Shown: positions 1 to 64,000, counted from the first letter of the stretch. The stretch is DNA of 64,000 bases from an uncultured archaeon (GCA_964608675.1 CAZSOZ010000002.1:64001-128000); one strand, 5' to 3'. Made by a program: numbers and translations. Notes: generated by a model from the sequence alone, not told the origin.

Positions 1-1
1 G

Positions 2-286
2 TACTTGACTTTTGACTGCATTATTAAATCAGAGCATAAAGCAGATTTTATTTATCCTGTTGTTTCTGCTGCATCAATTATTGCAAAAGTTGAAAGGGAT
101 TCCGAAATAAAAAAGCTTGCAGAAAAATACGGAAAAATTGGTTCAGGTTATAGCCATGACGAAATAACTGTGAAGTTTTTAAAGGAATGGATTGAATGCA
201 ATTCCTGTTTGCCTGAATTCGCAAGAACTTCTTGGAATACTTCAAGAAAAGCTTTGGATAAAAAATTTCAAAAAAAGTTGTTTTGA
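2..286 (+). CDS. rnhB: Ribonuclease HII, C-terminal part (gene begins before the window)
   Basis: KADFIYPVVSAASIIAKVERD and IGSGY motifs of RNase HII. Confidence 0.93.
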   Translation, partial: YLTFDCIIKSEHKADFIYPVVSAASIIAKVERDSEIKKLAEKYGKIGSGYSHDEITVKFLKEWIECNSCLPEFARTSWNTSRKALDKKFQKKLF

Positions 287-373
287 AAAATGAAATGTAT
301 AAAAAGTTTATCTGATGAAATTAAGTTTAAAAAACTAATTTCTGATTAATAAATTAAAGAGAGTTGTTTTTTT

Positions 374-841
374 ATGCAGAACAAAAAAAAGAAAAAAAAC
401 CCAATTAAGTTTTCTGTGGACATAAATAAAGTTGAAGAAATGGTAGACAACTTAATGGATTCAATGATTGAAAAAGTCCCAAAAGAAAAGAAACCATTTC
501 TTATAGGATTTACTTTGAATTTTGATTCAGAGGATCTTCCTGTAATAGAAGAACTAAAAGAATTAGACGAAGAAAATTTTGATGAAAATTTTGTTTCAGC
601 AAATCCTTCAGAGCCTTTGGCTGAAGTTAATTATTTTAAAAAAGAAGTGGTTGCTTCTTTTGAACTCCCCAAAAAAATAAGGAAAAATGAACTGCAGGTT
701 AAAGTAAAAAAAAACTGTATTTCAGTTAAATCCCGCAAACACAATTTTTTCAAAAAAGTTTTATTAAAACATAAAATTAATCCGAAAAAATTTTCTTCTA
801 ATTTAAATAATTCTTTTCTTGAATTAACTTTCAAAAAATAA
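374..841 (+). CDS. Archaeal small heat-shock (Hsp20/alpha-crystallin-like) protein, divergent
   Basis: PFLIGFTLNF N-terminal motif, EPLAEV...FELP and C-terminal NNSFLELTFKK match the archaeal Hsp20 layout. Confidence 0.7.
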   Translation: MQNKKKKKNPIKFSVDINKVEEMVDNLMDSMIEKVPKEKKPFLIGFTLNFDSEDLPVIEELKELDEENFDENFVSANPSEPLAEVNYFKKEVVASFELPKKIRKNELQVKVKKNCISVKSRKHNFFKKVLLKHKINPKKFSSNLNNSFLELTFKK

Positions 842-1597
842 TTATTTCTGAACTGATTCAAAATCAGGGTTTTTCTTTAATTTTATTGCATCCTCTCCGA
901 AATACTGCAAAAATTTTTTTGTTGTTTTGATAACATAAGTTATTCCTGCTTTTTCTCTTGAAATAAAGCCATGGTCTCCCAGAATTTTTATTTCATCATA
1001 AGCTTTGTTTGTACGGTATTTGATTACAGTTGACTGTTTTACCGGTTGCTTGAATGCAATATAAGCCAGAGTTTTCATTACTCCTTTGGAGAACCTTGCG
1101 GGACCTGCTAAATGAGAAACTTTTACTTCCAGTTCAGGCAAAACCTGCATTCTGTATCCTTCTGTTTCTCTAATTATTTCTATTCCACTTTTTCTTTCAA
1201 TCAAGTCTTTTCTTAGTGCTTCAATTAATTCTGAAATCAAGCCTAAGTCAGGGGTTTCACAGATTTTTGTTATTTCTTTTAATGTAATTGGCTGGGGGGA
1301 CATAAACAAAACTGCTTCCACTAACTGCCTTAATTTTTCAATTCTTTTTTCTTCAGCAAAATAATCTTTTTCTTTTTTTTCAGGTTTCTTTTCTTCTTGT
1401 TCTTGATTTTCTTGTTCTTCTTGTTTTTCCTTTTCTTCAGTTTTTTCTTTTTCCTGTTCTGTTTCTTCTTTTTCTTTTGTTTCTTTTATTTCATTTATTT
1501 CTTTTTCTGTTGGTTCTGGTTCAAGGGTTTTGTTTACTGGAGGATTTAATCCTTTATTTAAATCCTGATTCAAATCTTTGTTTAATTTATTTTCCAT
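842..1597 (-). CDS. scpB: SMC segregation/condensation protein ScpB with acidic N-terminal extension
   Basis: VEAVLFMSPQPIT, TLAYIAFKQPVKQ and TTKKFLQYFG motifs. Confidence 0.93.
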   Translation of the reverse strand: MENKLNKDLNQDLNKGLNPPVNKTLEPEPTEKEINEIKETKEKEETEQEKEKTEEKEKQEEQENQEQEEKKPEKKEKDYFAEEKRIEKLRQLVEAVLFMSPQPITLKEITKICETPDLGLISELIEALRKDLIERKSGIEIIRETEGYRMQVLPELEVKVSHLAGPARFSKGVMKTLAYIAFKQPVKQSTVIKYRTNKAYDEIKILGDHGFISREKAGITYVIKTTKKFLQYFGEDAIKLKKNPDFESVQK

Positions 1598-1658
1598 TTA
1601 ACCACTTAAAAAGAATTCTGTCAAAAAGAATTAAATCCGAAAAATATTTAATTAAAAG

Positions 1659-2039
1659 TTAATTTTTGTGTTTTTCTTTGTATTCTCTGACAGCTTTTTT
1701 TATTGCTTTCACTGCAAGAAGCGAGCAATGCATTTTGATTGGAGGAAGCCCATCTAATTCTTCTGCAACTTCTTTTTCTGTTAATGTTAATGCTTTTTCC
1801 AAGGTTTTTCCTTTAACCATTTCTGTTGCTTTGGATGAAGTTGCTATCGCACTTACACAGCCGAATGTTTCAACTTTAATGTCTTTGATTTTATTGTTTT
1901 CTATTTTTAAGTAAACTTTCATTAAGTCTCCGCAGACAGGATTTCCTTCTTCTGCTATTGCATCTGCATTGTCAATTTTTCCCAGGTTTTTTGGTTTCTT
2001 GAATTCTTCCATTACTTTTTTTGAATACATTTTTTTCAC
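1659..2039 (-). CDS. iscU: Fe-S cluster scaffold IscU/NifU
   Basis: GNPVCGD, FGCVSAIATSS and LPPIKMHCS (three conserved Cys). Confidence 0.96.
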   Translation of the reverse strand: MKKMYSKKVMEEFKKPKNLGKIDNADAIAEEGNPVCGDLMKVYLKIENNKIKDIKVETFGCVSAIATSSKATEMVKGKTLEKALTLTEKEVAEELDGLPPIKMHCSLLAVKAIKKAVREYKEKHKN

Positions 2040-2052
2040 CTTTTTATTTTTT

Positions 2053-3186
2053 TTATTTAACAGGGCTTATTTTTCTCAGATGTTCTACGGTTTCAGGAAT
2101 TTTTTTTACTGCAAAATCTGCGTCTTTTTCTGTATTGTTTTTTCCTAAAGAAATCCTTAACGAACCATGCGCCCACACATGACTTAATCCTATTGCTTCA
2201 AGAACATGGCTTATTTTTAGATTTTTGCTTGAGCAAGCTGAACCTGTTGAAGCTTGAATGCCTTCAAAATCCAGCATTGTAATTAATGCTTCTCCTTCTA
2301 TTCCATAAAAAGAAAAATTAATGTTGTTGGAAAGTCTTTTTGTTTGACGCCCGTTTAATTTTGATTTATTTATTTCTAAAAGAGATTTAATTATTTTGTT
2401 TCTTAGTTTTTCCTGTCTTTTCATTTCTTCTTCCCTTGATTTTTCTGCTAGTTCGAATGCTTTTGATAATCCAATTATTCCCGGAATGTTTTCTGTTCCG
2501 CTTCTTTTTTTTCTTTCCTGTCCTCCTCCGTGAATTAACGGCTCTAAAACAATCCCTTCTCTTATAAATAAAATTCCTGTTCCTTTGGGTCCGTAAAATT
2601 TGTGTCCAGAAAAGGAAGCTAAATCAAGATTCATTTTATTTAAATTAATTTTTATTTTTCCTGCTGTTTGAACCATATCTGAATGAAACAAAAAATCGTT
2701 TTTTTCTTTTATTTCACTTATTTTTTTTAGGGGCTGGATTGTTCCTATTTCGTTGTTTGCATGCATTACTGAAACCAGAGAATTTTTGTCTGAAACTTTT
2801 TTTAGTTCATTTAAGTCAATTGTTCCTGTTTTGTCAACTGAATTAAAGTAAACTTCTTTTCCTTTTGTTTTCAGGAATTCTGCTGTTCTTAACACAGAAG
2901 GATGCTCTATTTTTGATACAATCAATTTTTTTTTGTCAGTTCCTTTTAAGGCTGTATTGTTTGATTCTGTTCCGCTTGAAGTAAAATAAATTTCTTTGGG
3001 TTTACAGCCCAAAATTTTTGCAGTTTTTTTTCTTGCTTTTTCAAGTTCCTCTAAAGCTTCTTTTCCCATTGAATGCAAAGAAGAAGAATTAGCGTAAATT
3101 TTTTTTTGAATTTTGTTCATTTCCTCTAATGCTTTTTTGTCAATCTGAGTGGTTGAAGCATTGTCAAAATAAATTCTTTTATTCAC
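2053..3186 (-). CDS. iscS: Cysteine desulfurase IscS/NifS
   Basis: IYFDNASTT, SGHKFYGPKG (PLP Lys) and STGSACSS. GTG start at 3186 is likely, overlapping the upstream stop. Confidence 0.96.
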   Translation of the reverse strand: MNKRIYFDNASTTQIDKKALEEMNKIQKKIYANSSSLHSMGKEALEELEKARKKTAKILGCKPKEIYFTSSGTESNNTALKGTDKKKLIVSKIEHPSVLRTAEFLKTKGKEVYFNSVDKTGTIDLNELKKVSDKNSLVSVMHANNEIGTIQPLKKISEIKEKNDFLFHSDMVQTAGKIKINLNKMNLDLASFSGHKFYGPKGTGILFIREGIVLEPLIHGGGQERKKRSGTENIPGIIGLSKAFELAEKSREEEMKRQEKLRNKIIKSLLEINKSKLNGRQTKRLSNNINFSFYGIEGEALITMLDFEGIQASTGSACSSKNLKISHVLEAIGLSHVWAHGSLRISLGKNNTEKDADFAVKKIPETVEHLRKISPVK

Positions 3187-3499
3187 AGCAAACACCTTTT
3201 TTTCTTATTTTTTTGCATATTTCGCATGATTTTTTAATAAAATATTTTTTGTTTTTTTTTCTGTCAAACAAAAAATCTCCCATTTCATGAATCTGCTGTT
3301 TTTCTTTTTTGTTTAGTTTTATTCCTGTGCCTCTTTTTCCTTGAATGTATTGAGTTAATGCTGCAGGAGTTAAATCAAGAACTTTGCAGACTTTTTTTCT
3401 GGGAATTTTTTTTTCTTTAACCAAATAAACCGTTAATTCTCTTCTAATGGAAGGCAGAACAATCCATCCAATCATTTCACAAGGAAACTTAACAGCCAT
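3179..3499 (-). CDS. Archaeal HTH transcriptional regulator (COG2522-like) with a Cys-rich C-terminus
   Basis: FPCE...VLPSIRREL, HTH LDLTPAALTQYIQGKRG, then CEIC...CC. Confidence 0.82.
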   Translation of the reverse strand: MAVKFPCEMIGWIVLPSIRRELTVYLVKEKKIPRKKVCKVLDLTPAALTQYIQGKRGTGIKLNKKEKQQIHEMGDFLFDRKKNKKYFIKKSCEICKKIRKKGVCCE

Positions 3500-3534
3500 A
3501 TTTAACAATTGTTAAAAAAGGTTTATAAAGATTT

Positions 3535-4983
3535 TTATGCTGCTGTCTGGTGAATTATTACATCTTGTCCTTTTTTTTCTCTTATTACTTCAAGTTTGGT
3601 TTGTTCGTTTATTTCTTCTGAAAAAGTTTTGTCTCCACCTATTATTTTATTCATTAAAACGCATGCAGTTAAGTCTCCTGTAACGTTTACTGCTGTTCTG
3701 CACATGTCAAGTATTCTGTCTACTCCTAAAATTAATGCTATTCCTGCCACTGGAATTCCAAATGAACCTAAAATTACTGCTAAAATTATTACTCCTACTC
3801 CGGGTGTTGCAGGCGAACCAATTGATGCTCCTACAATTGTCACAATCAAAAACAGCAAGGCAGTTAAAGCTAAATCTATTCCGAATACTTGTGCAATAAA
3901 GACTGTTGCTATTGCCTGATATAAGGCGGTTCCATCCATGTTTATTGTTGCTCCAATTGGAATAATGAATTGGGTTATTGAAGGCCTTACTTTTAGTTTT
4001 TCTTCTGCGGTTTTAATTGACAAGGGCATTACTGCTGCAGAACTTGAAGTCGAAAAAGCTAAAAGCTGTACATCTCTTATTGCAGAAAAAAAGTTTTTAG
4101 GGTTTATTCCGCCTATTACAAAAACTATTGCAGTATAAAAAATTAACAGAATAATTAATCCAAGTATTACGGTTGCAACATATACTGTTGTTCCTGTTAA
4201 TGCTTCTATTCCTAATTGTGTTGTTAGTCTTGCCATTAAACCGAACACTGCAAAGGGTGCGATTACCATTGCCCATTTAACTACTGTCATGCATACATCT
4301 TGAAGAGAACCAAGCAAATCAAGCAGGGGATGAGCTTTTTTTGGATCCATGTTAACTAAAGCTATTCCGAATATAAGAGAAAAAATAACTATTTGAAGCA
4401 TTTCTGTGTTTGTTATTGCTCCAAAAGGGTTTGTGGGAAAAATTCCTCCAATCATTTTTGGAACATCCACTAACCCTGGAGTTTCAAATTCTTGTTCTAT
4501 TTTAATTGAATCTGTTTGAAAACTTGCTTGAATTAAGTCTTCGCTTATATATGCGCCGGGCTGAATTACTGTTGCCAGAAAAACTCCTATAGTTATTGCA
4601 ATTGTTGTAGTAAACAAAAAGTATACGGCAATTGACAAACCGGTTTTTTTTAGTTTCTGCATGCTTTCGCTTGAAGCAATTCCCCTTATAATTGAAGCAA
4701 AAATCAAGGGAATCACTATCATTTGAATTACTCTTATGAAAATTGTTCCCGGCAATGCAAGCCATTCACTTATTACTGTTGCGGTTTCCTGATTAATCAG
4801 CCCTGCGGTCGGCCCCAAAAAAATTCCTGTGATTATTCCCAAAAACATTCCAGCAAGAACTTTCAGCCATAACCTGCTTTCAACTAACTCAATTAATTTG
4901 TGGCTTAAATGTTTTAGAGAACGGGGTTTAATGAATTCAATAGGGTCTTTTTCTTCGTTTTTCTTTGTTTTTTCTTTTGCCAT
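3535..4983 (-). CDS. Dicarboxylate/amino acid:cation symporter (DAACS, GltP/GltPh family)
   Basis: AFSTSSSAAVMP, GATINMDGTALY and DRILDMCRTAVNVTGD signatures. Confidence 0.95.
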   Translation of the reverse strand: MAKEKTKKNEEKDPIEFIKPRSLKHLSHKLIELVESRLWLKVLAGMFLGIITGIFLGPTAGLINQETATVISEWLALPGTIFIRVIQMIVIPLIFASIIRGIASSESMQKLKKTGLSIAVYFLFTTTIAITIGVFLATVIQPGAYISEDLIQASFQTDSIKIEQEFETPGLVDVPKMIGGIFPTNPFGAITNTEMLQIVIFSLIFGIALVNMDPKKAHPLLDLLGSLQDVCMTVVKWAMVIAPFAVFGLMARLTTQLGIEALTGTTVYVATVILGLIILLIFYTAIVFVIGGINPKNFFSAIRDVQLLAFSTSSSAAVMPLSIKTAEEKLKVRPSITQFIIPIGATINMDGTALYQAIATVFIAQVFGIDLALTALLFLIVTIVGASIGSPATPGVGVIILAVILGSFGIPVAGIALILGVDRILDMCRTAVNVTGDLTACVLMNKIIGGDKTFSEEINEQTKLEVIREKKGQDVIIHQTAA

Positions 4984-5066
4984 TCAATAAAAAACGCTTT
5001 AATTATTTATTAATTTAACGACTTGAATCTTTTTTTTTTAATTCACGCAATTCTATTTTTTTTTCT

Positions 5067-5768
5067 TTAAAGAGATTGTTTTGTTTGGTTTTCAGTAATT
5101 GAAATAAAAATTTCGCCGAACCAGTCTTCCTGCCATAAATTGATTTTGTTTTCGTCCTGCAGGAACAGCAGGGGAATAAAAGTTTCAATTAAATGAGTGC
5201 TGGACTGTTCTTCAATTAAATGAGAAAACAATACAAGCCCTTGTGAATCAGCTTTTTTTTGTATTCTTGAAAAAACTTTTTCTTTTTTTTCGTCAATGTT
5301 TTCTTCTGCTATCGGTACCTGAAATTTTAGTTCAGGCATTTCTCTTAATTTTAATTTCTTTTTTTTGGTTTGGTCAACGATGTTTTCTATTGCTCCTACT
5401 AATTCATCCAAAGAAATTTTTCCTTCTCTTAAAGTTCTTACTTCTTTTAATTCAGGAATATATTCTTCTATTATTTTGTTCATTCCGTTTTGTGTTTCCT
5501 CTTCTTCTTCCAAGGAAGGAATTTTCAAAAGTTTTGATTTTGCTCTCAATAAAATAGCTGAAGCAAGAATTGCGTTTGCAGGAACCCTTAAATCTGTCTG
5601 CTCCATTGAATTAATTTTTTTCAGGTATTTTTCTGATAATTCAATTACATCAATATTCCAGGGATCCATTTTCTCTGAATTAACTAAATCCAGCAAAATA
5701 GTTTTCCATTCAGGCACATCAATTAATGAAATCAAATTAGTGTCGCCAAATTTAATGGATTCATGCAT
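5067..5768 (-). CDS. scpA: Segregation/condensation protein ScpA (kleisin)
   Basis: MDPWNIDVIELSEKYL, ILASAILLRAKS and FIPLLFL...LWQEDWFGEIFI. Confidence 0.92.
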   Translation of the reverse strand: MHESIKFGDTNLISLIDVPEWKTILLDLVNSEKMDPWNIDVIELSEKYLKKINSMEQTDLRVPANAILASAILLRAKSKLLKIPSLEEEEETQNGMNKIIEEYIPELKEVRTLREGKISLDELVGAIENIVDQTKKKKLKLREMPELKFQVPIAEENIDEKKEKVFSRIQKKADSQGLVLFSHLIEEQSSTHLIETFIPLLFLQDENKINLWQEDWFGEIFISITENQTKQSL

Positions 5769-5845
5769 TATATCAATACGGCTTAAAAGTATTTTATTTT
5801 TTGCTTTTTTTCTGTTTTTTTTGGGTTTCTTCTGTCTGTTTTAAT

Positions 5846-6163
5846 TCATGTTCTTCTAGTTAAAAAAGTTTTTTTCGTTTTCTGTTTTTTTTTGTAGGGT
5901 TGTTCAGGGTTTTCAATTAAAACATTTTTTCCTGCAGATCTTTTTCGTTTTTCTAAATCCCTGTAAACAGGACTGCCTTTTATTTCTTTTTTTCCTTTTT
6001 TCATTAACCTGATTCTTTCTTCAGCCAAAAAATAACCTGTTCTTCGGTCTTTTTCTCGTGTTTCAGGCTGAATTCTTTTTTTCTTTAAGTTTGGTTTTGC
6101 TTTTTTTTCATCTTGTTTTTCATTTTTTTTATTAATGAAAGTATTTTTTTCATTTAACCACAA
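5846..6163 (-). CDS. Basic orphan protein, possibly frameshifted near its 5' end
   Basis: K/R-rich ORF with a TTG start. The better start context (GTGGTTAAATG, ATG at 6153) is out of frame. Confidence 0.45.
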   Translation of the reverse strand: MWLNEKNTFINKKNEKQDEKKAKPNLKKKRIQPETREKDRRTGYFLAEERIRLMKKGKKEIKGSPVYRDLEKRKRSAGKNVLIENPEQPYKKKQKTKKTFLTRRT

Positions 6164-6235
6164 ACTTTTTTCTAACCGAAATTATTATTAATAGTTAAAC
6201 TATATTTATTACAAAGAAAAAACAGTTTTTTTTAG

Positions 6236-6958
6236 GTGATTGAATTGAAGAGAGTTCCATTAGGAATTGAAGGATTAGATGAATTAATTCAGGGAGGAGT
6301 TCCAAAAGGTTCTTCTATTTTAATTTCAGGAGGAGCAGGAACAGGAAAAACAATTTTTGCAACCCAATTTTTGTATAACGGAGCAACAAAGTACAATGAA
6401 GCAGGATTATATGTTACTTTGGAAACCAATTTAAAAAATATTACTTGGGACATGGAAAACTTTCGATGGGACATAAAAAAATTACAGGAAAAAGAATTAT
6501 TCAAGATTTACAAATTAAATTTAGCTGAAAAAGACTCTGAAAACATTGAAGAAGAAGTTTTAGAGGAATTAAATATTATTTCTGAATACATTGAAAAAGT
6601 TGGAGCCACAAGACTGGTGGTTGATTCAACTACTTCTCTTGCAATGTGGATTAGAGGAAGCGCAGCAATGAGAAAAACTTTGTTTCAGTTTACTGATGGA
6701 TTAAAAAAACTTGATTGCACTACTTTATTGACTTCTGAAACAAAAGGAGACAAAAGCACAATCAGTGCATTCGGAGTAGAAGAATTTGTTGTTGACGGAG
6801 TAATGGTTTTGTATTTGCATCCTCCTCATAGAACAATTTTTGTAAGAAAAATGAGGGGCACCAGCCAGTCAATGTCTCCTCATCCCTTTGAAATCACAGA
6901 AAACGGTATTGTTGTAAGAAGCAAAGAAGAAGTTCCATGGGAAGGAATCAAATTATAA
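6236..6958 (+). CDS. KaiC/RAD55-like RecA-superfamily ATPase
   Basis: LGIEGLDELIQGG, Walker A GGAGTGKT, RLVVDS and VRKMRGT. Confidence 0.93.
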   Translation: MIELKRVPLGIEGLDELIQGGVPKGSSILISGGAGTGKTIFATQFLYNGATKYNEAGLYVTLETNLKNITWDMENFRWDIKKLQEKELFKIYKLNLAEKDSENIEEEVLEELNIISEYIEKVGATRLVVDSTTSLAMWIRGSAAMRKTLFQFTDGLKKLDCTTLLTSETKGDKSTISAFGVEEFVVDGVMVLYLHPPHRTIFVRKMRGTSQSMSPHPFEITENGIVVRSKEEVPWEGIKL

Positions 6959-7023
6959 TTGATTGCCTTTTGCTCTTTTCTTCCTTTTTTATTCTTTTTC
7001 TTTTATATTTTTTTTTGATTTAA

Positions 7024-7629
7024 ATGAAAATAATTATTGGAGTAGATCATTTAGATAAATTTATTCCAGAAGTTTTAACTGAAGTTGAAAAGCAATCAAA
7101 AAAACTGAAAAAGAAAAGATTAAGAATAGGAATTGAATCAACTGAAAAAACAATCAAAGAACAATCTTTTTGGCTTAAATTATCTCTTAATCTTAAAGGA
7201 AAATCAGATATTGTTTTTCTTGACAGCATAACAGGCGCAAAAGTAGCTGATAGAGCAATGAAAACATTACAAACTTTGGGGACTGAACTTTCTCCGCAAA
7301 CATTAGAAAGATGCATGAAAGAACTTTATGTTGGAACAGAATTAAGAGACAAATCAATGATTAATAAAATTAGAAAACAAAAACCAGACATAATTATTGT
7401 GGGGGGAATTCATGCGTACAGTATTGGAAAAAAATTAAAAATTAAGCCAGTTTATGTTGGGAGCAATGCAAAAAAAACAAGGGAAATTGTAATGATTCTT
7501 AGAGAATTTTATGCTCCGTTTAAGAGAATTAGAAATAGAGAAAAATGGAAAAGATTTCATAAAAGAACTGAAAAAGAAAATCTAAGGCTGATGGAATACA
7601 ATGCCAAGAAAAATAAAAGAAAGCTTTAA
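7024..7629 (+). CDS. Hypothetical protein with a basic C-terminus
   Basis: 201-aa ORF with IIIGVDH...DIIIVGGIHA (weakly TraB/GumN-like spacing). No confident family. Confidence 0.6.
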   Translation: MKIIIGVDHLDKFIPEVLTEVEKQSKKLKKKRLRIGIESTEKTIKEQSFWLKLSLNLKGKSDIVFLDSITGAKVADRAMKTLQTLGTELSPQTLERCMKELYVGTELRDKSMINKIRKQKPDIIIVGGIHAYSIGKKLKIKPVYVGSNAKKTREIVMILREFYAPFKRIRNREKWKRFHKRTEKENLRLMEYNAKKNKRKL

Positions 7630-7660
7630 ATGAGATTCAAACTTATTAATACTGATTTAA

Positions 7661-8587
7661 ATGAAAGTTTTGGTTACAGGCGGAGCAGGTTTTATTGGAA
7701 GTAATACAGTTGATTTTCTTGTTAAAAACGGTTTTCAGGTTAATGTTCTTGATGATTTATCTTCAGGCTTCAAAGAATTAATTAATCCTCAGGCAAAATT
7801 TTTTCAGGGAAGTTTTGGCGACAAAAAAATCCTTAAAAAATCTTTAAATGAAGTTGAAGCAGTAATTCATTTTGCTTCTTTTATTTATCCTGAAGAATCA
7901 ATTCGTTTTCCTGAAAAATACTATAAAAATAATATTGCAAATTCTGTTGTTTTGCTGGAAGAAATGCGCAAAAAAAAAGTCAATAAAATGATTTTTTCTT
8001 CAAGCTGTTCTGTTTACGGTGAACCAAAACAAATTCCTGTTCCAGAAACAAATCCTTTGAATCCAATTACTCCTTACGGTGAAACAAAAAAAGCTTTTGA
8101 AAAAATTCTTGAATTATATTTTCATTCTTTTGGAATCAAAAGCATTTCTTTGCGTTATTTTAATCCTTTTGGTCCAAATGAACTGCATCAGCCGGAAATT
8201 CATGCAATTCCTAATTTTATTAAGGCAGTTCTTGAAGAAAAACCAATTCATGTTTTTGGAGATGGAAAACAGGTAAGGGATTTCTTTTTTGTTGAAGATT
8301 TAGTTAAAGCTCATGTTCTTGCCTTAAAAAAAATAAATCAAATAAATTTTGATGTATTTAATGCTGGCTCTGGTTTTGGGCATTCAGTTAATGAAGCCAT
8401 TAAAGAAATTTTTTCTTTAACAAAAAAAGAAACTAAAATACTTTTTTTGGAAAAAAGAGAAGGCGATCCAGTAAAACTTACTGCTGACATAACAAAAATA
8501 AAGAAAAAGCTTGGGTGGAAACCTGAAACAGATTTTAGAACAGCATTAAAAAAAACCATTGATTTTTTTGTTTTACAAAATAAATAG
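7661..8587 (+). CDS. galE: UDP-glucose 4-epimerase (extended SDR)
   Basis: VTGGAGFIGS, FSSSCSVYG, YGETK (YxxxK) and LRYFNPFG. Confidence 0.88.
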   Translation: MKVLVTGGAGFIGSNTVDFLVKNGFQVNVLDDLSSGFKELINPQAKFFQGSFGDKKILKKSLNEVEAVIHFASFIYPEESIRFPEKYYKNNIANSVVLLEEMRKKKVNKMIFSSSCSVYGEPKQIPVPETNPLNPITPYGETKKAFEKILELYFHSFGIKSISLRYFNPFGPNELHQPEIHAIPNFIKAVLEEKPIHVFGDGKQVRDFFFVEDLVKAHVLALKKINQINFDVFNAGSGFGHSVNEAIKEIFSLTKKETKILFLEKREGDPVKLTADITKIKKKLGWKPETDFRTALKKTIDFFVLQNK

Positions 8588-8652
8588 CCTTAAAAAAAGA
8601 AAACATGACTTATTATTAAGATTTTTTCTTTTAGAAAAAAAGGGGTGAATTA

Positions 8653-9903
8653 ATGAATAAATTTAATGCAGTTTTAATTGGATTGCTTTCTTTGATTTTA
8701 ATTTCTTCTTTTGTTTTAGCTGAATTAAATTCAGATGATTTATCTGAATCAGAGGACCTTGACATTAAAGAAGATGCAGAATTAGAGGAAGCAGAAGAAA
8801 AAACAATTCCTTTAGAAGAACTTAAAGACGAAAGAATTCTTTCAAATGGAAGAATAAAACCTTACATTCGAACACTGTTTTTTTCAGGCACAGGAATTGC
8901 TTCAAGTCCTGTTGATGCACTTGACTTTTATACAGTTAAAGTGGCAGGAGGAAAAGTTGTTTTATCTGATGGAAACATTATTGGAAGAGGCACTCTTGTT
9001 TTGGATGACCAAAAATTCAGGTTAGTTGATTTGGTTATTGAAGGAGACCATGCCAGAGCAAAAATTTTTTCTGTTAATGCAGACAACAGTACTTCTGATT
9101 TAAGTGAAGTTGGAAACCTTGATTTAACTAAAGTTGCAAAGCCTTCTGTTGACGTTTGGGCAGGAAAAATGGTTTTCAAAGAAAAAAACTATAATTTTTA
9201 TTTAATTAACCATAAAAGAGAATTTAAAGCAGAAGAAGTTGCAGAGAAAGCAAGAAATTACTGCAGAGACCACCCTTACGACGAAAAATGCAAGTCTGTT
9301 GCAGGATACTTGTGCAAGGAAAACAACGAGGAATGCAGATTAAAAGTTTATAAGTATTGTCAGGACCACAAAGATGATGCAAGATGCAAAGAATTAACTT
9401 TAAGGTATTGTGCAGGAAACTTGAAGGATGCAAGATGCAGAGAATTAAATGAATCTTATTGTAATGAAAACCCTGATTCTTCTTACTGCAATCATGAAGC
9501 AGTTGATTTTTGCAAAGAAAACCCTGATAATGAAAGATGCAGAAATGTTTTTGCAGAATACTGCAAAGAACACTCTAACGAATTAAGATGCAATGCAGAA
9601 GAACTTGCTTTTTGCAGAAAAAATCCTTTAAATGAAAAATGTGTTCCAATATTAAAGCAGTACTGTGAATTCAATCAAAAAGCTTTAGTGTGTGCAGACC
9701 TAAAAATTGATTACTGTAAAGAAAACCCTGATACATTAAGATGCAAAGCAACTGCAACAGCTTTATGTACTTTGCCTGAATACAAGGATTCAGAGAAATG
9801 CACTCAAATTATTTCTCAGGCAAAAGAAAGAGTCAGAGAAGCAGTCAGGAACGCAGAACAAATTGCAAACAAAATAAATTCTCAGGTTAATTCAGGTGAT
9901 TGA
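8653..9903 (+). CDS. Exported protein with a beta-rich domain followed by 11 tandem Cys-pair repeats
   Basis: Signal peptide ending VLA, acidic linker, and repeats of [YFL]C-x8-C (two with x6 or x10). Confidence 0.85.
   Translation: MNKFNAVLIGLLSLILISSFVLAELNSDDLSESEDLDIKEDAELEEAEEKTIPLEELKDERILSNGRIKPYIRTLFFSGTGIASSPVDALDFYTVKVAGGKVVLSDGNIIGRGTLVLDDQKFRLVDLVIEGDHARAKIFSVNADNSTSDLSEVGNLDLTKVAKPSVDVWAGKMVFKEKNYNFYLINHKREFKAEEVAEKARNYCRDHPYDEKCKSVAGYLCKENNEECRLKVYKYCQDHKDDARCKELTLRYCAGNLKDARCRELNESYCNENPDSSYCNHEAVDFCKENPDNERCRNVFAEYCKEHSNELRCNAEELAFCRKNPLNEKCVPILKQYCEFNQKALVCADLKIDYCKENPDTLRCKATATALCTLPEYKDSEKCTQIISQAKERVREAVRNAEQIANKINSQVNSGD
9259..9801 (+). repeat. Intragenic ~17-aa repeat x11, consensus YCxENPxxxRC
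   Basis: YCRDHPYDEKC, LCKENNEEC, YCQDHKDDARC, YCAGNLKDARC, YCNENPDSSYC, FCKENPDNERC, YCKEHSNELRC, FCRKNPLNEKC, YCEFNQKALVC, YCKENPDTLRC, LCTLPEYKDSEKC. Confidence 0.9.
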
Positions 9904-10130
9904 ATTTGAACAAAAAATTTTTGCTTTTGGTTTTTGTTTTGACTGCAGTTTTGTTGAGCGGATGCTTTAAGCCGGACACACTTGAACAAAAAGAACCAAA
10001 AACCACTCAAAAAGAACAAACTCAAAAAGATTCTTTGTCTTCAGATGAAGAAATTGATTCTTTGTTTGAAGAAGAACTTGAAAGCCTTTCCGAAGAAAAT
10101 TTAACTGGCTTAGAAGAAGAATTAACTTAA
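9900..10130 (+). CDS. Small lipoprotein with an acidic tail
   Basis: Lipobox LLSG-C after a hydrophobic stretch, GGTGA SD, overlaps the upstream stop. Confidence 0.8.
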   Translation: MNLNKKFLLLVFVLTAVLLSGCFKPDTLEQKEPKTTQKEQTQKDSLSSDEEIDSLFEEELESLSEENLTGLEEELT

Positions 10131-10147
10131 TTCTTCTTCTTTTTTTG
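10112..10147 (+). terminator. Hairpin plus oligo-T terminator
   Basis: AGAAGAAGAATTAA-C-TTAATTCTTCTTCT perfect 14-bp inverted repeat across the stop codon, followed by a T-run. Confidence 0.7.
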
Positions 10148-10236
10148 TTTTTGCTTAATTTATTTTTTTAGTTTTTTCTTTTTCTGTTTTTTTTTTGACC
10201 GCAATAAATATAAATCATTAAATCGTATTCTATTAG

Positions 10237-12930
10237 ATGAATTCATCAAAAATCTTTGTTTTGATTGCATTCCTTTTATTTTTTTCAGTTAATGTTTCAG
10301 CTGAATTCAAGTTTATTATTTCAAATGTTTCAGTTACTACTATTGCTAATCCTACCGGCGGTTCTAATGGTCCAAATGCACCGGGTCAAAACGCTTATTA
10401 TTCTTATCCTCCTTATGTGACTTTAGAGGAAGGAAATCCTCATGACTGGATTGAATTAAAATTCACTATTACTAATGATTCAACTCTTTTAGGGGAAGAC
10501 AGAGAAGTAAATGATTTTCGTTTAAGAATCGGGCTTTATAGGCTTTCTGATCCAAGCGTGTATGAAGCAAATTTTCCTGATTCGCATGGCGACTGGAGTC
10601 AAGTGCATAACATTTTTATTGAATATCACTGGGATGAAGACAACAGTTTTTATTTTGATTCAGACGGTCCTTTTTTTAGAGGAGACACAAGACAATTTAC
10701 TGTTCCTGTTCCAATCAACAACGTTGAAAACACGATTTCTGAATATCAAAGAAGATTTATTGGAGTTTTTGGTTTAACAACTGAAGGCGGAACTACAATT
10801 GATGTTCAGGTTCCAACAATTGACATTTATGTTCATGACCCTGAATTTGTGCCTGAACCAGTAGTTAATGACATTGATGCTTTTCTTGATCCTATAACCT
10901 GTTATGATTCAGGCGCTCCTGTTTTGCCTGCTCCTGGTTCAGGAACAGTTAATCCTTATGATCCAATAAGATGTGATTTACATGATTCTAATACAGTTTA
11001 TTATGAAGTAATGATTGAAGACGTTAATTCAATGCATGATGGAACAAACTATTATTTGACTGCTGATTCAATTGTTTTAAGTTGTTTTACTTTTAGTTAT
11101 TCAAATGGAGTTTTAGGAGGAAATCAAAGAGTTAATCATTCTTTTAGAGGGTATCCTTCAAATCCTACTCCTGGGTTTGGAGGAATTGTTTATGAAGGCT
11201 TTCCTGCAAGCTGTGATTTTTTGCATTATGCTTCAGAACAACCAATGCATTCTGATTGCGGTATTTTTGGAGGGTCAGCTTATACAGGTGTTCCGGAATA
11301 TTCTGTCCCTCCTAATTACATTGAAATCCCTGATTGCCCTGCTGGTTCAGATTGTCCTTTACAGGATCAAAACGTTTATTATAATGTTAATAATTTGACT
11401 TTTGAAAAATTTTTGGATCCTGCTGTTTACACTTTTTCTTTCGGAGACCAAAAAATTTTTAAGGGAACTTTTACTAATGCTGAAACAGGAGGAAACATGA
11501 AGTGTACCGGCTGGGTTAACTATAAAGTTTTTGATTCAACTGGAAATATTGTAAGGTCAATTCAAGGAAGCCAGTCTGGAGATAATACTTTAATTCATGA
11601 TGGAAGCAACACTCGTTCTTATGATGGAACGCATGACATTGGAGATTATTATGCACATATAATTAAGCTTGCAGGCCATGATGCTTTTGTTGTAAGAGGA
11701 ACAGGAAATTTTGCTGCTTTAAGTTCTTTTGTAAGACCTTTACAGCCTTGGGTTGTTCAGATTCCAATAAGAAATAATGGAGCTCCATGGAATGGAGCAA
11801 ATCCAAAAGACATATTATATATTGACATTAATCTTTTGTCTGATGACTGGGGAGACATGCCAAGCAAGACTTTTCTTTTAGATGGAAGCGATAGCCAGCA
11901 TACTTTAAATACTGATGAAGAAAAATTCTTTTATCCTGAGTTTGCAGTTAATAAAGGATGGTATCATCAGTTTTTGGAAGCAGCTGCAATGAAAGCAAAA
12001 CTGTATAATGAAAAAGGATGGATTTATGATTTGACTCCTGATGAAAGAATAAGCAATTTGCGTTTAATTACAATTTTGCATCCAATATGGAATGATTATT
12101 TTAATGACCTGTATGGACCCGGAGCATGTTTTACTATGCAAAGCATTGATAAATTATGCTGGTGGAACAGTTTAACTTGGAATACTGCTTTTGATTTGAA
12201 TGCAGGAGAAGACTATAATTTTGTTTTAAGGTTAAGGAATCCTTTTGATACAAGTGAACCCTTTAAATTAAGTTATGAAACAAGCAATCCAAACAGCGCC
12301 AGACTTGAATTTGAGCCTGAAACAAATCTTGTTCCTCCTTTTAGTTCTCCTCTTGGTTTTGGCTACAAATATGCAAAATTAATTTTAAAGAATCCTAATA
12401 TAATTCATGGAGATATAAATTATAATGTTTTAGATACCTCTGTTAATTATCCTTTTGTTTGGGATAACTTGGACATGCAATTAAGAAGTTATTCTCATAA
12501 TTTAAAGCTTGAAGACTTTAAGGTTGTTCCTGAAAAAAAGCGTTATTCTTTGGGGGAAGAACTTGATTTTCAGTTTGTTATAAGAAACACAGGAGACAAG
12601 AAAGCTGAAGACATTAATTTTATGGTGGTTTCTTCTATGGATCCTACTGTAAGATTTTATGCTCCTGCAAACACTGATATTCCTGCAGGAGGAGCAATCA
12701 CTGTAAAGAATCCTTCAAACCAAAAGCTTCCGGCAATTCCCTACAAAGGAGTGTTTTTTGTTGAAGCAACAGTTAAAAAACTTCCAAATGAATTTGATGG
12801 TTCAGATAACGATGCATTAATTTATCTTGAAACAGAATATTCAGGAGATATTTCAAATCTGCCGGAAATTCCGGTATGGTTTACTGTATTTATTGTTTTA
12901 ATTGTATTGTTAGTGGTGAAAAAAAAATGA
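10237..12930 (+). CDS. Large cell-surface protein with a C-terminal CARDB/Ig-like domain and PEF-CTERM-like anchor
   Basis: Signal peptide (VSA), beta-rich N/Y/P/G composition, FVIRNTGDKKAED...NEFDGSDN (CARDB-like) and terminal LPEIP+TM+KKK. Confidence 0.8.
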   Translation: MNSSKIFVLIAFLLFFSVNVSAEFKFIISNVSVTTIANPTGGSNGPNAPGQNAYYSYPPYVTLEEGNPHDWIELKFTITNDSTLLGEDREVNDFRLRIGLYRLSDPSVYEANFPDSHGDWSQVHNIFIEYHWDEDNSFYFDSDGPFFRGDTRQFTVPVPINNVENTISEYQRRFIGVFGLTTEGGTTIDVQVPTIDIYVHDPEFVPEPVVNDIDAFLDPITCYDSGAPVLPAPGSGTVNPYDPIRCDLHDSNTVYYEVMIEDVNSMHDGTNYYLTADSIVLSCFTFSYSNGVLGGNQRVNHSFRGYPSNPTPGFGGIVYEGFPASCDFLHYASEQPMHSDCGIFGGSAYTGVPEYSVPPNYIEIPDCPAGSDCPLQDQNVYYNVNNLTFEKFLDPAVYTFSFGDQKIFKGTFTNAETGGNMKCTGWVNYKVFDSTGNIVRSIQGSQSGDNTLIHDGSNTRSYDGTHDIGDYYAHIIKLAGHDAFVVRGTGNFAALSSFVRPLQPWVVQIPIRNNGAPWNGANPKDILYIDINLLSDDWGDMPSKTFLLDGSDSQHTLNTDEEKFFYPEFAVNKGWYHQFLEAAAMKAKLYNEKGWIYDLTPDERISNLRLITILHPIWNDYFNDLYGPGACFTMQSIDKLCWWNSLTWNTAFDLNAGEDYNFVLRLRNPFDTSEPFKLSYETSNPNSARLEFEPETNLVPPFSSPLGFGYKYAKLILKNPNIIHGDINYNVLDTSVNYPFVWDNLDMQLRSYSHNLKLEDFKVVPEKKRYSLGEELDFQFVIRNTGDKKAEDINFMVVSSMDPTVRFYAPANTDIPAGGAITVKNPSNQKLPAIPYKGVFFVEATVKKLPNEFDGSDNDALIYLETEYSGDISNLPEIPVWFTVFIVLIVLLVVKKK

Positions 12931-13598
12931 AAAAAATTTTGGTTTTATTTTTGGCATTAATTTTCTTGTTTTCTTTTGTTTATTCAGATGAATCAGAGCC
13001 TTACTCCAAAGAAGATTTCAAACAGAGAATTGAAAAAGCACTGGAATACAATTTGCAGGAAGCACATTTGATTGCTGATTCAGGCAATTCAGAAGCATTA
13101 GGAAAAAACCTTGCCAGATTAAATGAATTAAAGCCTCAAGCAATAAAAGAATACAATGAATTTTATGATGCTTATTATAAAGGAAATTTGAATAAAGTAA
13201 TTGAACAGACAGAAAAATTAGAGAAAATTTTTGATGAAATGAATTCTTTAATGGTTACAGTAATTAAGTTTGAAGGAATTTACAGAAACATTTTTACTTG
13301 GAGGCTTCAGCTTGAAAGACTAATTCAAAACAAGGCATTTAATCCAAAAGACGAAAATTATTCAGAAAACATTACTGCAGTAAAAGAAAACACTGGTTCA
13401 GTTCAGGATATAACTGACTGCTGTAAAACACAGTCTGAATCAAATTGCTGTAAAGCAAAAAAGAAAGCTTTGTTCTGCCAGCAAAACCCTGAAGCAAAAG
13501 AATGCAGTGAAAAAGAATTTGATTTCATTATTGTTTTTGTAGTTATTGCTGTAATTCTTGCTTCAGCTTTAATTTATTTCCTGTTTGTCAAGAAATAA
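12927..13598 (+). CDS. Exported helical protein with a C-terminal membrane anchor and Cys cluster
   Basis: ATGA overlap with the upstream gene, MKKILVLFLALIFL signal, CCx7CC and FCQQNPEAKEC, terminal TM+KK. Confidence 0.8.
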   Translation: MKKILVLFLALIFLFSFVYSDESEPYSKEDFKQRIEKALEYNLQEAHLIADSGNSEALGKNLARLNELKPQAIKEYNEFYDAYYKGNLNKVIEQTEKLEKIFDEMNSLMVTVIKFEGIYRNIFTWRLQLERLIQNKAFNPKDENYSENITAVKENTGSVQDITDCCKTQSESNCCKAKKKALFCQQNPEAKECSEKEFDFIIVFVVIAVILASALIYFLFVKK

Positions 13599-13691
13599 AA
13601 AATGCCATCAAAAACTGTCATTCATTTATTAAATTTTCCCTTTACTTTTTTTATTAATTAATTTTTTTATTTTTTTTTTAGGAGGAATTTT

Positions 13692-14945
13692 ATGCCGGAT
13701 ATAAAGGATGAAAAGCTTTCAGAAAAAGGAAAGCAGAGAATTGAATGGGCAGAAAAACACATGCCTGTTTTAAGGTTGATTAAAGAAAGATTTGAAAAAG
13801 AAAAACCCTTAAAAGGATTAAAAATTGGGTGCTGTCTGCATGTTACAACTGAAACAGCTAACTTAATGAGAACATTAAAAGCTGGGGGAGCAGAAGTAAA
13901 ATTGTGTGCTTCAAATCCTTTAAGTACTCAGGATGACGTTGCAGCAGCTTTAGTAAAAGAATATGGAATAGATGTTTATGCAATTACAGGAGAAAGCAAT
14001 GAAATTTATTATCAGCATATTAATTCTGTTTTGGATTCAAAACCTAATATTACTATGGATGATGGAGCAGATTTAGTTTCAACAATTCATTCAAAAAGAA
14101 AAGAGTGCCTTGAAGGTATTCTTGCAGGCACAGAAGAAACTACAACAGGAGTCATTAGATTTAAGGCAATGGAACGAGACAAAGTATTAAAGTACCCTAT
14201 TATTGCAGTAAATGATGCAACCACAAAATTCATGTTTGACAACAGGTATGGTACTGGTCAAAGCACTTTAGACGGCATTATTAGGGCAACAAATATTTTG
14301 TTGGCAGGAAAAAATGTTGTTGTAGCAGGATACGGCTGGTGTGGAAGAGGTTTTGCATTAAAAGCAAAAGGATTAGGAGCAAATGTAATTATAACAGAAG
14401 TTGATCATTTGAAGGCTTTGGAAGCAAGAATGGATGGTTTTAGAGTTAAACCTATGAATGATGCATGCAAAATAGCAGATTTGATTGTAACTTTAACCGG
14501 CGACATTAATGTAATCGACAAACATCATTTTGAATTAATGAAACCTGAATGTATTATATGCAATTCAGGGCATTTCAATGTAGAAATAAATATTGCTGAA
14601 CTAGAAAAAATGAAGAAATCAAAAAGAAAAGCAAGAGATTTTGTTGAAGAATATGTTTTGCAGGACAACAAAAGAATTTATATTTTAGGTGAAGGAAGAC
14701 TGATTAATTTAGCTGCAGCAGAAGGCCATCCTGCAGATGTAATGGACATGAGTTTTGCAAATCAGGCTTTGTCAGCAGAATTTATTTCAAAAAACAAAGG
14801 AAAACTTGAAGTAAAAGTTCATGTTGTGCCGGAAGAATTAGACAAACAGATTGCAAAATTAAAGCTTGAATCAATGGGAATTAAAATTGACACTTTAACA
14901 GAAGAACAAAAAAAATATTTGGCTTCATGGGAAATGGGAACATAA
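13692..14945 (+). CDS. ahcY: S-adenosylhomocysteine hydrolase
   Basis: [31 protein letters not shown] and [10 protein letters not shown]; GGAGG SD. Confidence 0.98.
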
Positions 14946-15126
14946 GCTTTAAATAGTTCTTTTAACTACTTTTAAGTTCAAGAAGGGTTTGAATAATTAA
15001 AAAATAAAACCCGTAAAAAAAAACTAAAATATCAAAAAAAAAGAGATTTAAATTAAATCATTATTTAAAAAAATTTCTTTTCCAAAAAAAAACAAAAATA
15101 ATTTTTTTTAGGAGGATTTGATTAAA

Positions 15127-15372
15127 ATGCCAAAAAAGAAAAAAAAGAAAACTAAAAAGAAGGCAGCAAAAAAAACCAGAAAGAAAAAAACTGCAGGAAA
15201 AACAAAAAAGAAAAAATCCACAGAAAAAAAAATAACAAGAAAGCCTGCAAAAAAAACAACTAAAAAACAGCTTGTCCCCAAAAAAACCACAAGCAAACTT
15301 AAAAAGGAAGACAAACCAAAAAAGTTTTCTGAAACAATAATGGATTTGTTAAGAGAATTTGACAAGCACTAA
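15127..15372 (+). CDS. Histone H1-like Lys/Thr/Ala-rich small protein
   Basis: MPKKKKKKTKKKAAKKTRKKK..., GGAGG SD upstream and a short amphipathic C-terminal helix. Confidence 0.75.
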   Translation: MPKKKKKKTKKKAAKKTRKKKTAGKTKKKKSTEKKITRKPAKKTTKKQLVPKKTTSKLKKEDKPKKFSETIMDLLREFDKH

Positions 15373-15403
15373 ATAAAATGTTTTCCTTTTTTATTTTTTA
15401 TTT

Positions 15404-15886
15404 ATGAGAAAACTTAAGTCAATTAAAACTTTTACTCCTAATTCTTTAAGTGAATGGTATAAAATAAGAAATCCTTTTAGGATTGCATTTAATTTCATTT
15501 TAATTTTTTTATGCCGTTATTTTCCTTCTTTTGGAGTTAAAAGATTTTTATTGCGTTTGACAGGAATGAAAGTAGGAAAAAATGTTTCGGTTTCTGCTTT
15601 AGTTACTTTTGATTTTTTTTGGCCTGAATTAATTGAAATAAAAGACAATGCAATTATCGGATTTAATTCAACTGTTTTAGCTCACGAATTTTTAATTAAA
15701 GAATACCGGACAGGAAAAGTAATAATAGGAAAAAATGTTTTAATTGGTGCAAACTCAACTGTTTTGGCAGGAGTTTTAATTGGAGACAATTCTGTTGTAG
15801 GTGCAATGAGTTTAGTTAACAGGGATGTTCCCAACAAAACTTTTTTTGCAGGAGTACCTGCAAGGCACATTAAAAAAATTCTTTAA
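15404..15886 (+). CDS. Hexapeptide-repeat (left-handed beta-helix) acyltransferase
   Basis: IGKNVLIGANSTVLAGVLIGDNSVVGAMSLVNRDVP...GVPAR. Confidence 0.9.
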   Translation: MRKLKSIKTFTPNSLSEWYKIRNPFRIAFNFILIFLCRYFPSFGVKRFLLRLTGMKVGKNVSVSALVTFDFFWPELIEIKDNAIIGFNSTVLAHEFLIKEYRTGKVIIGKNVLIGANSTVLAGVLIGDNSVVGAMSLVNRDVPNKTFFAGVPARHIKKIL

Positions 15887-15950
15887 ATCTATTTTTGAAC
15901 CCAAATAAATAAAAGCACTTAAATCATTTTTTTTATAGGAGTTGGTTGAA

Positions 15951-16316
15951 ATGAATGAATTTGAAGTAAAGTTATCTGGATTTCAGGAAGTAGATGAAAT
16001 AGATAAAAACAAAATAACAGAAAACTGCAGTAAATTTTATGTTAAACACAACAAAAAACTCAAAAACATTGAATTCATTGAAATTTATTTGAAAGACTAT
16101 CAGAAAGAAGGAAACAGAAAAAAGTTTTCTGTGCGTTCTACTTTGGGTTTCAGCGGTACAAGTTTAAGTTCAAAGGCATTTGACTGGAATTTAGCTAAAG
16201 CAGTTGATTCAAGCTTAAAAAAACTTGAAAGCGAAATAAAAAGAAATTTTTTAGGAAAAATTTCAGAAAAAAATAAAAATGAAATAAGAAGAAACAAGAA
16301 AAGATTAAGCACTTAA
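15951..16316 (+). CDS. Stand-alone HPF/RaiA-fold ribosome-associated protein (archaeal type)
   Basis: beta-alpha-beta-beta-beta-alpha pattern; KKFSVRSTL...AFDWNLAKAVDSSLKKLESEIKR resembles the HPF domain. Confidence 0.65.
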   Translation: MNEFEVKLSGFQEVDEIDKNKITENCSKFYVKHNKKLKNIEFIEIYLKDYQKEGNRKKFSVRSTLGFSGTSLSSKAFDWNLAKAVDSSLKKLESEIKRNFLGKISEKNKNEIRRNKKRLST

Positions 16317-17215
16317 AACTGAACAATTCTTTTGAATTCTTCAAATCTTCCTTTTATTTTGAATTGGTTGATGAAATTCATGTTGGTTACTCCCATTCCT
16401 TCTGCTTCAAGGGAAGCAAGAATTGAACCATAAACCATTGCTCTTCTAATGTTTTCTTCGTTTACTTTGTTTTCTTTTGCAAGATAGCCGATTAATGCTC
16501 CTGCAAAACTGTCTCCTGCGCCTGTTGGATCCTTAATGTCTTCCAAAGGATAGCCTGGCAAAGAAAAATGACTGTTTTTTGTGAACATCACTGAACCATG
16601 TTCGCCTTTTTTTATTATTGCGTAGTCTGAATCAAGTTTTAGGATTTCTTTTGCTGCTTTAACTAAATTTGTTGTAGTAAACAACTGCCTTGCTTCTCCG
16701 TCGTTCATTAAAGCAATATCCACTTCTTTAACTACTTTTTTTACTAATGATTCCTTGTTTTTAATCCAGAAATTCATAGTGTCATTTACAACTAATTCAG
16801 GTTCTTTTATTTGTTCAAGAATATTTAATTGTGTTTCAGGATCAATGTTTCCCAAAAAAACATATTTTGCCTGTTTATATTCTTCAGGAATGTCGGGCTG
16901 AAAGTCTTGCATTACATTTAATTCTGTTTTAATTGTTTCAGCTTTATTTAAATCAAATTCGTATTTTCCCTGCCATCTGAAAGTTTTTCCTTCTTTTTTT
17001 TCTATTCCTTTTAAGTCTATGCCTCTTCTTTTCATTAAATCCAAGTGCTCTTGAGGAAAATCTGTTCCAATTACTCCTACTATTCCTGTTTTAGCAAAAA
17101 AACTTGAAGCAATAGAAGAATAAACTGCAGAGCCCCCCAAAGTATTTAATATTTTTCCAAAAGGAGTTTCAATGCTGTCTAATCCAATGCTTCCTACAAT
17201 TAATACATCAATCAT
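16313..17215 (-). CDS. PfkB-family carbohydrate/nucleoside kinase
   Basis: VGSIGLDSIETPFG, LGGSA and DPTGAGDSFAGA. Confidence 0.93.
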   Translation of the reverse strand: MIDVLIVGSIGLDSIETPFGKILNTLGGSAVYSSIASSFFAKTGIVGVIGTDFPQEHLDLMKRRGIDLKGIEKKEGKTFRWQGKYEFDLNKAETIKTELNVMQDFQPDIPEEYKQAKYVFLGNIDPETQLNILEQIKEPELVVNDTMNFWIKNKESLVKKVVKEVDIALMNDGEARQLFTTTNLVKAAKEILKLDSDYAIIKKGEHGSVMFTKNSHFSLPGYPLEDIKDPTGAGDSFAGALIGYLAKENKVNEENIRRAMVYGSILASLEAEGMGVTNMNFINQFKIKGRFEEFKRIVQF

Positions 17216-17277
17216 TTTATCACGTAAAAAAAATCTGTTCAAAAACTTTAAAATACTGTTTATTATTCTTGTTTTTT

Positions 17278-18111
17278 ATGCCTGAAAAGCTTTTAATTGG
17301 AACAGCCGGAATTCCTTTAAGCACTAAGAACCCTTCAACTAAAAATGGAATTAAGAGAGTAAAAGAATTGAATTTAGATTGCATGGAATTAGAGTTTGTA
17401 AGAAGAATTCATGTTTCAGAAGAAAAAGCTCCTGAAATAAAAAAAACAGCAGAAAAAGAAAAAATAGAGTTAACTGTTCATGCGCCTTATTACATTAACC
17501 TTAATTCTGATGAAACAAAAAAATATCATGCTTCAATTCATTACATTTATTCTTCTGCCAGAATAGGAAGCTTGTGTGGAGCAAAAAGCATTACTTTTCA
17601 TGCAGGATATTACATGAAACAGGAACCAAAAAAAGTTTTTGAAAAAATAAAAAAAGGAACAAAAGAAATTCAAAACAAATTAAAAGATGAAGGAATTGAA
17701 ATCTGGTTAAGGCCTGAAACAACAGGCAAACCAGTTCAATGGGGTTCAATTGAAGAAATTGTTTCTTTGTCAGAAGAAATTGAATTAGTTCAGCCCTGCA
17801 TTGATTTTTCTCATTTGTTTGCAAGAAGTGCAGGGAAAAAAAATTCAAAAGAATATTTTGATTCAGTTCTTTCTTTAATTGAATCAAGACTTGGAAAAAA
17901 AGCTTTAAATGAACTTCATATTCATTTAAGCGGAATCGCTTTTTCCGCTAAAGGAGAAAAAAATCATTTAATTTTAAATGAAAGCAGTTTAAATTACAAA
18001 GCAGTTTTAAAGGCATTAAAAGACTTTAAAGTTAAAGGCTGGCTTGTTTGTGAAAGCCCAAACATAGAAGAAGATGCCCTGCTTTTAAAAAAAGAATTTG
18101 AAAAAATTTAA
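17278..18111 (+). CDS. nfo: Endonuclease IV (AP endonuclease, TIM barrel), archaeal type
   Basis: HAPYYINLNS, FHAGYY, RPETTGK, CIDFSH and VCESP. Confidence 0.9.
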   Translation: MPEKLLIGTAGIPLSTKNPSTKNGIKRVKELNLDCMELEFVRRIHVSEEKAPEIKKTAEKEKIELTVHAPYYINLNSDETKKYHASIHYIYSSARIGSLCGAKSITFHAGYYMKQEPKKVFEKIKKGTKEIQNKLKDEGIEIWLRPETTGKPVQWGSIEEIVSLSEEIELVQPCIDFSHLFARSAGKKNSKEYFDSVLSLIESRLGKKALNELHIHLSGIAFSAKGEKNHLILNESSLNYKAVLKALKDFKVKGWLVCESPNIEEDALLLKKEFEKI

Positions 18112-18764
18112 TTTTGTTTTTCTATTTCTTTGATGATTTTATTGAATTCAGGTTTTATTTCTTCAATTTTTGGTTCAGCGTTAACTTCTTTTAACAAACT
18201 TTTTTCTTTATAGTAATCAATTAAAGGTTTAGTTTGTTTTTTGTACGCTTGAAGCCTTGCTTTAATAGCTTCAGGTTTATCGTCATCCCTTGTATTTAGT
18301 TTTCCTTTACAGACATCACAGACTCCTTCTTTTTTTGGTTTCATGTAAATTTTGTGGTAAACTTTTCCGCATACACTGCAGTTTAATCTTCCTCCAAGCC
18401 TTTCCAAAGTAGTTTTGTCTGCAATAACAAAATTAATTACTGCATTAATTTTTAAATTCATTTTTTTTATTATGCTTTCAAGCAGTTCAGCCTGCTTTAT
18501 TGTTCTTGGATAGCCGTCCAAAACAAATCCTTTTTCTTTTACTTCACTTATTTTTTTTTTAATTAATTCTGCAATTAATTCATCTGAAACAAGTTTTCCT
18601 GCATTAATTGTTTTTTTTACTTTTTTTCCTAATTCTGATTCAGATTTAACTTCTGTTCTCAACAAGTCTCCTGCACTAATCTGCATTAAACCTTTTGTTT
18701 CACTTAAATATTGTGCAAAAGTTCCTTTTCCTGAACCCTGTTGGCCTAAAAAAATCAAATTCAT
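18108..18764 (-). CDS. adk: Adenylate kinase, bacterial type with Zn-lid
   Basis: GQQGSGKGT, GDLLR, LDGYPRT, CxxC...CxxC lid and RDDDKPE. Confidence 0.95.
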   Translation of the reverse strand: MNLIFLGQQGSGKGTFAQYLSETKGLMQISAGDLLRTEVKSESELGKKVKKTINAGKLVSDELIAELIKKKISEVKEKGFVLDGYPRTIKQAELLESIIKKMNLKINAVINFVIADKTTLERLGGRLNCSVCGKVYHKIYMKPKKEGVCDVCKGKLNTRDDDKPEAIKARLQAYKKQTKPLIDYYKEKSLLKEVNAEPKIEEIKPEFNKIIKEIEKQN

Positions 18765-19032
18765 ATTTTCACTAAAAAAAATAAACCTGCAAAACTTTTT
18801 TAAACTTAGAAACTAAAGTTTATGTATTGATTTTAATGCCCTCAAAAAACCTTCAAAAACACAGTAAATACTTAAAAAAGCAGGATACAAAATGACAAAC
18901 AAACACGGTTTAAAAACAGCAGAAAAAAAAAGGAAAATTTCAATTCAAAGACAATTTAATTAAATACTCCAGAATTGAAGCAGTTGATTCAAAAACAGGC
19001 AAAACAAGAATTTATACTTTCAAAATTCAAAA

Positions 19033-19866
19033 TTAATTTACTTTGAAGTCAATTACTACCTGAATTTTTGTTGCACTAAAAGGCCTGACTTTTCTTTTAT
19101 CCAGAAAAACAAATTTTCTTTTTTGTTTTGCACATTCTTTTTTTGCTCTTGTAATTGCTGTTTCAAAAGCATTTTCTTTTTCTAATACTTGATAAAAATG
19201 AATTACTCCTCCTTTTTTTGCAGTTTTAATTGTTGAACTCAAAAAATTTTCTCCTCCATGAGGCATTGGCATTGCAATTCTGTCAAAAACTTTTTCAAAT
19301 TTTTTTTCAAGTTTGTTTACGTCTTTTTTTATTACTTCAATTTTTTCTTTGCATTTATTTAATTGAATGTTCTTTTTCATCCAGTTAACTGCCTCAGGAT
19401 TTAATTCAACTGCAACAGCTTTCTTCATTTCACTATTTTTGCAGAAAACAATTGGATAAGGTCCTGCTCCTGCAAAAAAGCATCCGATTACTTCATTTTT
19501 TTTAATTAATTTTGAAATCCTAAGCCTTTCATTTGATAATCTAGGCGAAAAAAAAACTTTCCTTACATCAAACTGAAACCTGCATCCTGCTTCTTTGTAG
19601 TCTGCAATAAAATTTTTTTCTCCTGCAATAATTTTTACTGGCTGAATCCTGTATTTTCCTTTGTGTTTTCCTGTAATCCTGCAGACAGTTTTAATGTTTT
19701 TATTTAATTTAATGATTGTGTTTCCAATTAATTTTTCTTTTTTTTTAAGTTCTTGTGGAACTTCAATTACTGCAATATTTCCTAAAGAATCAAAACTTTT
19801 AATGAAATTAGCTTGTTCTTTTTTTGAAAGTTTTTTTTTTAAAACTTGCTTTAAGTTTCCTGCCAT
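19033..19866 (-). CDS. Trm5/Taw2 (Met-10+) tRNA-modifying SAM-dependent transferase
   Basis: SFDSLGNIAVI, KVFFSPRLSNERLRI, FAGAGPY and VELNPEA. Confidence 0.88.
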   Translation of the reverse strand: MAGNLKQVLKKKLSKKEQANFIKSFDSLGNIAVIEVPQELKKKEKLIGNTIIKLNKNIKTVCRITGKHKGKYRIQPVKIIAGEKNFIADYKEAGCRFQFDVRKVFFSPRLSNERLRISKLIKKNEVIGCFFAGAGPYPIVFCKNSEMKKAVAVELNPEAVNWMKKNIQLNKCKEKIEVIKKDVNKLEKKFEKVFDRIAMPMPHGGENFLSSTIKTAKKGGVIHFYQVLEKENAFETAITRAKKECAKQKRKFVFLDKRKVRPFSATKIQVVIDFKVN

Positions 19867-19902
19867 AAAAAGAAATTGAATGAAATGCTTTTTAATTACT
19901 TT

Positions 19903-20499
19903 TTATTTTTCTTTTTTGAATTTTCCTTCAAAAACAATTTCTTTTAAATTTTTTCTGTCTGAAGGAAATTCTCTTTTCTGGTTTTTTTCTGACAAAACTT
20001 CTTTTTTTCCTGGTTTTCCTACTGCAATCATTGCTTCAACTTCAAATTCTCTTGGAATGCCTAATTCAGTTTTTGCTTTATCGTAATCAAAGCCTTCCAT
20101 TCCATGAACAACCAAGCCTTTCATTGAACCCTGCAAAGCCAGATTCATCCATGCTGAACCTGAATCAAATGAATGCGTTCTGGAAAAAGAATCATTAAAA
20201 TCAAAAGTAGTTTTTGAAACCACTGCAATTAAAACAGAAGCATTTTTTGTCCATTCTTGGTTTCCTGGTTTAAGTAAATCAAAAAAAGTTTTCCAATACT
20301 TTGAATTTTTTTTAGCATAAATAAATCTCCACGGCTGATTGTTTGCTGAAGAAGGAGCCCATTTTGCTGCTTCAAACAAACTCATTAATTCTTCATTTGT
20401 AATTTCTTTTTCTGACATTGCTCTTGGAGACCATCTTTTCAAAAATAATTCATTTACAGAAAACTCTGGTTTCCTGTATTCTTTTATGTTTTCTTGCAT
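19903..20499 (-). CDS. Nitroreductase family protein
   Basis: RWSPRAM, AAKWAPSSANNQPWRF and FDSGSAWMNLALQ. Confidence 0.94.
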   Translation of the reverse strand: MQENIKEYRKPEFSVNELFLKRWSPRAMSEKEITNEELMSLFEAAKWAPSSANNQPWRFIYAKKNSKYWKTFFDLLKPGNQEWTKNASVLIAVVSKTTFDFNDSFSRTHSFDSGSAWMNLALQGSMKGLVVHGMEGFDYDKAKTELGIPREFEVEAMIAVGKPGKKEVLSEKNQKREFPSDRKNLKEIVFEGKFKKEK

Positions 20500-20606
20500 T
20501 AATCGAACACCATAATTTAATTCAATTAAGCAATCTTTATATTTTTTTTGTTTTTTTTTCTTTTAATTCAGTTTAATATAAAAAACTTCTTTTTGATTAA
20601 TATTGC

Positions 20607-21458
20607 ATGGTTTCAGATTTAATTAATGATTTTTTTGTTGATCCTATTGCTTCTCATGGAGGATACAATTTAGTTAACACTTTAGTTTATGCATTGATTC
20701 TTTTAGGAATTGCTTTTTTTGTTGTGTTTCCTTTTTTTAAAAAAAAGGGAATTAAATTCGATTTTGAATTCTTTAAAGCAGTTTTTCCATTTATTGTTTT
20801 GGGTTCAACCATAAGGATTTTTGAAGAAAATTATTCTGCGGTTTATTTTGAATTATTTGAACGTTCAACAAATCCATTAACTTTTGGGTTTTATACGGTT
20901 TCTCCAGGAATTTATGTTTTGATTGGTTTTTTAACTATTTTCAGTTTAATTCTTTCTTTTGCTTTAAGCAAAAAACTGAATAAAGAGCCGTTAAAAATTT
21001 TCATGGGAATTGGAGTAATTTTGTCTTTGCCTGTTGTATTATACCATTTACTTCATTTAACTCGCCCAATTGAATTCTTTTTTGTTTTTATTTTTACAGC
21101 AGTAATAGTTTTTGCTTTAAAGTTTGTTTCAGAAAAAATGAATTCAAAAATTCTTTCATCTAATTTAAATCTTGCAGTGTTATTTGGACAGGCATTAGAT
21201 GGAGTTGCAACTTTTACTGCAATGACTTTTTTTTCTTCTTATTCAGAACAACATGTTTTATCTGATTTTGTAATTCAGAATTTTTCTCCTGCAGCATTTA
21301 TTTTAGTTAAAGTAATTCTTGCTCTTTTGGTTTTATGGTATGCAGACAAAGAAATAGAAGACGAAAAAATGAGAAACTTCATTAAATTATTTGTAATCAT
21401 AATAGGTTTTGCTCCGGGAATAAGAAGTGTATTTAGTTTAGGTTTAACTTTAAGTTAA
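20607..21458 (+). CDS. DUF63-family archaeal membrane protein
   Basis: GYNLVNTLVY, VSPGIY, GQALDGVATF, YSEQHV and GFAPGIR. Confidence 0.85.
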   Translation: MVSDLINDFFVDPIASHGGYNLVNTLVYALILLGIAFFVVFPFFKKKGIKFDFEFFKAVFPFIVLGSTIRIFEENYSAVYFELFERSTNPLTFGFYTVSPGIYVLIGFLTIFSLILSFALSKKLNKEPLKIFMGIGVILSLPVVLYHLLHLTRPIEFFFVFIFTAVIVFALKFVSEKMNSKILSSNLNLAVLFGQALDGVATFTAMTFFSSYSEQHVLSDFVIQNFSPAAFILVKVILALLVLWYADKEIEDEKMRNFIKLFVIIIGFAPGIRSVFSLGLTLS

Positions 21459-21537
21459 TTTTTTTAGAATCAGTTTAAAAAATAAAAAGACAAGGAAAGA
21501 ATTTTTTTTTCTTTCCCTTTTAAAAATAAATCAGCAT

Positions 21538-21636
21538 TTATCTTTTTTTCTTTTTCTTTGTTTTCTTTTTTTTAGTTGTCTTTTTTTTGGTTGTCTTTTT
21601 CTTTGTTGTTTTCTTTTTTTTCTTTTTTGCTGCCAT
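21538..21636 (-). CDS. 32-aa protamine-like peptide MAAKKKKKKTTKKKTTKKKTTKKKKTKKKKKR (not in ORF track)
   Basis: Hand translation. SD GAAAGGAGGT upstream, mixed AAA/AAG and ACA/ACC/ACT codons, downstream hairpin (21492-21519) plus T-tract. Confidence 0.8.
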   Translation of the reverse strand: MAAKKKKKKTTKKKTTKKKTTKKKKTKKKKKR

Positions 21637-21720
21637 AAAATCAAACCTCCTTTCAAAAAAAAATTTATTTACAGAATATAGAATTTATTATATTTAAATG
21701 TTTTGTTATAAAAGTATTTT

Positions 21721-22500
21721 TTGAGTGAAAAAATGTTTTTTTTAATTGGAATCGGATTAAAAAAAGAAAATTTAACTTTGGAAGCACAAAAAAAAATAAG
21801 TAAATGCAAAAAAATTTTTTTGGATTCATATACAAGCATTTATTCTGAAGGAAAAATTTCTGAACTGGAAAAATTTTTAGGAAAAAAAATTTCTGTTTTA
21901 AACAGAAATGACCTTGAAGAAAATTCATTGAATTTTTTTAATGAATCAAAAAAAGAAAATATTGCGTTGCTTGTTTTTGGGAATCCTTTGACTGCAACCA
22001 CTCATGTTTCAGTTTTGTCAGAACTTAAAAAGAAAGGGATTTCTTTTCAGGTTATTCCAGGGATTTCTATTTCAAATTTTGTTTCTTTTACCGGTCTGCA
22101 GGAATACAAATTCGGAAGAACTGTTTCAATCGTTTTTCCCTCTGAAAATTATGCTCCTGAATCTTTTTTTAATGCAATAACAAAAAACAAATCAATTGGA
22201 TTGCATACTTTATGTCTTTTGGACATTCAATCAGAAGAAAAAAAATTTATGAAAATAAAGGATGCAGTTGAACTCCTTGAAAAACTTGAACAAAAAAATA
22301 ATTCAAAAATTATTTCTGAAAGCGTTTTAATAGGGCTTGCCCGTGCAGGAGGAAATTCAATGAAAATAAAAGCAGGAACATCAAAAGAATTAAAGCAATT
22401 TGATTTCGGAAAAGAACCTCATTCTTTAATTGTGTCTGGAAACTTAAGTGAAGACGAAAAAGATTTTTTGAAAATTTTTTCTGAATGGAAAAAAAAATAA
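21721..22500 (+). CDS. dph5: Diphthine synthase
   Basis: LIGIGL, DSYTS, GNPLTATTH, GLQEYKFGRTVSI and GLHTLCLLDI. Confidence 0.95.
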   Translation: MSEKMFFLIGIGLKKENLTLEAQKKISKCKKIFLDSYTSIYSEGKISELEKFLGKKISVLNRNDLEENSLNFFNESKKENIALLVFGNPLTATTHVSVLSELKKKGISFQVIPGISISNFVSFTGLQEYKFGRTVSIVFPSENYAPESFFNAITKNKSIGLHTLCLLDIQSEEKKFMKIKDAVELLEKLEQKNNSKIISESVLIGLARAGGNSMKIKAGTSKELKQFDFGKEPHSLIVSGNLSEDEKDFLKIFSEWKKK

Positions 22501-22504
22501 AAAA

Positions 22505-22825
22505 GTGAAAAAAATGAAGGAAAAAAAAGCAAAAGAATTAAAAAAAAACCTTGAATTAAAAGTTGAAAAATATTTTTTTTTAACCGAAACTGCTTTAAAA
22601 AAAATTGAATTCAAAGAAAATTTGTCTGAAAAAGAAAAAAGTATTGCAGATGATTTTTTTGGCATGGCAGAAAATTATTTTTCTGATGCAAAACATTTCT
22701 CTGAAAAAAATGATTTATTGAATGCTTTGGCTGCATTGTCTTATGCTCATGCATGGCTTGATGCAGGAGTCCGTTCAGGATTGTTTGACGGAAAAAAAGA
22801 CGACAAACTTTTTACTCTGCGATAG
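22505..22825 (+). CDS. DUF357-domain protein
   Basis: MAENYFSDAKHF...ALAALSYAHAWLDAGVRSG; usual neighbour of dph5. Confidence 0.9.
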   Translation: MKKMKEKKAKELKKNLELKVEKYFFLTETALKKIEFKENLSEKEKSIADDFFGMAENYFSDAKHFSEKNDLLNALAALSYAHAWLDAGVRSGLFDGKKDDKLFTLR

Positions 22826-22852
22826 CTTTTTTAATTTCTTTCACTTAATTTT

Positions 22853-23326
22853 ATGCATATGAGCATTTATGAAGAACAAAATTCTCTGCCAAAGTATTCT
22901 TTCAGTTATTCTAAATTAAAGTTTCCTGTAATTGCATTTATTGCAGTGCTGGTTATTGCTTTTCTGGTTATTTCGTCTTTAAGTTTGTTTGAACCTGATC
23001 CTCTGCTGGTTTCATTTGAAGAACAGGTTTTTGATTTAAATGAAAAAAACAGCCTGCTGATGAAAGCTGTTGTAGTTAATGTTTTACAAGAAGATGTCAG
23101 GGATTCTGTAATTAAAGTCAGTCCGGTTGATGAAAAAGCTTTAACTGTTTTTCCAAAAGAAATTCAGGTTGAGGTTTTAGGCCAAGGGGAATCAAGGGCA
23201 TATAATTTTAATGTCAGGGTTTTAAATGAAGAAATTCCTTCAGGAAACTATGAAATCCAGATAGGATTTCTTGCAGGAGGACACCTTTATATAAAAAGGG
23301 TTTCAGTTTACATTAAAAACAACTAG
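22853..23326 (+). CDS. Membrane-anchored protein with an Ig-like beta domain
   Basis: Single N-terminal TM followed by alternating beta strands (LGQGESRAYNFNV, SGNYEIQI). Confidence 0.65.
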   Translation: MHMSIYEEQNSLPKYSFSYSKLKFPVIAFIAVLVIAFLVISSLSLFEPDPLLVSFEEQVFDLNEKNSLLMKAVVVNVLQEDVRDSVIKVSPVDEKALTVFPKEIQVEVLGQGESRAYNFNVRVLNEEIPSGNYEIQIGFLAGGHLYIKRVSVYIKNN

Positions 23327-23595
23327 GCTTCTATTTTGAATTCTTTGAATTCGTTTTCTGCTTTCATCCATTTTGTTTCAATTTTGTCTATTCTTGTAAA
23401 AGTAAAATTTTTTATTGCTTTAAGAAATTTTTTTAATTCTTGTTTTTTTCCTTCAGCTATAATTTGCACTTTTTTGTTTGGAAGATTTTTAACAAAACCT
23501 TTTACTTCAAATTCCTTTGAAGCTTTAACTGTATTTGCACGAAAAAACACGCCCTGTACTTTTCCTGAAATAATGCATTCCATTCTTTCTTTCAT
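23323..23595 (-). CDS. acyP: Acylphosphatase
   Basis: ISGKVQGVFFR and GFVKNLPN. Confidence 0.93.
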   Translation of the reverse strand: MKERMECIISGKVQGVFFRANTVKASKEFEVKGFVKNLPNKKVQIIAEGKKQELKKFLKAIKNFTFTRIDKIETKWMKAENEFKEFKIEA

Positions 23596-23696
23596 AAAAA
23601 AAAAATTACAGCAAAAAAAATTAAATTAAGTTTGTTTTTTTTTCACCGGCATTTACCTCAGAATTTGTTTAAAAACAAAAAAAACTTTTTTTTTGC

Positions 23697-24842
23697 ATGA
23701 ATTTAAGAGAAAAAGTAAAAGTTTTAAGCGAAGGAGGAAAATATGATGCCTGTGCAAGTTCTTCCTGCAATCCAAAAAAATCAATTGTATTCCCGAACGA
23801 CAGAATAGGAAACCTTGCTTCAGGAGGAATCTGCCATTCTTATCTTCCGTCAGGTCAATGCGTTTCATTATTTAAAGTCCTGTTAAGCAATAAATGCACC
23901 AACGACTGCTTTTATTGTTCGAATAATTGTTCAGCAAGAATAAATAGAACTGAATTCTCAAAAGAAGAATTAGCAAGAACCTTTCTGCACTTATATCAAG
24001 CGAATTACGTTGAAGGCCTTTTCTTAAGCTCTGGAATCGGAATAGATGAAGAAATTCAAATGGAAAAAATGATTGAAACAGTCAAACACCTGAGATTTAA
24101 GGAAAAATTTCATGGCTACATTCACTTGAAAATCCTTCCCGGCGTATCAAAAGACAAAATTGATCAGGCTACAAGGCTTGCTTCAAGAGTTTCAATTAAC
24201 TCAGAAGCCCCAAACAAGTCCCGTTTAAATGAATTAACTTCAACAAAAGAATTCAAAACAGATGTTTTGAAAAGAATGCGCTGGATTAAACAAAAAGCAG
24301 AAAAAAACAATCTGCCGTCAGGGCATACCACTCAATTAGTTGTCGGCCCTGCAGGAGAAACTGACAGAGAAATTCTTTTCAGAACAGACAAATTTTATTC
24401 TGAAATGAATTTAAAAAGAGGCTATTTTTCTGCATTTACTCCAATTCAGGGAACTCCTTTTGAAAACAAACAAAAAGAACCCTTAAAAAGAGAAAATTTT
24501 TTGTATCGCGCTGACTTCATGATGCGCTTGTACGGCATTAACCGAAAAGAACTTGCTTTCAATGAAAATGGAAACTTTGATTTAAGTATTGACCCAAAAA
24601 TTGCAATGGCATTGCAGTCAGACTTATTTCCATTAGACCTGAATGAATGTTCTTTTGATGAATTAATTAGAGTTCCAGGCATCGGCCCTACCTGTGCAAA
24701 AAGAATTGATGATATGAAAAAAACAGGCTTCAAGTTTTCAAAGGAAAGCGAACTCAAAAATTTAGGGGTAGTAAGCAAAAGAGTTCTTCCTTTCATTAAA
24801 TTAAATGGAAGAACCCAGTCAAATTTAAGGCAGTTCAGTTAA
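23697..24842 (+). CDS. Putative DNA modification/repair radical SAM protein with HhH (TIGR03916-like)
   Basis: KYDACASS, GICHS, CTNDCFYC, NYVEGLFLSSG, GYIHLKILPG, LYRADFMMRLYG and LIRVPGIG. Confidence 0.92.
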   Translation: MNLREKVKVLSEGGKYDACASSSCNPKKSIVFPNDRIGNLASGGICHSYLPSGQCVSLFKVLLSNKCTNDCFYCSNNCSARINRTEFSKEELARTFLHLYQANYVEGLFLSSGIGIDEEIQMEKMIETVKHLRFKEKFHGYIHLKILPGVSKDKIDQATRLASRVSINSEAPNKSRLNELTSTKEFKTDVLKRMRWIKQKAEKNNLPSGHTTQLVVGPAGETDREILFRTDKFYSEMNLKRGYFSAFTPIQGTPFENKQKEPLKRENFLYRADFMMRLYGINRKELAFNENGNFDLSIDPKIAMALQSDLFPLDLNECSFDELIRVPGIGPTCAKRIDDMKKTGFKFSKESELKNLGVVSKRVLPFIKLNGRTQSNLRQFS

Positions 24843-24851
24843 AGTGATTAA

Positions 24852-25466
24852 ATGAATTCAAAACAAAAAGAACTTCAAAAAAGAATTTTTTTTGCAAAAA
24901 AGCATTCTTCGCGTGAAAAAGAAAAAATCATTCAGAAAGTTTTACAGCAGAAACAAAAATTTGGAATTGATTTTGTTGTAAACAATATTTCCCCTGAAGC
25001 AAGAAAACTTTATTCTTTAAGCAGTCAGGTTTCAATGTACATTCATAAAGCAGAATCATTTATCAGATTAAAACAATTAAAAGAAACTTTAATTGGAAAA
25101 GCGTTTTTTGATTTTCCTGTTGCTGAAATCGTTGCAAGGCATTTTATTCAGCGTTTTCCAAACAAAAAAATCATTATTGTTGACGAAAATTTGAATAAGG
25201 CTTTTGTCTCTGAAGGAAACCGAATTCTCTGCTCTGATGCAAAAGAATTCCGTGACTTGTTCAATTCAATTGATGAAACAGTTTCAAACAAAGAACTTGA
25301 ATCATTGTTCTCTGTTTTTTATGGTTCCCAGGTAATAGAAGAAAGGCGCAATAGAAAGTATGCTTTGCGCATGATGCCAAAAAAATATTGGAAAAATTTT
25401 AGTTTGCGTGAAGCAAAAAAAGTGGATAAAGGTTTTTACAAAGGAAATTTATTTGATTTCTGCTAG
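24852..25466 (+). CDS. DUF4130 / TIGR03915-like DNA metabolism partner protein
   Basis: HKAESFIR, ARHFIQRF and IEERRN...MPKKYWKN; directly follows the rSAM gene as in bacteria. Confidence 0.8.
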   Translation: MNSKQKELQKRIFFAKKHSSREKEKIIQKVLQQKQKFGIDFVVNNISPEARKLYSLSSQVSMYIHKAESFIRLKQLKETLIGKAFFDFPVAEIVARHFIQRFPNKKIIIVDENLNKAFVSEGNRILCSDAKEFRDLFNSIDETVSNKELESLFSVFYGSQVIEERRNRKYALRMMPKKYWKNFSLREAKKVDKGFYKGNLFDFC

Positions 25467-26096
25467 CTTTTTCTTTCCAAAATTGCATTCCTTGTTTAAT
25501 AAACAAATTTCACATTTAGGATTAACCGGAAGGCATTTTTTTTGCCCAAATTTAACCATTAAATCATTCAATTCAATCCATTTGTTTTTTGGAAAAACTT
25601 TCATTAATTTTATTTCACTTTCTTCAGGTGTTCTGGTTTTAATTAATCCAATTCTGTTTGAAATTCTGTGAACATGAACATCCACAGGAATAGCTGGAAC
25701 TTTGAATGAATACACAAGAACACAGTTGGCTGTCTTTCTTCCAACTCCCTTTAATGAAACAAGTTCTTCAAGTGAATCAGGAACCTTGCCTCCAAACTTT
25801 TCATTTAATTCTATTGCAATGTTTTTGATTGTTTTTGCTTTAACCCGATAAAATCCTGCAGGCTTAATCAATAATTCAATTTTTTTTATTGGAGCATTAG
25901 CAAGTTTTTTTGCTGAAGGAAATTCTGCAAACAATTGTTTTGATGCTTTTACAGTGTTTTCATCTCTTGTTCGCTGACTCAACACAGTTGAAATCAAAAC
26001 TTTAAACGAAGTATTAAAGCCGACAACAGGTTTATGAAAGCCAACTTCTTTATGCAAAAGCCTGAGAATTAAATTAATGTTTTTTTTTGCTTTCAT
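25449..26096 (-). CDS. nth: Endonuclease III
   Basis: LKGVGRKTAN HhH, VDVHVHRISNRIG and C-x6-C-x2-C-x5-C Fe-S motif. Confidence 0.96.
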   Translation of the reverse strand: MKAKKNINLILRLLHKEVGFHKPVVGFNTSFKVLISTVLSQRTRDENTVKASKQLFAEFPSAKKLANAPIKKIELLIKPAGFYRVKAKTIKNIAIELNEKFGGKVPDSLEELVSLKGVGRKTANCVLVYSFKVPAIPVDVHVHRISNRIGLIKTRTPEESEIKLMKVFPKNKWIELNDLMVKFGQKKCLPVNPKCEICLLNKECNFGKKKLAEIK

Positions 26097-26115
26097 TTTT
26101 TTTCAATTAATTTTT

Positions 26116-26880
26116 TTAAATCAAGTTTTCTTTTATGTAATTGACTCCGTTTCTGAAAACTGAAATTCCTTCGCCTTCAAACGGAAGCTGAATTCTTGTG
26201 CTTCTGGGATCACAAAAAGAATAAGTGTTTTTTTCTGGATGAGGCATTAAACCAAAAATTCTTCCTGTTGAATCGCAGATTCCAGCAATTGAATCAACTG
26301 AACCATTCGGATTTTTTTCGTATTTAAAAACAACGCGGTTTTTTTCGTAAAGTGTTTTTAATGTTTCTTCAGGCATCACCAGTTTTCCTTCTCCGTGGTT
26401 TATTGGACAATAAATTGATTCAATTCTTTTAGTCCAAACGCAATGGTTTCCGCCGGATTTTTTTATGGTAATCCATTCATCCTGAAAATGCCCTGAATCA
26501 TTTGAAATCAAACTGATTTCCTGTTTAAAAAGTTCATCCGAAGCATTCAACAAACCTGATTTAACTAAAGCCTGAAATCCATTGCATATTCCTAAAATTA
26601 ATTTTTGTTGTTCTAAAAATTCTTCAATTTCTTTTCTTAAATTAAATGCAAGCTTGTTTGCAAGAATTTTGGCAGAAGAAATATAGTCTCCGTCTGCAAA
26701 ACCTCCAGGCAAAACCAAAGCATGAAAATCCTGCAGTAAAATTTCTTTTCTTTCTAAAGAATTAATATGAACAGCTTTTGCTTCTGCTTGCAAATAATTA
26801 AATACATTAACTGTTTCTGCATCACAGTTTGTTCCTGCTGTCCTCAAAACTAAAATTTTCGGCTTCATTTTTTTCACCAA
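26116..26880 (-). CDS. purQ: FGAM synthase glutaminase subunit
   Basis: GTNCDAE, PGGFADGD, GICNGFQ and GLMPHPE. Confidence 0.96.
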   Translation of the reverse strand: MVKKMKPKILVLRTAGTNCDAETVNVFNYLQAEAKAVHINSLERKEILLQDFHALVLPGGFADGDYISSAKILANKLAFNLRKEIEEFLEQQKLILGICNGFQALVKSGLLNASDELFKQEISLISNDSGHFQDEWITIKKSGGNHCVWTKRIESIYCPINHGEGKLVMPEETLKTLYEKNRVVFKYEKNPNGSVDSIAGICDSTGRIFGLMPHPEKNTYSFCDPRSTRIQLPFEGEGISVFRNGVNYIKENLI

Positions 26881-29279
26881 TTCAATGTTTTTTTCCAGGC
26901 ATTTTTTAATTCATTTAACTCTAAATCAATAATTTTTTCTGCGTTTAATCCAGTTACTTCCAAATAATTTTTGTCTGTTACTCTGCCGATTTCACAATAA
27001 ATGCTTCCCTGCATTTTCTTTTCAAATTCATCCCTGAATTTATATGGAACTTCAACTAAAATCCTTGAATTAGATTCAGAAAACAATAAAACCGCATTAG
27101 TTTTTTTGTCTTCGTTTCCTTCAAAAAAAACTTTCCTTAAATCAATTTGTGCTCCAAGCATGCCTCCAAAAGCCATTTCAGCTAATGCAACTGCAAGGCC
27201 TCCTTCACTGCAATCATGCATTGAACGAATAATTCTTTCCTCGTTTTTTTCTCCAATTAAACTTAATTCAGATAATCCTTCATAAGCTTTTAATGCTTCT
27301 ATTGCATTCACTTCAGGAACATTTTTTCCTGTTTTATTATGCAGTTTAAGAAAATGGCTTCCGCCTAACTCATTTCTTGTTGCTCCAACCAAAAAAATCA
27401 CATTGTCTTTTTCTTTAAAATCCATAGAAATCCTTTTTTGTGCGTCAGGCATTACTCCTAAAGCAGAAATCAACAAAGTAGAAGGAATAGAAATAGTTTT
27501 GTCATTTAATTTGAATTCATTATAAAAAGAATCCTTGCCTGAAATAAAAGGAGTTCCAAAAGCAATTGCAAAATCTCTGCATGCAAAAGAACTCCTCACC
27601 AATTCAGCCAGCTTTTCTTTTGTTGGAGAACTCCAACAAAAATTATCAAGCAAAGCAATATGATTCATTTGAGCTCCAACACAAATTAAATTTCTTACTG
27701 CTTCATCTATTGCGCTTGCAGACATCCAGTAAGAGTCAATGTCTCCATACAAAGGATTAATTCCGTTGGAAACAGCAATTCCTTTCTTTGAATCAAACAA
27801 AGGCTTTATAACTGAAGCATCGCTTGGACTGTCGTTTTCTTTTCCCATTAAAGGCTTAATAACAGAAGTTCCCTGAACTTCATGGTCATACTGCCTTATT
27901 GTTGTTTCCTTTGAAGCAATATTCGGCATTGCAAGCAGTTTCAATAAAATTTGATTAAAATCAGAAGGCTCATTAAATTCTTCTTTCAAGTTTTTTTCTT
28001 TCCATTCTGCTTCCCAAATGCATTTAGGCAGAGCGTTATGCAAAAAACTCATTTCCAAGTCAATTATTTTTTGTTCTTCAAAAAAAACCTCTAATTTTTT
28101 TGAGTCAGTGAATTCTCCTAAAACAACTGCTTCAACATCTTCTTTAGAGCATAATTCAATAAACTCTTTTTCATTTTCTTGCGGAACAGCTAAAATCATT
28201 CTTTCCTGTGATTCACTTACCCATATTTCCCACGGTTTTAATCCCTTATACTTCAAAAGAGCTTTCTCTAAATGAACTACTGCTCCGGTTTCTTCTGCTA
28301 TTTCGCCTATTGCAGAACTAAAACCTCCTGCCCCACAGTCAGTAATGCAATTATATAATTTTTTGTCTCTTGCCTGCAAAAGCACGTCCATCATTTTTTT
28401 TTCTTCAATAGGATTTCCTATTTGCACGGCAGTTGAAGCAGTTTCTTCTGTTAATTCAGCTGAAGAAAAAGTTGCGCCATGAATTCCATCTCTGCCAGTT
28501 CTTCCTCCAACCACAACAATTTTGTTTCCTTTTTCAGCTTTCTTTTTATGCATTCCTTTAGGAATTAAACCAATTGTACCGCAGTACACTAAAGGATTCC
28601 CCAAATACCTGTCGTCAAACAATATTGCTCCATTAATAGTGGGAATTCCCATTCTGTTTCCGTAATCCCTTACTCCAGCTCTTACTCCCTTAAAAATTCT
28701 TTTAGGGTGTAGTAAGTTTTCAGGAATTTTATTTCTTTCTGCTTCAAAATCTCCAAAACAAAAAACATCAGTGTTGGCAACAGGTTTTGCTCCCAATCCA
28801 ACACCCAAAATATCTCTTATAACTCCCCCTATTCCTGTGTTAGCTCCTCCATAGGGATCCAAAGCAGAAGGATGATTATGGGTTTCAACTTTAAAAGCTG
28901 TATCAAAGTTTTCATTAAAAGAAATTATTCCAGCGTTATCAGAAAAAACTGAAACCAGCCAGCCCTTGTTTTTGCTAATCCTGTTTGTAGCTGTCTTAAT
29001 TGTTTCTCTAAACAAGTTTTCAATTCTTTTTTCTTTTGTGTCTCCATTCAAAAAAACTTCCCTGTAATTAAAAGCAGAATTAAATATTTTATGTTTGCAG
29101 TGCTCACTCCAAGTTTGCGCTAAAGTTTCAAGTTCTGCCTGAGAAGGATTCATTTTTTTTTCTTTAAAATACTTTTGAATTACTTTCATTTCATTTTCAT
29201 TCAAAGACAAAAGCATTCTTTTGCTTAAATCCATTAACTCTTTATCATTTAAACCAATTAATTTAATTTCATTTTCCAT
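26874..29279 (-). CDS. purL: FGAM synthase synthetase subunit
   Basis: QTWSEHCKHK, KVETHNHPS, DCGAGG, SESQERM and HDCSEGG. Confidence 0.97.
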   Translation of the reverse strand: MENEIKLIGLNDKELMDLSKRMLLSLNENEMKVIQKYFKEKKMNPSQAELETLAQTWSEHCKHKIFNSAFNYREVFLNGDTKEKRIENLFRETIKTATNRISKNKGWLVSVFSDNAGIISFNENFDTAFKVETHNHPSALDPYGGANTGIGGVIRDILGVGLGAKPVANTDVFCFGDFEAERNKIPENLLHPKRIFKGVRAGVRDYGNRMGIPTINGAILFDDRYLGNPLVYCGTIGLIPKGMHKKKAEKGNKIVVVGGRTGRDGIHGATFSSAELTEETASTAVQIGNPIEEKKMMDVLLQARDKKLYNCITDCGAGGFSSAIGEIAEETGAVVHLEKALLKYKGLKPWEIWVSESQERMILAVPQENEKEFIELCSKEDVEAVVLGEFTDSKKLEVFFEEQKIIDLEMSFLHNALPKCIWEAEWKEKNLKEEFNEPSDFNQILLKLLAMPNIASKETTIRQYDHEVQGTSVIKPLMGKENDSPSDASVIKPLFDSKKGIAVSNGINPLYGDIDSYWMSASAIDEAVRNLICVGAQMNHIALLDNFCWSSPTKEKLAELVRSSFACRDFAIAFGTPFISGKDSFYNEFKLNDKTISIPSTLLISALGVMPDAQKRISMDFKEKDNVIFLVGATRNELGGSHFLKLHNKTGKNVPEVNAIEALKAYEGLSELSLIGEKNEERIIRSMHDCSEGGLAVALAEMAFGGMLGAQIDLRKVFFEGNEDKKTNAVLLFSESNSRILVEVPYKFRDEFEKKMQGSIYCEIGRVTDKNYLEVTGLNAEKIIDLELNELKNAWKKTLNW

Positions 29280-29283
29280 TTTT

Positions 29284-29751
29284 TCACTTTTTGATTTCTT
29301 TTATTTCAAAAGATTCAATTATTTCGTTTGCAAGAAAATTCCTGCAAATTCGGTTTATTTCTTCTTTTGTTATTCCGGAAAAAAAATATTTTTTTGATGT
29401 TTTAATTGACTCGTTTTCAGCAAAATTTCTTTTAAGCAAATCTTTTACTCCGGTCATTGCTGCATTTCCTTCATTGTCTGTTGTTCCAGGCAAAAGCTTT
29501 ATTTCAGCTGTCCAGTCAGCATTAATTTCTGTATCAGAATTAATTTTATAGTCTTCTACTACAGGATCAGCAAAAAGACTTGAAGCAGTTTTTTTGAGTT
29601 CTTCTTCTGATAATTCTGCATTAACATAATAACATTTAATTATTTTCAGGGAATCCAGTTTAATTCCCAAATCAAACAAAACATCATTTTTTATTGCTCT
29701 TGCCTCAGAATCATTTTCTTTTTCTTTAAAAAACACTTCAATTTTATTCAT
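29284..29751 (-). CDS. purS: Tandem (double-domain) PurS
   Basis: Two PurS-like halves ending in LFADPVVE and FLANEIIE; first gene of purS-L-Q. Confidence 0.8.
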   Translation of the reverse strand: MNKIEVFFKEKENDSEARAIKNDVLFDLGIKLDSLKIIKCYYVNAELSEEELKKTASSLFADPVVEDYKINSDTEINADWTAEIKLLPGTTDNEGNAAMTGVKDLLKRNFAENESIKTSKKYFFSGITKEEINRICRNFLANEIIESFEIKEIKK

Positions 29752-29787
29752 TTTTTTTCCTCAAATAGTTTAAGATAACAGCTTTTT

Positions 29788-30456
29788 TTATTTTGTTTGC
29801 TTTTCTGTTATTTTCCAGATTTCCTGATGAATTTCATTTTTTGATTTAAGTTTTTCTTTTGAAACACAGTCAATTTTAATCCAGTTTTCTTCTTTTTTGC
29901 ATAACTCCAAAAAAATTTCTCTTGTTTTTTTTTGGAAAATTAAATCTTTTTCATGAATATCCTTTTTTTCTTTCATGTAATTCTTTTGCTTTCTTGACTC
30001 CATTAATTTCTGAGAAAATTCAATTGGAACATCTAAAAAAAACACTAAATCAGGGGAAGGCATTCCAGCTTCAATTTTTTTAAGCCAATCCAAAAACTCA
30101 TGCTTTTTTTGTCTGCTTTCAAATTTTGCTGTCTGAAAACCAAAATTAGAAGTATAATATCTGTCCATTAACAAAACAAAACCTTTTTCTAAAAGTTCTT
30201 TGATTTCATTTTTTATTTCATATCTATCCAAAGAATAAAGCAAAGAAACAAATTCTTCAGAAAGCTCTTCTTTTTTTCCAAGTTCTCCCTTCAAATATTT
30301 TGCAATCAGTTTTCCAAAAAAAGATTCATACCTGGGAAAAGAAAAAATTTTTGTTTTAATTCCTTTTTCTTTGAGTTTTTCTGCAAGAATTGCGGTTTGA
30401 GTGGCTTTTCCGCTTGAATCAAGGCCTTCAAAAACAATAATTTTTCCTTTGTTCAT
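29788..30456 (-). CDS. tmk: Thymidylate kinase
   Basis: VFEGLDSSGKATQ, FPRY, DRYYTSN and PDLVFFLDVP. Confidence 0.93.
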   Translation of the reverse strand: MNKGKIIVFEGLDSSGKATQTAILAEKLKEKGIKTKIFSFPRYESFFGKLIAKYLKGELGKKEELSEEFVSLLYSLDRYEIKNEIKELLEKGFVLLMDRYYTSNFGFQTAKFESRQKKHEFLDWLKKIEAGMPSPDLVFFLDVPIEFSQKLMESRKQKNYMKEKKDIHEKDLIFQKKTREIFLELCKKEENWIKIDCVSKEKLKSKNEIHQEIWKITEKQTK

Positions 30457-30513
30457 GCTTTTATTATTAAGAAAACAATTTTTTAATCTTTTATTACTCT
30501 AAATATCATTTAA

Positions 30514-31824
30514 ATGAACAAAAAACAAAAAGAAATGGAATACCTAAATTTTTTGTTTTCTTCCCACAAGCTTGGAACAAAATTAGGTTTGGAAAGAATT
30601 TCTTTTTTATTAAAAGAATTAGGAAGCCCTCAATACAAATTCAAAACCATTCATATTGCAGGAACAAACGGAAAAGGATCAAACGTAGAATTAATCAGCC
30701 GGATTTTAATAGAACACGGCTTCAAGACAGCGGCCTATATTTCTCCTCACATAAAAAAATTCAGTGAAAGAATAAAAATCAACGAAAAAGAAATTTCAGA
30801 CAAAGACTTAATTAAAGAAATCAAAAAAATAAAAAAAATCATTGAAAAAAAACAAAAAATCGATTCATCTTTTCAGCCAACTTTTTTTGAATTCAGTGTA
30901 GCAATAGCCTACAATTATTTTGCAAGAAAAAAAGTTGATTATGCGGTAATTGAAACAGGATTAGGCGGAAGACTTGATGCAACCAATTTACTTAAACCAG
31001 AAATATGCATTATAACAAACATTTCAAAAGAACACACAAATTATTTAGGAGACACAATTGAAAAAATTGCAGGAGAAAAAGCTGAAATAATAAAACCAAA
31101 TTCAATTGCAGTAACCGGAGAAACAAAAAAGAATGTTCTTCAAATAATCAGAAAAAAAGCAAAAAAAGAAAACGTTAAATTATTTGAAGCAGAAAAAGAA
31201 TGCACTGCAACAAATTATTCTTTTTCTTTATTAAAACAAAAATTTGATTTAAAAGTTCAAAACAAAAAAATAAAAGGAATAGAATTATCTATGCTGGGCA
31301 AATTTCAATTAAAAAATGTTTTCACTGCAGTTCTGACAGTAAAAAAACTTGCAGAAAAAAACAATTTTTCTTTCAGCAAAACAAAAACAAAAAAAGGCCT
31401 GAAAAAAGCGTTTGTTCCCGGAAGATTTCAGTTAATAAACAAAAATCCTTTGATTGTATTTGATGCAGGCCACAATCCAGCCTGCTTTAAAAAAATAAAA
31501 GAAACCCTTCAAATAATGAAGAAAAAAAAATTATACAAAAAACTTATAATTTTGATTGCTTTGTCTTCAGACAAAGAAATAGAAAAAATCAGTAAAATAA
31601 TTTTTCCTTTGGCTTCAAAAATAATTATTACTCAAGCAAAATACAGAGGAATGGAACTCGAAAAAATTGCAGGGCATGCAGACAAATACAAAAAAGGTTA
31701 CATTGGCTTTTATGATTCAGACGAAGCATTTGATTTTGCTTTAACTGAAACAGAAAAAAAAGATTTGCTTTTAGCAGTAGGCTCAATTTTCTTTTTAGGA
31801 GAAATTAACGTTGACTTTGTTTAA
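30514..31824 (+). CDS. folC: Folylpolyglutamate/dihydrofolate synthase
   Basis: IHIAGTNGKGS, ETGLGGRLDATN, PGRFQ and DAGHNP. Confidence 0.96.
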   Translation: MNKKQKEMEYLNFLFSSHKLGTKLGLERISFLLKELGSPQYKFKTIHIAGTNGKGSNVELISRILIEHGFKTAAYISPHIKKFSERIKINEKEISDKDLIKEIKKIKKIIEKKQKIDSSFQPTFFEFSVAIAYNYFARKKVDYAVIETGLGGRLDATNLLKPEICIITNISKEHTNYLGDTIEKIAGEKAEIIKPNSIAVTGETKKNVLQIIRKKAKKENVKLFEAEKECTATNYSFSLLKQKFDLKVQNKKIKGIELSMLGKFQLKNVFTAVLTVKKLAEKNNFSFSKTKTKKGLKKAFVPGRFQLINKNPLIVFDAGHNPACFKKIKETLQIMKKKKLYKKLIILIALSSDKEIEKISKIIFPLASKIIITQAKYRGMELEKIAGHADKYKKGYIGFYDSDEAFDFALTETEKKDLLLAVGSIFFLGEINVDFV

Positions 31825-31895
31825 TTTTTCAACAAGTTTAAAAATTCTTGCATTATTAATTTTCTTATAAACTTTTTGGCCAGGTGAATTAAAAA

Positions 31896-32603
31896 ATGAA
31901 AATTAATTTAAGAAAGTTGATTACAGTAAAAAGAATAATGTTTTTTGCATTATTTGCAGTTCTTGTTTTAATTGCAAAACAAATCAATTTTTCTGCTTTA
32001 ATAGGAACAGAAAATCAGGCATTCACTTTATTTCAGTTCTTTGGTCCAATAGCAGGAAGTTTTCTTGGGCCTTTTATTGGAGCAGGAACAGTTTTAATTG
32101 CACAATTAAGTGAAATGCTTTTGTTTGGCAAAGCATTTGATTTCATTGCATTATTCAGGCTTACGCCAATGATTTTTGCAGCAGTTTATTTCGGGTTATA
32201 CGCAAAAAAACAATTCAATTATACAGCAGTAATTCCCTTGCTTGCAATAATTGCTTTTGTACTGCATCCAGTTGGACAACAAGCATGGTTTTATTCTTTG
32301 TATTGGCTGATTCCCATTCTTGCAGCAGTTTTCAGCAAAAGGCTTTTCTTTAGAAGCCTTGGAAGCACTTTTACAGCCCACGCAATAGGAAGCATTGCAT
32401 TTTTGTACAGCATTCCAACTACTCCAGACTTATGGATTGCATTAATTCCAATTGTAGCAGTTGAAAGACTATTGTTTGCTTCAGGAATAAGCCTTTCCTT
32501 TATTGGATTCACAACAATTTTAACAAAACTCGAAAACTATATTCCAAACAAAATTATTTCAATCAACAAAAAATATGCATTACAGAACATGTTAAGCCGT
32601 TAA
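31896..32603 (+). CDS. Membrane protein resembling an ECF S-component, candidate folate transporter
   Basis: About 6-7 TM helices, FTLFQFFGPIAGSFLGPFIG S-component-like motif, located between folC and glyA. Confidence 0.55.
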   Translation: MKINLRKLITVKRIMFFALFAVLVLIAKQINFSALIGTENQAFTLFQFFGPIAGSFLGPFIGAGTVLIAQLSEMLLFGKAFDFIALFRLTPMIFAAVYFGLYAKKQFNYTAVIPLLAIIAFVLHPVGQQAWFYSLYWLIPILAAVFSKRLFFRSLGSTFTAHAIGSIAFLYSIPTTPDLWIALIPIVAVERLLFASGISLSFIGFTTILTKLENYIPNKIISINKKYALQNMLSR

Positions 32604-32632
32604 AAAGGCTTAACTTTTCTCTTTCTTTTCTT
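32591..32632 (+). terminator. Hairpin plus pyrimidine tract
   Basis: GTTAAGCC-n8-GGCTTAAC followed by TTTTCTCTTTCTTTT. Confidence 0.55.
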
Positions 32633-32694
32633 CCAAAACGAATTTATTTCTTTTCTTCTTTGTTTTTTTATTACTTTTTTTTGGGGGAAATTAA

Positions 32695-33933
32695 ATGAAT
32701 TTAGAAAACATAAAAAAACAGGATTCAATTGTATTTAATGCAATAGAAAACGAAACAGAAAGACAAATGTACGGCCTTGAAATGATTGCATCAGAAAACT
32801 ATGTATCCAAAGCCGTATTAGAAGCCATGGGTTCTGTTTTTACAAACAAATACTCTGAAGGCTACCCTCAAAAAAGATATTATGGAGGCAACGAATTCGT
32901 TGACGTAATTGAATCCCTTGCAATCGACCGCGCAAAAAAATTATTTAATGCTGAACACGTTAATGTACAACCTTATTCTGGAAGTCCTGCTAATCAAGCA
33001 GTCTTTTTTGCTTTACTGGAATTAGGAGACAAATTTATGGGAATGAGTTTAGCAATGGGAGGCCATTTAACGCACGGTCATAAAATTTCTTTTTCAGGAA
33101 AACAATATTCAGCCATAGGCTATGGAGTCGACAAAGAAACAGAATTAATTGACTATGATGAAATCAGAAAAAAAGCATTAGAAGAAAAACCTAAAATGAT
33201 TATTTCCGGTGCATCAGCTTACCCAAGAAAAATTGACTTCAAAAAACTAAAAGAAATAGCAGAAGAAGTTCAAGCAATTTCTTTTGCTGACATAGCCCAT
33301 ATTGCCGGCTTATGTTGTTCAGGCCTGCACGAAAACCCTGTTCCATTCTTTGATGTAGTCACTACAACCACACATAAAACTTTAAGAGGTCCCAGAGGCG
33401 CAATGATTTTATGCAAAGAAGAATTAAGCGAAAAAATCGACAAAGCAGTTTTTCCCGGCTTGCAGGGAGGACCGCATGACCACATTAATGCAGGAAAGGC
33501 AGTGGCTTTTGGCGAAGCCTTAAAACCTGAATTCAAAGATTATGGAAAACAAATAATCAAAAACGCACAAACTTTATCTGATTCCCTGCAGGATTACGGT
33601 TTTAGAATTGTTTCAGGCGGAACAGACAACCACCTGCTTTTAGTGGATTTAACCAAAAAAGACATTACAGGAAAAGAAGCAGAAACCATTTTAGATGAAG
33701 CAGGAATTTACTGCAACAAAAACATGATTCCATTTGACACCAAATCTCCTTTCAATCCATCCGGAATCCGATTGGGAACACCTGCTTTAACTACAAGAGG
33801 CTTTAAAGAAAATGAAATGAAACAAGTCGCTGAATGGATCAACAAAGTAATTGAATCCAAGTCAGATACTTTAGTGAGAAAAAAAGTCCGCGAAGAAGTA
33901 AAAGAATTATGCAAAAATTTCATTATTTACTAA
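32695..33933 (+). CDS. glyA: Serine hydroxymethyltransferase, bacterial THF type
   Basis: [22 protein letters not shown] and [13 protein letters not shown]. Confidence 0.98.
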
Positions 33934-33989
33934 AAAAACTGAATTTTGCTAATCAGCACATTAATAACAAAGTACTACTATTATTTTTT

Positions 33990-34256
33990 ATGACTAAAAT
34001 AAAAAAATCAAATAAACTTTTTTTAACGCAAAATCATCACCCAAAAAAAAACCCTAAGATATGGATTAAATTACTGAATTCAGTGAGCAGGACAGGCCAT
34101 ACAAGCGGACCAACAAGCGAGAACTATATTCAGGGATATAAAACAGTGTTTGAAAAATGGGGAATAATCAACAAAAGAGGCATTGACTTAAATGCAGTGA
34201 ACAAAGTAATTAAAGAATACGATGAAACAAGAAAACTGCCTGAATTCAAGCCTTAA
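33990..34256 (+). CDS. Small orphan protein
   Basis: 88-aa ORF from ATG 33990 with a basic N-terminus; no family recognised. Confidence 0.5.
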   Translation: MTKIKKSNKLFLTQNHHPKKNPKIWIKLLNSVSRTGHTSGPTSENYIQGYKTVFEKWGIINKRGIDLNAVNKVIKEYDETRKLPEFKP

Positions 34257-34369
34257 ACCAAATTCTTTAAATGATTTTATTTAGTAAAACAACTGCCGCG
34301 TCCAGCCTGACATGCGGGCAAAGCAGTTTAAAAAGAAACCCTTTAAAGACTTCATTTGCTAAAATATTT

Positions 34370-35218
34370 ATGGCAGAAAAGATAATTAATGGAACAAAGC
34401 TTGCAGAAAAAATCAAGTCTGAAGTCGCTTTAGAAATAAAAGAATTAAACTTTAAACCAAAACTGTCCCTGATTTTAGTTGGAAACGACCCTGCCTCACA
34501 AATTTACGTGAAAAAAAAGCATTCAGCCTGTGAAGAAGTTGGAATCATTTCAGACCAGCATTTTTTTTCAGAAAATGTTTCAGAACAAGAAATAATTGAC
34601 TTAATTGAAGAACTAAACAAAGATAATTCTGTTTCAGGAATTTTAGTTCAACTTCCACTGCCAAAACAAATTAATGCATGGAAAATAATGGAATTAATTT
34701 CTCCTTCAAAAGACGTTGACGGCTTTCACCCAATTAATGCAGGAAAAACTTTAATAGGACAAGAAAGCTTTAAGCCTGCCACTCCATTAGGAGTAATAAA
34801 AATACTTGAAAGCATTAAAATCAAATTAGAAGGCAAACACGCTGTTATTGTCGGCACAAGCAATATTGTTGGAAAACCATTAGGATTAATGCTGTTAAAC
34901 AAGAAATGCACTGTTTCTTACTGCAATAAATTCACTTCAAATTTAAAAGAACACACTAAGCAGGCAGACATTTTGATTTCTGCTGTAGGCAAACCCAAAC
35001 TCATTACAAAAGACATGATTAAAAAAAATGCAATAGTAATTGATGTAGGTACAACAAAACTTGATTCAGGCAAACTATCCGGAGACGTGGATTTTGATGA
35101 AGCCAAAAAAATTGCTTCATTTATTACTCCGGTTCCAGGCGGAGTTGGACCATTAACTGTTGCCTGCTTAATGCAAAACACATTAAAAGCCGAGAAAATG
35201 AAAAAAATACTAAAATAA
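34370..35218 (+). CDS. folD: Methylene-THF dehydrogenase/cyclohydrolase
   Basis: GILVQLPLP, KDVDGFHP and ITPVPGGVGPLTVACL; start reassigned to MAEKIING. Confidence 0.97.
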   Translation: MAEKIINGTKLAEKIKSEVALEIKELNFKPKLSLILVGNDPASQIYVKKKHSACEEVGIISDQHFFSENVSEQEIIDLIEELNKDNSVSGILVQLPLPKQINAWKIMELISPSKDVDGFHPINAGKTLIGQESFKPATPLGVIKILESIKIKLEGKHAVIVGTSNIVGKPLGLMLLNKKCTVSYCNKFTSNLKEHTKQADILISAVGKPKLITKDMIKKNAIVIDVGTTKLDSGKLSGDVDFDEAKKIASFITPVPGGVGPLTVACLMQNTLKAEKMKKILK

Positions 35219-35336
35219 ATAAAATCAAAAAAATAAGGAATAAAAAAAATAATTAAAAGAAAAAAATTAATGAAAAAAAATTAAAAGAATTTAAAGGAAA
35301 AAAAATCATGAAAATCAAAATTTTTTGGGAATTAAA

Positions 35337-35942
35337 ATGAAGAGAATCGCTGTTTTAGGTTCAACTAATGGAACAGATTTTCCTGCAGTATTTGATTCAG
35401 TTCAAAATATGGACGCAAAAATTTCTGTTGTAATCTCAAACAAAAAAAATGCAGGAATTTTAGAGAAAGCAAAAGAAAAAGCAGTTGAAACTTTATTCAT
35501 TGACCCAAAAAATTTTAAGTCAAGAGAAGAATGCGACAAAAAATTATTGAATGAATTAAAAAAAAGAGGCATTGATTTAATTGTTTTAATCGGCTACATG
35601 AAATGGATTACAAAACCTTTATTGGAAGCCTACAAAAATAAGATAATGAATATTCATCCTTCTTTGCTTCCAGACTTTCCCGGCATGGACTTAAATGTCC
35701 ACAAGGCAGTTCTTGATGCAGGCAAAAAAGTTTCCGGCGCAACAGTGTTTTTTGTTGATAAAGGCCAAGACTCCGGTCCAGTCATTTTACAGGAATCAGT
35801 TGAAGTAATTGAAGGGGAAACAGTTGATTCCCTGAAAAAAAAGATTCAGGCAGTTGAACAAGAAATCCTTCCAAAAGCCATCAAATTATTCTGCGAAGAC
35901 AAACTAAAAGTTAAAGGAAAAAAAGTAATTATTTTGGAATAA
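35337..35942 (+). CDS. purN: Phosphoribosylglycinamide formyltransferase
   Basis: GSTNGTD, NIHPSLLP and DSGPVILQ. Confidence 0.95.
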   Translation: MKRIAVLGSTNGTDFPAVFDSVQNMDAKISVVISNKKNAGILEKAKEKAVETLFIDPKNFKSREECDKKLLNELKKRGIDLIVLIGYMKWITKPLLEAYKNKIMNIHPSLLPDFPGMDLNVHKAVLDAGKKVSGATVFFVDKGQDSGPVILQESVEVIEGETVDSLKKKIQAVEQEILPKAIKLFCEDKLKVKGKKVIILE

Positions 35943-36084
35943 AATGAAGTTTAATGAAAAAAAGCAAAAAATTGAATCAGCAATTAATTGAATAAAAAAT
36001 AAAATGAAATAAACAAAAAAAGAATTAAATTGAATAAAAATAAAAAAGAATTGAGGAATTATTTAATTGAAGTGAATTTTTTTT

Positions 36085-37623
36085 ATGACTGAAGTTAAAA
36101 CAGCTTTAATTAGTGTTTCAAACAAAACAGGCTTAATTGCTTTTGCCCATGAACTCCAAAAGCTTGGCATTAAATTGATTTCAACCGGCGGAACCTTTAA
36201 AGCCTTAAAACAGGCAGGAATTAAAGTACAAAAAGTATCTGATTTCACTTCTTTCCCTGAATTAATGGACGGCAGAGTCAAAACATTGCATCCAAAAATT
36301 CATGCAGGCATTCTAGCTTTGCGTGACAACAAAAATCATTTAGAGCAAGCCAAAAAAAATTCCATTGAATTCATTGACTTAGTTGTAATCAATTTATATC
36401 CCTTCAAAGAAACAATAGAAAAAAACTCTTCTTTTAGTGAATGCATTGAAAACATTGATATTGGCGGGCCTTCAATGATTCGTTCTGCAGCCAAAAACCA
36501 TAAGTTTGTCGGAATAATAACTTCTCCTGCTCAATACCCTGCAATTCTGAATGAATTAAAGAAAAACAAAAACAATTTATCTGATTCAACTAAAAAAGAG
36601 TTAGCAAGAAAAGCCTTTGAATTAACTGCATCCTATGATTCCATTATATCCAATTACCTTAATGAACAATTCGGCGTTAAATTTCCTGAAACCCATTCCC
36701 TTTCATTCAATAAAATCGCTGAAGCCAGATATGGCGAAAATCCTCATCAGTCAGCCTCAATTTATTCTGATGCAATAAAATCCAAAGGAAACTTAACTGA
36801 TATTGAAATCCTTAATGGAAAAGAAATGTCTTTCAACAATTATTTTGATGCTGACTCCTGCTTAAATTTATGCAAAGAATTTTCCCAGCCAGCAGCAGTT
36901 ATTCTCAAGCATACTAATCCCTGTGGAGTCGCAGTTTCAGATAAACTTGAAGACGCTTTTCAAAACGCTTTGGACTGCGATCCAGAATCAGCTTTTGGCG
37001 GGGTAATTGCCTTAAACAGAAAAGTTAATTTGGAAACCGCAAAAAAAATTACTTCTTTTTTCAACGAAATCGTTTTGGCTCCAGATTACGACAAAGATGC
37101 TTTAATTGAACTTAAATCCAAGAAAAACCTTAGAGTCATTAAAGTAAACAATTTTAATTCAGTTATTTCTGGTTTTGATTTAAAGAGAATCAAAGGCGGT
37201 TTACTCGTCCAAGACTTTGATAAAAAGAAAATTTCCAAAAATGAATTAAAAATTGTTTCCAAGAAACAGCCTTCTGATGAACAGCTTGATGAATTATTGT
37301 TTGCTTGGACTGTCTGTAAGCACGTTAAATCCAATGCAATCGTAATAAGCAGGAATAAATCTGTTGTTGGTTTAGGCATTGGCCAGACTTCCAGAGTTAA
37401 ATCTGTTAAAATCGCTTTAGAGCAATCCCAGTCAAAACTAGACAACGCTGTTTTGGCTTCTGATGGTTATTTTCCTTTTGCTGATTCAATTGAAGCCTTA
37501 CCTTCAGAAATTCAGGCTGTCGTTGAGCCCGGCGGAAGCATTCGAGACAACGAAGTAATTGAGGCTGCAGACAAAAAAGGCATTTCACTGGTTTTTACTG
37601 GGGCAAGACACTTTAAGCACTAG
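36085..37623 (+). CDS. purH: Bifunctional AICAR transformylase/IMP cyclohydrolase
   Basis: ALISVSNKTG, GRVKTLHP, RYGENPHQ, KHTNPCG and RHFKH. Confidence 0.98.
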   Translation: MTEVKTALISVSNKTGLIAFAHELQKLGIKLISTGGTFKALKQAGIKVQKVSDFTSFPELMDGRVKTLHPKIHAGILALRDNKNHLEQAKKNSIEFIDLVVINLYPFKETIEKNSSFSECIENIDIGGPSMIRSAAKNHKFVGIITSPAQYPAILNELKKNKNNLSDSTKKELARKAFELTASYDSIISNYLNEQFGVKFPETHSLSFNKIAEARYGENPHQSASIYSDAIKSKGNLTDIEILNGKEMSFNNYFDADSCLNLCKEFSQPAAVILKHTNPCGVAVSDKLEDAFQNALDCDPESAFGGVIALNRKVNLETAKKITSFFNEIVLAPDYDKDALIELKSKKNLRVIKVNNFNSVISGFDLKRIKGGLLVQDFDKKKISKNELKIVSKKQPSDEQLDELLFAWTVCKHVKSNAIVISRNKSVVGLGIGQTSRVKSVKIALEQSQSKLDNAVLASDGYFPFADSIEALPSEIQAVVEPGGSIRDNEVIEAADKKGISLVFTGARHFKH

Positions 37624-37673
37624 CCGATTTCGCTCGGCTGTGACGAAATATGTCGCCCTGTTTGCAACAGGGC
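37622..37673. repeat. Three abutting GC-rich hairpins/palindromes
   Basis: AGCCGA-tttcgc-TCGGCT, GTGAC-gaaatat-GTCGC and GCCCTGTT-tgc-AACAGGGC. Confidence 0.8.
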
Positions 37674-37709
37674 ATTAATATTCTTCTTATAGTTCGAATT
37701 TGATTTCCC

Positions 37710-37877
37710 TCATTTAACTGCAGGGATATATACATATATCGGAAATGCAACGCTTTTTCTGGTTGAATTTTTTTTGAAATAAACAAGCCAGATTTCTTTC
37801 TCATTTTTATGGTGTTCTGCAAGCCAGGAACGCCATGCTTTTCTGTTAGTTGCATAAAGCGTTTTTCCAATTTTCAT
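37710..37877 (-). pseudogene. Truncated YdeI/OmpD-associated (COG4430-like) gene, N-terminal ~44 aa only
   Basis: Hand translation MKIGKTLYATNRKAWRSWLAEHHKNEKEIWLVYFKKNSTRKSVA then unrelated FPIYVYIPAVK*; the expected EALCFGWID part is absent. Confidence 0.75.
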
Positions 37878-38248
37878 CTAATTAATCAAATAATGATATC
37901 AATAAAAAACAAGGCAAAAACCACTCTTGCACAAAACATCAAAAAAACCAGATTATTGTTTATTCCGCATTGTGGTGGGCGGCTTTTACAGTTTTCCTCA
38001 ATTATAGTATTTAGATGCTTAACTAAAATGAGAATTCATTCTTCCATTCTGTTAAACAAATAAATTGTCAGAGAAATGAAGACAGCAGTGAAGACGAATA
38101 AACCAGTAAACAAAGAAAAAAAGGGATTTCAGAGATAAATGAAAAAATAGTTTTTTACGTCTTTTCTTTTTCTGCAAAAAAATTCGTCGATTGACTTAGA
38201 ATAAACTTTAAGAACCTTTTTTTGCTGAATAAATAAATTTAAATACAT

Positions 38249-38268
38249 CATTATAATATATTATAATG
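38249..38268. promoter_or_regulatory. Palindromic operator of the VapBC operon
   Basis: Perfect 20-bp palindrome CATTATAATATATTATAATG between the TATA-like TTTAAATA (38238-38245) and the antitoxin start. Confidence 0.7.
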
Positions 38269-38276
38269 GTGGTGTT

Positions 38277-38483
38277 GTGGAAATGTTTGAAGCAAAAGTA
38301 AGGAAAGTGGGAACTTCTTTAGGAGTATTGATTCCTAAAGAGAATGCAGAAAAAAGCAGGCTGAAAGAAGGCTCTAAAGTTAAAATAGTTGTAGTCAAAA
38401 AAAACCTGAAGCTGATTGACAAAATGTTTGGTTCAGTTAAAGGAAAACCGTTTGAAAGAGACCATTCAGACAGAGTGATTTAA
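38277..38483 (+). CDS. vapB: AbrB/MazE-type antitoxin (VapB)
   Basis: KVRKVGTSLGVLIPKE...LKEGSKV; coupled to the PIN gene. Confidence 0.88.
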   Translation: MEMFEAKVRKVGTSLGVLIPKENAEKSRLKEGSKVKIVVVKKNLKLIDKMFGSVKGKPFERDHSDRVI

Positions 38484-38848
38484 TGCTTTTGGACACTTAT
38501 GCCTGGGTTGAATACTTTTTGGGTTCAACTAAAGGAAAAAAAGTTAAAAAAATGCTTAAAGAAAATGAGTGTTTTACTTCAGCTATTTCTCTAGCTGAAA
38601 TCAGTTGTTGGCTAAGAAAAAACAAGGAAAGCAGGGAAAAGCTGGATTCAGTTAAAAATTTTTCTACTGTTTTATCCTTGGATAACGATTTGCTTGAATC
38701 AGCAGGAATAATCAGTTATGAAAAAAAGCAGTCAGTAAAAGATTTTGGTTTGGTTGATGCAATCATTCTTGCAACATCAAAAATTTATGATTTGCCGGTA
38801 GTAACAGGAGACAAGCATTTTGAAAAAGAAAATGCAATAATGCTTTAA
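38483..38848 (+). CDS. vapC: PIN-domain toxin VapC
   Basis: LLDTYAWVEY, SLAEI, DAIILAT and VTGDKHF. Confidence 0.92.
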   Translation: MLLDTYAWVEYFLGSTKGKKVKKMLKENECFTSAISLAEISCWLRKNKESREKLDSVKNFSTVLSLDNDLLESAGIISYEKKQSVKDFGLVDAIILATSKIYDLPVVTGDKHFEKENAIML

Positions 38849-38860
38849 CAAATCTGGATT

Positions 38861-38983
38861 TTACTTTAAGTGTTTTGCATACTTTCCAAGGGCTTCATCA
38901 GAATTAAGCAGTTTTCTTTTTCCACTATCAATTTCTTTGTTTAGCCTATCAAGCTTTCTGTTTACTAACTCAACTTCATTCAT
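38861..38983 (-). CDS. 40-aa protein, possible orphan antitoxin (not in ORF track)
   Basis: Hand translation MNEVELVNRKLDRLNKEIDSGKRKLLNSDEALGKYAKHLK; GTGGTTTAATG start context as used elsewhere in the window. Confidence 0.5.
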   Translation of the reverse strand: MNEVELVNRKLDRLNKEIDSGKRKLLNSDEALGKYAKHLK

Positions 38984-39001
38984 TAAACCACTCATAAAAT
39001 T

Positions 39002-39571
39002 TCACCTGCATTCAATAATTTCTTTTTCGGTAATAATTTTTTGCACTGGAATATCATGTTTTTCGCAAACAACTTTTTTGCTGATTTGATTGGAAAAAGC
39101 AAGGGCAACAACCGGAACTTTTTTGGAGATTCCTTTCAAAAATTTATCATAATAGCCTTTGCCGAAACCGATTCTATTTCCTTTTTTGTCAAATACAATG
39201 CCTGGAACAATAATAAAATCAAGGTCTTTTTTATTGAACGGACGAACAAACTTTTCTAACGGCTGGAAGATTCCATACTTGTTTGGAAACAATTCTTTGT
39301 TGAAGTCTTTTAACTGGCTTAAATGAATGACTTCTTTTTTGAAGTCAATGACTGGAACAACCACTTTCTTTTTTCTTTTAAGTAATTCTAAAATGATTTC
39401 TCTTGTTTGAACTTCAGATTTAAATGAAATGTATACCATAACTTTTTGTGCTGTCCACAAGTCTTTTACTGAAAAAAGCTTTTCTTTTATTTCAGCGCTT
39501 TTTTCAATGATTTCTTCTGTTGAAAGAGCATCTCTTTTCTGCATGAATTGTTTTCTTTGTTTTTTCTTCAT
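39002..39571 (-). CDS. fau: 5-formyltetrahydrofolate cyclo-ligase
   Basis: YISFKSEV, IIVPGIVFDKKGNRIGFGKGYYDKFL and HDIPV. Confidence 0.95.
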   Translation of the reverse strand: MKKKQRKQFMQKRDALSTEEIIEKSAEIKEKLFSVKDLWTAQKVMVYISFKSEVQTREIILELLKRKKKVVVPVIDFKKEVIHLSQLKDFNKELFPNKYGIFQPLEKFVRPFNKKDLDFIIVPGIVFDKKGNRIGFGKGYYDKFLKGISKKVPVVALAFSNQISKKVVCEKHDIPVQKIITEKEIIECR

Positions 39572-39661
39572 ATCAATTAAATTACGCTGAAAGTAATTAA
39601 AAACAGCCGGCATGCAAAACTTTTTTAAGTGGAAAACTTATTTATTTAAAGAGGATATTAA

Positions 39662-40204
39662 ATGGAAGAACAGGTGTTGGCAGAAAAAATAAGTCAGGCA
39701 ATAGATTTTAATTTAAGCCAGATTTTTAATGAAATAGACTTAAAAGTAAAAAGCATTAATCAAATTAAAGCAGAATCATTAAAAGAAATGAAGCCTGCAG
39801 TAAATGAAAGCAGAATACTGGTTTTTTCAGAACTAAAAGGAAGCCAGGAAAAAATAAAAGCAGTAATCAGCTTCAACAAAGAAAATGCGTTAATGATGGC
39901 AGACTTAATTAAAGGAGCATCATTTGGAGCAACAAAAAATATTTCAATAAAAGAAATGAATGCATTGAAAACAATTTCAAGCAATTTATTTAAAGCAGCA
40001 GTTAATTCCCTGAATTCAGTTTTAGCTTCAAATATACAATTCTCTGAAACAAAAGTAATTTTTTCTTTCAGTGCATTCGAAAACGAATTAATTGCAGGAA
40101 ATCTTACAGGAACAGGAAAATTATTTGAATTAAGTTTAATTGTTGGTGGAACAAACATTAAAGGCAAAATGAAATTTTTTGCTTCAAATCAAATGATAAA
40201 GTGA
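39662..40204 (+). CDS. CheC-like protein, apparently lacking the catalytic ExxN motif
   Basis: SELKG...ISFNKENALMMADLI...MNALKTISSNLFKAAVNSL and IKGKMKFF follow the CheC fold pattern. Confidence 0.6.
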   Translation: MEEQVLAEKISQAIDFNLSQIFNEIDLKVKSINQIKAESLKEMKPAVNESRILVFSELKGSQEKIKAVISFNKENALMMADLIKGASFGATKNISIKEMNALKTISSNLFKAAVNSLNSVLASNIQFSETKVIFSFSAFENELIAGNLTGTGKLFELSLIVGGTNIKGKMKFFASNQMIK

Positions 40205-40211
40205 TAAAAAA

Positions 40212-41126
40212 ATGGCAAACCAATTACTTGAAAAACTAGAATCAGAGTTTCCTAAAACAGAACAAAACATGTTTCATTTAATTGACGTAAAAAAAACTGA
40301 ATATTTTTCATGCGTTCCTGAAATAATTAAATCTCTTCCAAACAAAAAAACATGCATTATAAGTATCCCAAGAGAAGGACAAAAAATATTAACTGAATTA
40401 AAAAAGAAAAAAATTGAAACAAAAAACATTTTAGTCTTAAGCGGAATAAAAGCAGATGAAACAAACCCGCAGATTAAAGTTTTTGAACCGCAATGGGATT
40501 TAAATGCATTAAAAAATTCAATCAGTTTTGCAGTAAAAAATTTTCAGGCAGATTTCTTTGTATTTGATTCAGTAAACATACTTAACTTGTTTTTAGAACA
40601 AAAAGAATTAATTGAATTCATGCAAAAATTTATTTCAATTTTAAAGCAAAGAAACATGCAGGCAGTCTTTGTTAGTATAGCTGATGAATTGCCTGACCAA
40701 ACAGCAGTAAGAATTGAAGGATTAATGGATCAAAGAATTTCATTAGAAAAATTTTTAGGCAAAAAAATAAAAATTCAGCAAAAAAAACCAAAAAAACAAG
40801 TAATAAAACAGCCAACCAAAAAACAAGCAGTAAACGTGAAAGAATTAAAGAAAAGCATTTCGCAGATAATCAGAGAAGAAGCAAAAAAAATTGCAGAAGA
40901 AACCAAAAAAAACCTTGAACTAAAACACGAAAAAGAATTAAAAGAAAAACCAAAAAAAACAAAACCAAAACAAAAACCTGTTCATAAATTAGAAAAAGAA
41001 AAAGAAAAATTAAGGCTTCAAAGAAAACTTGAATTACTGCAAAAATCTTTGGAGTTAGAAGTAATAAGCCAAAAAGCTTTTGATGAAGGAAAAAGGCAAA
41101 TACAAGAAAAAATGAGAAAAATTTAA
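40212..41126 (+). CDS. Degenerate RecA/KaiC-like domain, basic linker and SHOCT-like C-terminus
   Basis: FFVFDSVNIL (Walker-B-like) and MDQRISL with no Walker A; C-terminal LELLQKSLELEVISQKAFDEGKRQI. Confidence 0.55.
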   Translation: MANQLLEKLESEFPKTEQNMFHLIDVKKTEYFSCVPEIIKSLPNKKTCIISIPREGQKILTELKKKKIETKNILVLSGIKADETNPQIKVFEPQWDLNALKNSISFAVKNFQADFFVFDSVNILNLFLEQKELIEFMQKFISILKQRNMQAVFVSIADELPDQTAVRIEGLMDQRISLEKFLGKKIKIQQKKPKKQVIKQPTKKQAVNVKELKKSISQIIREEAKKIAEETKKNLELKHEKELKEKPKKTKPKQKPVHKLEKEKEKLRLQRKLELLQKSLELEVISQKAFDEGKRQIQEKMRKI

Positions 41127-41200
41127 CTAAAAAAACAAAGATTTATAAAAGAGAATAAATATATTCTATGTTAATTAAAAAATAATTTAGGGGTGAACCA

Positions 41201-41587
41201 ATGCCAAAAAAGAAGAAAAAAACCTCAGGAAAAAAGAAAACAACAAAAAAAACCAGAAAAAAAAAGACAACAAAAAAGACTATAAAACCAAAATTACAGA
41301 AAAAAAGCAAAGAATTTCTTTCATCAGCTTTAACTGAAATAGAACATCAACTGGAATCATTGCAGTCCACTAAAAAACAAATGGAAAGAGACTTATATTT
41401 GCTGGCATTGGATTTCAATGACACTCAAAACGAAGAAAACAAGCTAAGAGACAAAATATCAAAATTAGTGCAGAAAGAAACACAATTAAACACCAAAAAA
41501 ACAGAACTGAAAGCAGGAATGCAGGAATTACAGGAAAAAATAAACAAAGTAACAAGAATTGACGCTGAAATGAAGGGAATGGAATAA
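41201..41587 (+). CDS. H1-like Lys/Thr tail fused to a coiled coil
   Basis: MPKKKKKTSGKKKTTKKTRKKKTTKK then ~85 aa of heptads; GGGGTGA SD; hairpin plus T-run after the stop. Confidence 0.8.
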   Translation: MPKKKKKTSGKKKTTKKTRKKKTTKKTIKPKLQKKSKEFLSSALTEIEHQLESLQSTKKQMERDLYLLALDFNDTQNEENKLRDKISKLVQKETQLNTKKTELKAGMQELQEKINKVTRIDAEMKGME

Positions 41588-41637
41588 CAAATTCCTTTTT
41601 TTTTTAATTTATTTATTTTTGATTCTTATAATTTTTT

Positions 41638-42726
41638 TTAATTATTTTTTTTGCCGGCTTTAGTGTTTTCAATTAACTGTTTTTTGAATTCATTCAAATA
41701 TTCTCTGGGAATTTTTCCTGCAGCAGCAGGAATATGCCCTCCTGCAGTTGCTTCAGGAATGCCTTTAATGCTTTTTTCCAGCAAGTCATTTACTTTAACT
41801 TTATAGTCTTGTCTTCTAGCAGAAAAATAAATGTGTTCTCCTCCAAAATCTTGAACTAAAACAATTGTTTTGTCAGGAAATTCATCAGAAAGACTGTTAA
41901 TTAAAACTGATTTAATTGAATGCTCCGGCTTTAATTCAAAATAAATTAATTCTTTGGCTTCAAAAACTTCTTTTTTTGTTTTGAATTCTTCAAGCCATTT
42001 GTTTAATTCTTCTTTTAATTCATTTAAGTCATTAATTAAATCTTTTTTCATTAAATCTTCAGGTTTTTTTGCATTAAAAAAAACATTCATTAAATCGTTT
42101 ATTTTATGAAAATCAATTACTTCGATTGCTTCAATTAATTCCACTACTTTCATTAAACTGCTTTTCTGGTATTTTTTTTTTGAATCAATTCTTTCAATAA
42201 TTGAATCAACAAAATCTTTCCATTCAGAGTAAGCGTTATCGCCAAGCAAACCTATTCCTGCAATCCAGTCTGAATCCCTTAAATCAGTTAAATCAGAAAA
42301 CAAATCAAAACATAACTTGGATGCAGGATATTTGCTTCCTTCAATTCCTGTTAAATCCTGGCTTTTAATCATCAAAGTATTTTTTGAATTCAAATCAAAG
42401 TATTTTTTATGATGATCCAATACAAGAATTTTTGAAAATTTTTCTAGTTCTTTTACTGTATCAGGGTTTTGATCAAGACATAAATCCACTGAAATCAAAA
42501 ACTGGATTCCTTTTCTTCTGAATTTTTCAACAGTTTTATTCAATAAAGTTATTTGACCTGGATTCTGATGAAAAAACAAAGGTTTTTTTCCTGTAATTTT
42601 TTCCAAAGCTTTTCCTGTAATAATTCCTGCACTTATTCCATCAGGGTCAGTATGATGCAGTACTCCAATTTTTTTGTTTTTGTTTTCTAAAATTATTTCC
42701 TTAAATTTTTGTTTAAATGAATTCAT
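41638..42726 (-). CDS. DHH/DHHA1 phosphoesterase (RecJ-like)
   Basis: HHTDPDG, VDL, LDHH, FSAR and AGGHIPAAAG. Confidence 0.92.
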   Translation of the reverse strand: MNSFKQKFKEIILENKNKKIGVLHHTDPDGISAGIITGKALEKITGKKPLFFHQNPGQITLLNKTVEKFRRKGIQFLISVDLCLDQNPDTVKELEKFSKILVLDHHKKYFDLNSKNTLMIKSQDLTGIEGSKYPASKLCFDLFSDLTDLRDSDWIAGIGLLGDNAYSEWKDFVDSIIERIDSKKKYQKSSLMKVVELIEAIEVIDFHKINDLMNVFFNAKKPEDLMKKDLINDLNELKEELNKWLEEFKTKKEVFEAKELIYFELKPEHSIKSVLINSLSDEFPDKTIVLVQDFGGEHIYFSARRQDYKVKVNDLLEKSIKGIPEATAGGHIPAAAGKIPREYLNEFKKQLIENTKAGKKNN

Positions 42727-42793
42727 AAACTAAAAAAAAAATTAAAGAAAGCCTTAAAAAGAGGATCTAGCATTACTGCTATGTGGTGATTTT

Positions 42794-42958
42794 ATGGGCT
42801 ATAGTCATACAAACAGCAAAGGAATAACTTATTATTTGCATTCAAAAGGAAAACTTTATTTTTTTTCTAAAAAAGAAGATGATTCAATTGATTTGCCTGA
42901 AGGCTACACTGTAGTGGAAAACCAGAGAACAGGTCTGCCCATGATTAAACGAAAATAA
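42794..42958 (+). CDS. 54-aa small protein (not in ORF track)
   Basis: Hand translation MGYSHTNSKGITYYLHSKGKLYFFSKKEDDSIDLPEGYTVVENQRTGLPMIKRK; GGTGAT SD. Confidence 0.85.
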   Translation: MGYSHTNSKGITYYLHSKGKLYFFSKKEDDSIDLPEGYTVVENQRTGLPMIKRK

Positions 42959-42973
42959 AAAAACTGGTTTTTA

Positions 42974-44050
42974 ATGAAAGAAAAAATAAAAGAATTTTTT
43001 TCTAAAACAAAAGCAGACAGTTTAATAATAAGAAATTTCAGTAATTTTTCTGACCCTAATTTTTATTTTTTTTCTCAGTTAAGCAGAGAAAAATATGAAA
43101 ACAATTTTATGGTTATAGCAAAAAACAAAAAACCTGTAATTATTTCTTCTGCTTTAGAGGGAGCAGGAATCCCTGACTCAAAAAATTATTTAGTTAAAAC
43201 AATAAACAAAAAAAAAGATTTTTTGAAAGCATTAAAGAATTCAGTTAAAGGAAAAACAATCGGCTTAAATTTTGAGGTTTTTCCTGTAAACAAAATGAAA
43301 AGACTTAAACAAGAACTTAAAGGAAAAAAATTCACTGATGTTTCAAAAGAGCTTGCAGAAACCAGAAGCACTAAAACAAAACAAGAAATAAAAAAAATAA
43401 AAAAAGCCTGTGAAATAACTGAAAAAACTTTTTTGGAAATAAAATCAATTTTTAAGCCTGAAATAACTGAATTAGAGCTTGCTTCAGAACTTGAATTCAA
43501 AGCAAAAAAACTTGGAGCCGAAGAACTTGCTTTTCCATTAATTGTTGCTTCAGGAAAAAATTCAAGTATTCCTCACCATAACACTTCAAACAAAAAAATC
43601 AAAAAAAATGAATTAATTTTAATTGACTTTGGAGTAAAATACAAAGGATACTGCTCTGATTTAACTCGAATGTTTTTTTCAGGAAAAACTCCAAAAAAAT
43701 TTAATGAATTATATGCAAAAGTTGCTGAAGCAAAAAAGCTTGCAGAAAAAGAATTAGGGCAGGGAAAAGATTATTCTAATGCATTCAAAAAAGCAGATGA
43801 ATTCCTAAAAAAAGAGCTTGGACAAAATTTAATGCATGATATTGGCCACGGCCTTGGATTGGAAGTGCATGATTTTCCCAAAAAAAATTTTGGCAAAAAA
43901 AACATTTTAAGAAAAGGAATGGTTTTAACTATTGAACCAGGATACTACAAAAAAGATTTTAGGGGAATAAGAATAGAAGACGATTATTTAATTACTGAAA
44001 CTGGATTCAAAAAACTTTCTAATGCTCCTGAAAAAATTACTGAAATTTAA
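42974..44050 (+). CDS. Xaa-Pro aminopeptidase/prolidase (M24)
   Basis: IDFGVKYKGYCSDLTR, GHGLGLEVHD, TIEPG and GIRIEDD. Confidence 0.94.
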   Translation: MKEKIKEFFSKTKADSLIIRNFSNFSDPNFYFFSQLSREKYENNFMVIAKNKKPVIISSALEGAGIPDSKNYLVKTINKKKDFLKALKNSVKGKTIGLNFEVFPVNKMKRLKQELKGKKFTDVSKELAETRSTKTKQEIKKIKKACEITEKTFLEIKSIFKPEITELELASELEFKAKKLGAEELAFPLIVASGKNSSIPHHNTSNKKIKKNELILIDFGVKYKGYCSDLTRMFFSGKTPKKFNELYAKVAEAKKLAEKELGQGKDYSNAFKKADEFLKKELGQNLMHDIGHGLGLEVHDFPKKNFGKKNILRKGMVLTIEPGYYKKDFRGIRIEDDYLITETGFKKLSNAPEKITEI

Positions 44051-44101
44051 ATACAAAAAGCATTTATATTACTTAATTTCTTAATTTTACAGTGAAATTT
44101 A

Positions 44102-44470
44102 ATGCCTAAACCTAAACCCAAAAAAAGAATTAATTTTGGAAACAAAAGAAACAGAAAAACAAAGTATACTGTAAGAGTAGATTTACATAAACCTGGATTT
44201 GAACGCAAATTTAAAACTTCAAGAACTATTGCTGATGAAACAAAAATAACAATTGAAGGGCAGGATAAAAGACAATTAAAACAGAAACACAAAAGGTTTC
44301 TTGAAAAAAACCCTTACAAAGAAATTAAGGGAACAACAAAAGAATTATACGCAAAAAGAAAAGGAATTAAAGCAGGAAAAACCAAAAAACCCAAAAAAAG
44401 AAAAGAAAAAAAACGTAATGAGGGTTCTAATTCAGGAAAAGCTGTCTGGCCAAAACCTGATTTTATGTAA
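44102..44470 (+). CDS. Very basic orphan protein
   Basis: MPKPKPKKR start, K/R-rich throughout. Confidence 0.6.
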   Translation: MPKPKPKKRINFGNKRNRKTKYTVRVDLHKPGFERKFKTSRTIADETKITIEGQDKRQLKQKHKRFLEKNPYKEIKGTTKELYAKRKGIKAGKTKKPKKRKEKKRNEGSNSGKAVWPKPDFM

Positions 44471-44504
44471 TTCTGGAAATAATTAAATAATTAATAAAAG
44501 GAGA

Positions 44505-44966
44505 GTGATTTTTTTGCCAAAAAAACCTGTAAAAAGAAAGAGTTTCAGCCGTCAAAAAGCTGGTGGCCAAAAGAAACATACTCGGAGAACAGACATAACT
44601 GTAGGATTAGATAAGAACACTGTTAGAGCAACTTTTCATAAACCAAAAAAAGTTTCTGATCAAAGAAGAAGAACTGTTAAACCTGGAAAATTAATTGAAA
44701 CCAACGACCCTAGCTGGATAGAAAGAAAGGACACCGGCAGAATGCGCACTGTAGTTCCAAGAAACCATGTAATGCAGGGTGATAGAATACTCGCTTCAGG
44801 TTTTTACAAAAGAGGGGAAAAAACATTTACCAGAAATACACGAGGAATAAGTGTTTCAAGAAATAAAAAAACTAAAAAAGGAAGAAAAGGAAATCGTAAA
44901 CAGAGTTCTGGAAGAGCCAGTGTTTCATCAATTATGAAAATGGTTTCAAAAAAGGGAAAAAAGTGA
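44505..44966 (+). CDS. Very basic orphan protein, possible paralogue of the upstream gene
   Basis: PKKPVKRK near the start; shares TVRxxxHKP and a C-terminal SG[KR]A with 44102. Confidence 0.6.
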   Translation: MIFLPKKPVKRKSFSRQKAGGQKKHTRRTDITVGLDKNTVRATFHKPKKVSDQRRRTVKPGKLIETNDPSWIERKDTGRMRTVVPRNHVMQGDRILASGFYKRGEKTFTRNTRGISVSRNKKTKKGRKGNRKQSSGRASVSSIMKMVSKKGKK

Positions 44967-45010
44967 TTTTTTAATTCATTTTTTATTCTTTTAGTTCTTT
45001 TTTTGTATTC

Positions 45011-45766
45011 ATGGCCTTCCAGCTGAATAAAGCAAAAGACGCAATTGAAGCAGGCATTAATTCAGATAAAATGCTGATTGTAATAGGAGAATGCTTTGTT
45101 CAATACCAGGGAAGAGCAGGAAGCAGGCTTCCAAAAGGAAAAAGAATGCTTTTAATTAAATCAGATAAAAGTTTTGCTATTCATCAGAACACTAAATTAA
45201 GGCCGATTAATTATATGATGAATGCAGTTCCTTCAATTTTATTGGATGACGAAAACAAATGCCTTGTTATTTCTGCTTTAAAAAGAAAGCCAAAAGAAAA
45301 AATTGAAGTCTTTTTTTATTCAGTTGATTTTGTGGATTCATTTGAAATTGACGGAAACAAAGAATTAAGGCTGTTTGGTTCAGAAAGAGAATTAAGTGAT
45401 TTGTTAATGCAGGATTTAAGTGTTTTAGAAAAAGGATTAAAAGCCTTAAAAAAAGAAGTTCCATTAAGAAAAGGAGTCATAGACATTATGGCTGAAGACA
45501 GAAAAGGAAACATGGTTGTAATTGAAGTTAAAAGAAGAAGAGCAGATTTAAATTCTGTAAGACAATTACACAGTTATATGAAGCAGGTTGAATCAATTAA
45601 AGAAAAAAAAACCAGAGGAATTTTATGTGCGCCTTCAATTGGAAAACCTGCAATGGAATTACTGGAAAAATATGGTTTAGAGTACTGCAGACTTGATTAT
45701 GAAATTCATAATCCTCATGCAGAAATCAAAGGCCTTCATAAAAAACAGAAAACTTTGTTTGAGTGA
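45011..45766 (+). CDS. nucS: Mismatch endonuclease NucS/EndoMS
   Basis: CFVQYQGRAGS, IKSDKSFAIH, PINY, IDIMAED...VIEVKRR and QLHSY. Confidence 0.94.
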   Translation: MAFQLNKAKDAIEAGINSDKMLIVIGECFVQYQGRAGSRLPKGKRMLLIKSDKSFAIHQNTKLRPINYMMNAVPSILLDDENKCLVISALKRKPKEKIEVFFYSVDFVDSFEIDGNKELRLFGSERELSDLLMQDLSVLEKGLKALKKEVPLRKGVIDIMAEDRKGNMVVIEVKRRRADLNSVRQLHSYMKQVESIKEKKTRGILCAPSIGKPAMELLEKYGLEYCRLDYEIHNPHAEIKGLHKKQKTLFE

Positions 45767-45770
45767 TTGA

Positions 45771-46229
45771 ATGAAAAAAATGCCTGGAATAAAAATTCAA
45801 TATAAAATAAATTTAAAAACAGGCATTAAAGCAAGATATTTTATTTCAGAGGGAATTCCGTCAAGAGATTTTGCTTCATCTCCTGAAATAAGAAAAGCAA
45901 TAAACGAGTTTGGAAAAAACTATAAAATAAATCCTATAGGAAGAGAATTAGGGTTTATTAGAGCGTCTGTTAAAGAAAACAAACTGGATTTAATTGATGT
46001 TTGTCCTTTTTGGGAGTACAAGGAATTTATTGGAAAAAAAATTGGTAGAATACTTGAAAACAGGTTTAGAGCAAAAATAACTGAAGTTTTTCCTTCAGTT
46101 AAGAAAGTCAGGGAATGGGAGCCAAATACACCAAGAATTAAAAGCAATAAAAAAGCAGGACTGAAAAACCCTTATACTGTAAATGACTGGAAAAAAAAGT
46201 TTCGCAGGCCGAAAAGAAAGCCAAAATGA
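45771..46229 (+). CDS. Basic orphan protein
   Basis: 152-aa ORF ending KKKFRRPKRKPK. Confidence 0.6.
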   Translation: MKKMPGIKIQYKINLKTGIKARYFISEGIPSRDFASSPEIRKAINEFGKNYKINPIGRELGFIRASVKENKLDLIDVCPFWEYKEFIGKKIGRILENRFRAKITEVFPSVKKVREWEPNTPRIKSNKKAGLKNPYTVNDWKKKFRRPKRKPK

Positions 46230-46289
46230 AATTCACTGAACACTTTAATTAAATTTTGTTTTTTTATTTTTTTTTAGGAGGGAAAAAAA

Positions 46290-47588
46290 ATGAAGGTTTT
46301 GTTGATAGGAAGTACTGCAAGAGCAGATTGTATTGCAGAAGCAATTATAAAAAGTAAATTAAAGCCTGAATTGTATGCAGTAATGCCTGTATTAAATCCC
46401 GGCGTAAAACAGAAAGCAAAAGAATTAATTGTGCATTCAATAATGGATTTTTCTTTTATAGCTGATTACGCAAAAAAAATTAAGCCGGATTTTGCTTTTA
46501 TTGCACCAGATGACCCTTTAGCAGAAGGCTTGGTAAACAAATTAGAAGAAATTAACGTAAAAAGTTTTGGCCCAAAAAAAGAGACTGCAAGAATTGAATC
46601 CAGCAAAAGTTTTGCAAGAGAATTAATGAAAAAACATGAAATAGAAGGACTGCCGGAATTCAAAATTTTTTCAGACAATCAGGGAATGCAGGATTTCAGT
46701 GAAAAACTTGAACAAATTGTAGTAAAACCCGATGGTTTAACAGCAGGAAAAGGAGTAAAAGTTCAGGGAGACCATTTTGATTCAAAAGAAACAGGATTAA
46801 GTTATGCAGACAAATTACTTGAAAAAGAAAAAGTAATAATAGAAGAAAAACTTGAAGGCGAAGAATTTTCTCTTCAAAGTTTTTGTGATGGAAAAACTGT
46901 ATTGGATTGTGTTCCTGCACAAGATCATAAAAGAGCGTTTGAAAATGATTTAGGGCCAAATACAGGAGGAATGGGTTCATATTCGTGCGAAAATCGATTG
47001 CTTCCTTTTCTGGAAGAAAAACATTTAAAGCAGGCTCATGAAATAACTAAAAAAATTGCTTTGGCAATAAAAAAAGAAACAGGAACAGAATTCAAGGGAA
47101 TTTTATACGGTGGATTCATGTTAACTAAAAAAGGAGTAAAAGTAATTGAATTTAATGCAAGGTTTGGAGACCCTGAAGTAATGAATGTTCTGCCTTTGCT
47201 TAAAAACGATTTTGTTGAAGTATGCCAAAAAACAATAAATGGAACATTAAATGAAATCCAGCTTGAATTTGAACCAAAAGCTTCTGTATGCAAGTATGTT
47301 GTTCCAGAAGGCTATCCTATTGCACCAGTAAAAAATCAGTTCATTGAATTCAAAGAAACAAAAGCAAAACATTATTTTGGAGCAATAAACGAAAAAAACA
47401 ATCATTATTTGATGACTGGTTCAAGAGCAATGGCTTTTGTAGGACACGGCAATTCACTTGATGAAGCAGAACAAATTGCTCAAAATGCAGTTAATTTAGT
47501 TCAAGGAAAAGTTTTTTTCAGAAAAGACATCGGCACAAAAGAATTAATAGAAAAAAGAGTTCGAAATATGAAGTCATTGTTTAAATGA
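46290..47588 (+). CDS. purD: Phosphoribosylamine-glycine ligase
   Basis: IESSKSFAR, KPDGLTAGKGV, QDHKRA, GPNTGGMGSY and EFNARFGDPE. Confidence 0.97.
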   Translation: MKVLLIGSTARADCIAEAIIKSKLKPELYAVMPVLNPGVKQKAKELIVHSIMDFSFIADYAKKIKPDFAFIAPDDPLAEGLVNKLEEINVKSFGPKKETARIESSKSFARELMKKHEIEGLPEFKIFSDNQGMQDFSEKLEQIVVKPDGLTAGKGVKVQGDHFDSKETGLSYADKLLEKEKVIIEEKLEGEEFSLQSFCDGKTVLDCVPAQDHKRAFENDLGPNTGGMGSYSCENRLLPFLEEKHLKQAHEITKKIALAIKKETGTEFKGILYGGFMLTKKGVKVIEFNARFGDPEVMNVLPLLKNDFVEVCQKTINGTLNEIQLEFEPKASVCKYVVPEGYPIAPVKNQFIEFKETKAKHYFGAINEKNNHYLMTGSRAMAFVGHGNSLDEAEQIAQNAVNLVQGKVFFRKDIGTKELIEKRVRNMKSLFK

Positions 47589-47632
47589 AAAAACTTTTTA
47601 AGTTTTGGGTTCAAGTTTATATTTGATTAAAA

Positions 47633-47821
47633 ATGATGGGAAAATGCAAGAGATGCGAAAAAAGAGATGAATTAAAAGGCGGTTTATGCGAAGACTGTAT
47701 TGAAGAAGAAGAAGCAAAAAGAATCCCGGTGGACAAACCAAGAGAAAAACCATCAAAAGAAGAAATACAAAAAGAAATAGAAGAAAAAAGAAGAGATAAA
47801 AGTTTCTGGACGAACTTTTAA
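47633..47821 (+). CDS. Small C4 zinc-finger protein
   Basis: CKRC-x10-CEDC followed by a charged helix. Confidence 0.65.
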   Translation: MMGKCKRCEKRDELKGGLCEDCIEEEEAKRIPVDKPREKPSKEEIQKEIEEKRRDKSFWTNF

Positions 47822-47961
47822 CGTTTAACTTTGTTGTTTTCAAGATTGCTTAATCTTACATTCAGGTTAATTTGTTCGTTTTCCAAGTCTCTAAGCTTTT
47901 TGTCCAAGGATTCAATTTTTTCGTTTAACATAACTGTTTGCTTAACTATTCCCACAGGCAT
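47818..47961 (-). CDS. 47-aa coiled-coil peptide (not in ORF track)
   Basis: Hand translation MPVGIVKQTVMLNEKIESLDKKLRDLENEQINLNVRLSNLENNKVKR with Leu heptads. Confidence 0.55.
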   Translation of the reverse strand: MPVGIVKQTVMLNEKIESLDKKLRDLENEQINLNVRLSNLENNKVKR

Positions 47962-48114
47962 TAAATTCCCCATATAAAGTTATAAAGTGAAATCTTTTTA
48001 TTGTGTTTGTTTTCTGCTTTATAAGAATTTAAGAAAAAAAAGGCTTTTTTGGGGATAGATTTAAATATTTTTTCAGGAAAAAATCTAAGAAAAAGGAAGA
48101 TTGAGGAAGATTGT

Positions 48115-48492
48115 ATGGCTAAAAAAAATAAAACTAAAAAAACAGAAAAAAAGAAAACTAAAACAGTTAAAAGAAAAACTAAACCAAAAACAGAAAAAAA
48201 GAAAACAAAACAGAAAAAAAACAAAAAAAAGAAAAACAGTAAAACAAAAAAAAATAAGAAAAAGAAAACAACACGAAAAACCAGCAAAAAAAAGCAAAAA
48301 AAAACCAAAGAAAAAAATGAAGAAAAGAAAGAAGAAAAGAAAAAAAAGAAAGACTTCAAGAAAAAAGACGGCAAAATAAAGTTTTTTGAAGCCGAAGCAG
48401 AAGAAGAGGAAGAAAATGAATTTTTTTCTTATCCTGCGGAATTTGACAGAATTGACAGGGATTTTGAATCAGATTATGATTTAGAATATTAA
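48115..48492 (+). CDS. Lys/Thr-rich H1-like protein with a strongly acidic C-terminal tail
   Basis: MAKKNKTKKTEKKK... ending EAEAEEEEENEFFSYPAEFDRIDRDFESDYDLEY; GAGG upstream of ATG 48115. Confidence 0.65.
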   Translation: MAKKNKTKKTEKKKTKTVKRKTKPKTEKKKTKQKKNKKKKNSKTKKNKKKKTTRKTSKKKQKKTKEKNEEKKEEKKKKKDFKKKDGKIKFFEAEAEEEEENEFFSYPAEFDRIDRDFESDYDLEY

Positions 48493-48493
48493 T

Positions 48494-49744
48494 TTATTTT
48501 TTGTATTTTGGGTTTTCAATTAATTCTTCTATTCTCAGAAGCTGATTGTATTTTGCGTTTCTGTCGCTTCTGGCTGGAGCCCCAAATTTTGACTGGCCTG
48601 CCCCCAAACCAACAACTAAATCTGCAATAAATGCATCCTCTGATTCCCCGCTTCTGTGGGAAACAATTACATTCCAGTTATGTTTGAATGAAAGCAAAGC
48701 CGAATCAATTGATTCTGAAACGCTTCCAATCTGGTTTACTTTTAATAAAAGTGCATTGCAGGATTTTTCTTTCACTGCTTTTTCAATGAATTTAATGTTG
48801 CTTACAAGCAAATCGTCTCCTACTATTTGAATTTTTTTTCCAAGTTTTGAAGTTAATTCTTTCCAGCCTTCCCAGTCATTTTCTGCCATTCCGTCTTCGA
48901 TTGAATAAATATTAAATTTTTCAGCTAAATTTGCATAAAAGTCTGTGAGTTCTCCTGCAGTATAAGTTCTGTTTCCCAGCAAATATTTCTCGTTTTCATA
49001 AAATTCACTTGAAGCGCAGTCAACTGCAAGCTCAACTTTTTTTTCATAACCGTTTTCTTCTATTGCTTTTGTTATTAATTCCAGTTTTTGTTCTTCGTCT
49101 GCAGTTTTTGCAACAAATCCTCCTTCATCGCCAATTAATCCTGCAGGATAACCGTATTTTTGTTTCATTAATTTTTTTAGTGAATGATAAATTTCTGTTG
49201 AAATCTGCATTGCTTCAGAAAAATTTTTTGCTCCTGAAGGATAAATCATTCTTTCCTGTATGTCATGTTTCAGTCCTGCGTGTTTTCCTCCATTTAATAT
49301 ATTCATTTGAGGGGCAGGAAGACAAAATTCTTTTATTCCTGCAAGTTCTCCTAAGTATTTGTATAAAGGAATTTCTTTTGCTTTTGCTCCTCCTCTTGCT
49401 ATTGCCATGCTGACAGAAACAATAGCATTTGCTCCTAAAACTGACTTGTTTTCTGTTCCGTCTAAATCAAGCATTATTTTATCTAATTCTGCCTGCTGTG
49501 TTATTTGTCTTCCTTTCAGCTTAGAAGAAATTTTTGAATTAATGTTTTCAACTGCTTTTTTTACTCCTCTTCCTTTGAATGCTTTTTCTTTGTCTCTTAA
49601 TTCTATTGCTTCATTGCTTCCGGTTGATGCCCCTGAAGCAACTATTGCTCTTGAAATTATTTTTCCTGCTTTTACTTCTGCTTCAACTGTCGGATTGCCT
49701 CTAGAATCAAAAACCTGTCTTCCTTTAACATAATCAATTTTCAT
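48494..49744 (-). CDS. eno: Enolase
   Basis: DSRGNPTVE, SGASTG, GDEGG, LLKVNQIG and SHRSGE. Confidence 0.98.
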   Translation of the reverse strand: MKIDYVKGRQVFDSRGNPTVEAEVKAGKIISRAIVASGASTGSNEAIELRDKEKAFKGRGVKKAVENINSKISSKLKGRQITQQAELDKIMLDLDGTENKSVLGANAIVSVSMAIARGGAKAKEIPLYKYLGELAGIKEFCLPAPQMNILNGGKHAGLKHDIQERMIYPSGAKNFSEAMQISTEIYHSLKKLMKQKYGYPAGLIGDEGGFVAKTADEEQKLELITKAIEENGYEKKVELAVDCASSEFYENEKYLLGNRTYTAGELTDFYANLAEKFNIYSIEDGMAENDWEGWKELTSKLGKKIQIVGDDLLVSNIKFIEKAVKEKSCNALLLKVNQIGSVSESIDSALLSFKHNWNVIVSHRSGESEDAFIADLVVGLGAGQSKFGAPARSDRNAKYNQLLRIEELIENPKYKK

Positions 49745-49825
49745 TTTAATTCATCTCCAGAACTTAAAAAATCAAATAATATAAAAATCCAAAAAATATT
49801 TAAATCCAGAGAACTTAATTAATAC

Positions 49826-49960
49826 ATGAAACCAAAAAACAGGAAGCCAAATCAATTAAAAAAAAAATCAAATAAAAGTCCGTTAAAGACTAAACCAGTT
49901 AAAGTAGCTAAAATAAAAAAAACCAATAAAGGACTTGTTATTTCATTTACTAAAGCATGA
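49826..49960 (+). CDS. 44-aa basic peptide (not in ORF track)
   Basis: Hand translation MKPKNRKPNQLKKKSNKSPLKTKPVKVAKIKKTNKGLVISFTKA. Confidence 0.45.
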   Translation: MKPKNRKPNQLKKKSNKSPLKTKPVKVAKIKKTNKGLVISFTKA

Positions 49961-50054
49961 TTTTTTTTAATGAAATTTTGTTTTGAAATTCAAACTGATT
50001 TTGTTTTTAAAGGTTTTTGACGTCAAATTATATGTGAATCCTTCCAGTGGTAAA

Positions 50055-51029
50055 ATGACAGAAAATGAATTCGAATTAAAGGTTTTCAGCGGAAGAGCTA
50101 ACTCCAAGCTTGCTGAAGAAATCGCTTCTTTTTTGGGTGAACCACTGGGCAAAATCAATATTTCTAATTTCAATGATGGAGAAATAAACCTTGAAATAAA
50201 TGAATCTGTCAGAGGACATGATATTTTTTTTATTCAGCCAACTTGTTTTCCTACAAATGAAACATTAATGGAACTGCTTTTGTTTTTGGATGCCGCAAAA
50301 AGAGCTTCGGCTAAAAGAATTACTGCAGTGCTTCCTTATTATGGTTATGCAAGACAGGATAGAAAAAGTTCTCCGAGAACTCCAATTAGTGCAAAACTGG
50401 CAGCAGACTTAATTACTGTTGCAGGCGCCAGCAGAGTTTTAGCAGTAGATTTGCATGCAGCACAAATTCAAGGTTTTTTTAATATTCAATTAGATAATTT
50501 GACAGCAAAACTTCTTATTGCAGAACACATCAAACAAAAAAAAATTTCAAAATTAAGCATTGTTTCTCCTGACATTGGAGGAGTAAGAAGAGCAAGAGAT
50601 TTAGCTAAAATGCTTGATGCAGAATTAGTGATTGTAGATAAATACAGAGAAAAACCAAATAAATCTCAGGTCATGAATATAATTGGAAACGTGAAAGGAA
50701 GAAACTGTATTATGGTTGATGACATAATTGATACAGCAGGAACAATGTGTGCTGCAGCAAAAGAAATCAAAAAGAAAGGAGCATTGTCTGTTAGAGCGTA
50801 TGCAACTCATCCGGTTTTGTCAGGAAAAGCAATAGAAAAAATTTGTGATGCGCCAATAAAAGAAGTGGTTGTATCTGATTCAATTCCATTAAATGGAAAA
50901 GCAAAAAAATGCAAACAAATACAGGTTTTTTCAATTTCAGAACTGCTGGCAAAAGCCATCCAAAACATTCACACTTCACAATCAGTTTCCGAATTATTTG
51001 AATTAGACAAGCAAGTCAAATTAGTATAG
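50055..51029 (+). CDS. prs: Ribose-phosphate pyrophosphokinase, bacterial class I-like
   Basis: FNDGEI, PYYGYARQDRK, DLHAAQIQGFF and VDDIIDTAGT. Confidence 0.97.
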   Translation: MTENEFELKVFSGRANSKLAEEIASFLGEPLGKINISNFNDGEINLEINESVRGHDIFFIQPTCFPTNETLMELLLFLDAAKRASAKRITAVLPYYGYARQDRKSSPRTPISAKLAADLITVAGASRVLAVDLHAAQIQGFFNIQLDNLTAKLLIAEHIKQKKISKLSIVSPDIGGVRRARDLAKMLDAELVIVDKYREKPNKSQVMNIIGNVKGRNCIMVDDIIDTAGTMCAAAKEIKKKGALSVRAYATHPVLSGKAIEKICDAPIKEVVVSDSIPLNGKAKKCKQIQVFSISELLAKAIQNIHTSQSVSELFELDKQVKLV

Positions 51030-51113
51030 AATTAAAATCTTTTCCAGTAAACAAATAATTAAGGCAAACCTAATTATGCGTTTTTATTTGGTTTAATTTT
51101 TAACGTGGTTTAA

Positions 51114-53693
51114 ATGATTTCATTTCAAAAAGAAAAATACTCTGATAAAGAGATTTTTGGGATGCTTCATCCATTGCTTAAAGACTGGTTTAAAGGAAAA
51201 TTTGAATCTTTCACTGAACCGCAAAAGTATGCAATTCCAAATATCCACAACAAAGAAAACACTTTGATTAGTGCAGTAACTGGAAGCGGGAAAACTTTGT
51301 CTGCGTTCACTGCTATACTCAATGAATTAATTTTCCTTTCAGAACAAGAAAAATTAGAAAACAAAGTTTATGCAGTTTACATTTCGCCTTTAAAGGCATT
51401 GAATAATGACATCAGAAGAAACTTAATTGAACCGTTAAGGGAAATGCAGGAGTCAAGAGAAAAAAAAATGGGAATCAGAGTTGGAGTTAGAACTGGAGAC
51501 ACTTCTAGTTCAGAGAAAGCAAAAATGCTTAGAACCACCCCACATATTTTAATCACAACTCCGGAATCTTTGGCAATAATTTTGAATGCACCAAAATTCA
51601 AGGAAAAATTAAAGGAAGCAAAATGGTTAATAGTGGATGAAATTCATGCTTTGGCAAACAATAAGCGGGGTTCGCATCTTTCAATTTCAATGGAACGCCT
51701 GCAAAAAATTTCTCCTGAAATAACTAGAATAGGATTAAGCGCTACAATTGCGCCAATAAAAGAAATAGCAGGCTTTTTGGTTGGATTAGAAAAAGAAAAA
51801 ACAAGAAAATGCAAAGTAATTGAAGCAAAACTAGAAAAAAAACTGAATTTAAAAGTTTTGTCTCCTTTGCCTAATTTAATTGATGTTTCTCCTCAAAAAA
51901 TTCATAAAAAATTATATGAGTTGCTTCATCAGTTAATTCAAGACCATAAAACCACTTTGGTTTTCACTAACACTAGAAGTGCAACAGAAAGAGTTGTTCA
52001 TAATTTAAAAGACAAGTTTCCAGAAAAGTATTCAGGAAATATTGGCGCTCATCATTCTTCTTTGTCAAGAGAACATAGGTTGAATACAGAGGAAAAACTG
52101 AAAAAAGGAGAATTAAAGGCTGTTGTAAGTTCGACTTCACTTGAATTAGGAATAGATATTGGTTTTATTGATTTAGTAGTATTATTAGGAAGCCCTAAAA
52201 GTGTTGCAAGAGCTTTGCAGAGAACAGGGCGTTCAGGACACAAACTCCATGACGAAATAAAAGGAAGAATAATTGTTTTGGACAGAGATGATTTAATTGA
52301 ATGCTGTTTGCTTCAAAAAAATGCATTAGAACACAAAATTGACCGAATTCAAATTCCACAGAATCCTTTGGATGTACTTGCCCAGCAAATTTACGGTATT
52401 GCAATAGAAGAACCAAGAAAAGCAGAAGAAATATATGAATTAATTAAACAAGCATATCCTTTCAGAGAATTAAAAAGAAGTTCTTTTTATGAAATAATTG
52501 ATTATCTTTCAGGAGAATTTGTTTCTTTAGAGCAAAGAAATGTTTATGCAAAAATATGGTTTGACAAAGAAACAGGAATGATAGGTAAAAGAGGAAAAAT
52601 GGCAAGAATAATTTATATGACAAATATTGGAACTATTCCTGATGAAGCAAGAATTACAGTTAAAATAAAAGATCAAAAAATAGGCACAATAGATGAAGGT
52701 TTTCTGGAAAGACTAAAAAAAGGAGATGTATTTGTTTTAGGAGGGCAAAGCTATGAATTTAGGTATGCTTTAGGAATGACTGCACAGGTTTTAGCTGCAT
52801 ACAAAAGGCCTCCGACTGTTCCATCTTGGTTCAGTGAAATGCTTCCATTAAGTTTTGATTTGGCTTTAGAAATACAGAAATTTCGTGAATTAATGGAAAA
52901 AAAATTCAAAGAAAAAGAAAGTGAAAAGGAAATCAGAGAATTCATCAAAAAATATCTTTATGTAGAAGATATTACTGTTGATGCAGTTTATAATTATTTT
53001 AAAGAACAATTTTTGTTTTTGGAAGTCCCTCATTCAAAAAAATTTTTAATTGAAGTTTTTGCTGAAGGAAACTTAAAGCATGCGGTTTTTCATTCTTTGT
53101 ATGGCAGAAGAGTTAATGATGCTTTAAGCAGAGCTTATGCTTTTGCTTTAAGCAGGTTTATTCACAAAGACGTTGAATTAACGGTTAATGATAATGGTTT
53201 TGTTTTAAGCGTTAACACTAAAATGCCTTTAGAGAAAGTTTTGAAGACAGTCACTTCAAAGGAATTAAGGAAAATTCTTGTTTTTGCAATAGAAAAAACC
53301 GAGGTTTTGAACAGAAGATTCAGGCATTGTGCTGTAAGAAGCTTAATGATTCTGCGTTCTTATAAGGGAAGAACAAAAACAGCAGGAAAACAGCAGATGG
53401 CTTCACGTTTATTAATTAATGCAGTCCGAAGAGTAAGCAATGAATTCCCTGTTTTAAAGGAAGCCAGAAGAGAAGTTTTAGAGGATTTAATGGATATCCA
53501 TAACGCAGAAAAAGTTTTGCAGGGAATTGAATCAGGTTTAATTAAAGCAAAAATTGTTTTTACAGATATCCCTTCTCCTTTTGCTTTTAATTTGTTTTTG
53601 CAGGGAAGAATGGATTTAATGAAAATAGAAGACAAAATCGAATTTCTGAAAAGGCTTCATGGACAAATTCAGGAAAGAATTAAAGAAAAATAA
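51114..53693 (+). CDS. lhr: Lhr-family SF2 helicase
   Basis: TGSGKT, SPLKALNND, DEIH, SAT, LELGIDIG, QRTGRSGH and P-SPFA. Confidence 0.95.
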   Translation: MISFQKEKYSDKEIFGMLHPLLKDWFKGKFESFTEPQKYAIPNIHNKENTLISAVTGSGKTLSAFTAILNELIFLSEQEKLENKVYAVYISPLKALNNDIRRNLIEPLREMQESREKKMGIRVGVRTGDTSSSEKAKMLRTTPHILITTPESLAIILNAPKFKEKLKEAKWLIVDEIHALANNKRGSHLSISMERLQKISPEITRIGLSATIAPIKEIAGFLVGLEKEKTRKCKVIEAKLEKKLNLKVLSPLPNLIDVSPQKIHKKLYELLHQLIQDHKTTLVFTNTRSATERVVHNLKDKFPEKYSGNIGAHHSSLSREHRLNTEEKLKKGELKAVVSSTSLELGIDIGFIDLVVLLGSPKSVARALQRTGRSGHKLHDEIKGRIIVLDRDDLIECCLLQKNALEHKIDRIQIPQNPLDVLAQQIYGIAIEEPRKAEEIYELIKQAYPFRELKRSSFYEIIDYLSGEFVSLEQRNVYAKIWFDKETGMIGKRGKMARIIYMTNIGTIPDEARITVKIKDQKIGTIDEGFLERLKKGDVFVLGGQSYEFRYALGMTAQVLAAYKRPPTVPSWFSEMLPLSFDLALEIQKFRELMEKKFKEKESEKEIREFIKKYLYVEDITVDAVYNYFKEQFLFLEVPHSKKFLIEVFAEGNLKHAVFHSLYGRRVNDALSRAYAFALSRFIHKDVELTVNDNGFVLSVNTKMPLEKVLKTVTSKELRKILVFAIEKTEVLNRRFRHCAVRSLMILRSYKGRTKTAGKQQMASRLLINAVRRVSNEFPVLKEARREVLEDLMDIHNAEKVLQGIESGLIKAKIVFTDIPSPFAFNLFLQGRMDLMKIEDKIEFLKRLHGQIQERIKEK

Positions 53694-53732
53694 AAACAAT
53701 ATTAATAAGAAAAAAAATGAAGAAGTGAAAAA

Positions 53733-54458
53733 ATGAACTCCAAAAAAATTCTTTCAAATGCAGAAATAATTGATTTAAGCTTATTTTTTTTTAAAGAAAA
53801 AATTTTAGTTATAACAGACATGCATTTAGGCTATGAAGAAGCTTTGATTAGACAAGGAACTTTTATTCCTAAAAGCAATTTTGCTGATTCAGTTGAACGC
53901 CTTAAAAAAATTTTCAGGAAAACAGGAAAACTTGAAAAAATAATTATTTTAGGAGACTTAAAACATGAATTTGGATTAATTTCACACCAAGAATGGAAAG
54001 AAATAACTGAAATGCTTTCTTTTTTGGGAAAACACTGCAGTCAAATAATTTTATTGAAAGGAAATCATGATAAAATTTTGGAGCCAATAGCTAAATGGAA
54101 AAATCTTTCTTTAAAAAACTCTTTTTTTCTTAAAAAACAAAAAATTTTGTTTCTGCACGGCGACAAAATCAGACAAGAAAAAAATTTTAGTTCAGCTGAA
54201 ACAATTGTAATAGGTCACGAACACCCTGCAATTTCTTTAAGAGAAGAAGGCAGACAAGAAAAATTTAAATGTTTTTTGAAAGGAACTTATGGAAAAAAAA
54301 TTCTTGTAGTCCTGCCTTCTTTTAATGCTGTTCTTGAAGGACAAGATTTATTCAAAGAAAACCTCTTAAGTCCTTTTCTGCATCAGGACATTAATTCATT
54401 TGAAGTCTGGGTTGTTGGAGATAAAACTTATTATTTTGGAAAAATAAAAAATATATAG
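53733..54458 (+). CDS. Lhr-associated metallophosphoesterase (MPE)
   Basis: DMHLG, LGDLKH, GNHD, HGD, GHEHP and LPSFN. Confidence 0.92.
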   Translation: MNSKKILSNAEIIDLSLFFFKEKILVITDMHLGYEEALIRQGTFIPKSNFADSVERLKKIFRKTGKLEKIIILGDLKHEFGLISHQEWKEITEMLSFLGKHCSQIILLKGNHDKILEPIAKWKNLSLKNSFFLKKQKILFLHGDKIRQEKNFSSAETIVIGHEHPAISLREEGRQEKFKCFLKGTYGKKILVVLPSFNAVLEGQDLFKENLLSPFLHQDINSFEVWVVGDKTYYFGKIKNI

Positions 54459-54515
54459 AAAACTAAAAAAAAAAGTAAAAAAAATAATTAAAAAAAAAAG
54501 AAAGCAACCATGAAA

Positions 54516-54712
54516 TGGGGCCGTTGGGATTTGAACCCAAGCCGCAGCGTTGTCCGAAATCTTGCAGTGCAGGCTTGCCTGCACTTTTTGGCAATACTAA
54601 AATCTTTGATTTTAGTGTGCATTTAATTCTTTCTGAGAATTAAATTGCAACCTGCCTTTTGGAAAAGGCAGTTTCCCGAACGCTGAATCCTACCAAACTA
54701 GACTACGGCCCC
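54516..54712 (-). tRNA. tRNA-Pro(CGG) with a 124-nt intron at canonical position 37/38 (intron 54551-54674); CCA not encoded
   Basis: Acceptor GGGGCCG/CGGCCCC-A, D arm GTCT/GGAT, anticodon stem CAGCG/CGCTG with TT-CGG-G, T arm TTGGG-TTCAAAT-CCCAA. BHB: TTCG pairs with intron CGGA, bulges GG|A and CA|A. Confidence 0.93.
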
Positions 54713-54719
54713 CAAACTG

Positions 54720-54739
54720 CTGATGTAAGTTTACATCAG
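54720..54739. repeat. Perfect 20-bp palindrome in the tRNA leader
   Basis: CTGATGTAA-gt-TTACATCAG, 7 nt upstream of tRNA G1. Confidence 0.8.
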
Positions 54740-54925
54740 AGAATTATCTTGGATTTGCTTGATAAATTACCTTTAAACTTCATTAATGCTATAATAAATT
54801 TGAACAACAAAAAATAAAAATCAGTTGAATTTTTTTGAGTGAAGAGTTTTATTAAAATCTATTGCAGGCAGTCATGTTTAAATATTTTAGTTTAGTTAAT
54901 ATTTAGGTTTAATTTGGTGGGAAAA

Positions 54926-56617
54926 ATGGGAAAAAAACAGTTGAGTGAAATAGGAAAACAATCTGTTGATTCAGAATTTTTTACTCCTATTCCTGAAGGA
55001 TACAAAAAAGGAAAAACAAAATTTATTATTATAACTGGTTCAGTGATAAGCGGAATAGGAAAAGGAACTGTAACAAGTTCTATTTCAAAACTTTTAGAAG
55101 AACGAGGATTGACTGTTTCTCCAATGAAAGCAGAAGCATATTATAATGTTGATGCAGGCACTCTTAATCCATTCAGGCACGGAGAAGTTTTTGTTTTGGA
55201 TGACGGAACAGAAACAGACATGGATTTGGGGTCTTATGAAAGATTTATCAGCAGAAATTTAAGCAAAGAAAATTATTTGACGACAGGAAAAATTTTAACT
55301 GAAATTTTAGAAAAAGAGAGAGCAGGAAAATATTTGGGGAGAGACGTTCAGTTTATTCCTCATGTAACAGGTGAAACAAAAAAGTATTTTAGAAAGCTTG
55401 CAGTTGACTCTAAAGCAGACGTGGTTTTAATTGAAATAGGAGGCACAGTAGGAGATTATGAAAACATGTATTTGCTGGAGGCAGCAAGACAGTTATGGTA
55501 TGAAGAAGGAGCAGAAAACGTGTGTTTTATTAATTTAACTTATGTTTTTGAACCTAAAACTTTGGGGGAACAAAAAAGTAAAGCAGCTCAGTTAGGAATA
55601 AAAAAAATGATTGAAATGGGTTTAATGCCTGATATTGTGATTTGCAGAAGTGAGAATCCAGTGCATGACAACATAAGAGAAAAAATCAGCGTATTTTCTA
55701 ATGTGCCTTTGAACAGAGTTATTGGTTTGCATGACTCAGATGAATTTTACAGGATTCCTTTAATGTTAAAAGAAAAAGGATTAGATAAAGCTATTTTTGA
55801 TGCATTAAAAATAAATGAAAAAAAACTTGATAACAATAAAAGCCTGGAAAAATGGACAAACAGAATGACTGTAGGAAACCCTCAAAAAAAAATTAATATT
55901 GGCATTGCAGGAAAATACACTGGATTAAAAGATTCTTATATTAGTATAATTAAAACTTTAGAACACTGTGAAACAGAATTCAACATTAAAATTAATGTTA
56001 AATGGATTGAAGCAACAGAAATCGAAAAAGGAAAAAAGAAAGCAGAAGAAGTTTTAAAGGAAGTCAATGGTTTAATTGTTCCAGGAGGATACGGCAAAAG
56101 AGGAGCAGAAGGAAAAATTGAATGCATTAAATATTGCAGGAAAAAAAACATTCCTTTTCTTGGAATTTGTTATGGCTTTCAGATGGCTTTAATTGAATTT
56201 GCAAGAAATGTTTTAGAAAAAAAGAATTCTCATACAGAAGAAATTAATCCAAAAGCAGATGATTTAGTTGTATGTCTTTTACCAGAACAAAAGAAAATTG
56301 AAGGGCTTGGAGGAAACAACCGATTAGGAGGATTTGATGTAGCAGTTAAAAAAAGTACTAAAGCATTTGAATTATATGGAAAAGAAACAATAAGAGAAAG
56401 ATTCCGCCATAGATATGAATGCAATCCTGATTATATTAAAGAATTTGAAGAAAAAGGAATGATCTTTTCAGGCAAAGCACCAAAAGTTGACATCATGCAA
56501 ATTTTAGAGCTTCCAGAACATAAATTCTTTTTTGCAGTACAATATCACCCTGAATTTACTTCAAGACCATTAAAACCTAATCCTTGTTTTAAGGGTTTAA
56601 TTAAATCCTGCCTGTAA
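54926..56617 (+). CDS. pyrG: CTP synthase
   Basis: TGSVISGIGKG, HGEVFVLDDGTETDMDLG, GICYGFQ, ERFRHRYE and QYHPEF. Confidence 0.98.
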   Translation: MGKKQLSEIGKQSVDSEFFTPIPEGYKKGKTKFIIITGSVISGIGKGTVTSSISKLLEERGLTVSPMKAEAYYNVDAGTLNPFRHGEVFVLDDGTETDMDLGSYERFISRNLSKENYLTTGKILTEILEKERAGKYLGRDVQFIPHVTGETKKYFRKLAVDSKADVVLIEIGGTVGDYENMYLLEAARQLWYEEGAENVCFINLTYVFEPKTLGEQKSKAAQLGIKKMIEMGLMPDIVICRSENPVHDNIREKISVFSNVPLNRVIGLHDSDEFYRIPLMLKEKGLDKAIFDALKINEKKLDNNKSLEKWTNRMTVGNPQKKINIGIAGKYTGLKDSYISIIKTLEHCETEFNIKINVKWIEATEIEKGKKKAEEVLKEVNGLIVPGGYGKRGAEGKIECIKYCRKKNIPFLGICYGFQMALIEFARNVLEKKNSHTEEINPKADDLVVCLLPEQKKIEGLGGNNRLGGFDVAVKKSTKAFELYGKETIRERFRHRYECNPDYIKEFEEKGMIFSGKAPKVDIMQILELPEHKFFFAVQYHPEFTSRPLKPNPCFKGLIKSCL

Positions 56618-56620
56618 TTT

Positions 56621-57037
56621 TCATTCTCCAATTGCTTTGAGTTCTATTTTTCTTGTTCTGGGCTTGTTGTCTAATTCAACAAAAACAATTTGCTGCCATG
56701 TTCCTGTAAGCAGTTTTGCTTTAGAAAAAGGAATAAACAAATCAGGTTTCAGCAAAGATGCACGGACATGTGAATGACCATTACCGTCATGCCATTTTAA
56801 GTTATGATAATATTTTCTTTTTGGAACAATTCTATCAAGGAATTCAGGAAAATCTTTCTGCAGGCCTTCTTCGAATTCAATTGTAGTTAATGCGCAAGTT
56901 GAACCGGTTGCAAACAAAAACAGGATTCCTTCCTGGAATCTGCTTTTTTTTAGTTCGTGTTCTGCTTCAATTGAAATATTAATTAAATGATTTTCTTTTT
57001 TTGACTGAAAGGAAATAGAAGAAGAAAACACATTCAT
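56621..57037 (-). CDS. yjbQ: YjbQ/UPF0047 family protein
   Basis: TTIEFEEGL, DGNGHSHVRASL and GTWQQIVFVELD; start reassigned to ATG 57037 after GGAGG. Confidence 0.92.
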   Translation of the reverse strand: MNVFSSSISFQSKKENHLINISIEAEHELKKSRFQEGILFLFATGSTCALTTIEFEEGLQKDFPEFLDRIVPKRKYYHNLKWHDGNGHSHVRASLLKPDLFIPFSKAKLLTGTWQQIVFVELDNKPRTRKIELKAIGE

Positions 57038-57204
57038 TTTTTTTCCTCCATCATTACTGGAATACCGTTTTCTATTTTGAATTCTTTTCTGCATTTACTG
57101 CATTCTAGTTTGTTTTTTTCTTTTAAGTAATTTAAATTTGATTTGCATTGAGGGCAGGCAAGAATTTCAATTAATTCTTTTGGCAGTTCATTTTTGCTGT
57201 TCAT
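57034..57204 (-). CDS. trm112: Trm112/YcaR-family zinc-ribbon protein, 56 aa (not in ORF track)
   Basis: Hand translation MNSKNELPKELIEILACPQCKSNLNYLKEKNKLECSKCRKEFKIENGIPVMMEEKK; ATGA overlaps at both ends. Confidence 0.9.
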   Translation of the reverse strand: MNSKNELPKELIEILACPQCKSNLNYLKEKNKLECSKCRKEFKIENGIPVMMEEKK

Positions 57205-58313
57205 TTTTTTTTCAGTTTCCTTTTATTTAATTTATTTTTTTTTTCTTCTAAAACCTGTTTGTATAAGGATTCAGTTTTTTCTGCAATAATTTTAACGTCA
57301 AATTCATTTAATACTTTTTGTCTGGCTTTTTTTCCCAAAGAAAAAGTTAAAGACTTGGAAGAAAGCACTGAAATTAAATGCTGTTTTAATTCATTTTTGT
57401 TTTCTTGTTCAAAAATTAATCCTTCTTTGCTTCCTATTTGATCTTTTATTCCAAAAGCATTTGAAGCAATTACTGCGCATTCTGAACTCATTGCTTCAAG
57501 AACTACTACCGGCATTACTTCAAACAATGAAGGCAGAACAAAAACTGCAGAAGACCCAAAAAATAAAGGAAGTTTGTTGTGAGAAACAAAGCCATAAAAT
57601 TTGTGTTTAATTCCTGTTTTTTTTGCTTTCAATTCAAGTTTTTTTCTTTCAGGCCCTTCTCCTACTGCATGTAGTTCAAAGTCAAATTTGTTTTTTAGTT
57701 CGCCTAAAACTTCAATCAGCAATTCAAGATTTTTTTCTTTGTCTAAACGTCCTACAAACAAAATTTTGTTTGAATTTTTTTTTTGTGGAACAAATTCATT
57801 TGAATCAACAAAATTGGGAATAAAAACAACTTTTTCTTTTTGTTTAGGAATTTTATTTTGAATTATTTCTTGTATTTCAGTGCTTAAAGCAATAATTCTG
57901 TCTGCTTTTTTGTATACTTTTTTTTGAAAAAAACTGAATATTGGAGTAAAAAGTGTTTTGTGAAATTTTGCCTGCGGAAGATTATACCAATTGTGTTCTG
58001 AATAAATTAAAGGCTTTAAGCCAAGAAAAGGATAAGCAGTTAAAGGGTAATGGCAGTGAATGATTTCTCCTGAAACAAGTTTTTTTTTTGTCCAGCAGTT
58101 ATGCATTGAATAAAAGTTATGCAAACGGTCAAATGGAATTTTTGAGCCTATTTCAATTGAGTTTTCAATTGAACTTTTTGATGAATACAATTGAATTGAA
58201 TGACTTCTTTTTTTTAGTTCTTTAATTAAATCATATTCTAAAATTTCTATTCCTCCTTTTGAAGGAGGAAATTCATCTATTTTTGAGCCTGTACTCACAA
58301 AAGTGATTTTCAT
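57201..58313 (-). CDS. Glycosyltransferase family 4
   Basis: GGIE, FIPNFVD, LFVGRLDKEKN and FEVMPVVVLEAMS. Confidence 0.92.
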   Translation of the reverse strand: MKITFVSTGSKIDEFPPSKGGIEILEYDLIKELKKRSHSIQLYSSKSSIENSIEIGSKIPFDRLHNFYSMHNCWTKKKLVSGEIIHCHYPLTAYPFLGLKPLIYSEHNWYNLPQAKFHKTLFTPIFSFFQKKVYKKADRIIALSTEIQEIIQNKIPKQKEKVVFIPNFVDSNEFVPQKKNSNKILFVGRLDKEKNLELLIEVLGELKNKFDFELHAVGEGPERKKLELKAKKTGIKHKFYGFVSHNKLPLFFGSSAVFVLPSLFEVMPVVVLEAMSSECAVIASNAFGIKDQIGSKEGLIFEQENKNELKQHLISVLSSKSLTFSLGKKARQKVLNEFDVKIIAEKTESLYKQVLEEKKNKLNKRKLKKK

Positions 58314-59446
58314 TTTTTTACCTTTTTTTCATAGACTTCTTTTATTGTTTTAACTAAAACTGAACTGGTAATTAATTGTATGCCGATAAACAGGCAGGTT
58401 ACCCCAATTAAAGGAATTGTTAAATGAGAAAAATTTGAAGTAAAAAAAACAAGAGTAAACCCTGCTACAAATAAAAATAAGCCGATTAAATTGTATTTAG
58501 TTAAAATAAATCTGTTGTATGCCCAACCGTAAACTATTGCAGTGTTAAGTTTTTGATAAAAAAGTTTTACAACAAAATTTGAAAGAAAACCAAAAAAAAT
58601 AAGGGACACTCCTATTAAAATCATTGAAGTAATTAAAAAAATTCTTCTTAAACCAAAATTATTGAAGTTCATTCCCTGAAAGAAAGGATAAAATAAAACT
58701 GCTCCTGCAATAAGAAAAAATATTCCTATTAAACCAAACAATTTTAAGGGATTATATAATTTTATTACTTCAAGAATTGAAAAAAGAAAATTAAATCCTG
58801 ATTTCAGGCTGTTTAATTTTGAGTTTCCTGTTCTTTCAGAATAATTTATTGGTACAAAATTCATTTTCCATTTTTCATGGACAGCTAAAGCAGTCATTGC
58901 AGGAGTAAATGAAAGATTGTCAGGAAGAGAATCAAAATTAGAACAAATTTTTCTTTTAATTATTCTCATTCCTGATGCAGTGTCTTTTACTTTGCTTTTC
59001 CCAAAAAAATTCAGCAAAAAAACAAACATTTTGTTTCCAATAAGCCTTTGCAGAGGCATTTTTGTTCCTTTCCCAAGCCTTGAAGCAATAATTAAATCAC
59101 TGTCTTTTTCAATCAAAGTTTTTGCAAGAAATGAAAGCCTGTTAATTGGATAAGTTCCGTCTGCGTCATAGAATGCAATTAAATCAGAATGCGAATTTTT
59201 GATTCCTGTTTTTAGGGCTGCTCCGTATCCTTTGTTTTCTTTGTGGGAAAAAATTTTTATTTCAGAAGAAAAGTTTTGAAGAATTTTTTCTGTTGAATCA
59301 GTTGACCCGTCATTCACTACAATTATTTTAACTTCTTTTATTGGAGTGTTTTTTATGATTTTTTGTTTTTCTTTGAGGGTTTGTTTGATGGTTGAAATAA
59401 TTGCTTTTTCTTCGTTGAATGCAGGAATAATTATAGTTAATTTCAT
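58310..59446 (-). CDS. Glycosyltransferase family 2 (DPM1-like) with C-terminal TM helices
   Basis: IIPAFNEE, VNDGSTD, NKGYGAAL, DADGTY and DTASGMR. Confidence 0.92.
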   Translation of the reverse strand: MKLTIIIPAFNEEKAIISTIKQTLKEKQKIIKNTPIKEVKIIVVNDGSTDSTEKILQNFSSEIKIFSHKENKGYGAALKTGIKNSHSDLIAFYDADGTYPINRLSFLAKTLIEKDSDLIIASRLGKGTKMPLQRLIGNKMFVFLLNFFGKSKVKDTASGMRIIKRKICSNFDSLPDNLSFTPAMTALAVHEKWKMNFVPINYSERTGNSKLNSLKSGFNFLFSILEVIKLYNPLKLFGLIGIFFLIAGAVLFYPFFQGMNFNNFGLRRIFLITSMILIGVSLIFFGFLSNFVVKLFYQKLNTAIVYGWAYNRFILTKYNLIGLFLFVAGFTLVFFTSNFSHLTIPLIGVTCLFIGIQLITSSVLVKTIKEVYEKKVKK

Positions 59447-59516
59447 TTTATCAGAACGTAATATTTTAATAGTTTGAAATACTATTATGATTACTTAAAT
59501 AAAAAGGTTGCCTTGA

Positions 59517-60266
59517 ATGCAGGAAAAAGCTATTGAAATAAGAAATTTAAGAAAAGAATTCAGGGTAAGCTTGAATCCTCAGTCTTTAACTGAATTTTTT
59601 TTTCCAAGACATAAAACAACGGTTGCTGTTGATTCTTTGGATTTGGATATATTTAAAGATGAAACTCTTGGTTTATTGGGGCCGAATGGAGCAGGCAAAA
59701 CCACTTTAATTAAATTGATGACAGGCATTCTTTATCCTACTTCAGGAACAGTGAATGTTTTTGGAAATTCAATTGAATATCAAAAGCACAAAATTGGCTT
59801 AATGTTAGGCTATGACTTAATTTATTATCGGATGACTGGTTATGACAACTTAAAGTATTTTGCAAGAATTTATAAAATAAAGGATTTTGATTCAAGAATA
59901 AATGAATTAGCTGACTTGTTTGATTTTAGGGAACACTTGTTTGATTACGTTGAAAATTATTCTCTGGGAACTAAATCAAAGCTTGCTTTGGCAAGAGCCT
60001 TAATTCAGGACCCTGAAATTCTTGTTTTGGATGAACCTACTTTGGGTTTGGATATTAATGTTTCAAAAAAAATAAGAAAACTTGTTTCTGAAATGAATAA
60101 AACAATTATTTTAACAACACATTACGAAAAAGAAGCAAAAGAATTATGCGACAAAATTGCTTTAATGGACAAAGGAAGGCTGATTAAATTAGTGGAAAAA
60201 GAGTTTTTTGATGAAGTAATGAAAAAGTTTTCTGAATTAGGTGTAATAAATGCAGTGGTTGAATGA
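59517..60266 (+). CDS. ABC transporter ATP-binding protein
   Basis: GPNGAGKTT, YSLG, VLDEPTLGLD and TTH. Confidence 0.95.
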   Translation: MQEKAIEIRNLRKEFRVSLNPQSLTEFFFPRHKTTVAVDSLDLDIFKDETLGLLGPNGAGKTTLIKLMTGILYPTSGTVNVFGNSIEYQKHKIGLMLGYDLIYYRMTGYDNLKYFARIYKIKDFDSRINELADLFDFREHLFDYVENYSLGTKSKLALARALIQDPEILVLDEPTLGLDINVSKKIRKLVSEMNKTIILTTHYEKEAKELCDKIALMDKGRLIKLVEKEFFDEVMKKFSELGVINAVVE

Positions 60267-61044
60267 AATTATTGCAATAACAAAAAAAGAATTCAAGTTA
60301 AGTATAAGATTCAAGACAGCTTATCTTCTAAACACTTTTGTTAATCCAGTTTTGTCAATTATTCCTTTGTTTATTATTTATTACGGTTTCCTGCATTATG
60401 GGGGCGCAGAAGGACTGGGAGGAATAGATTTAAGCAATTATGTTTCTTTTCTTGTTTTTGGAATAATTGCACAAGCTTTTTTTTATAACGGAGTAAATGC
60501 TTTTTCAGATAAATTCAAAGAAGAAAAATACTGGAAGACAATTGAATCATTGTTTATTGCTCCAATTAATTATCTTTCACTTATAATTGGAGTGGGAATA
60601 AACATTGCATTAAAATTAATTCCCTTGCTTTTTATTTTCATTTTTATTGTTTCCCTTTTTCATTTTGGTTCAATTATAGAAATAATTTTAGTTATTTTAA
60701 TAATGCTTGTAATGCTTGTTTTTTGTCTTGGAATAGGATTAATTTTTGGGTCACTTACTTTGTTTTCAGAAAATTTTGATCCTGTTTTCAGGTATTTTTT
60801 TGCCGGCTGGATTCTATTAAGCTGTTTTGCTTATCCTATTGAAGTCATTCCTGAAAGCATTAGATTTATTGTTGAATTGAATCCTGTTTATGCAGCAGTC
60901 ACTTTCACAAGAACTTTATGGATTAATCAAATTGTTTTATGGAATAATTTTTTGTATGTTTCTGCTTTTGCATTAATTTTTCCTTTAATTGCAGTTTACA
61001 TATTTAAAATTGCATGGAAAAGAATGGAAATACAAGGTTATTAG
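60250..61044 (+). CDS. ABC-2 type permease
   Basis: 6 TM helices, EEKYWKTIESLFIAP and YPIEVIPE...LNP. Confidence 0.9.
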   Translation: MQWLNEIIAITKKEFKLSIRFKTAYLLNTFVNPVLSIIPLFIIYYGFLHYGGAEGLGGIDLSNYVSFLVFGIIAQAFFYNGVNAFSDKFKEEKYWKTIESLFIAPINYLSLIIGVGINIALKLIPLLFIFIFIVSLFHFGSIIEIILVILIMLVMLVFCLGIGLIFGSLTLFSENFDPVFRYFFAGWILLSCFAYPIEVIPESIRFIVELNPVYAAVTFTRTLWINQIVLWNNFLYVSAFALIFPLIAVYIFKIAWKRMEIQGY

Positions 61045-61679
61045 TTTTTTGAACAAATAAAACTAAAACTGTAAGTGAATTTTTTTGGAAGAATTTTTCC
61101 TATCGGGTTATGAGTGTATTTGTATACTTTTTTTATTTCAAAAAAATCTGAAATAAGCAGGCGCCATTCTTTTAATGAAGCAAGCCTTTCATTTGGCTGG
61201 CATTCTGTCCTCCCCCTTAATTTAAATAAAATGAATTCAGAGTTAGGGACAAAAATATTTATTTTTCCGTTTTTTTTGAGTACTCTTTTCATTTCACTTA
61301 AAGCTTTTTTTATTTCAATAAAATGTTCAAGGCTTCCAAGGCAGGCAACAAAATTAAATGAATTTGATTTAAAAGGAAGTTTTGAAACAGTTCCTAAAAC
61401 AAGTTTTGAAGAACAATTTTTTTTTGCTTGACTGATTGCTTGACTGCTGAAATCAATTCCTGTGCAATCCAAAAATTTTTCTGCTTCCTTTAAAAAAAAT
61501 CCTCCTCCGCAACCTGCATCCAAAAGCTTTTGATTTGATTTTTTTTTGATTTCCAGCCATTCAAGCATCTGCAAATTGTATTCTTTTGATGTTTCAAATG
61601 CCCCGAATTCATAAAACCGTTTATTGTACCATTCAGCTGACTGCAAATCAGATTTAAATTTCATTCTTTCAATCATCAA
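61041..61679 (-). CDS. Class I SAM-dependent methyltransferase
   Basis: LLDAGCGGG, GIDFS, LPFKSNSF and LEHF...EMKRVLK. Confidence 0.92.
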   Translation of the reverse strand: MMIERMKFKSDLQSAEWYNKRFYEFGAFETSKEYNLQMLEWLEIKKKSNQKLLDAGCGGGFFLKEAEKFLDCTGIDFSSQAISQAKKNCSSKLVLGTVSKLPFKSNSFNFVACLGSLEHFIEIKKALSEMKRVLKKNGKINIFVPNSEFILFKLRGRTECQPNERLASLKEWRLLISDFFEIKKVYKYTHNPIGKILPKKFTYSFSFICSKN

Positions 61680-61729
61680 ATAATAAAAAAAACTAAATAA
61701 TTAAATAACATGCATCAGAATATCATTAG

Positions 61730-62689
61730 ATGAAACCAAAAATTTCTGTTATAATTGGAGAAAAAAATTCACAGGAATTTATTAAAGAATGCATTACTGC
61801 AGTAATGAATCAGGATTTCAAAGACTTTGAATTAATTGTAGTGGATGATTATTCAAATGATTCAACAAAACAAAAAATAAGAGAACTGCAAAAAAAGCAT
61901 TCATTTAAGTTAATTGAATTAAAAAAGCATTCAGGAATAAGCAAAGCAAGAAACACAGGAATAAAAGAAGCATTAGGAGAATTTATTGCTTTTACTGATG
62001 CAGACTGCATTCCTGAAAAAAAATGGCTGAATGAATTAATGAATGGTTTTAATGAAAAAACTGTTTCGGTTGGCGGACCAAATCTTGTTCCAAAACATGG
62101 AGATAAAAACCAAAAAATTTTTGATGAACTTCTTCAATTAATTGCATGCATTGGTTCAAATTATGTAAAGCATTCAGATAAAATAATTGAAACACATCAT
62201 AATCCTTCATGTAATTCAGTTTACAGGAAAAACATTTTAATGAAAATGAACGGCTTTAATGAAAAGCTTTCAAGCAACGAGGATGCTGAACTTGATTTCA
62301 GAATAAAAAAACAGCAAAAAAAAATCAGGTTTAATCCAAAAGCAATTGTATTTCATCACAGAAAAAATTCAATAAAAAAAATTTTTTTTCAGGCTTTTTG
62401 GTTCGGGTTAGGAAGAATGCAGGCAATAAAAATGCATTCTGGAATGGCAGACTGGTTCAGAATAATTCCTTTAATTACAGTAAGTTTTATTGCCCTGCTT
62501 TTTTTTGCAGGAATTTTTTTTGGGTTTCAATTTTTTTTATATTTTTTGACTGCATTATTTTTAGTTTTTGCACTGATTTCTTTTACAGCAGTAATAAAAT
62601 TCAAAAGATTTACAATAAAATATTTTGTTTTTCTTGTTTCATGGTTTTTTGGATACGGATCAGGAATGCTTAAAGGAGTATTTAAATGA
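61730..62689 (+). CDS. Glycosyltransferase family 2 with C-terminal TM helices
   Basis: VVDDYSND, ARNTG, FTDADC and EDAELDFR. Confidence 0.92.
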   Translation: MKPKISVIIGEKNSQEFIKECITAVMNQDFKDFELIVVDDYSNDSTKQKIRELQKKHSFKLIELKKHSGISKARNTGIKEALGEFIAFTDADCIPEKKWLNELMNGFNEKTVSVGGPNLVPKHGDKNQKIFDELLQLIACIGSNYVKHSDKIIETHHNPSCNSVYRKNILMKMNGFNEKLSSNEDAELDFRIKKQQKKIRFNPKAIVFHHRKNSIKKIFFQAFWFGLGRMQAIKMHSGMADWFRIIPLITVSFIALLFFAGIFFGFQFFLYFLTALFLVFALISFTAVIKFKRFTIKYFVFLVSWFFGYGSGMLKGVFK

Positions 62690-63840
62690 AAATAATGATT
62701 TCCTCTTTGTTTTATAAGAAAAGCTATGGACAAGGGTTATGTGCAGAAAAACTTGCAGAAAAACTTGCAGAAAAAGGACACAAAATAACTGTTTTTCATG
62801 GAGAACAAAAAGAATTCAAAAATAAAAAAAACTTGAAAATACAAAGAATTTCTTCAAGCAAAACAAAAGGAATGAATATTCTTTCTTTTTCATTTAATTT
62901 AAGAAAAAAGCTTGCAGAAAAAAATGATTTTGATGTATTTTATCCTCAGGATTACACGTTTGGTTTAATTGATTTTTCTAAAACAAAAAAAATTGTTTAC
63001 CATGCAAGAGGAACAGTAAAAGGAAATGCCTTAAACAGGCCTGCAGGAGAAACAAAAACTGAATTAATGAGAAAAATTGTTATTCCTTTAATGGAGGAAA
63101 TGGACAAAAAATGCTGTAAAAAAGCTGATACAATTATTGCTGCATCAAACACAATAAAAAAAGAAATAATAAAATTTTATAAAATAAAACCTAAAAAAAT
63201 TGAAGTTGTTTCAGACGGAGTTGACTTAAAAAAATTCAAAAAAACAAAAAAACTTGAAAGAAAAGCAGAGCAGTTAAAAAAAAAACTCATGCTGAAAGAA
63301 AAAAAAATTATTTTGTTTGCAGGAAGGCTTGTTCCTCAAAAAGGAATTCAGTATTTAATTAAAGCAATGCCTTTAATAATAAAAAAATTTCCTGAAGCAA
63401 TCCTTTTGATTGCAGGAAACAATACCAGCCAAAACTACAAAAAAGAACTTAAAAAAGAAATTAAAAAAAACAATCTGAAAAAACAAATAAAATTTTTGGA
63501 TTATGTTGAACAAAAAAAAATGCCTGAATTAATTTGTGCTTCAAATTTAATTGCAAGCCCTTCCACTTATGAACCAATAGGAATAATTAACCTTGAAGCA
63601 ATTGCTTTAAACAAACCAGTAATTATTCCTTCTTCAATCGGTTCAATTGAAACATTAAGGGATTCAGCAGTAATTGTTGATTCAAGAAAACCTGAAGAAA
63701 TATCCCATGCAGTAATAAAAATTTTTTCTTCAAAAAAACTTTATAGAAAACTTTCATCAAAAGGAAGAATTAATGCAAAAAAAGTTGAATGGAAAAAAAT
63801 TGCTTTGAGGATAGAAAAAATTCTGAGGAAAACAAAATGA
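62686..63840 (+). CDS. Glycosyltransferase family 4
   Basis: DGVDL, LFAGRLVPQKG and YEPIGIINLEAIA. Confidence 0.92.
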   Translation: MKIMISSLFYKKSYGQGLCAEKLAEKLAEKGHKITVFHGEQKEFKNKKNLKIQRISSSKTKGMNILSFSFNLRKKLAEKNDFDVFYPQDYTFGLIDFSKTKKIVYHARGTVKGNALNRPAGETKTELMRKIVIPLMEEMDKKCCKKADTIIAASNTIKKEIIKFYKIKPKKIEVVSDGVDLKKFKKTKKLERKAEQLKKKLMLKEKKIILFAGRLVPQKGIQYLIKAMPLIIKKFPEAILLIAGNNTSQNYKKELKKEIKKNNLKKQIKFLDYVEQKKMPELICASNLIASPSTYEPIGIINLEAIALNKPVIIPSSIGSIETLRDSAVIVDSRKPEEISHAVIKIFSSKKLYRKLSSKGRINAKKVEWKKIALRIEKILRKTK

Positions 63841-64000
63841 ATGCAAGCATAATTATTCCTGCATTTAATGCAGAAAAAACAATTCAAAAAACAATTAATT
63901 CACTTTTAATTCAGACAGTAAAACCCAAAGAAATAATTGTAGTGAATGACGGGTCAACAGACAAAACAAAATCTATAACAGAAAAGCTTTCAGAAAAAAA
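63837..64000 (+). CDS. Glycosyltransferase family 2, N-terminal part (runs off the window)
   Basis: MNASIIIPAFNAEKTI...IIVVNDGSTDKT; ATGA overlap. Confidence 0.9.
   Translation, partial: MNASIIIPAFNAEKTIQKTINSLLIQTVKPKEIIVVNDGSTDKTKSITEKLSEK

Follow-up and report, generated by a model that had tools for sequence, protein, structure and literature searches.

The hairpin-rich intron of a DPANN tRNA-Pro(CGG) gene, a probable copy of a mosaic palindromic DNA repeat

The tRNA-Pro(CGG) gene and its intron

How introns arrive in archaeal tRNA genes is an open question, and it is posed by a tRNA-Pro gene whose 124-nt intron consists almost wholly of hairpins: did these arise in place, were they collected one by one, or did they come from elsewhere as a unit? 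The gene lies in a 64,000-nt stretch of DNA from an uncultured archaeon (the window, to which all coordinates given without a contig refer), and the body of its intron could be traced to a dispersed repeat.

The gene, on the minus strand at 54516-54712, is 197 nt long (73 nt when spliced) and was recognised both by the Rfam tRNA model and by ARAGORN with introns allowed. In a search of this small region the Rfam model gave 42.3 bits for 54516-54712 (gathering score 29), its positions 1-71 being matched across the intron, and the exons join to give a normal cloverleaf. ARAGORN with introns allowed returned the same span with a 124-nt intron and misnamed the anticodon Val-cac. The gene was missed by default ARAGORN and by an Rfam search of the whole window at gathering thresholds, which is a warning for annotation, as an intron-bearing tRNA can be missed by default tools or given the wrong anticodon. 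The anticodon loop, read by eye, is UUCGGGA, which makes the tRNA Pro(CGG) with its intron at position 37/38. The 5' exon (tRNA positions 1-37; 54675-54712, minus strand) was read from the sequence and shares 94-95% identity with the corresponding half of the orthologue from each of two genomes of the same genus, G001 and G002; the 3' exon (positions 38-73; 54516-54550, minus strand) was read from the sequence and by comparison with orthologues. The intron between them (54551-54674, minus strand) was delimited by ARAGORN with introns allowed and by the intronless orthologue of G002. The intron sequence was found identical in contigs from two DNA runs that belong to one study; among RNA runs, none was listed with the locus. 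When contigs from three DNA runs were compared, a Pro-like 5' exon of a second organism also came to light, with a different hairpin intron after it.

A canonical bulge-helix-bulge motif (hBHBh') can be drawn by hand, in which U32-U33-C34-G35 pairs with CGGA near the 3' end of the intron. Its 5' side (54672-54680, minus strand) is made up of UUCG (tRNA positions 32-35), which enters the central 4-bp helix, of G36-G37-A as bulge and of the two A of helix h', and its 3' side (54550-54558, minus strand) of the UU of helix h', the CGGA of the central helix and the bulge C-A-A38, helix h' consisting of two A-U pairs. Forcing the fold into this motif gave -70.5 kcal/mol compared with -77.8 for the unconstrained fold, a cost of 7.3, with all four hairpins kept. 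The intron is laid out as 3 nt, an element of ~110 nt and 11 nt, and it is the 14 non-element bases that build the BHB. The genome has a single EndA gene (PF01974, 93.4 bits, G000:C2:254890-255150, within an ORF of 172 aa), and the single 172-aa EndA ORF together with intron positions of the 37/38 type point to cleavage at canonical sites only. Judging from the modelled fold, the intron should be spliceable; we infer that it is spliced and that it has no function for the tRNA. The BHB intron in tRNA-Pro that had been proposed from the sequence was thus upheld by the Rfam score, by a drawable hBHBh' and by the intronless orthologue in G002. Target-site duplication, suggested by an intron 3' end that looks like the anticodon loop, was dropped, because this likeness results from the BHB pairing (UUCG with CGRR, AA with UU); the tRNA-Pro intron of G001 has the same effect at its 3' end.

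The hairpins, referred to here as A to D, correspond to the fourth, third (U3), second (U2) and first units of the original prediction. Hairpin A (54652-54671), the outer shell hairpin of subfamily 1, has the form CTGCCTTTT-nn-AAAAGGCAG with 9 bp and a 2-nt centre. Hairpin B (54618-54649) has 13 bp with one bulged T, including a perfect 10 bp at 54621-54645, and hairpin C (54596-54616) has 9 bp and a 3-nt centre. In hairpin D (54562-54594) an inner repeat, AGTGCAGGC-tt-GCCTGCACT (54566-54585; 9 bp, 2-nt centre), lies within a TTGC/GCAA outer stem (54562-54565 and 54591-54594). All four inverted repeats were recovered, at the positions predicted, by an independent palindrome scan, and the hairpin content did exceed that of shuffled controls: the intron folds at -42.8 kcal/mol compared with -22.9 ± 3.4 for 200 dinucleotide shuffles (z = -5.9; 0/200 as good). 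Palindromes with a stem of at least 9 and a loop of at most 6 are in excess in the genome as a whole (281 in 1.207 Mb compared with 157-192 in three Markov-1 simulations); 101 of them lie in ~152 kb of non-coding DNA, or 0.66 per kb, and four lie in the 124-nt intron. Each of the four 20-mers is single-copy in this genome. No C (RUGAUGA) or D (CUGA) box was found on the sense strand of the intron, there was no Rfam match beyond the tRNA, and the ORFs that overlap the intron are mechanical ones of 38-62 aa, so the prediction that the intron holds no C/D box and no real ORF also stood.

A fifth perfect palindrome of 9 bp with a 2-nt centre was found by the palindrome scan at 54720-54739, 8-27 nt upstream of the tRNA 5' end; it occurs once in the genome, even when up to 3 mismatches are permitted. 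The 13-mer arm of U3 was considered as a repeat and rejected, as five of its six occurrences in the genome lie elsewhere, in sequence that is unrelated and seemingly coding. That hairpin B, or the motif TTTTTGAT, may have a promoter role was considered solely from where they lie with respect to tRNA starts.

Copies in relatives and the conservation of their stems

When 40 relatives were searched with the pre-tRNA by BLAST, its intron part (query ~43-133) gave matches of 76-90% identity. More than 30 places were listed, distributed over four genomes of the same genus (G001-G004), one of the same family (G006) and G018; extragenic loci of other genomes matched at 85-90% over ~85 nt. Seventeen matched places were examined with their flanks, and most lie outside tRNA genes. 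The order of the shared part is a shell hairpin, GGTTGCAA, hairpin B, TGCACA, hairpin C, TAGTGCC(C)AAAA and then a tail or a further hairpin. In the window the corresponding two-hairpin core (54585-54657, minus strand) consists of the linker GGTTGCAA, hairpin B, TGCACA, hairpin C and TAttGCC-AAAA, and was matched by R1, a covariance model of this ~73-nt core, at 88.4 bits (E = 1.9e-17). Five extragenic copies (three in G003, one each in G002 and G018) have the A-B-C-D order of the intron, with the same GCCTTTT..AAAAGGCAGG hairpin A before the core. Hairpin D is readable in four of the five; its sequence is different and its architecture, where clear, is alike, an inner hairpin within a stem made with GTGCC. 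As the A-B-C-D order recurs in these extragenic copies, the four hairpins most likely arrived together, and the sequence comparison makes a single composite the most likely origin of the intron body.

With R1 the core was found in 14 of 61 relatives and, in a phylum-wide sample, in 12 of 151 genomes, all of the same order. The match counts, which list both strands and come from metagenome bins, in which repeats often assemble poorly, were 2 in this genome (G000), 9, 8, 8 and 7 in G001, G002, G003 and G004, none in G005, and 14, 14 and 17 in G011, G042 and G058. The relatives found through EndA bear the names Candidatus Iainarchaeum, Diapherotrites and archaeon AR10; the lineage is therefore DPANN, as had been supposed from the sequence. 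From the R1-matched genomes, this one included, 84 distinct core copies were collected. That palindromic modules occur elsewhere was therefore borne out, although each 20-mer was found to be unique in the genome; that test was too narrow, because the family is visible only with a structure-aware model and in relatives.

It could be supposed that the hairpins belong to an ordinary structured intron and came about where they stand, either by chance or because a compact fold was locally selected for, as each 20-mer is unique in the genome and long introns must not interfere with tRNA folding. This is refuted by a fold far below that of the shuffled sequences, by the 83 further distinct core copies elsewhere and by the identity to extragenic loci of other genomes, and we give it practically no credence. 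We consider it probable that the intron body is a MITE/REP-like mosaic palindromic DNA repeat of the Iainarchaeum/Diapherotrites lineage, lying in a spliceable BHB intron.

The copies are for the most part extragenic. Among 30 loci taken with 1.5-kb flanks, 26 had no ORF of at least 70 aa spanning the element, the exceptions being L064 (633 aa, a weak match) and three ORFs of 71-76 aa; at these 30 loci the copies are mostly less than 100 nt from a gene end, and some are between convergent genes. Five of the 84 copies are in tRNA introns, three in the sense orientation (Pro in this genome, Cys in G001, Lys in G011) and two antisense (Ser in G006, Asn in G011), and a further 12 matches have a tRNA no more than 150 nt away. 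A hand count against flanking co-directional genes gave 10 copies in the same and 7 in the opposite orientation.

Conservation of the stems was assessed in an independent MAFFT alignment of 60 copies. Pairing was kept in 98.2% of cells, with double-sided changes at 16 of 20 pairs; compensatory changes were found at 11 of the 12 aligned pairs of hairpin B and at 5 of the 8 of hairpin C. The covariation score was 0.521, compared with 0.157 ± 0.010 for shuffled alignments (0/500 reached it) and at most 0.072 when partners were slid. In a separate tally of 1835 cells, G·U was present in 31 and A·C in 32, neither strand being favoured; one-sided changes were rare, and one-sided changes to G·U were almost absent. 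Watson-Crick pairing on both strands, occurrence in both orientations and the lack of a wobble bias fit a palindrome kept as DNA better than an RNA made from one strand, and the lack of a G·U excess on either strand points, at the level of sequence, to DNA-level palindromes.

These alignments also bear on the idea that the core, possibly with all four hairpins, works as a structured RNA, for instance a small RNA or a stable circular RNA released from tRNA introns, with the linkers read by a protein or by base pairing. The compensatory stem changes are strong, the single-stranded GTTGCAA, TGCACA and GTGCC are invariant or nearly so, and there is a three-way covariation in which TTGCAA/TGCAC/GTGCC alternates with TTACAA/TGTAC/GTATC; the architecture of hairpin D, moreover, is kept while its sequence changes. 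Conserved unpaired linkers, and changes in hairpin D that preserve its structure, are also what selection for a function could produce. Excised BHB introns circularise, which is established knowledge and in keeping with such an RNA. However, the copies lie in both orientations with respect to host tRNAs and to co-directional genes, the equality of G·U and A·C and the near absence of one-sided G·U would be unusual for an RNA made from one strand, and Rfam held no match beyond the tRNA. We regard a functional RNA as an unlikely explanation. The structured-RNA decoy that had been suggested for the excised intron is likewise weakened by the two orientations and by the lack of a G·U bias.

Gain and loss of modules and the search for a mover

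Orthologous sites differ by whole modules. Upstream of the GAPDH gene, just after ..TTTTATGAA, three states are present: the site is empty in G001, G002 and G004, has the shell only in G003 and G005, and has shell and core in this genome (C1:266923-266995), where the core is bounded by a 3-nt TGC repeat. In G007, of an outgroup genus, just 64 nt separate the two matched gene segments. In a tree of the GAPDH gene (one gene) only the group (G000,G001) is supported (96/97), and the tree does not polarise core gain versus loss. Likewise the tRNA-Cys intron is 102 nt without the core in this genome and 254 nt with it in G001. The shell-only form fills the tRNA-Pro(CGG) intron of G001 and the tRNA-Cys intron of this genome (inverted in tRNA-Asp), and is present in three neighbouring tRNA introns of G006. 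The core is gained or lost as a unit of 53-62 nt, and in three copies a further small hairpin is nested in the loop of hairpin C. The expectation that related sites would differ by whole modules thus held at the GAPDH site, in the tRNA-Cys intron and for the nested hairpin.

At the tRNA-Pro(CGG) locus itself, the orthologues of G002, G010, G031, G035 and G004 are intronless, that of G002 having exons 91-95% identical to those of this genome, joined with nothing between them. G030 has an unrelated intron of 36 nt, G034 an intron of 126 nt with other content, and G001 an intron of 121 nt at the same position, with the shell hairpin at its start and without the core. The element either created the intron or inserted into a short one that was already there. 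Drawing by hand at the GAPDH-site copy, done to see whether extragenic copies have BHB-like flanks, gave none that was convincing.

The original prediction held that the intron was a landing pad that had collected four unrelated palindromic units of ~20 bp singly and independently. Module-level gain and loss is real in this family, and the single extra hairpin nested in hairpin C of three copies would agree with such accretion. Yet U3 and U2, with their conserved linkers, form one core that is gained and lost together; B and C are always together in the 84 copies, in a search whose model requires both; A-B-C-D recurs in five extragenic copies; and no 20-mer is repeated on its own in this genome. 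Single accretion is accordingly to be given up in the form proposed, and we think it highly improbable.

The probable palindromic DNA repeat has, in at least part of the family, the anatomy of a transposable element. In G042 a sharply bounded unit of 146 nt is common to four copies; its inverted ends, TATAGYAAARGAC, are 13 bp long and imperfect, and TA stands at each end of the unit. G058 has an empty orthologous site for this unit, reading TG where G042 has TA. In versions with the shell alone, what is missing is precisely the 53-nt core, and the junction is ambiguous by a TA; shell subfamily 2 has the terminal inverted repeats CCCTTTTTCTTTT / AAAAGAAAAAGGG. In the window's intron copy neither terminal inverted repeats nor a target duplication was seen, and no target duplication was seen for the copies of the genus. 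The short direct repeats at the core edges (TGC in the genus, TA in G042) fit deletion by palindrome slippage as well as they fit insertion.

Several candidate movers were considered. An IS200/IS605 or RAYT mover was not supported by co-occurrence, and the HUH/RAYT-like enzyme that it had been suggested to look for does not track the element: Y1/HUH TnpA (PF01797) is present in 4 of 14 element-bearing genomes and in 14 of 47 others, and is absent from G000-G003, G011 and G042, and TnpB is absent from the whole genus and from G011. An IS630 mover, suggested by the TA ends in G042, was rejected as DDE_3 is absent from all element-bearing genomes searched. DDE_Tnp_1 gave 8, 2, 2 and 1 matches in G000-G003 and none in G042; the genes of the genus were rejected as the mover, as the homology between their copies stops at the ORF and no shared ends with the repeat were seen. 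In the five genomes searched, rve is present only in G000 and Transposase_mut in none. Thus no cognate transposase with the same ends was found among Y1_Tnp, TnpB, DDE_3, DDE_Tnp_1, rve and Transposase_mut. One G058 copy is ~480 nt downstream of a TnpB gene, not at the gene's end.

Three kinds of non-autonomous element offer comparisons. Bacterial REP/BIME sequences are repetitive extragenic palindromes in mosaic arrays, mobilised by RAYT/Y1 transposases. The repeat resembles them in consisting of short, multicopy extragenic palindromes that form mosaics with variable unit numbers, lie at gene ends in either orientation and keep their stem pairing; it differs in its archaeal host, in the lack of Y1 co-occurrence, in its two-hairpin core with TGCA-type linkers and in its copies in tRNA introns. 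The TA-duplicating MITEs (Stowaway and IS630-Tc1 types, and archaeal MITEs) have a counterpart in the 146-nt unit of G042, which is non-coding, has imperfect 13-bp terminal inverted repeats, TA ends, near-identical copies and an empty site. Unlike such MITEs, however, the family has no IS630-type transposase in its carriers, the conserved part is the interior and not the ends, and the window copy is without inverted ends. With the PATEs and omega-RNA regions derived from IS200/IS605 the repeat shares its hairpin-rich, non-autonomous nature and the keeping of hairpins rather than sequence, but TnpA and TnpB do not track the element and neither is present in G000-G003 or G011.

We infer that the element moves as DNA. 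The probable palindromic repeat would then be a DNA-level insertion/deletion element with a conserved two-hairpin core (B and C with their TGCA-type linkers) within a variable outer shell (A and D), able to lie in either orientation between genes or in tRNA introns; in at least one subfamily it has the anatomy of a MITE, in that its termini are inverted repeats, TA stands at either end and a relative has the site empty. In the tRNA-Pro gene the copy would sit between the 3 nt and the 11 nt of the intron that form the BHB with the anticodon loop, so that the whole insert would be transcribed, its four hairpins each folding on its own and leaving the tRNA body undisturbed. The genome's single EndA would then excise the insert, with ligation of the exons to follow. 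Archaeal tRNA genes could in this concrete way acquire introns or have them remodelled, and the empty, half-filled and filled sites within one genus make the question directly testable with population metagenomes and RNA data.

A bolder extension, which is tentative and which we hold to be rather doubtful, is that DNA-level insertion of nested, ultra-small palindromic modules creates or rebuilds the tRNA introns of this DPANN lineage, one such mobile module being the core of 53-62 nt entering the centres of other palindromes with a 2-3-nt duplication, and that the mover is a DNA-hairpin-reading enzyme outside the transposase families tested. If this palindromic-module reading were true, tRNA intron gain would be directly observable here and EndA splicing would be a host tolerance mechanism.

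Gene ends and other tRNA introns

Transposition of tRNA introns is known from the Thermoproteales (Fujishima et al., 2010, as given in the 2014 review PMC4090602), and its mechanism is stated in that review to be unknown. The two cases are alike in that different tRNA genes of one genome have related introns at BHB sites, and in that gain is thought to occur at the DNA level by an unknown mechanism. They differ in that here the shared sequence is abundant outside tRNA genes, in both orientations, and modular (shell, core, nested hairpin), and in that empty and filled orthologous sites are present in a DPANN lineage. In SOS splicing (PMC12779559), DNA transposons are reported to be spliced from animal mRNAs; by analogy only, this too is a case of a mobile element with inverted repeats in a gene being made harmless by removal at the RNA level, although here it is a BHB and EndA that would be used, in another domain of life and another gene class. 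In the literature no description was found of hairpin repeats in tRNA introns of DPANN, Diapherotrites or Iainarchaeum.

The shell hairpins and a small 'S' module have runs of T5-T8 on both strands, which raises the idea that the modules are bidirectional intrinsic terminators or insulators, selected at gene ends and spread by recombination rather than transposition, the intron having inherited one. Archaeal RNA polymerase terminates at oligo-T. Besides the T runs, this idea draws on copies that lie 1-100 nt from gene ends, often between convergent genes, and on S modules that, when coordinates were compared by eye, lie directly against the 3' side of no fewer than three tRNAs (Ala-tgc, Ile-tat and Phe-gaa); automated flagging of S modules at tRNA 3' ends returned Ala-tgc only, and flagged two S modules at tRNA 5' ends. 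Against this, the core that is common to different shells is not T-rich, the 146-nt unit resembles an insertion in its sharp boundaries, its inverted ends and the empty site of a relative, and a terminator in the sense orientation within a tRNA intron would be harmful, not useful. We find a terminator origin improbable.

Within this genome of 53 contigs, ARAGORN with introns allowed gave 47 tRNA calls, 17 with introns, of which 14 were of 70-180 nt; one of these 14 ('Ser-tga', C1:118525) looks spurious. Many of the long tRNA introns are hairpin-rich, with common modules. Thus AAAAAGTGCAGG of hairpin D has a 12/12 match in the tRNA-Cys and tRNA-Asp introns, and another long intron has, at its 3' end, a 15/15 match to CCTTTTGGAAAAGGC of hairpin A. 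Read by eye, the tRNA-Cys intron begins with the reverse complement of the sequence that closes the tRNA-Asp intron, and this correspondence reaches the splice sites; BLAST supports a part of it, 23 nt at 96% on opposite strands. The tRNA-Gly(GCC) intron is colinear with a tRNA-Pro intron to which ARAGORN assigned the anticodon ggg.

Hairpin-rich introns across the tRNA genes of the source genome

When the whole source genome (G000) was examined with ARAGORN, introns of 70-180 nt were found in 14 of 47 tRNA calls, one of which (Ser-tga at C1:118525) looks spurious. Examples lie at C1:22920-23093, C2:13940-14146, C4:81662-81846, C5:36730-36998 and C14:787-970, and the majority of these introns is made up of perfect or near-perfect hairpins. 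The anticodon labels assigned by the program are unreliable in this genome: the tRNA-Pro(CGG) gene of the window was mislabelled Val-cac, and a 'Pyl-cta' call looks, by eye, like Arg(TCT).

Upstream of tRNA-Pro(CGG), a perfect 9-bp palindrome (window 54720-54739) was observed between a TATA-like motif and the 5' end of the tRNA, and a GATAATT motif lies on the minus strand at about 54742-54750. Perfect hairpins that stop 1-10 nt short of position +1 were likewise noted at several other tRNAs in the source genome.

A T-run hairpin module at tRNA genes

In a second small module of the source genome (the S module), the hairpin (A/T)AAC(C)TTTTTT-nnn-AAAAAAG(G)TTT precedes ATCAAAAA. A regular expression gave 23 matches, about 15 of which were judged by eye to be family members; examples are C2:13976-14007, C2:36418-36447, C2:176396-176427, C5:49223-49250, C6:54650-54679 and C14:824-854. 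The module opens four tRNA introns, in the sense orientation in all four. Its T6-T8 runs, which come directly behind the 5' exon there, are predicted to serve as archaeal terminators within the gene. At least three modules adjoin tRNA 3' ends (coordinates read by hand; the script flagged one), and two, flagged by the script, adjoin tRNA 5' ends in reverse orientation.

Hairpin introns in other organisms

In a related genome (locus L015, G034:C3) the tRNA-Pro(CGG) intron is 126 nt long, differs in content and has repeated hairpin arms of its own (AGAACC.../...GGTTCTTATGA). Because of this difference, the long hairpin introns of tRNA-Pro(CGG) may have arisen more than once.

A second organism was also seen in the samples of sequencing runs X1 and X2, in contigs aligned at window 54675-54712. 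Its Pro-like 5' exon has five differences and is followed by a different intron, with the opening hairpin TGACCTTTT-agg-AAAAGGTCA plus ATCAAAAAG. Elsewhere, in the relative G006 (L006; C1, ~393950-394660), ARAGORN called three adjacent tRNA genes with introns of 108, 68 and 79 nt, each opened by the polypyrimidine shell hairpin.

Transposase genes and a MITE-like unit

Eight matches to the DDE_Tnp_1 (IS4/IS5-like) transposase were found in the source genome (C4:49210-49761, C1:337465-338013, C6:26980-27515 and several short contigs), one with an in-frame TGA, and rve matches lie on C20, C37 and C47; a tie between these matches and the palindromic repeat was looked for and none was found. The related genome G042 carries four nearly identical copies of a 146-nt MITE-like unit (L105-L107 and L110, on C22, C1, C14 and C10), which has inverted ends TATAGYAAARGAC and is flanked by TA. 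Shorter versions without the two-hairpin core span 93 nt, counted from one outer end of the inverted repeats to the other, and the empty site for the unit lies at about position 6153 of G058:C51.
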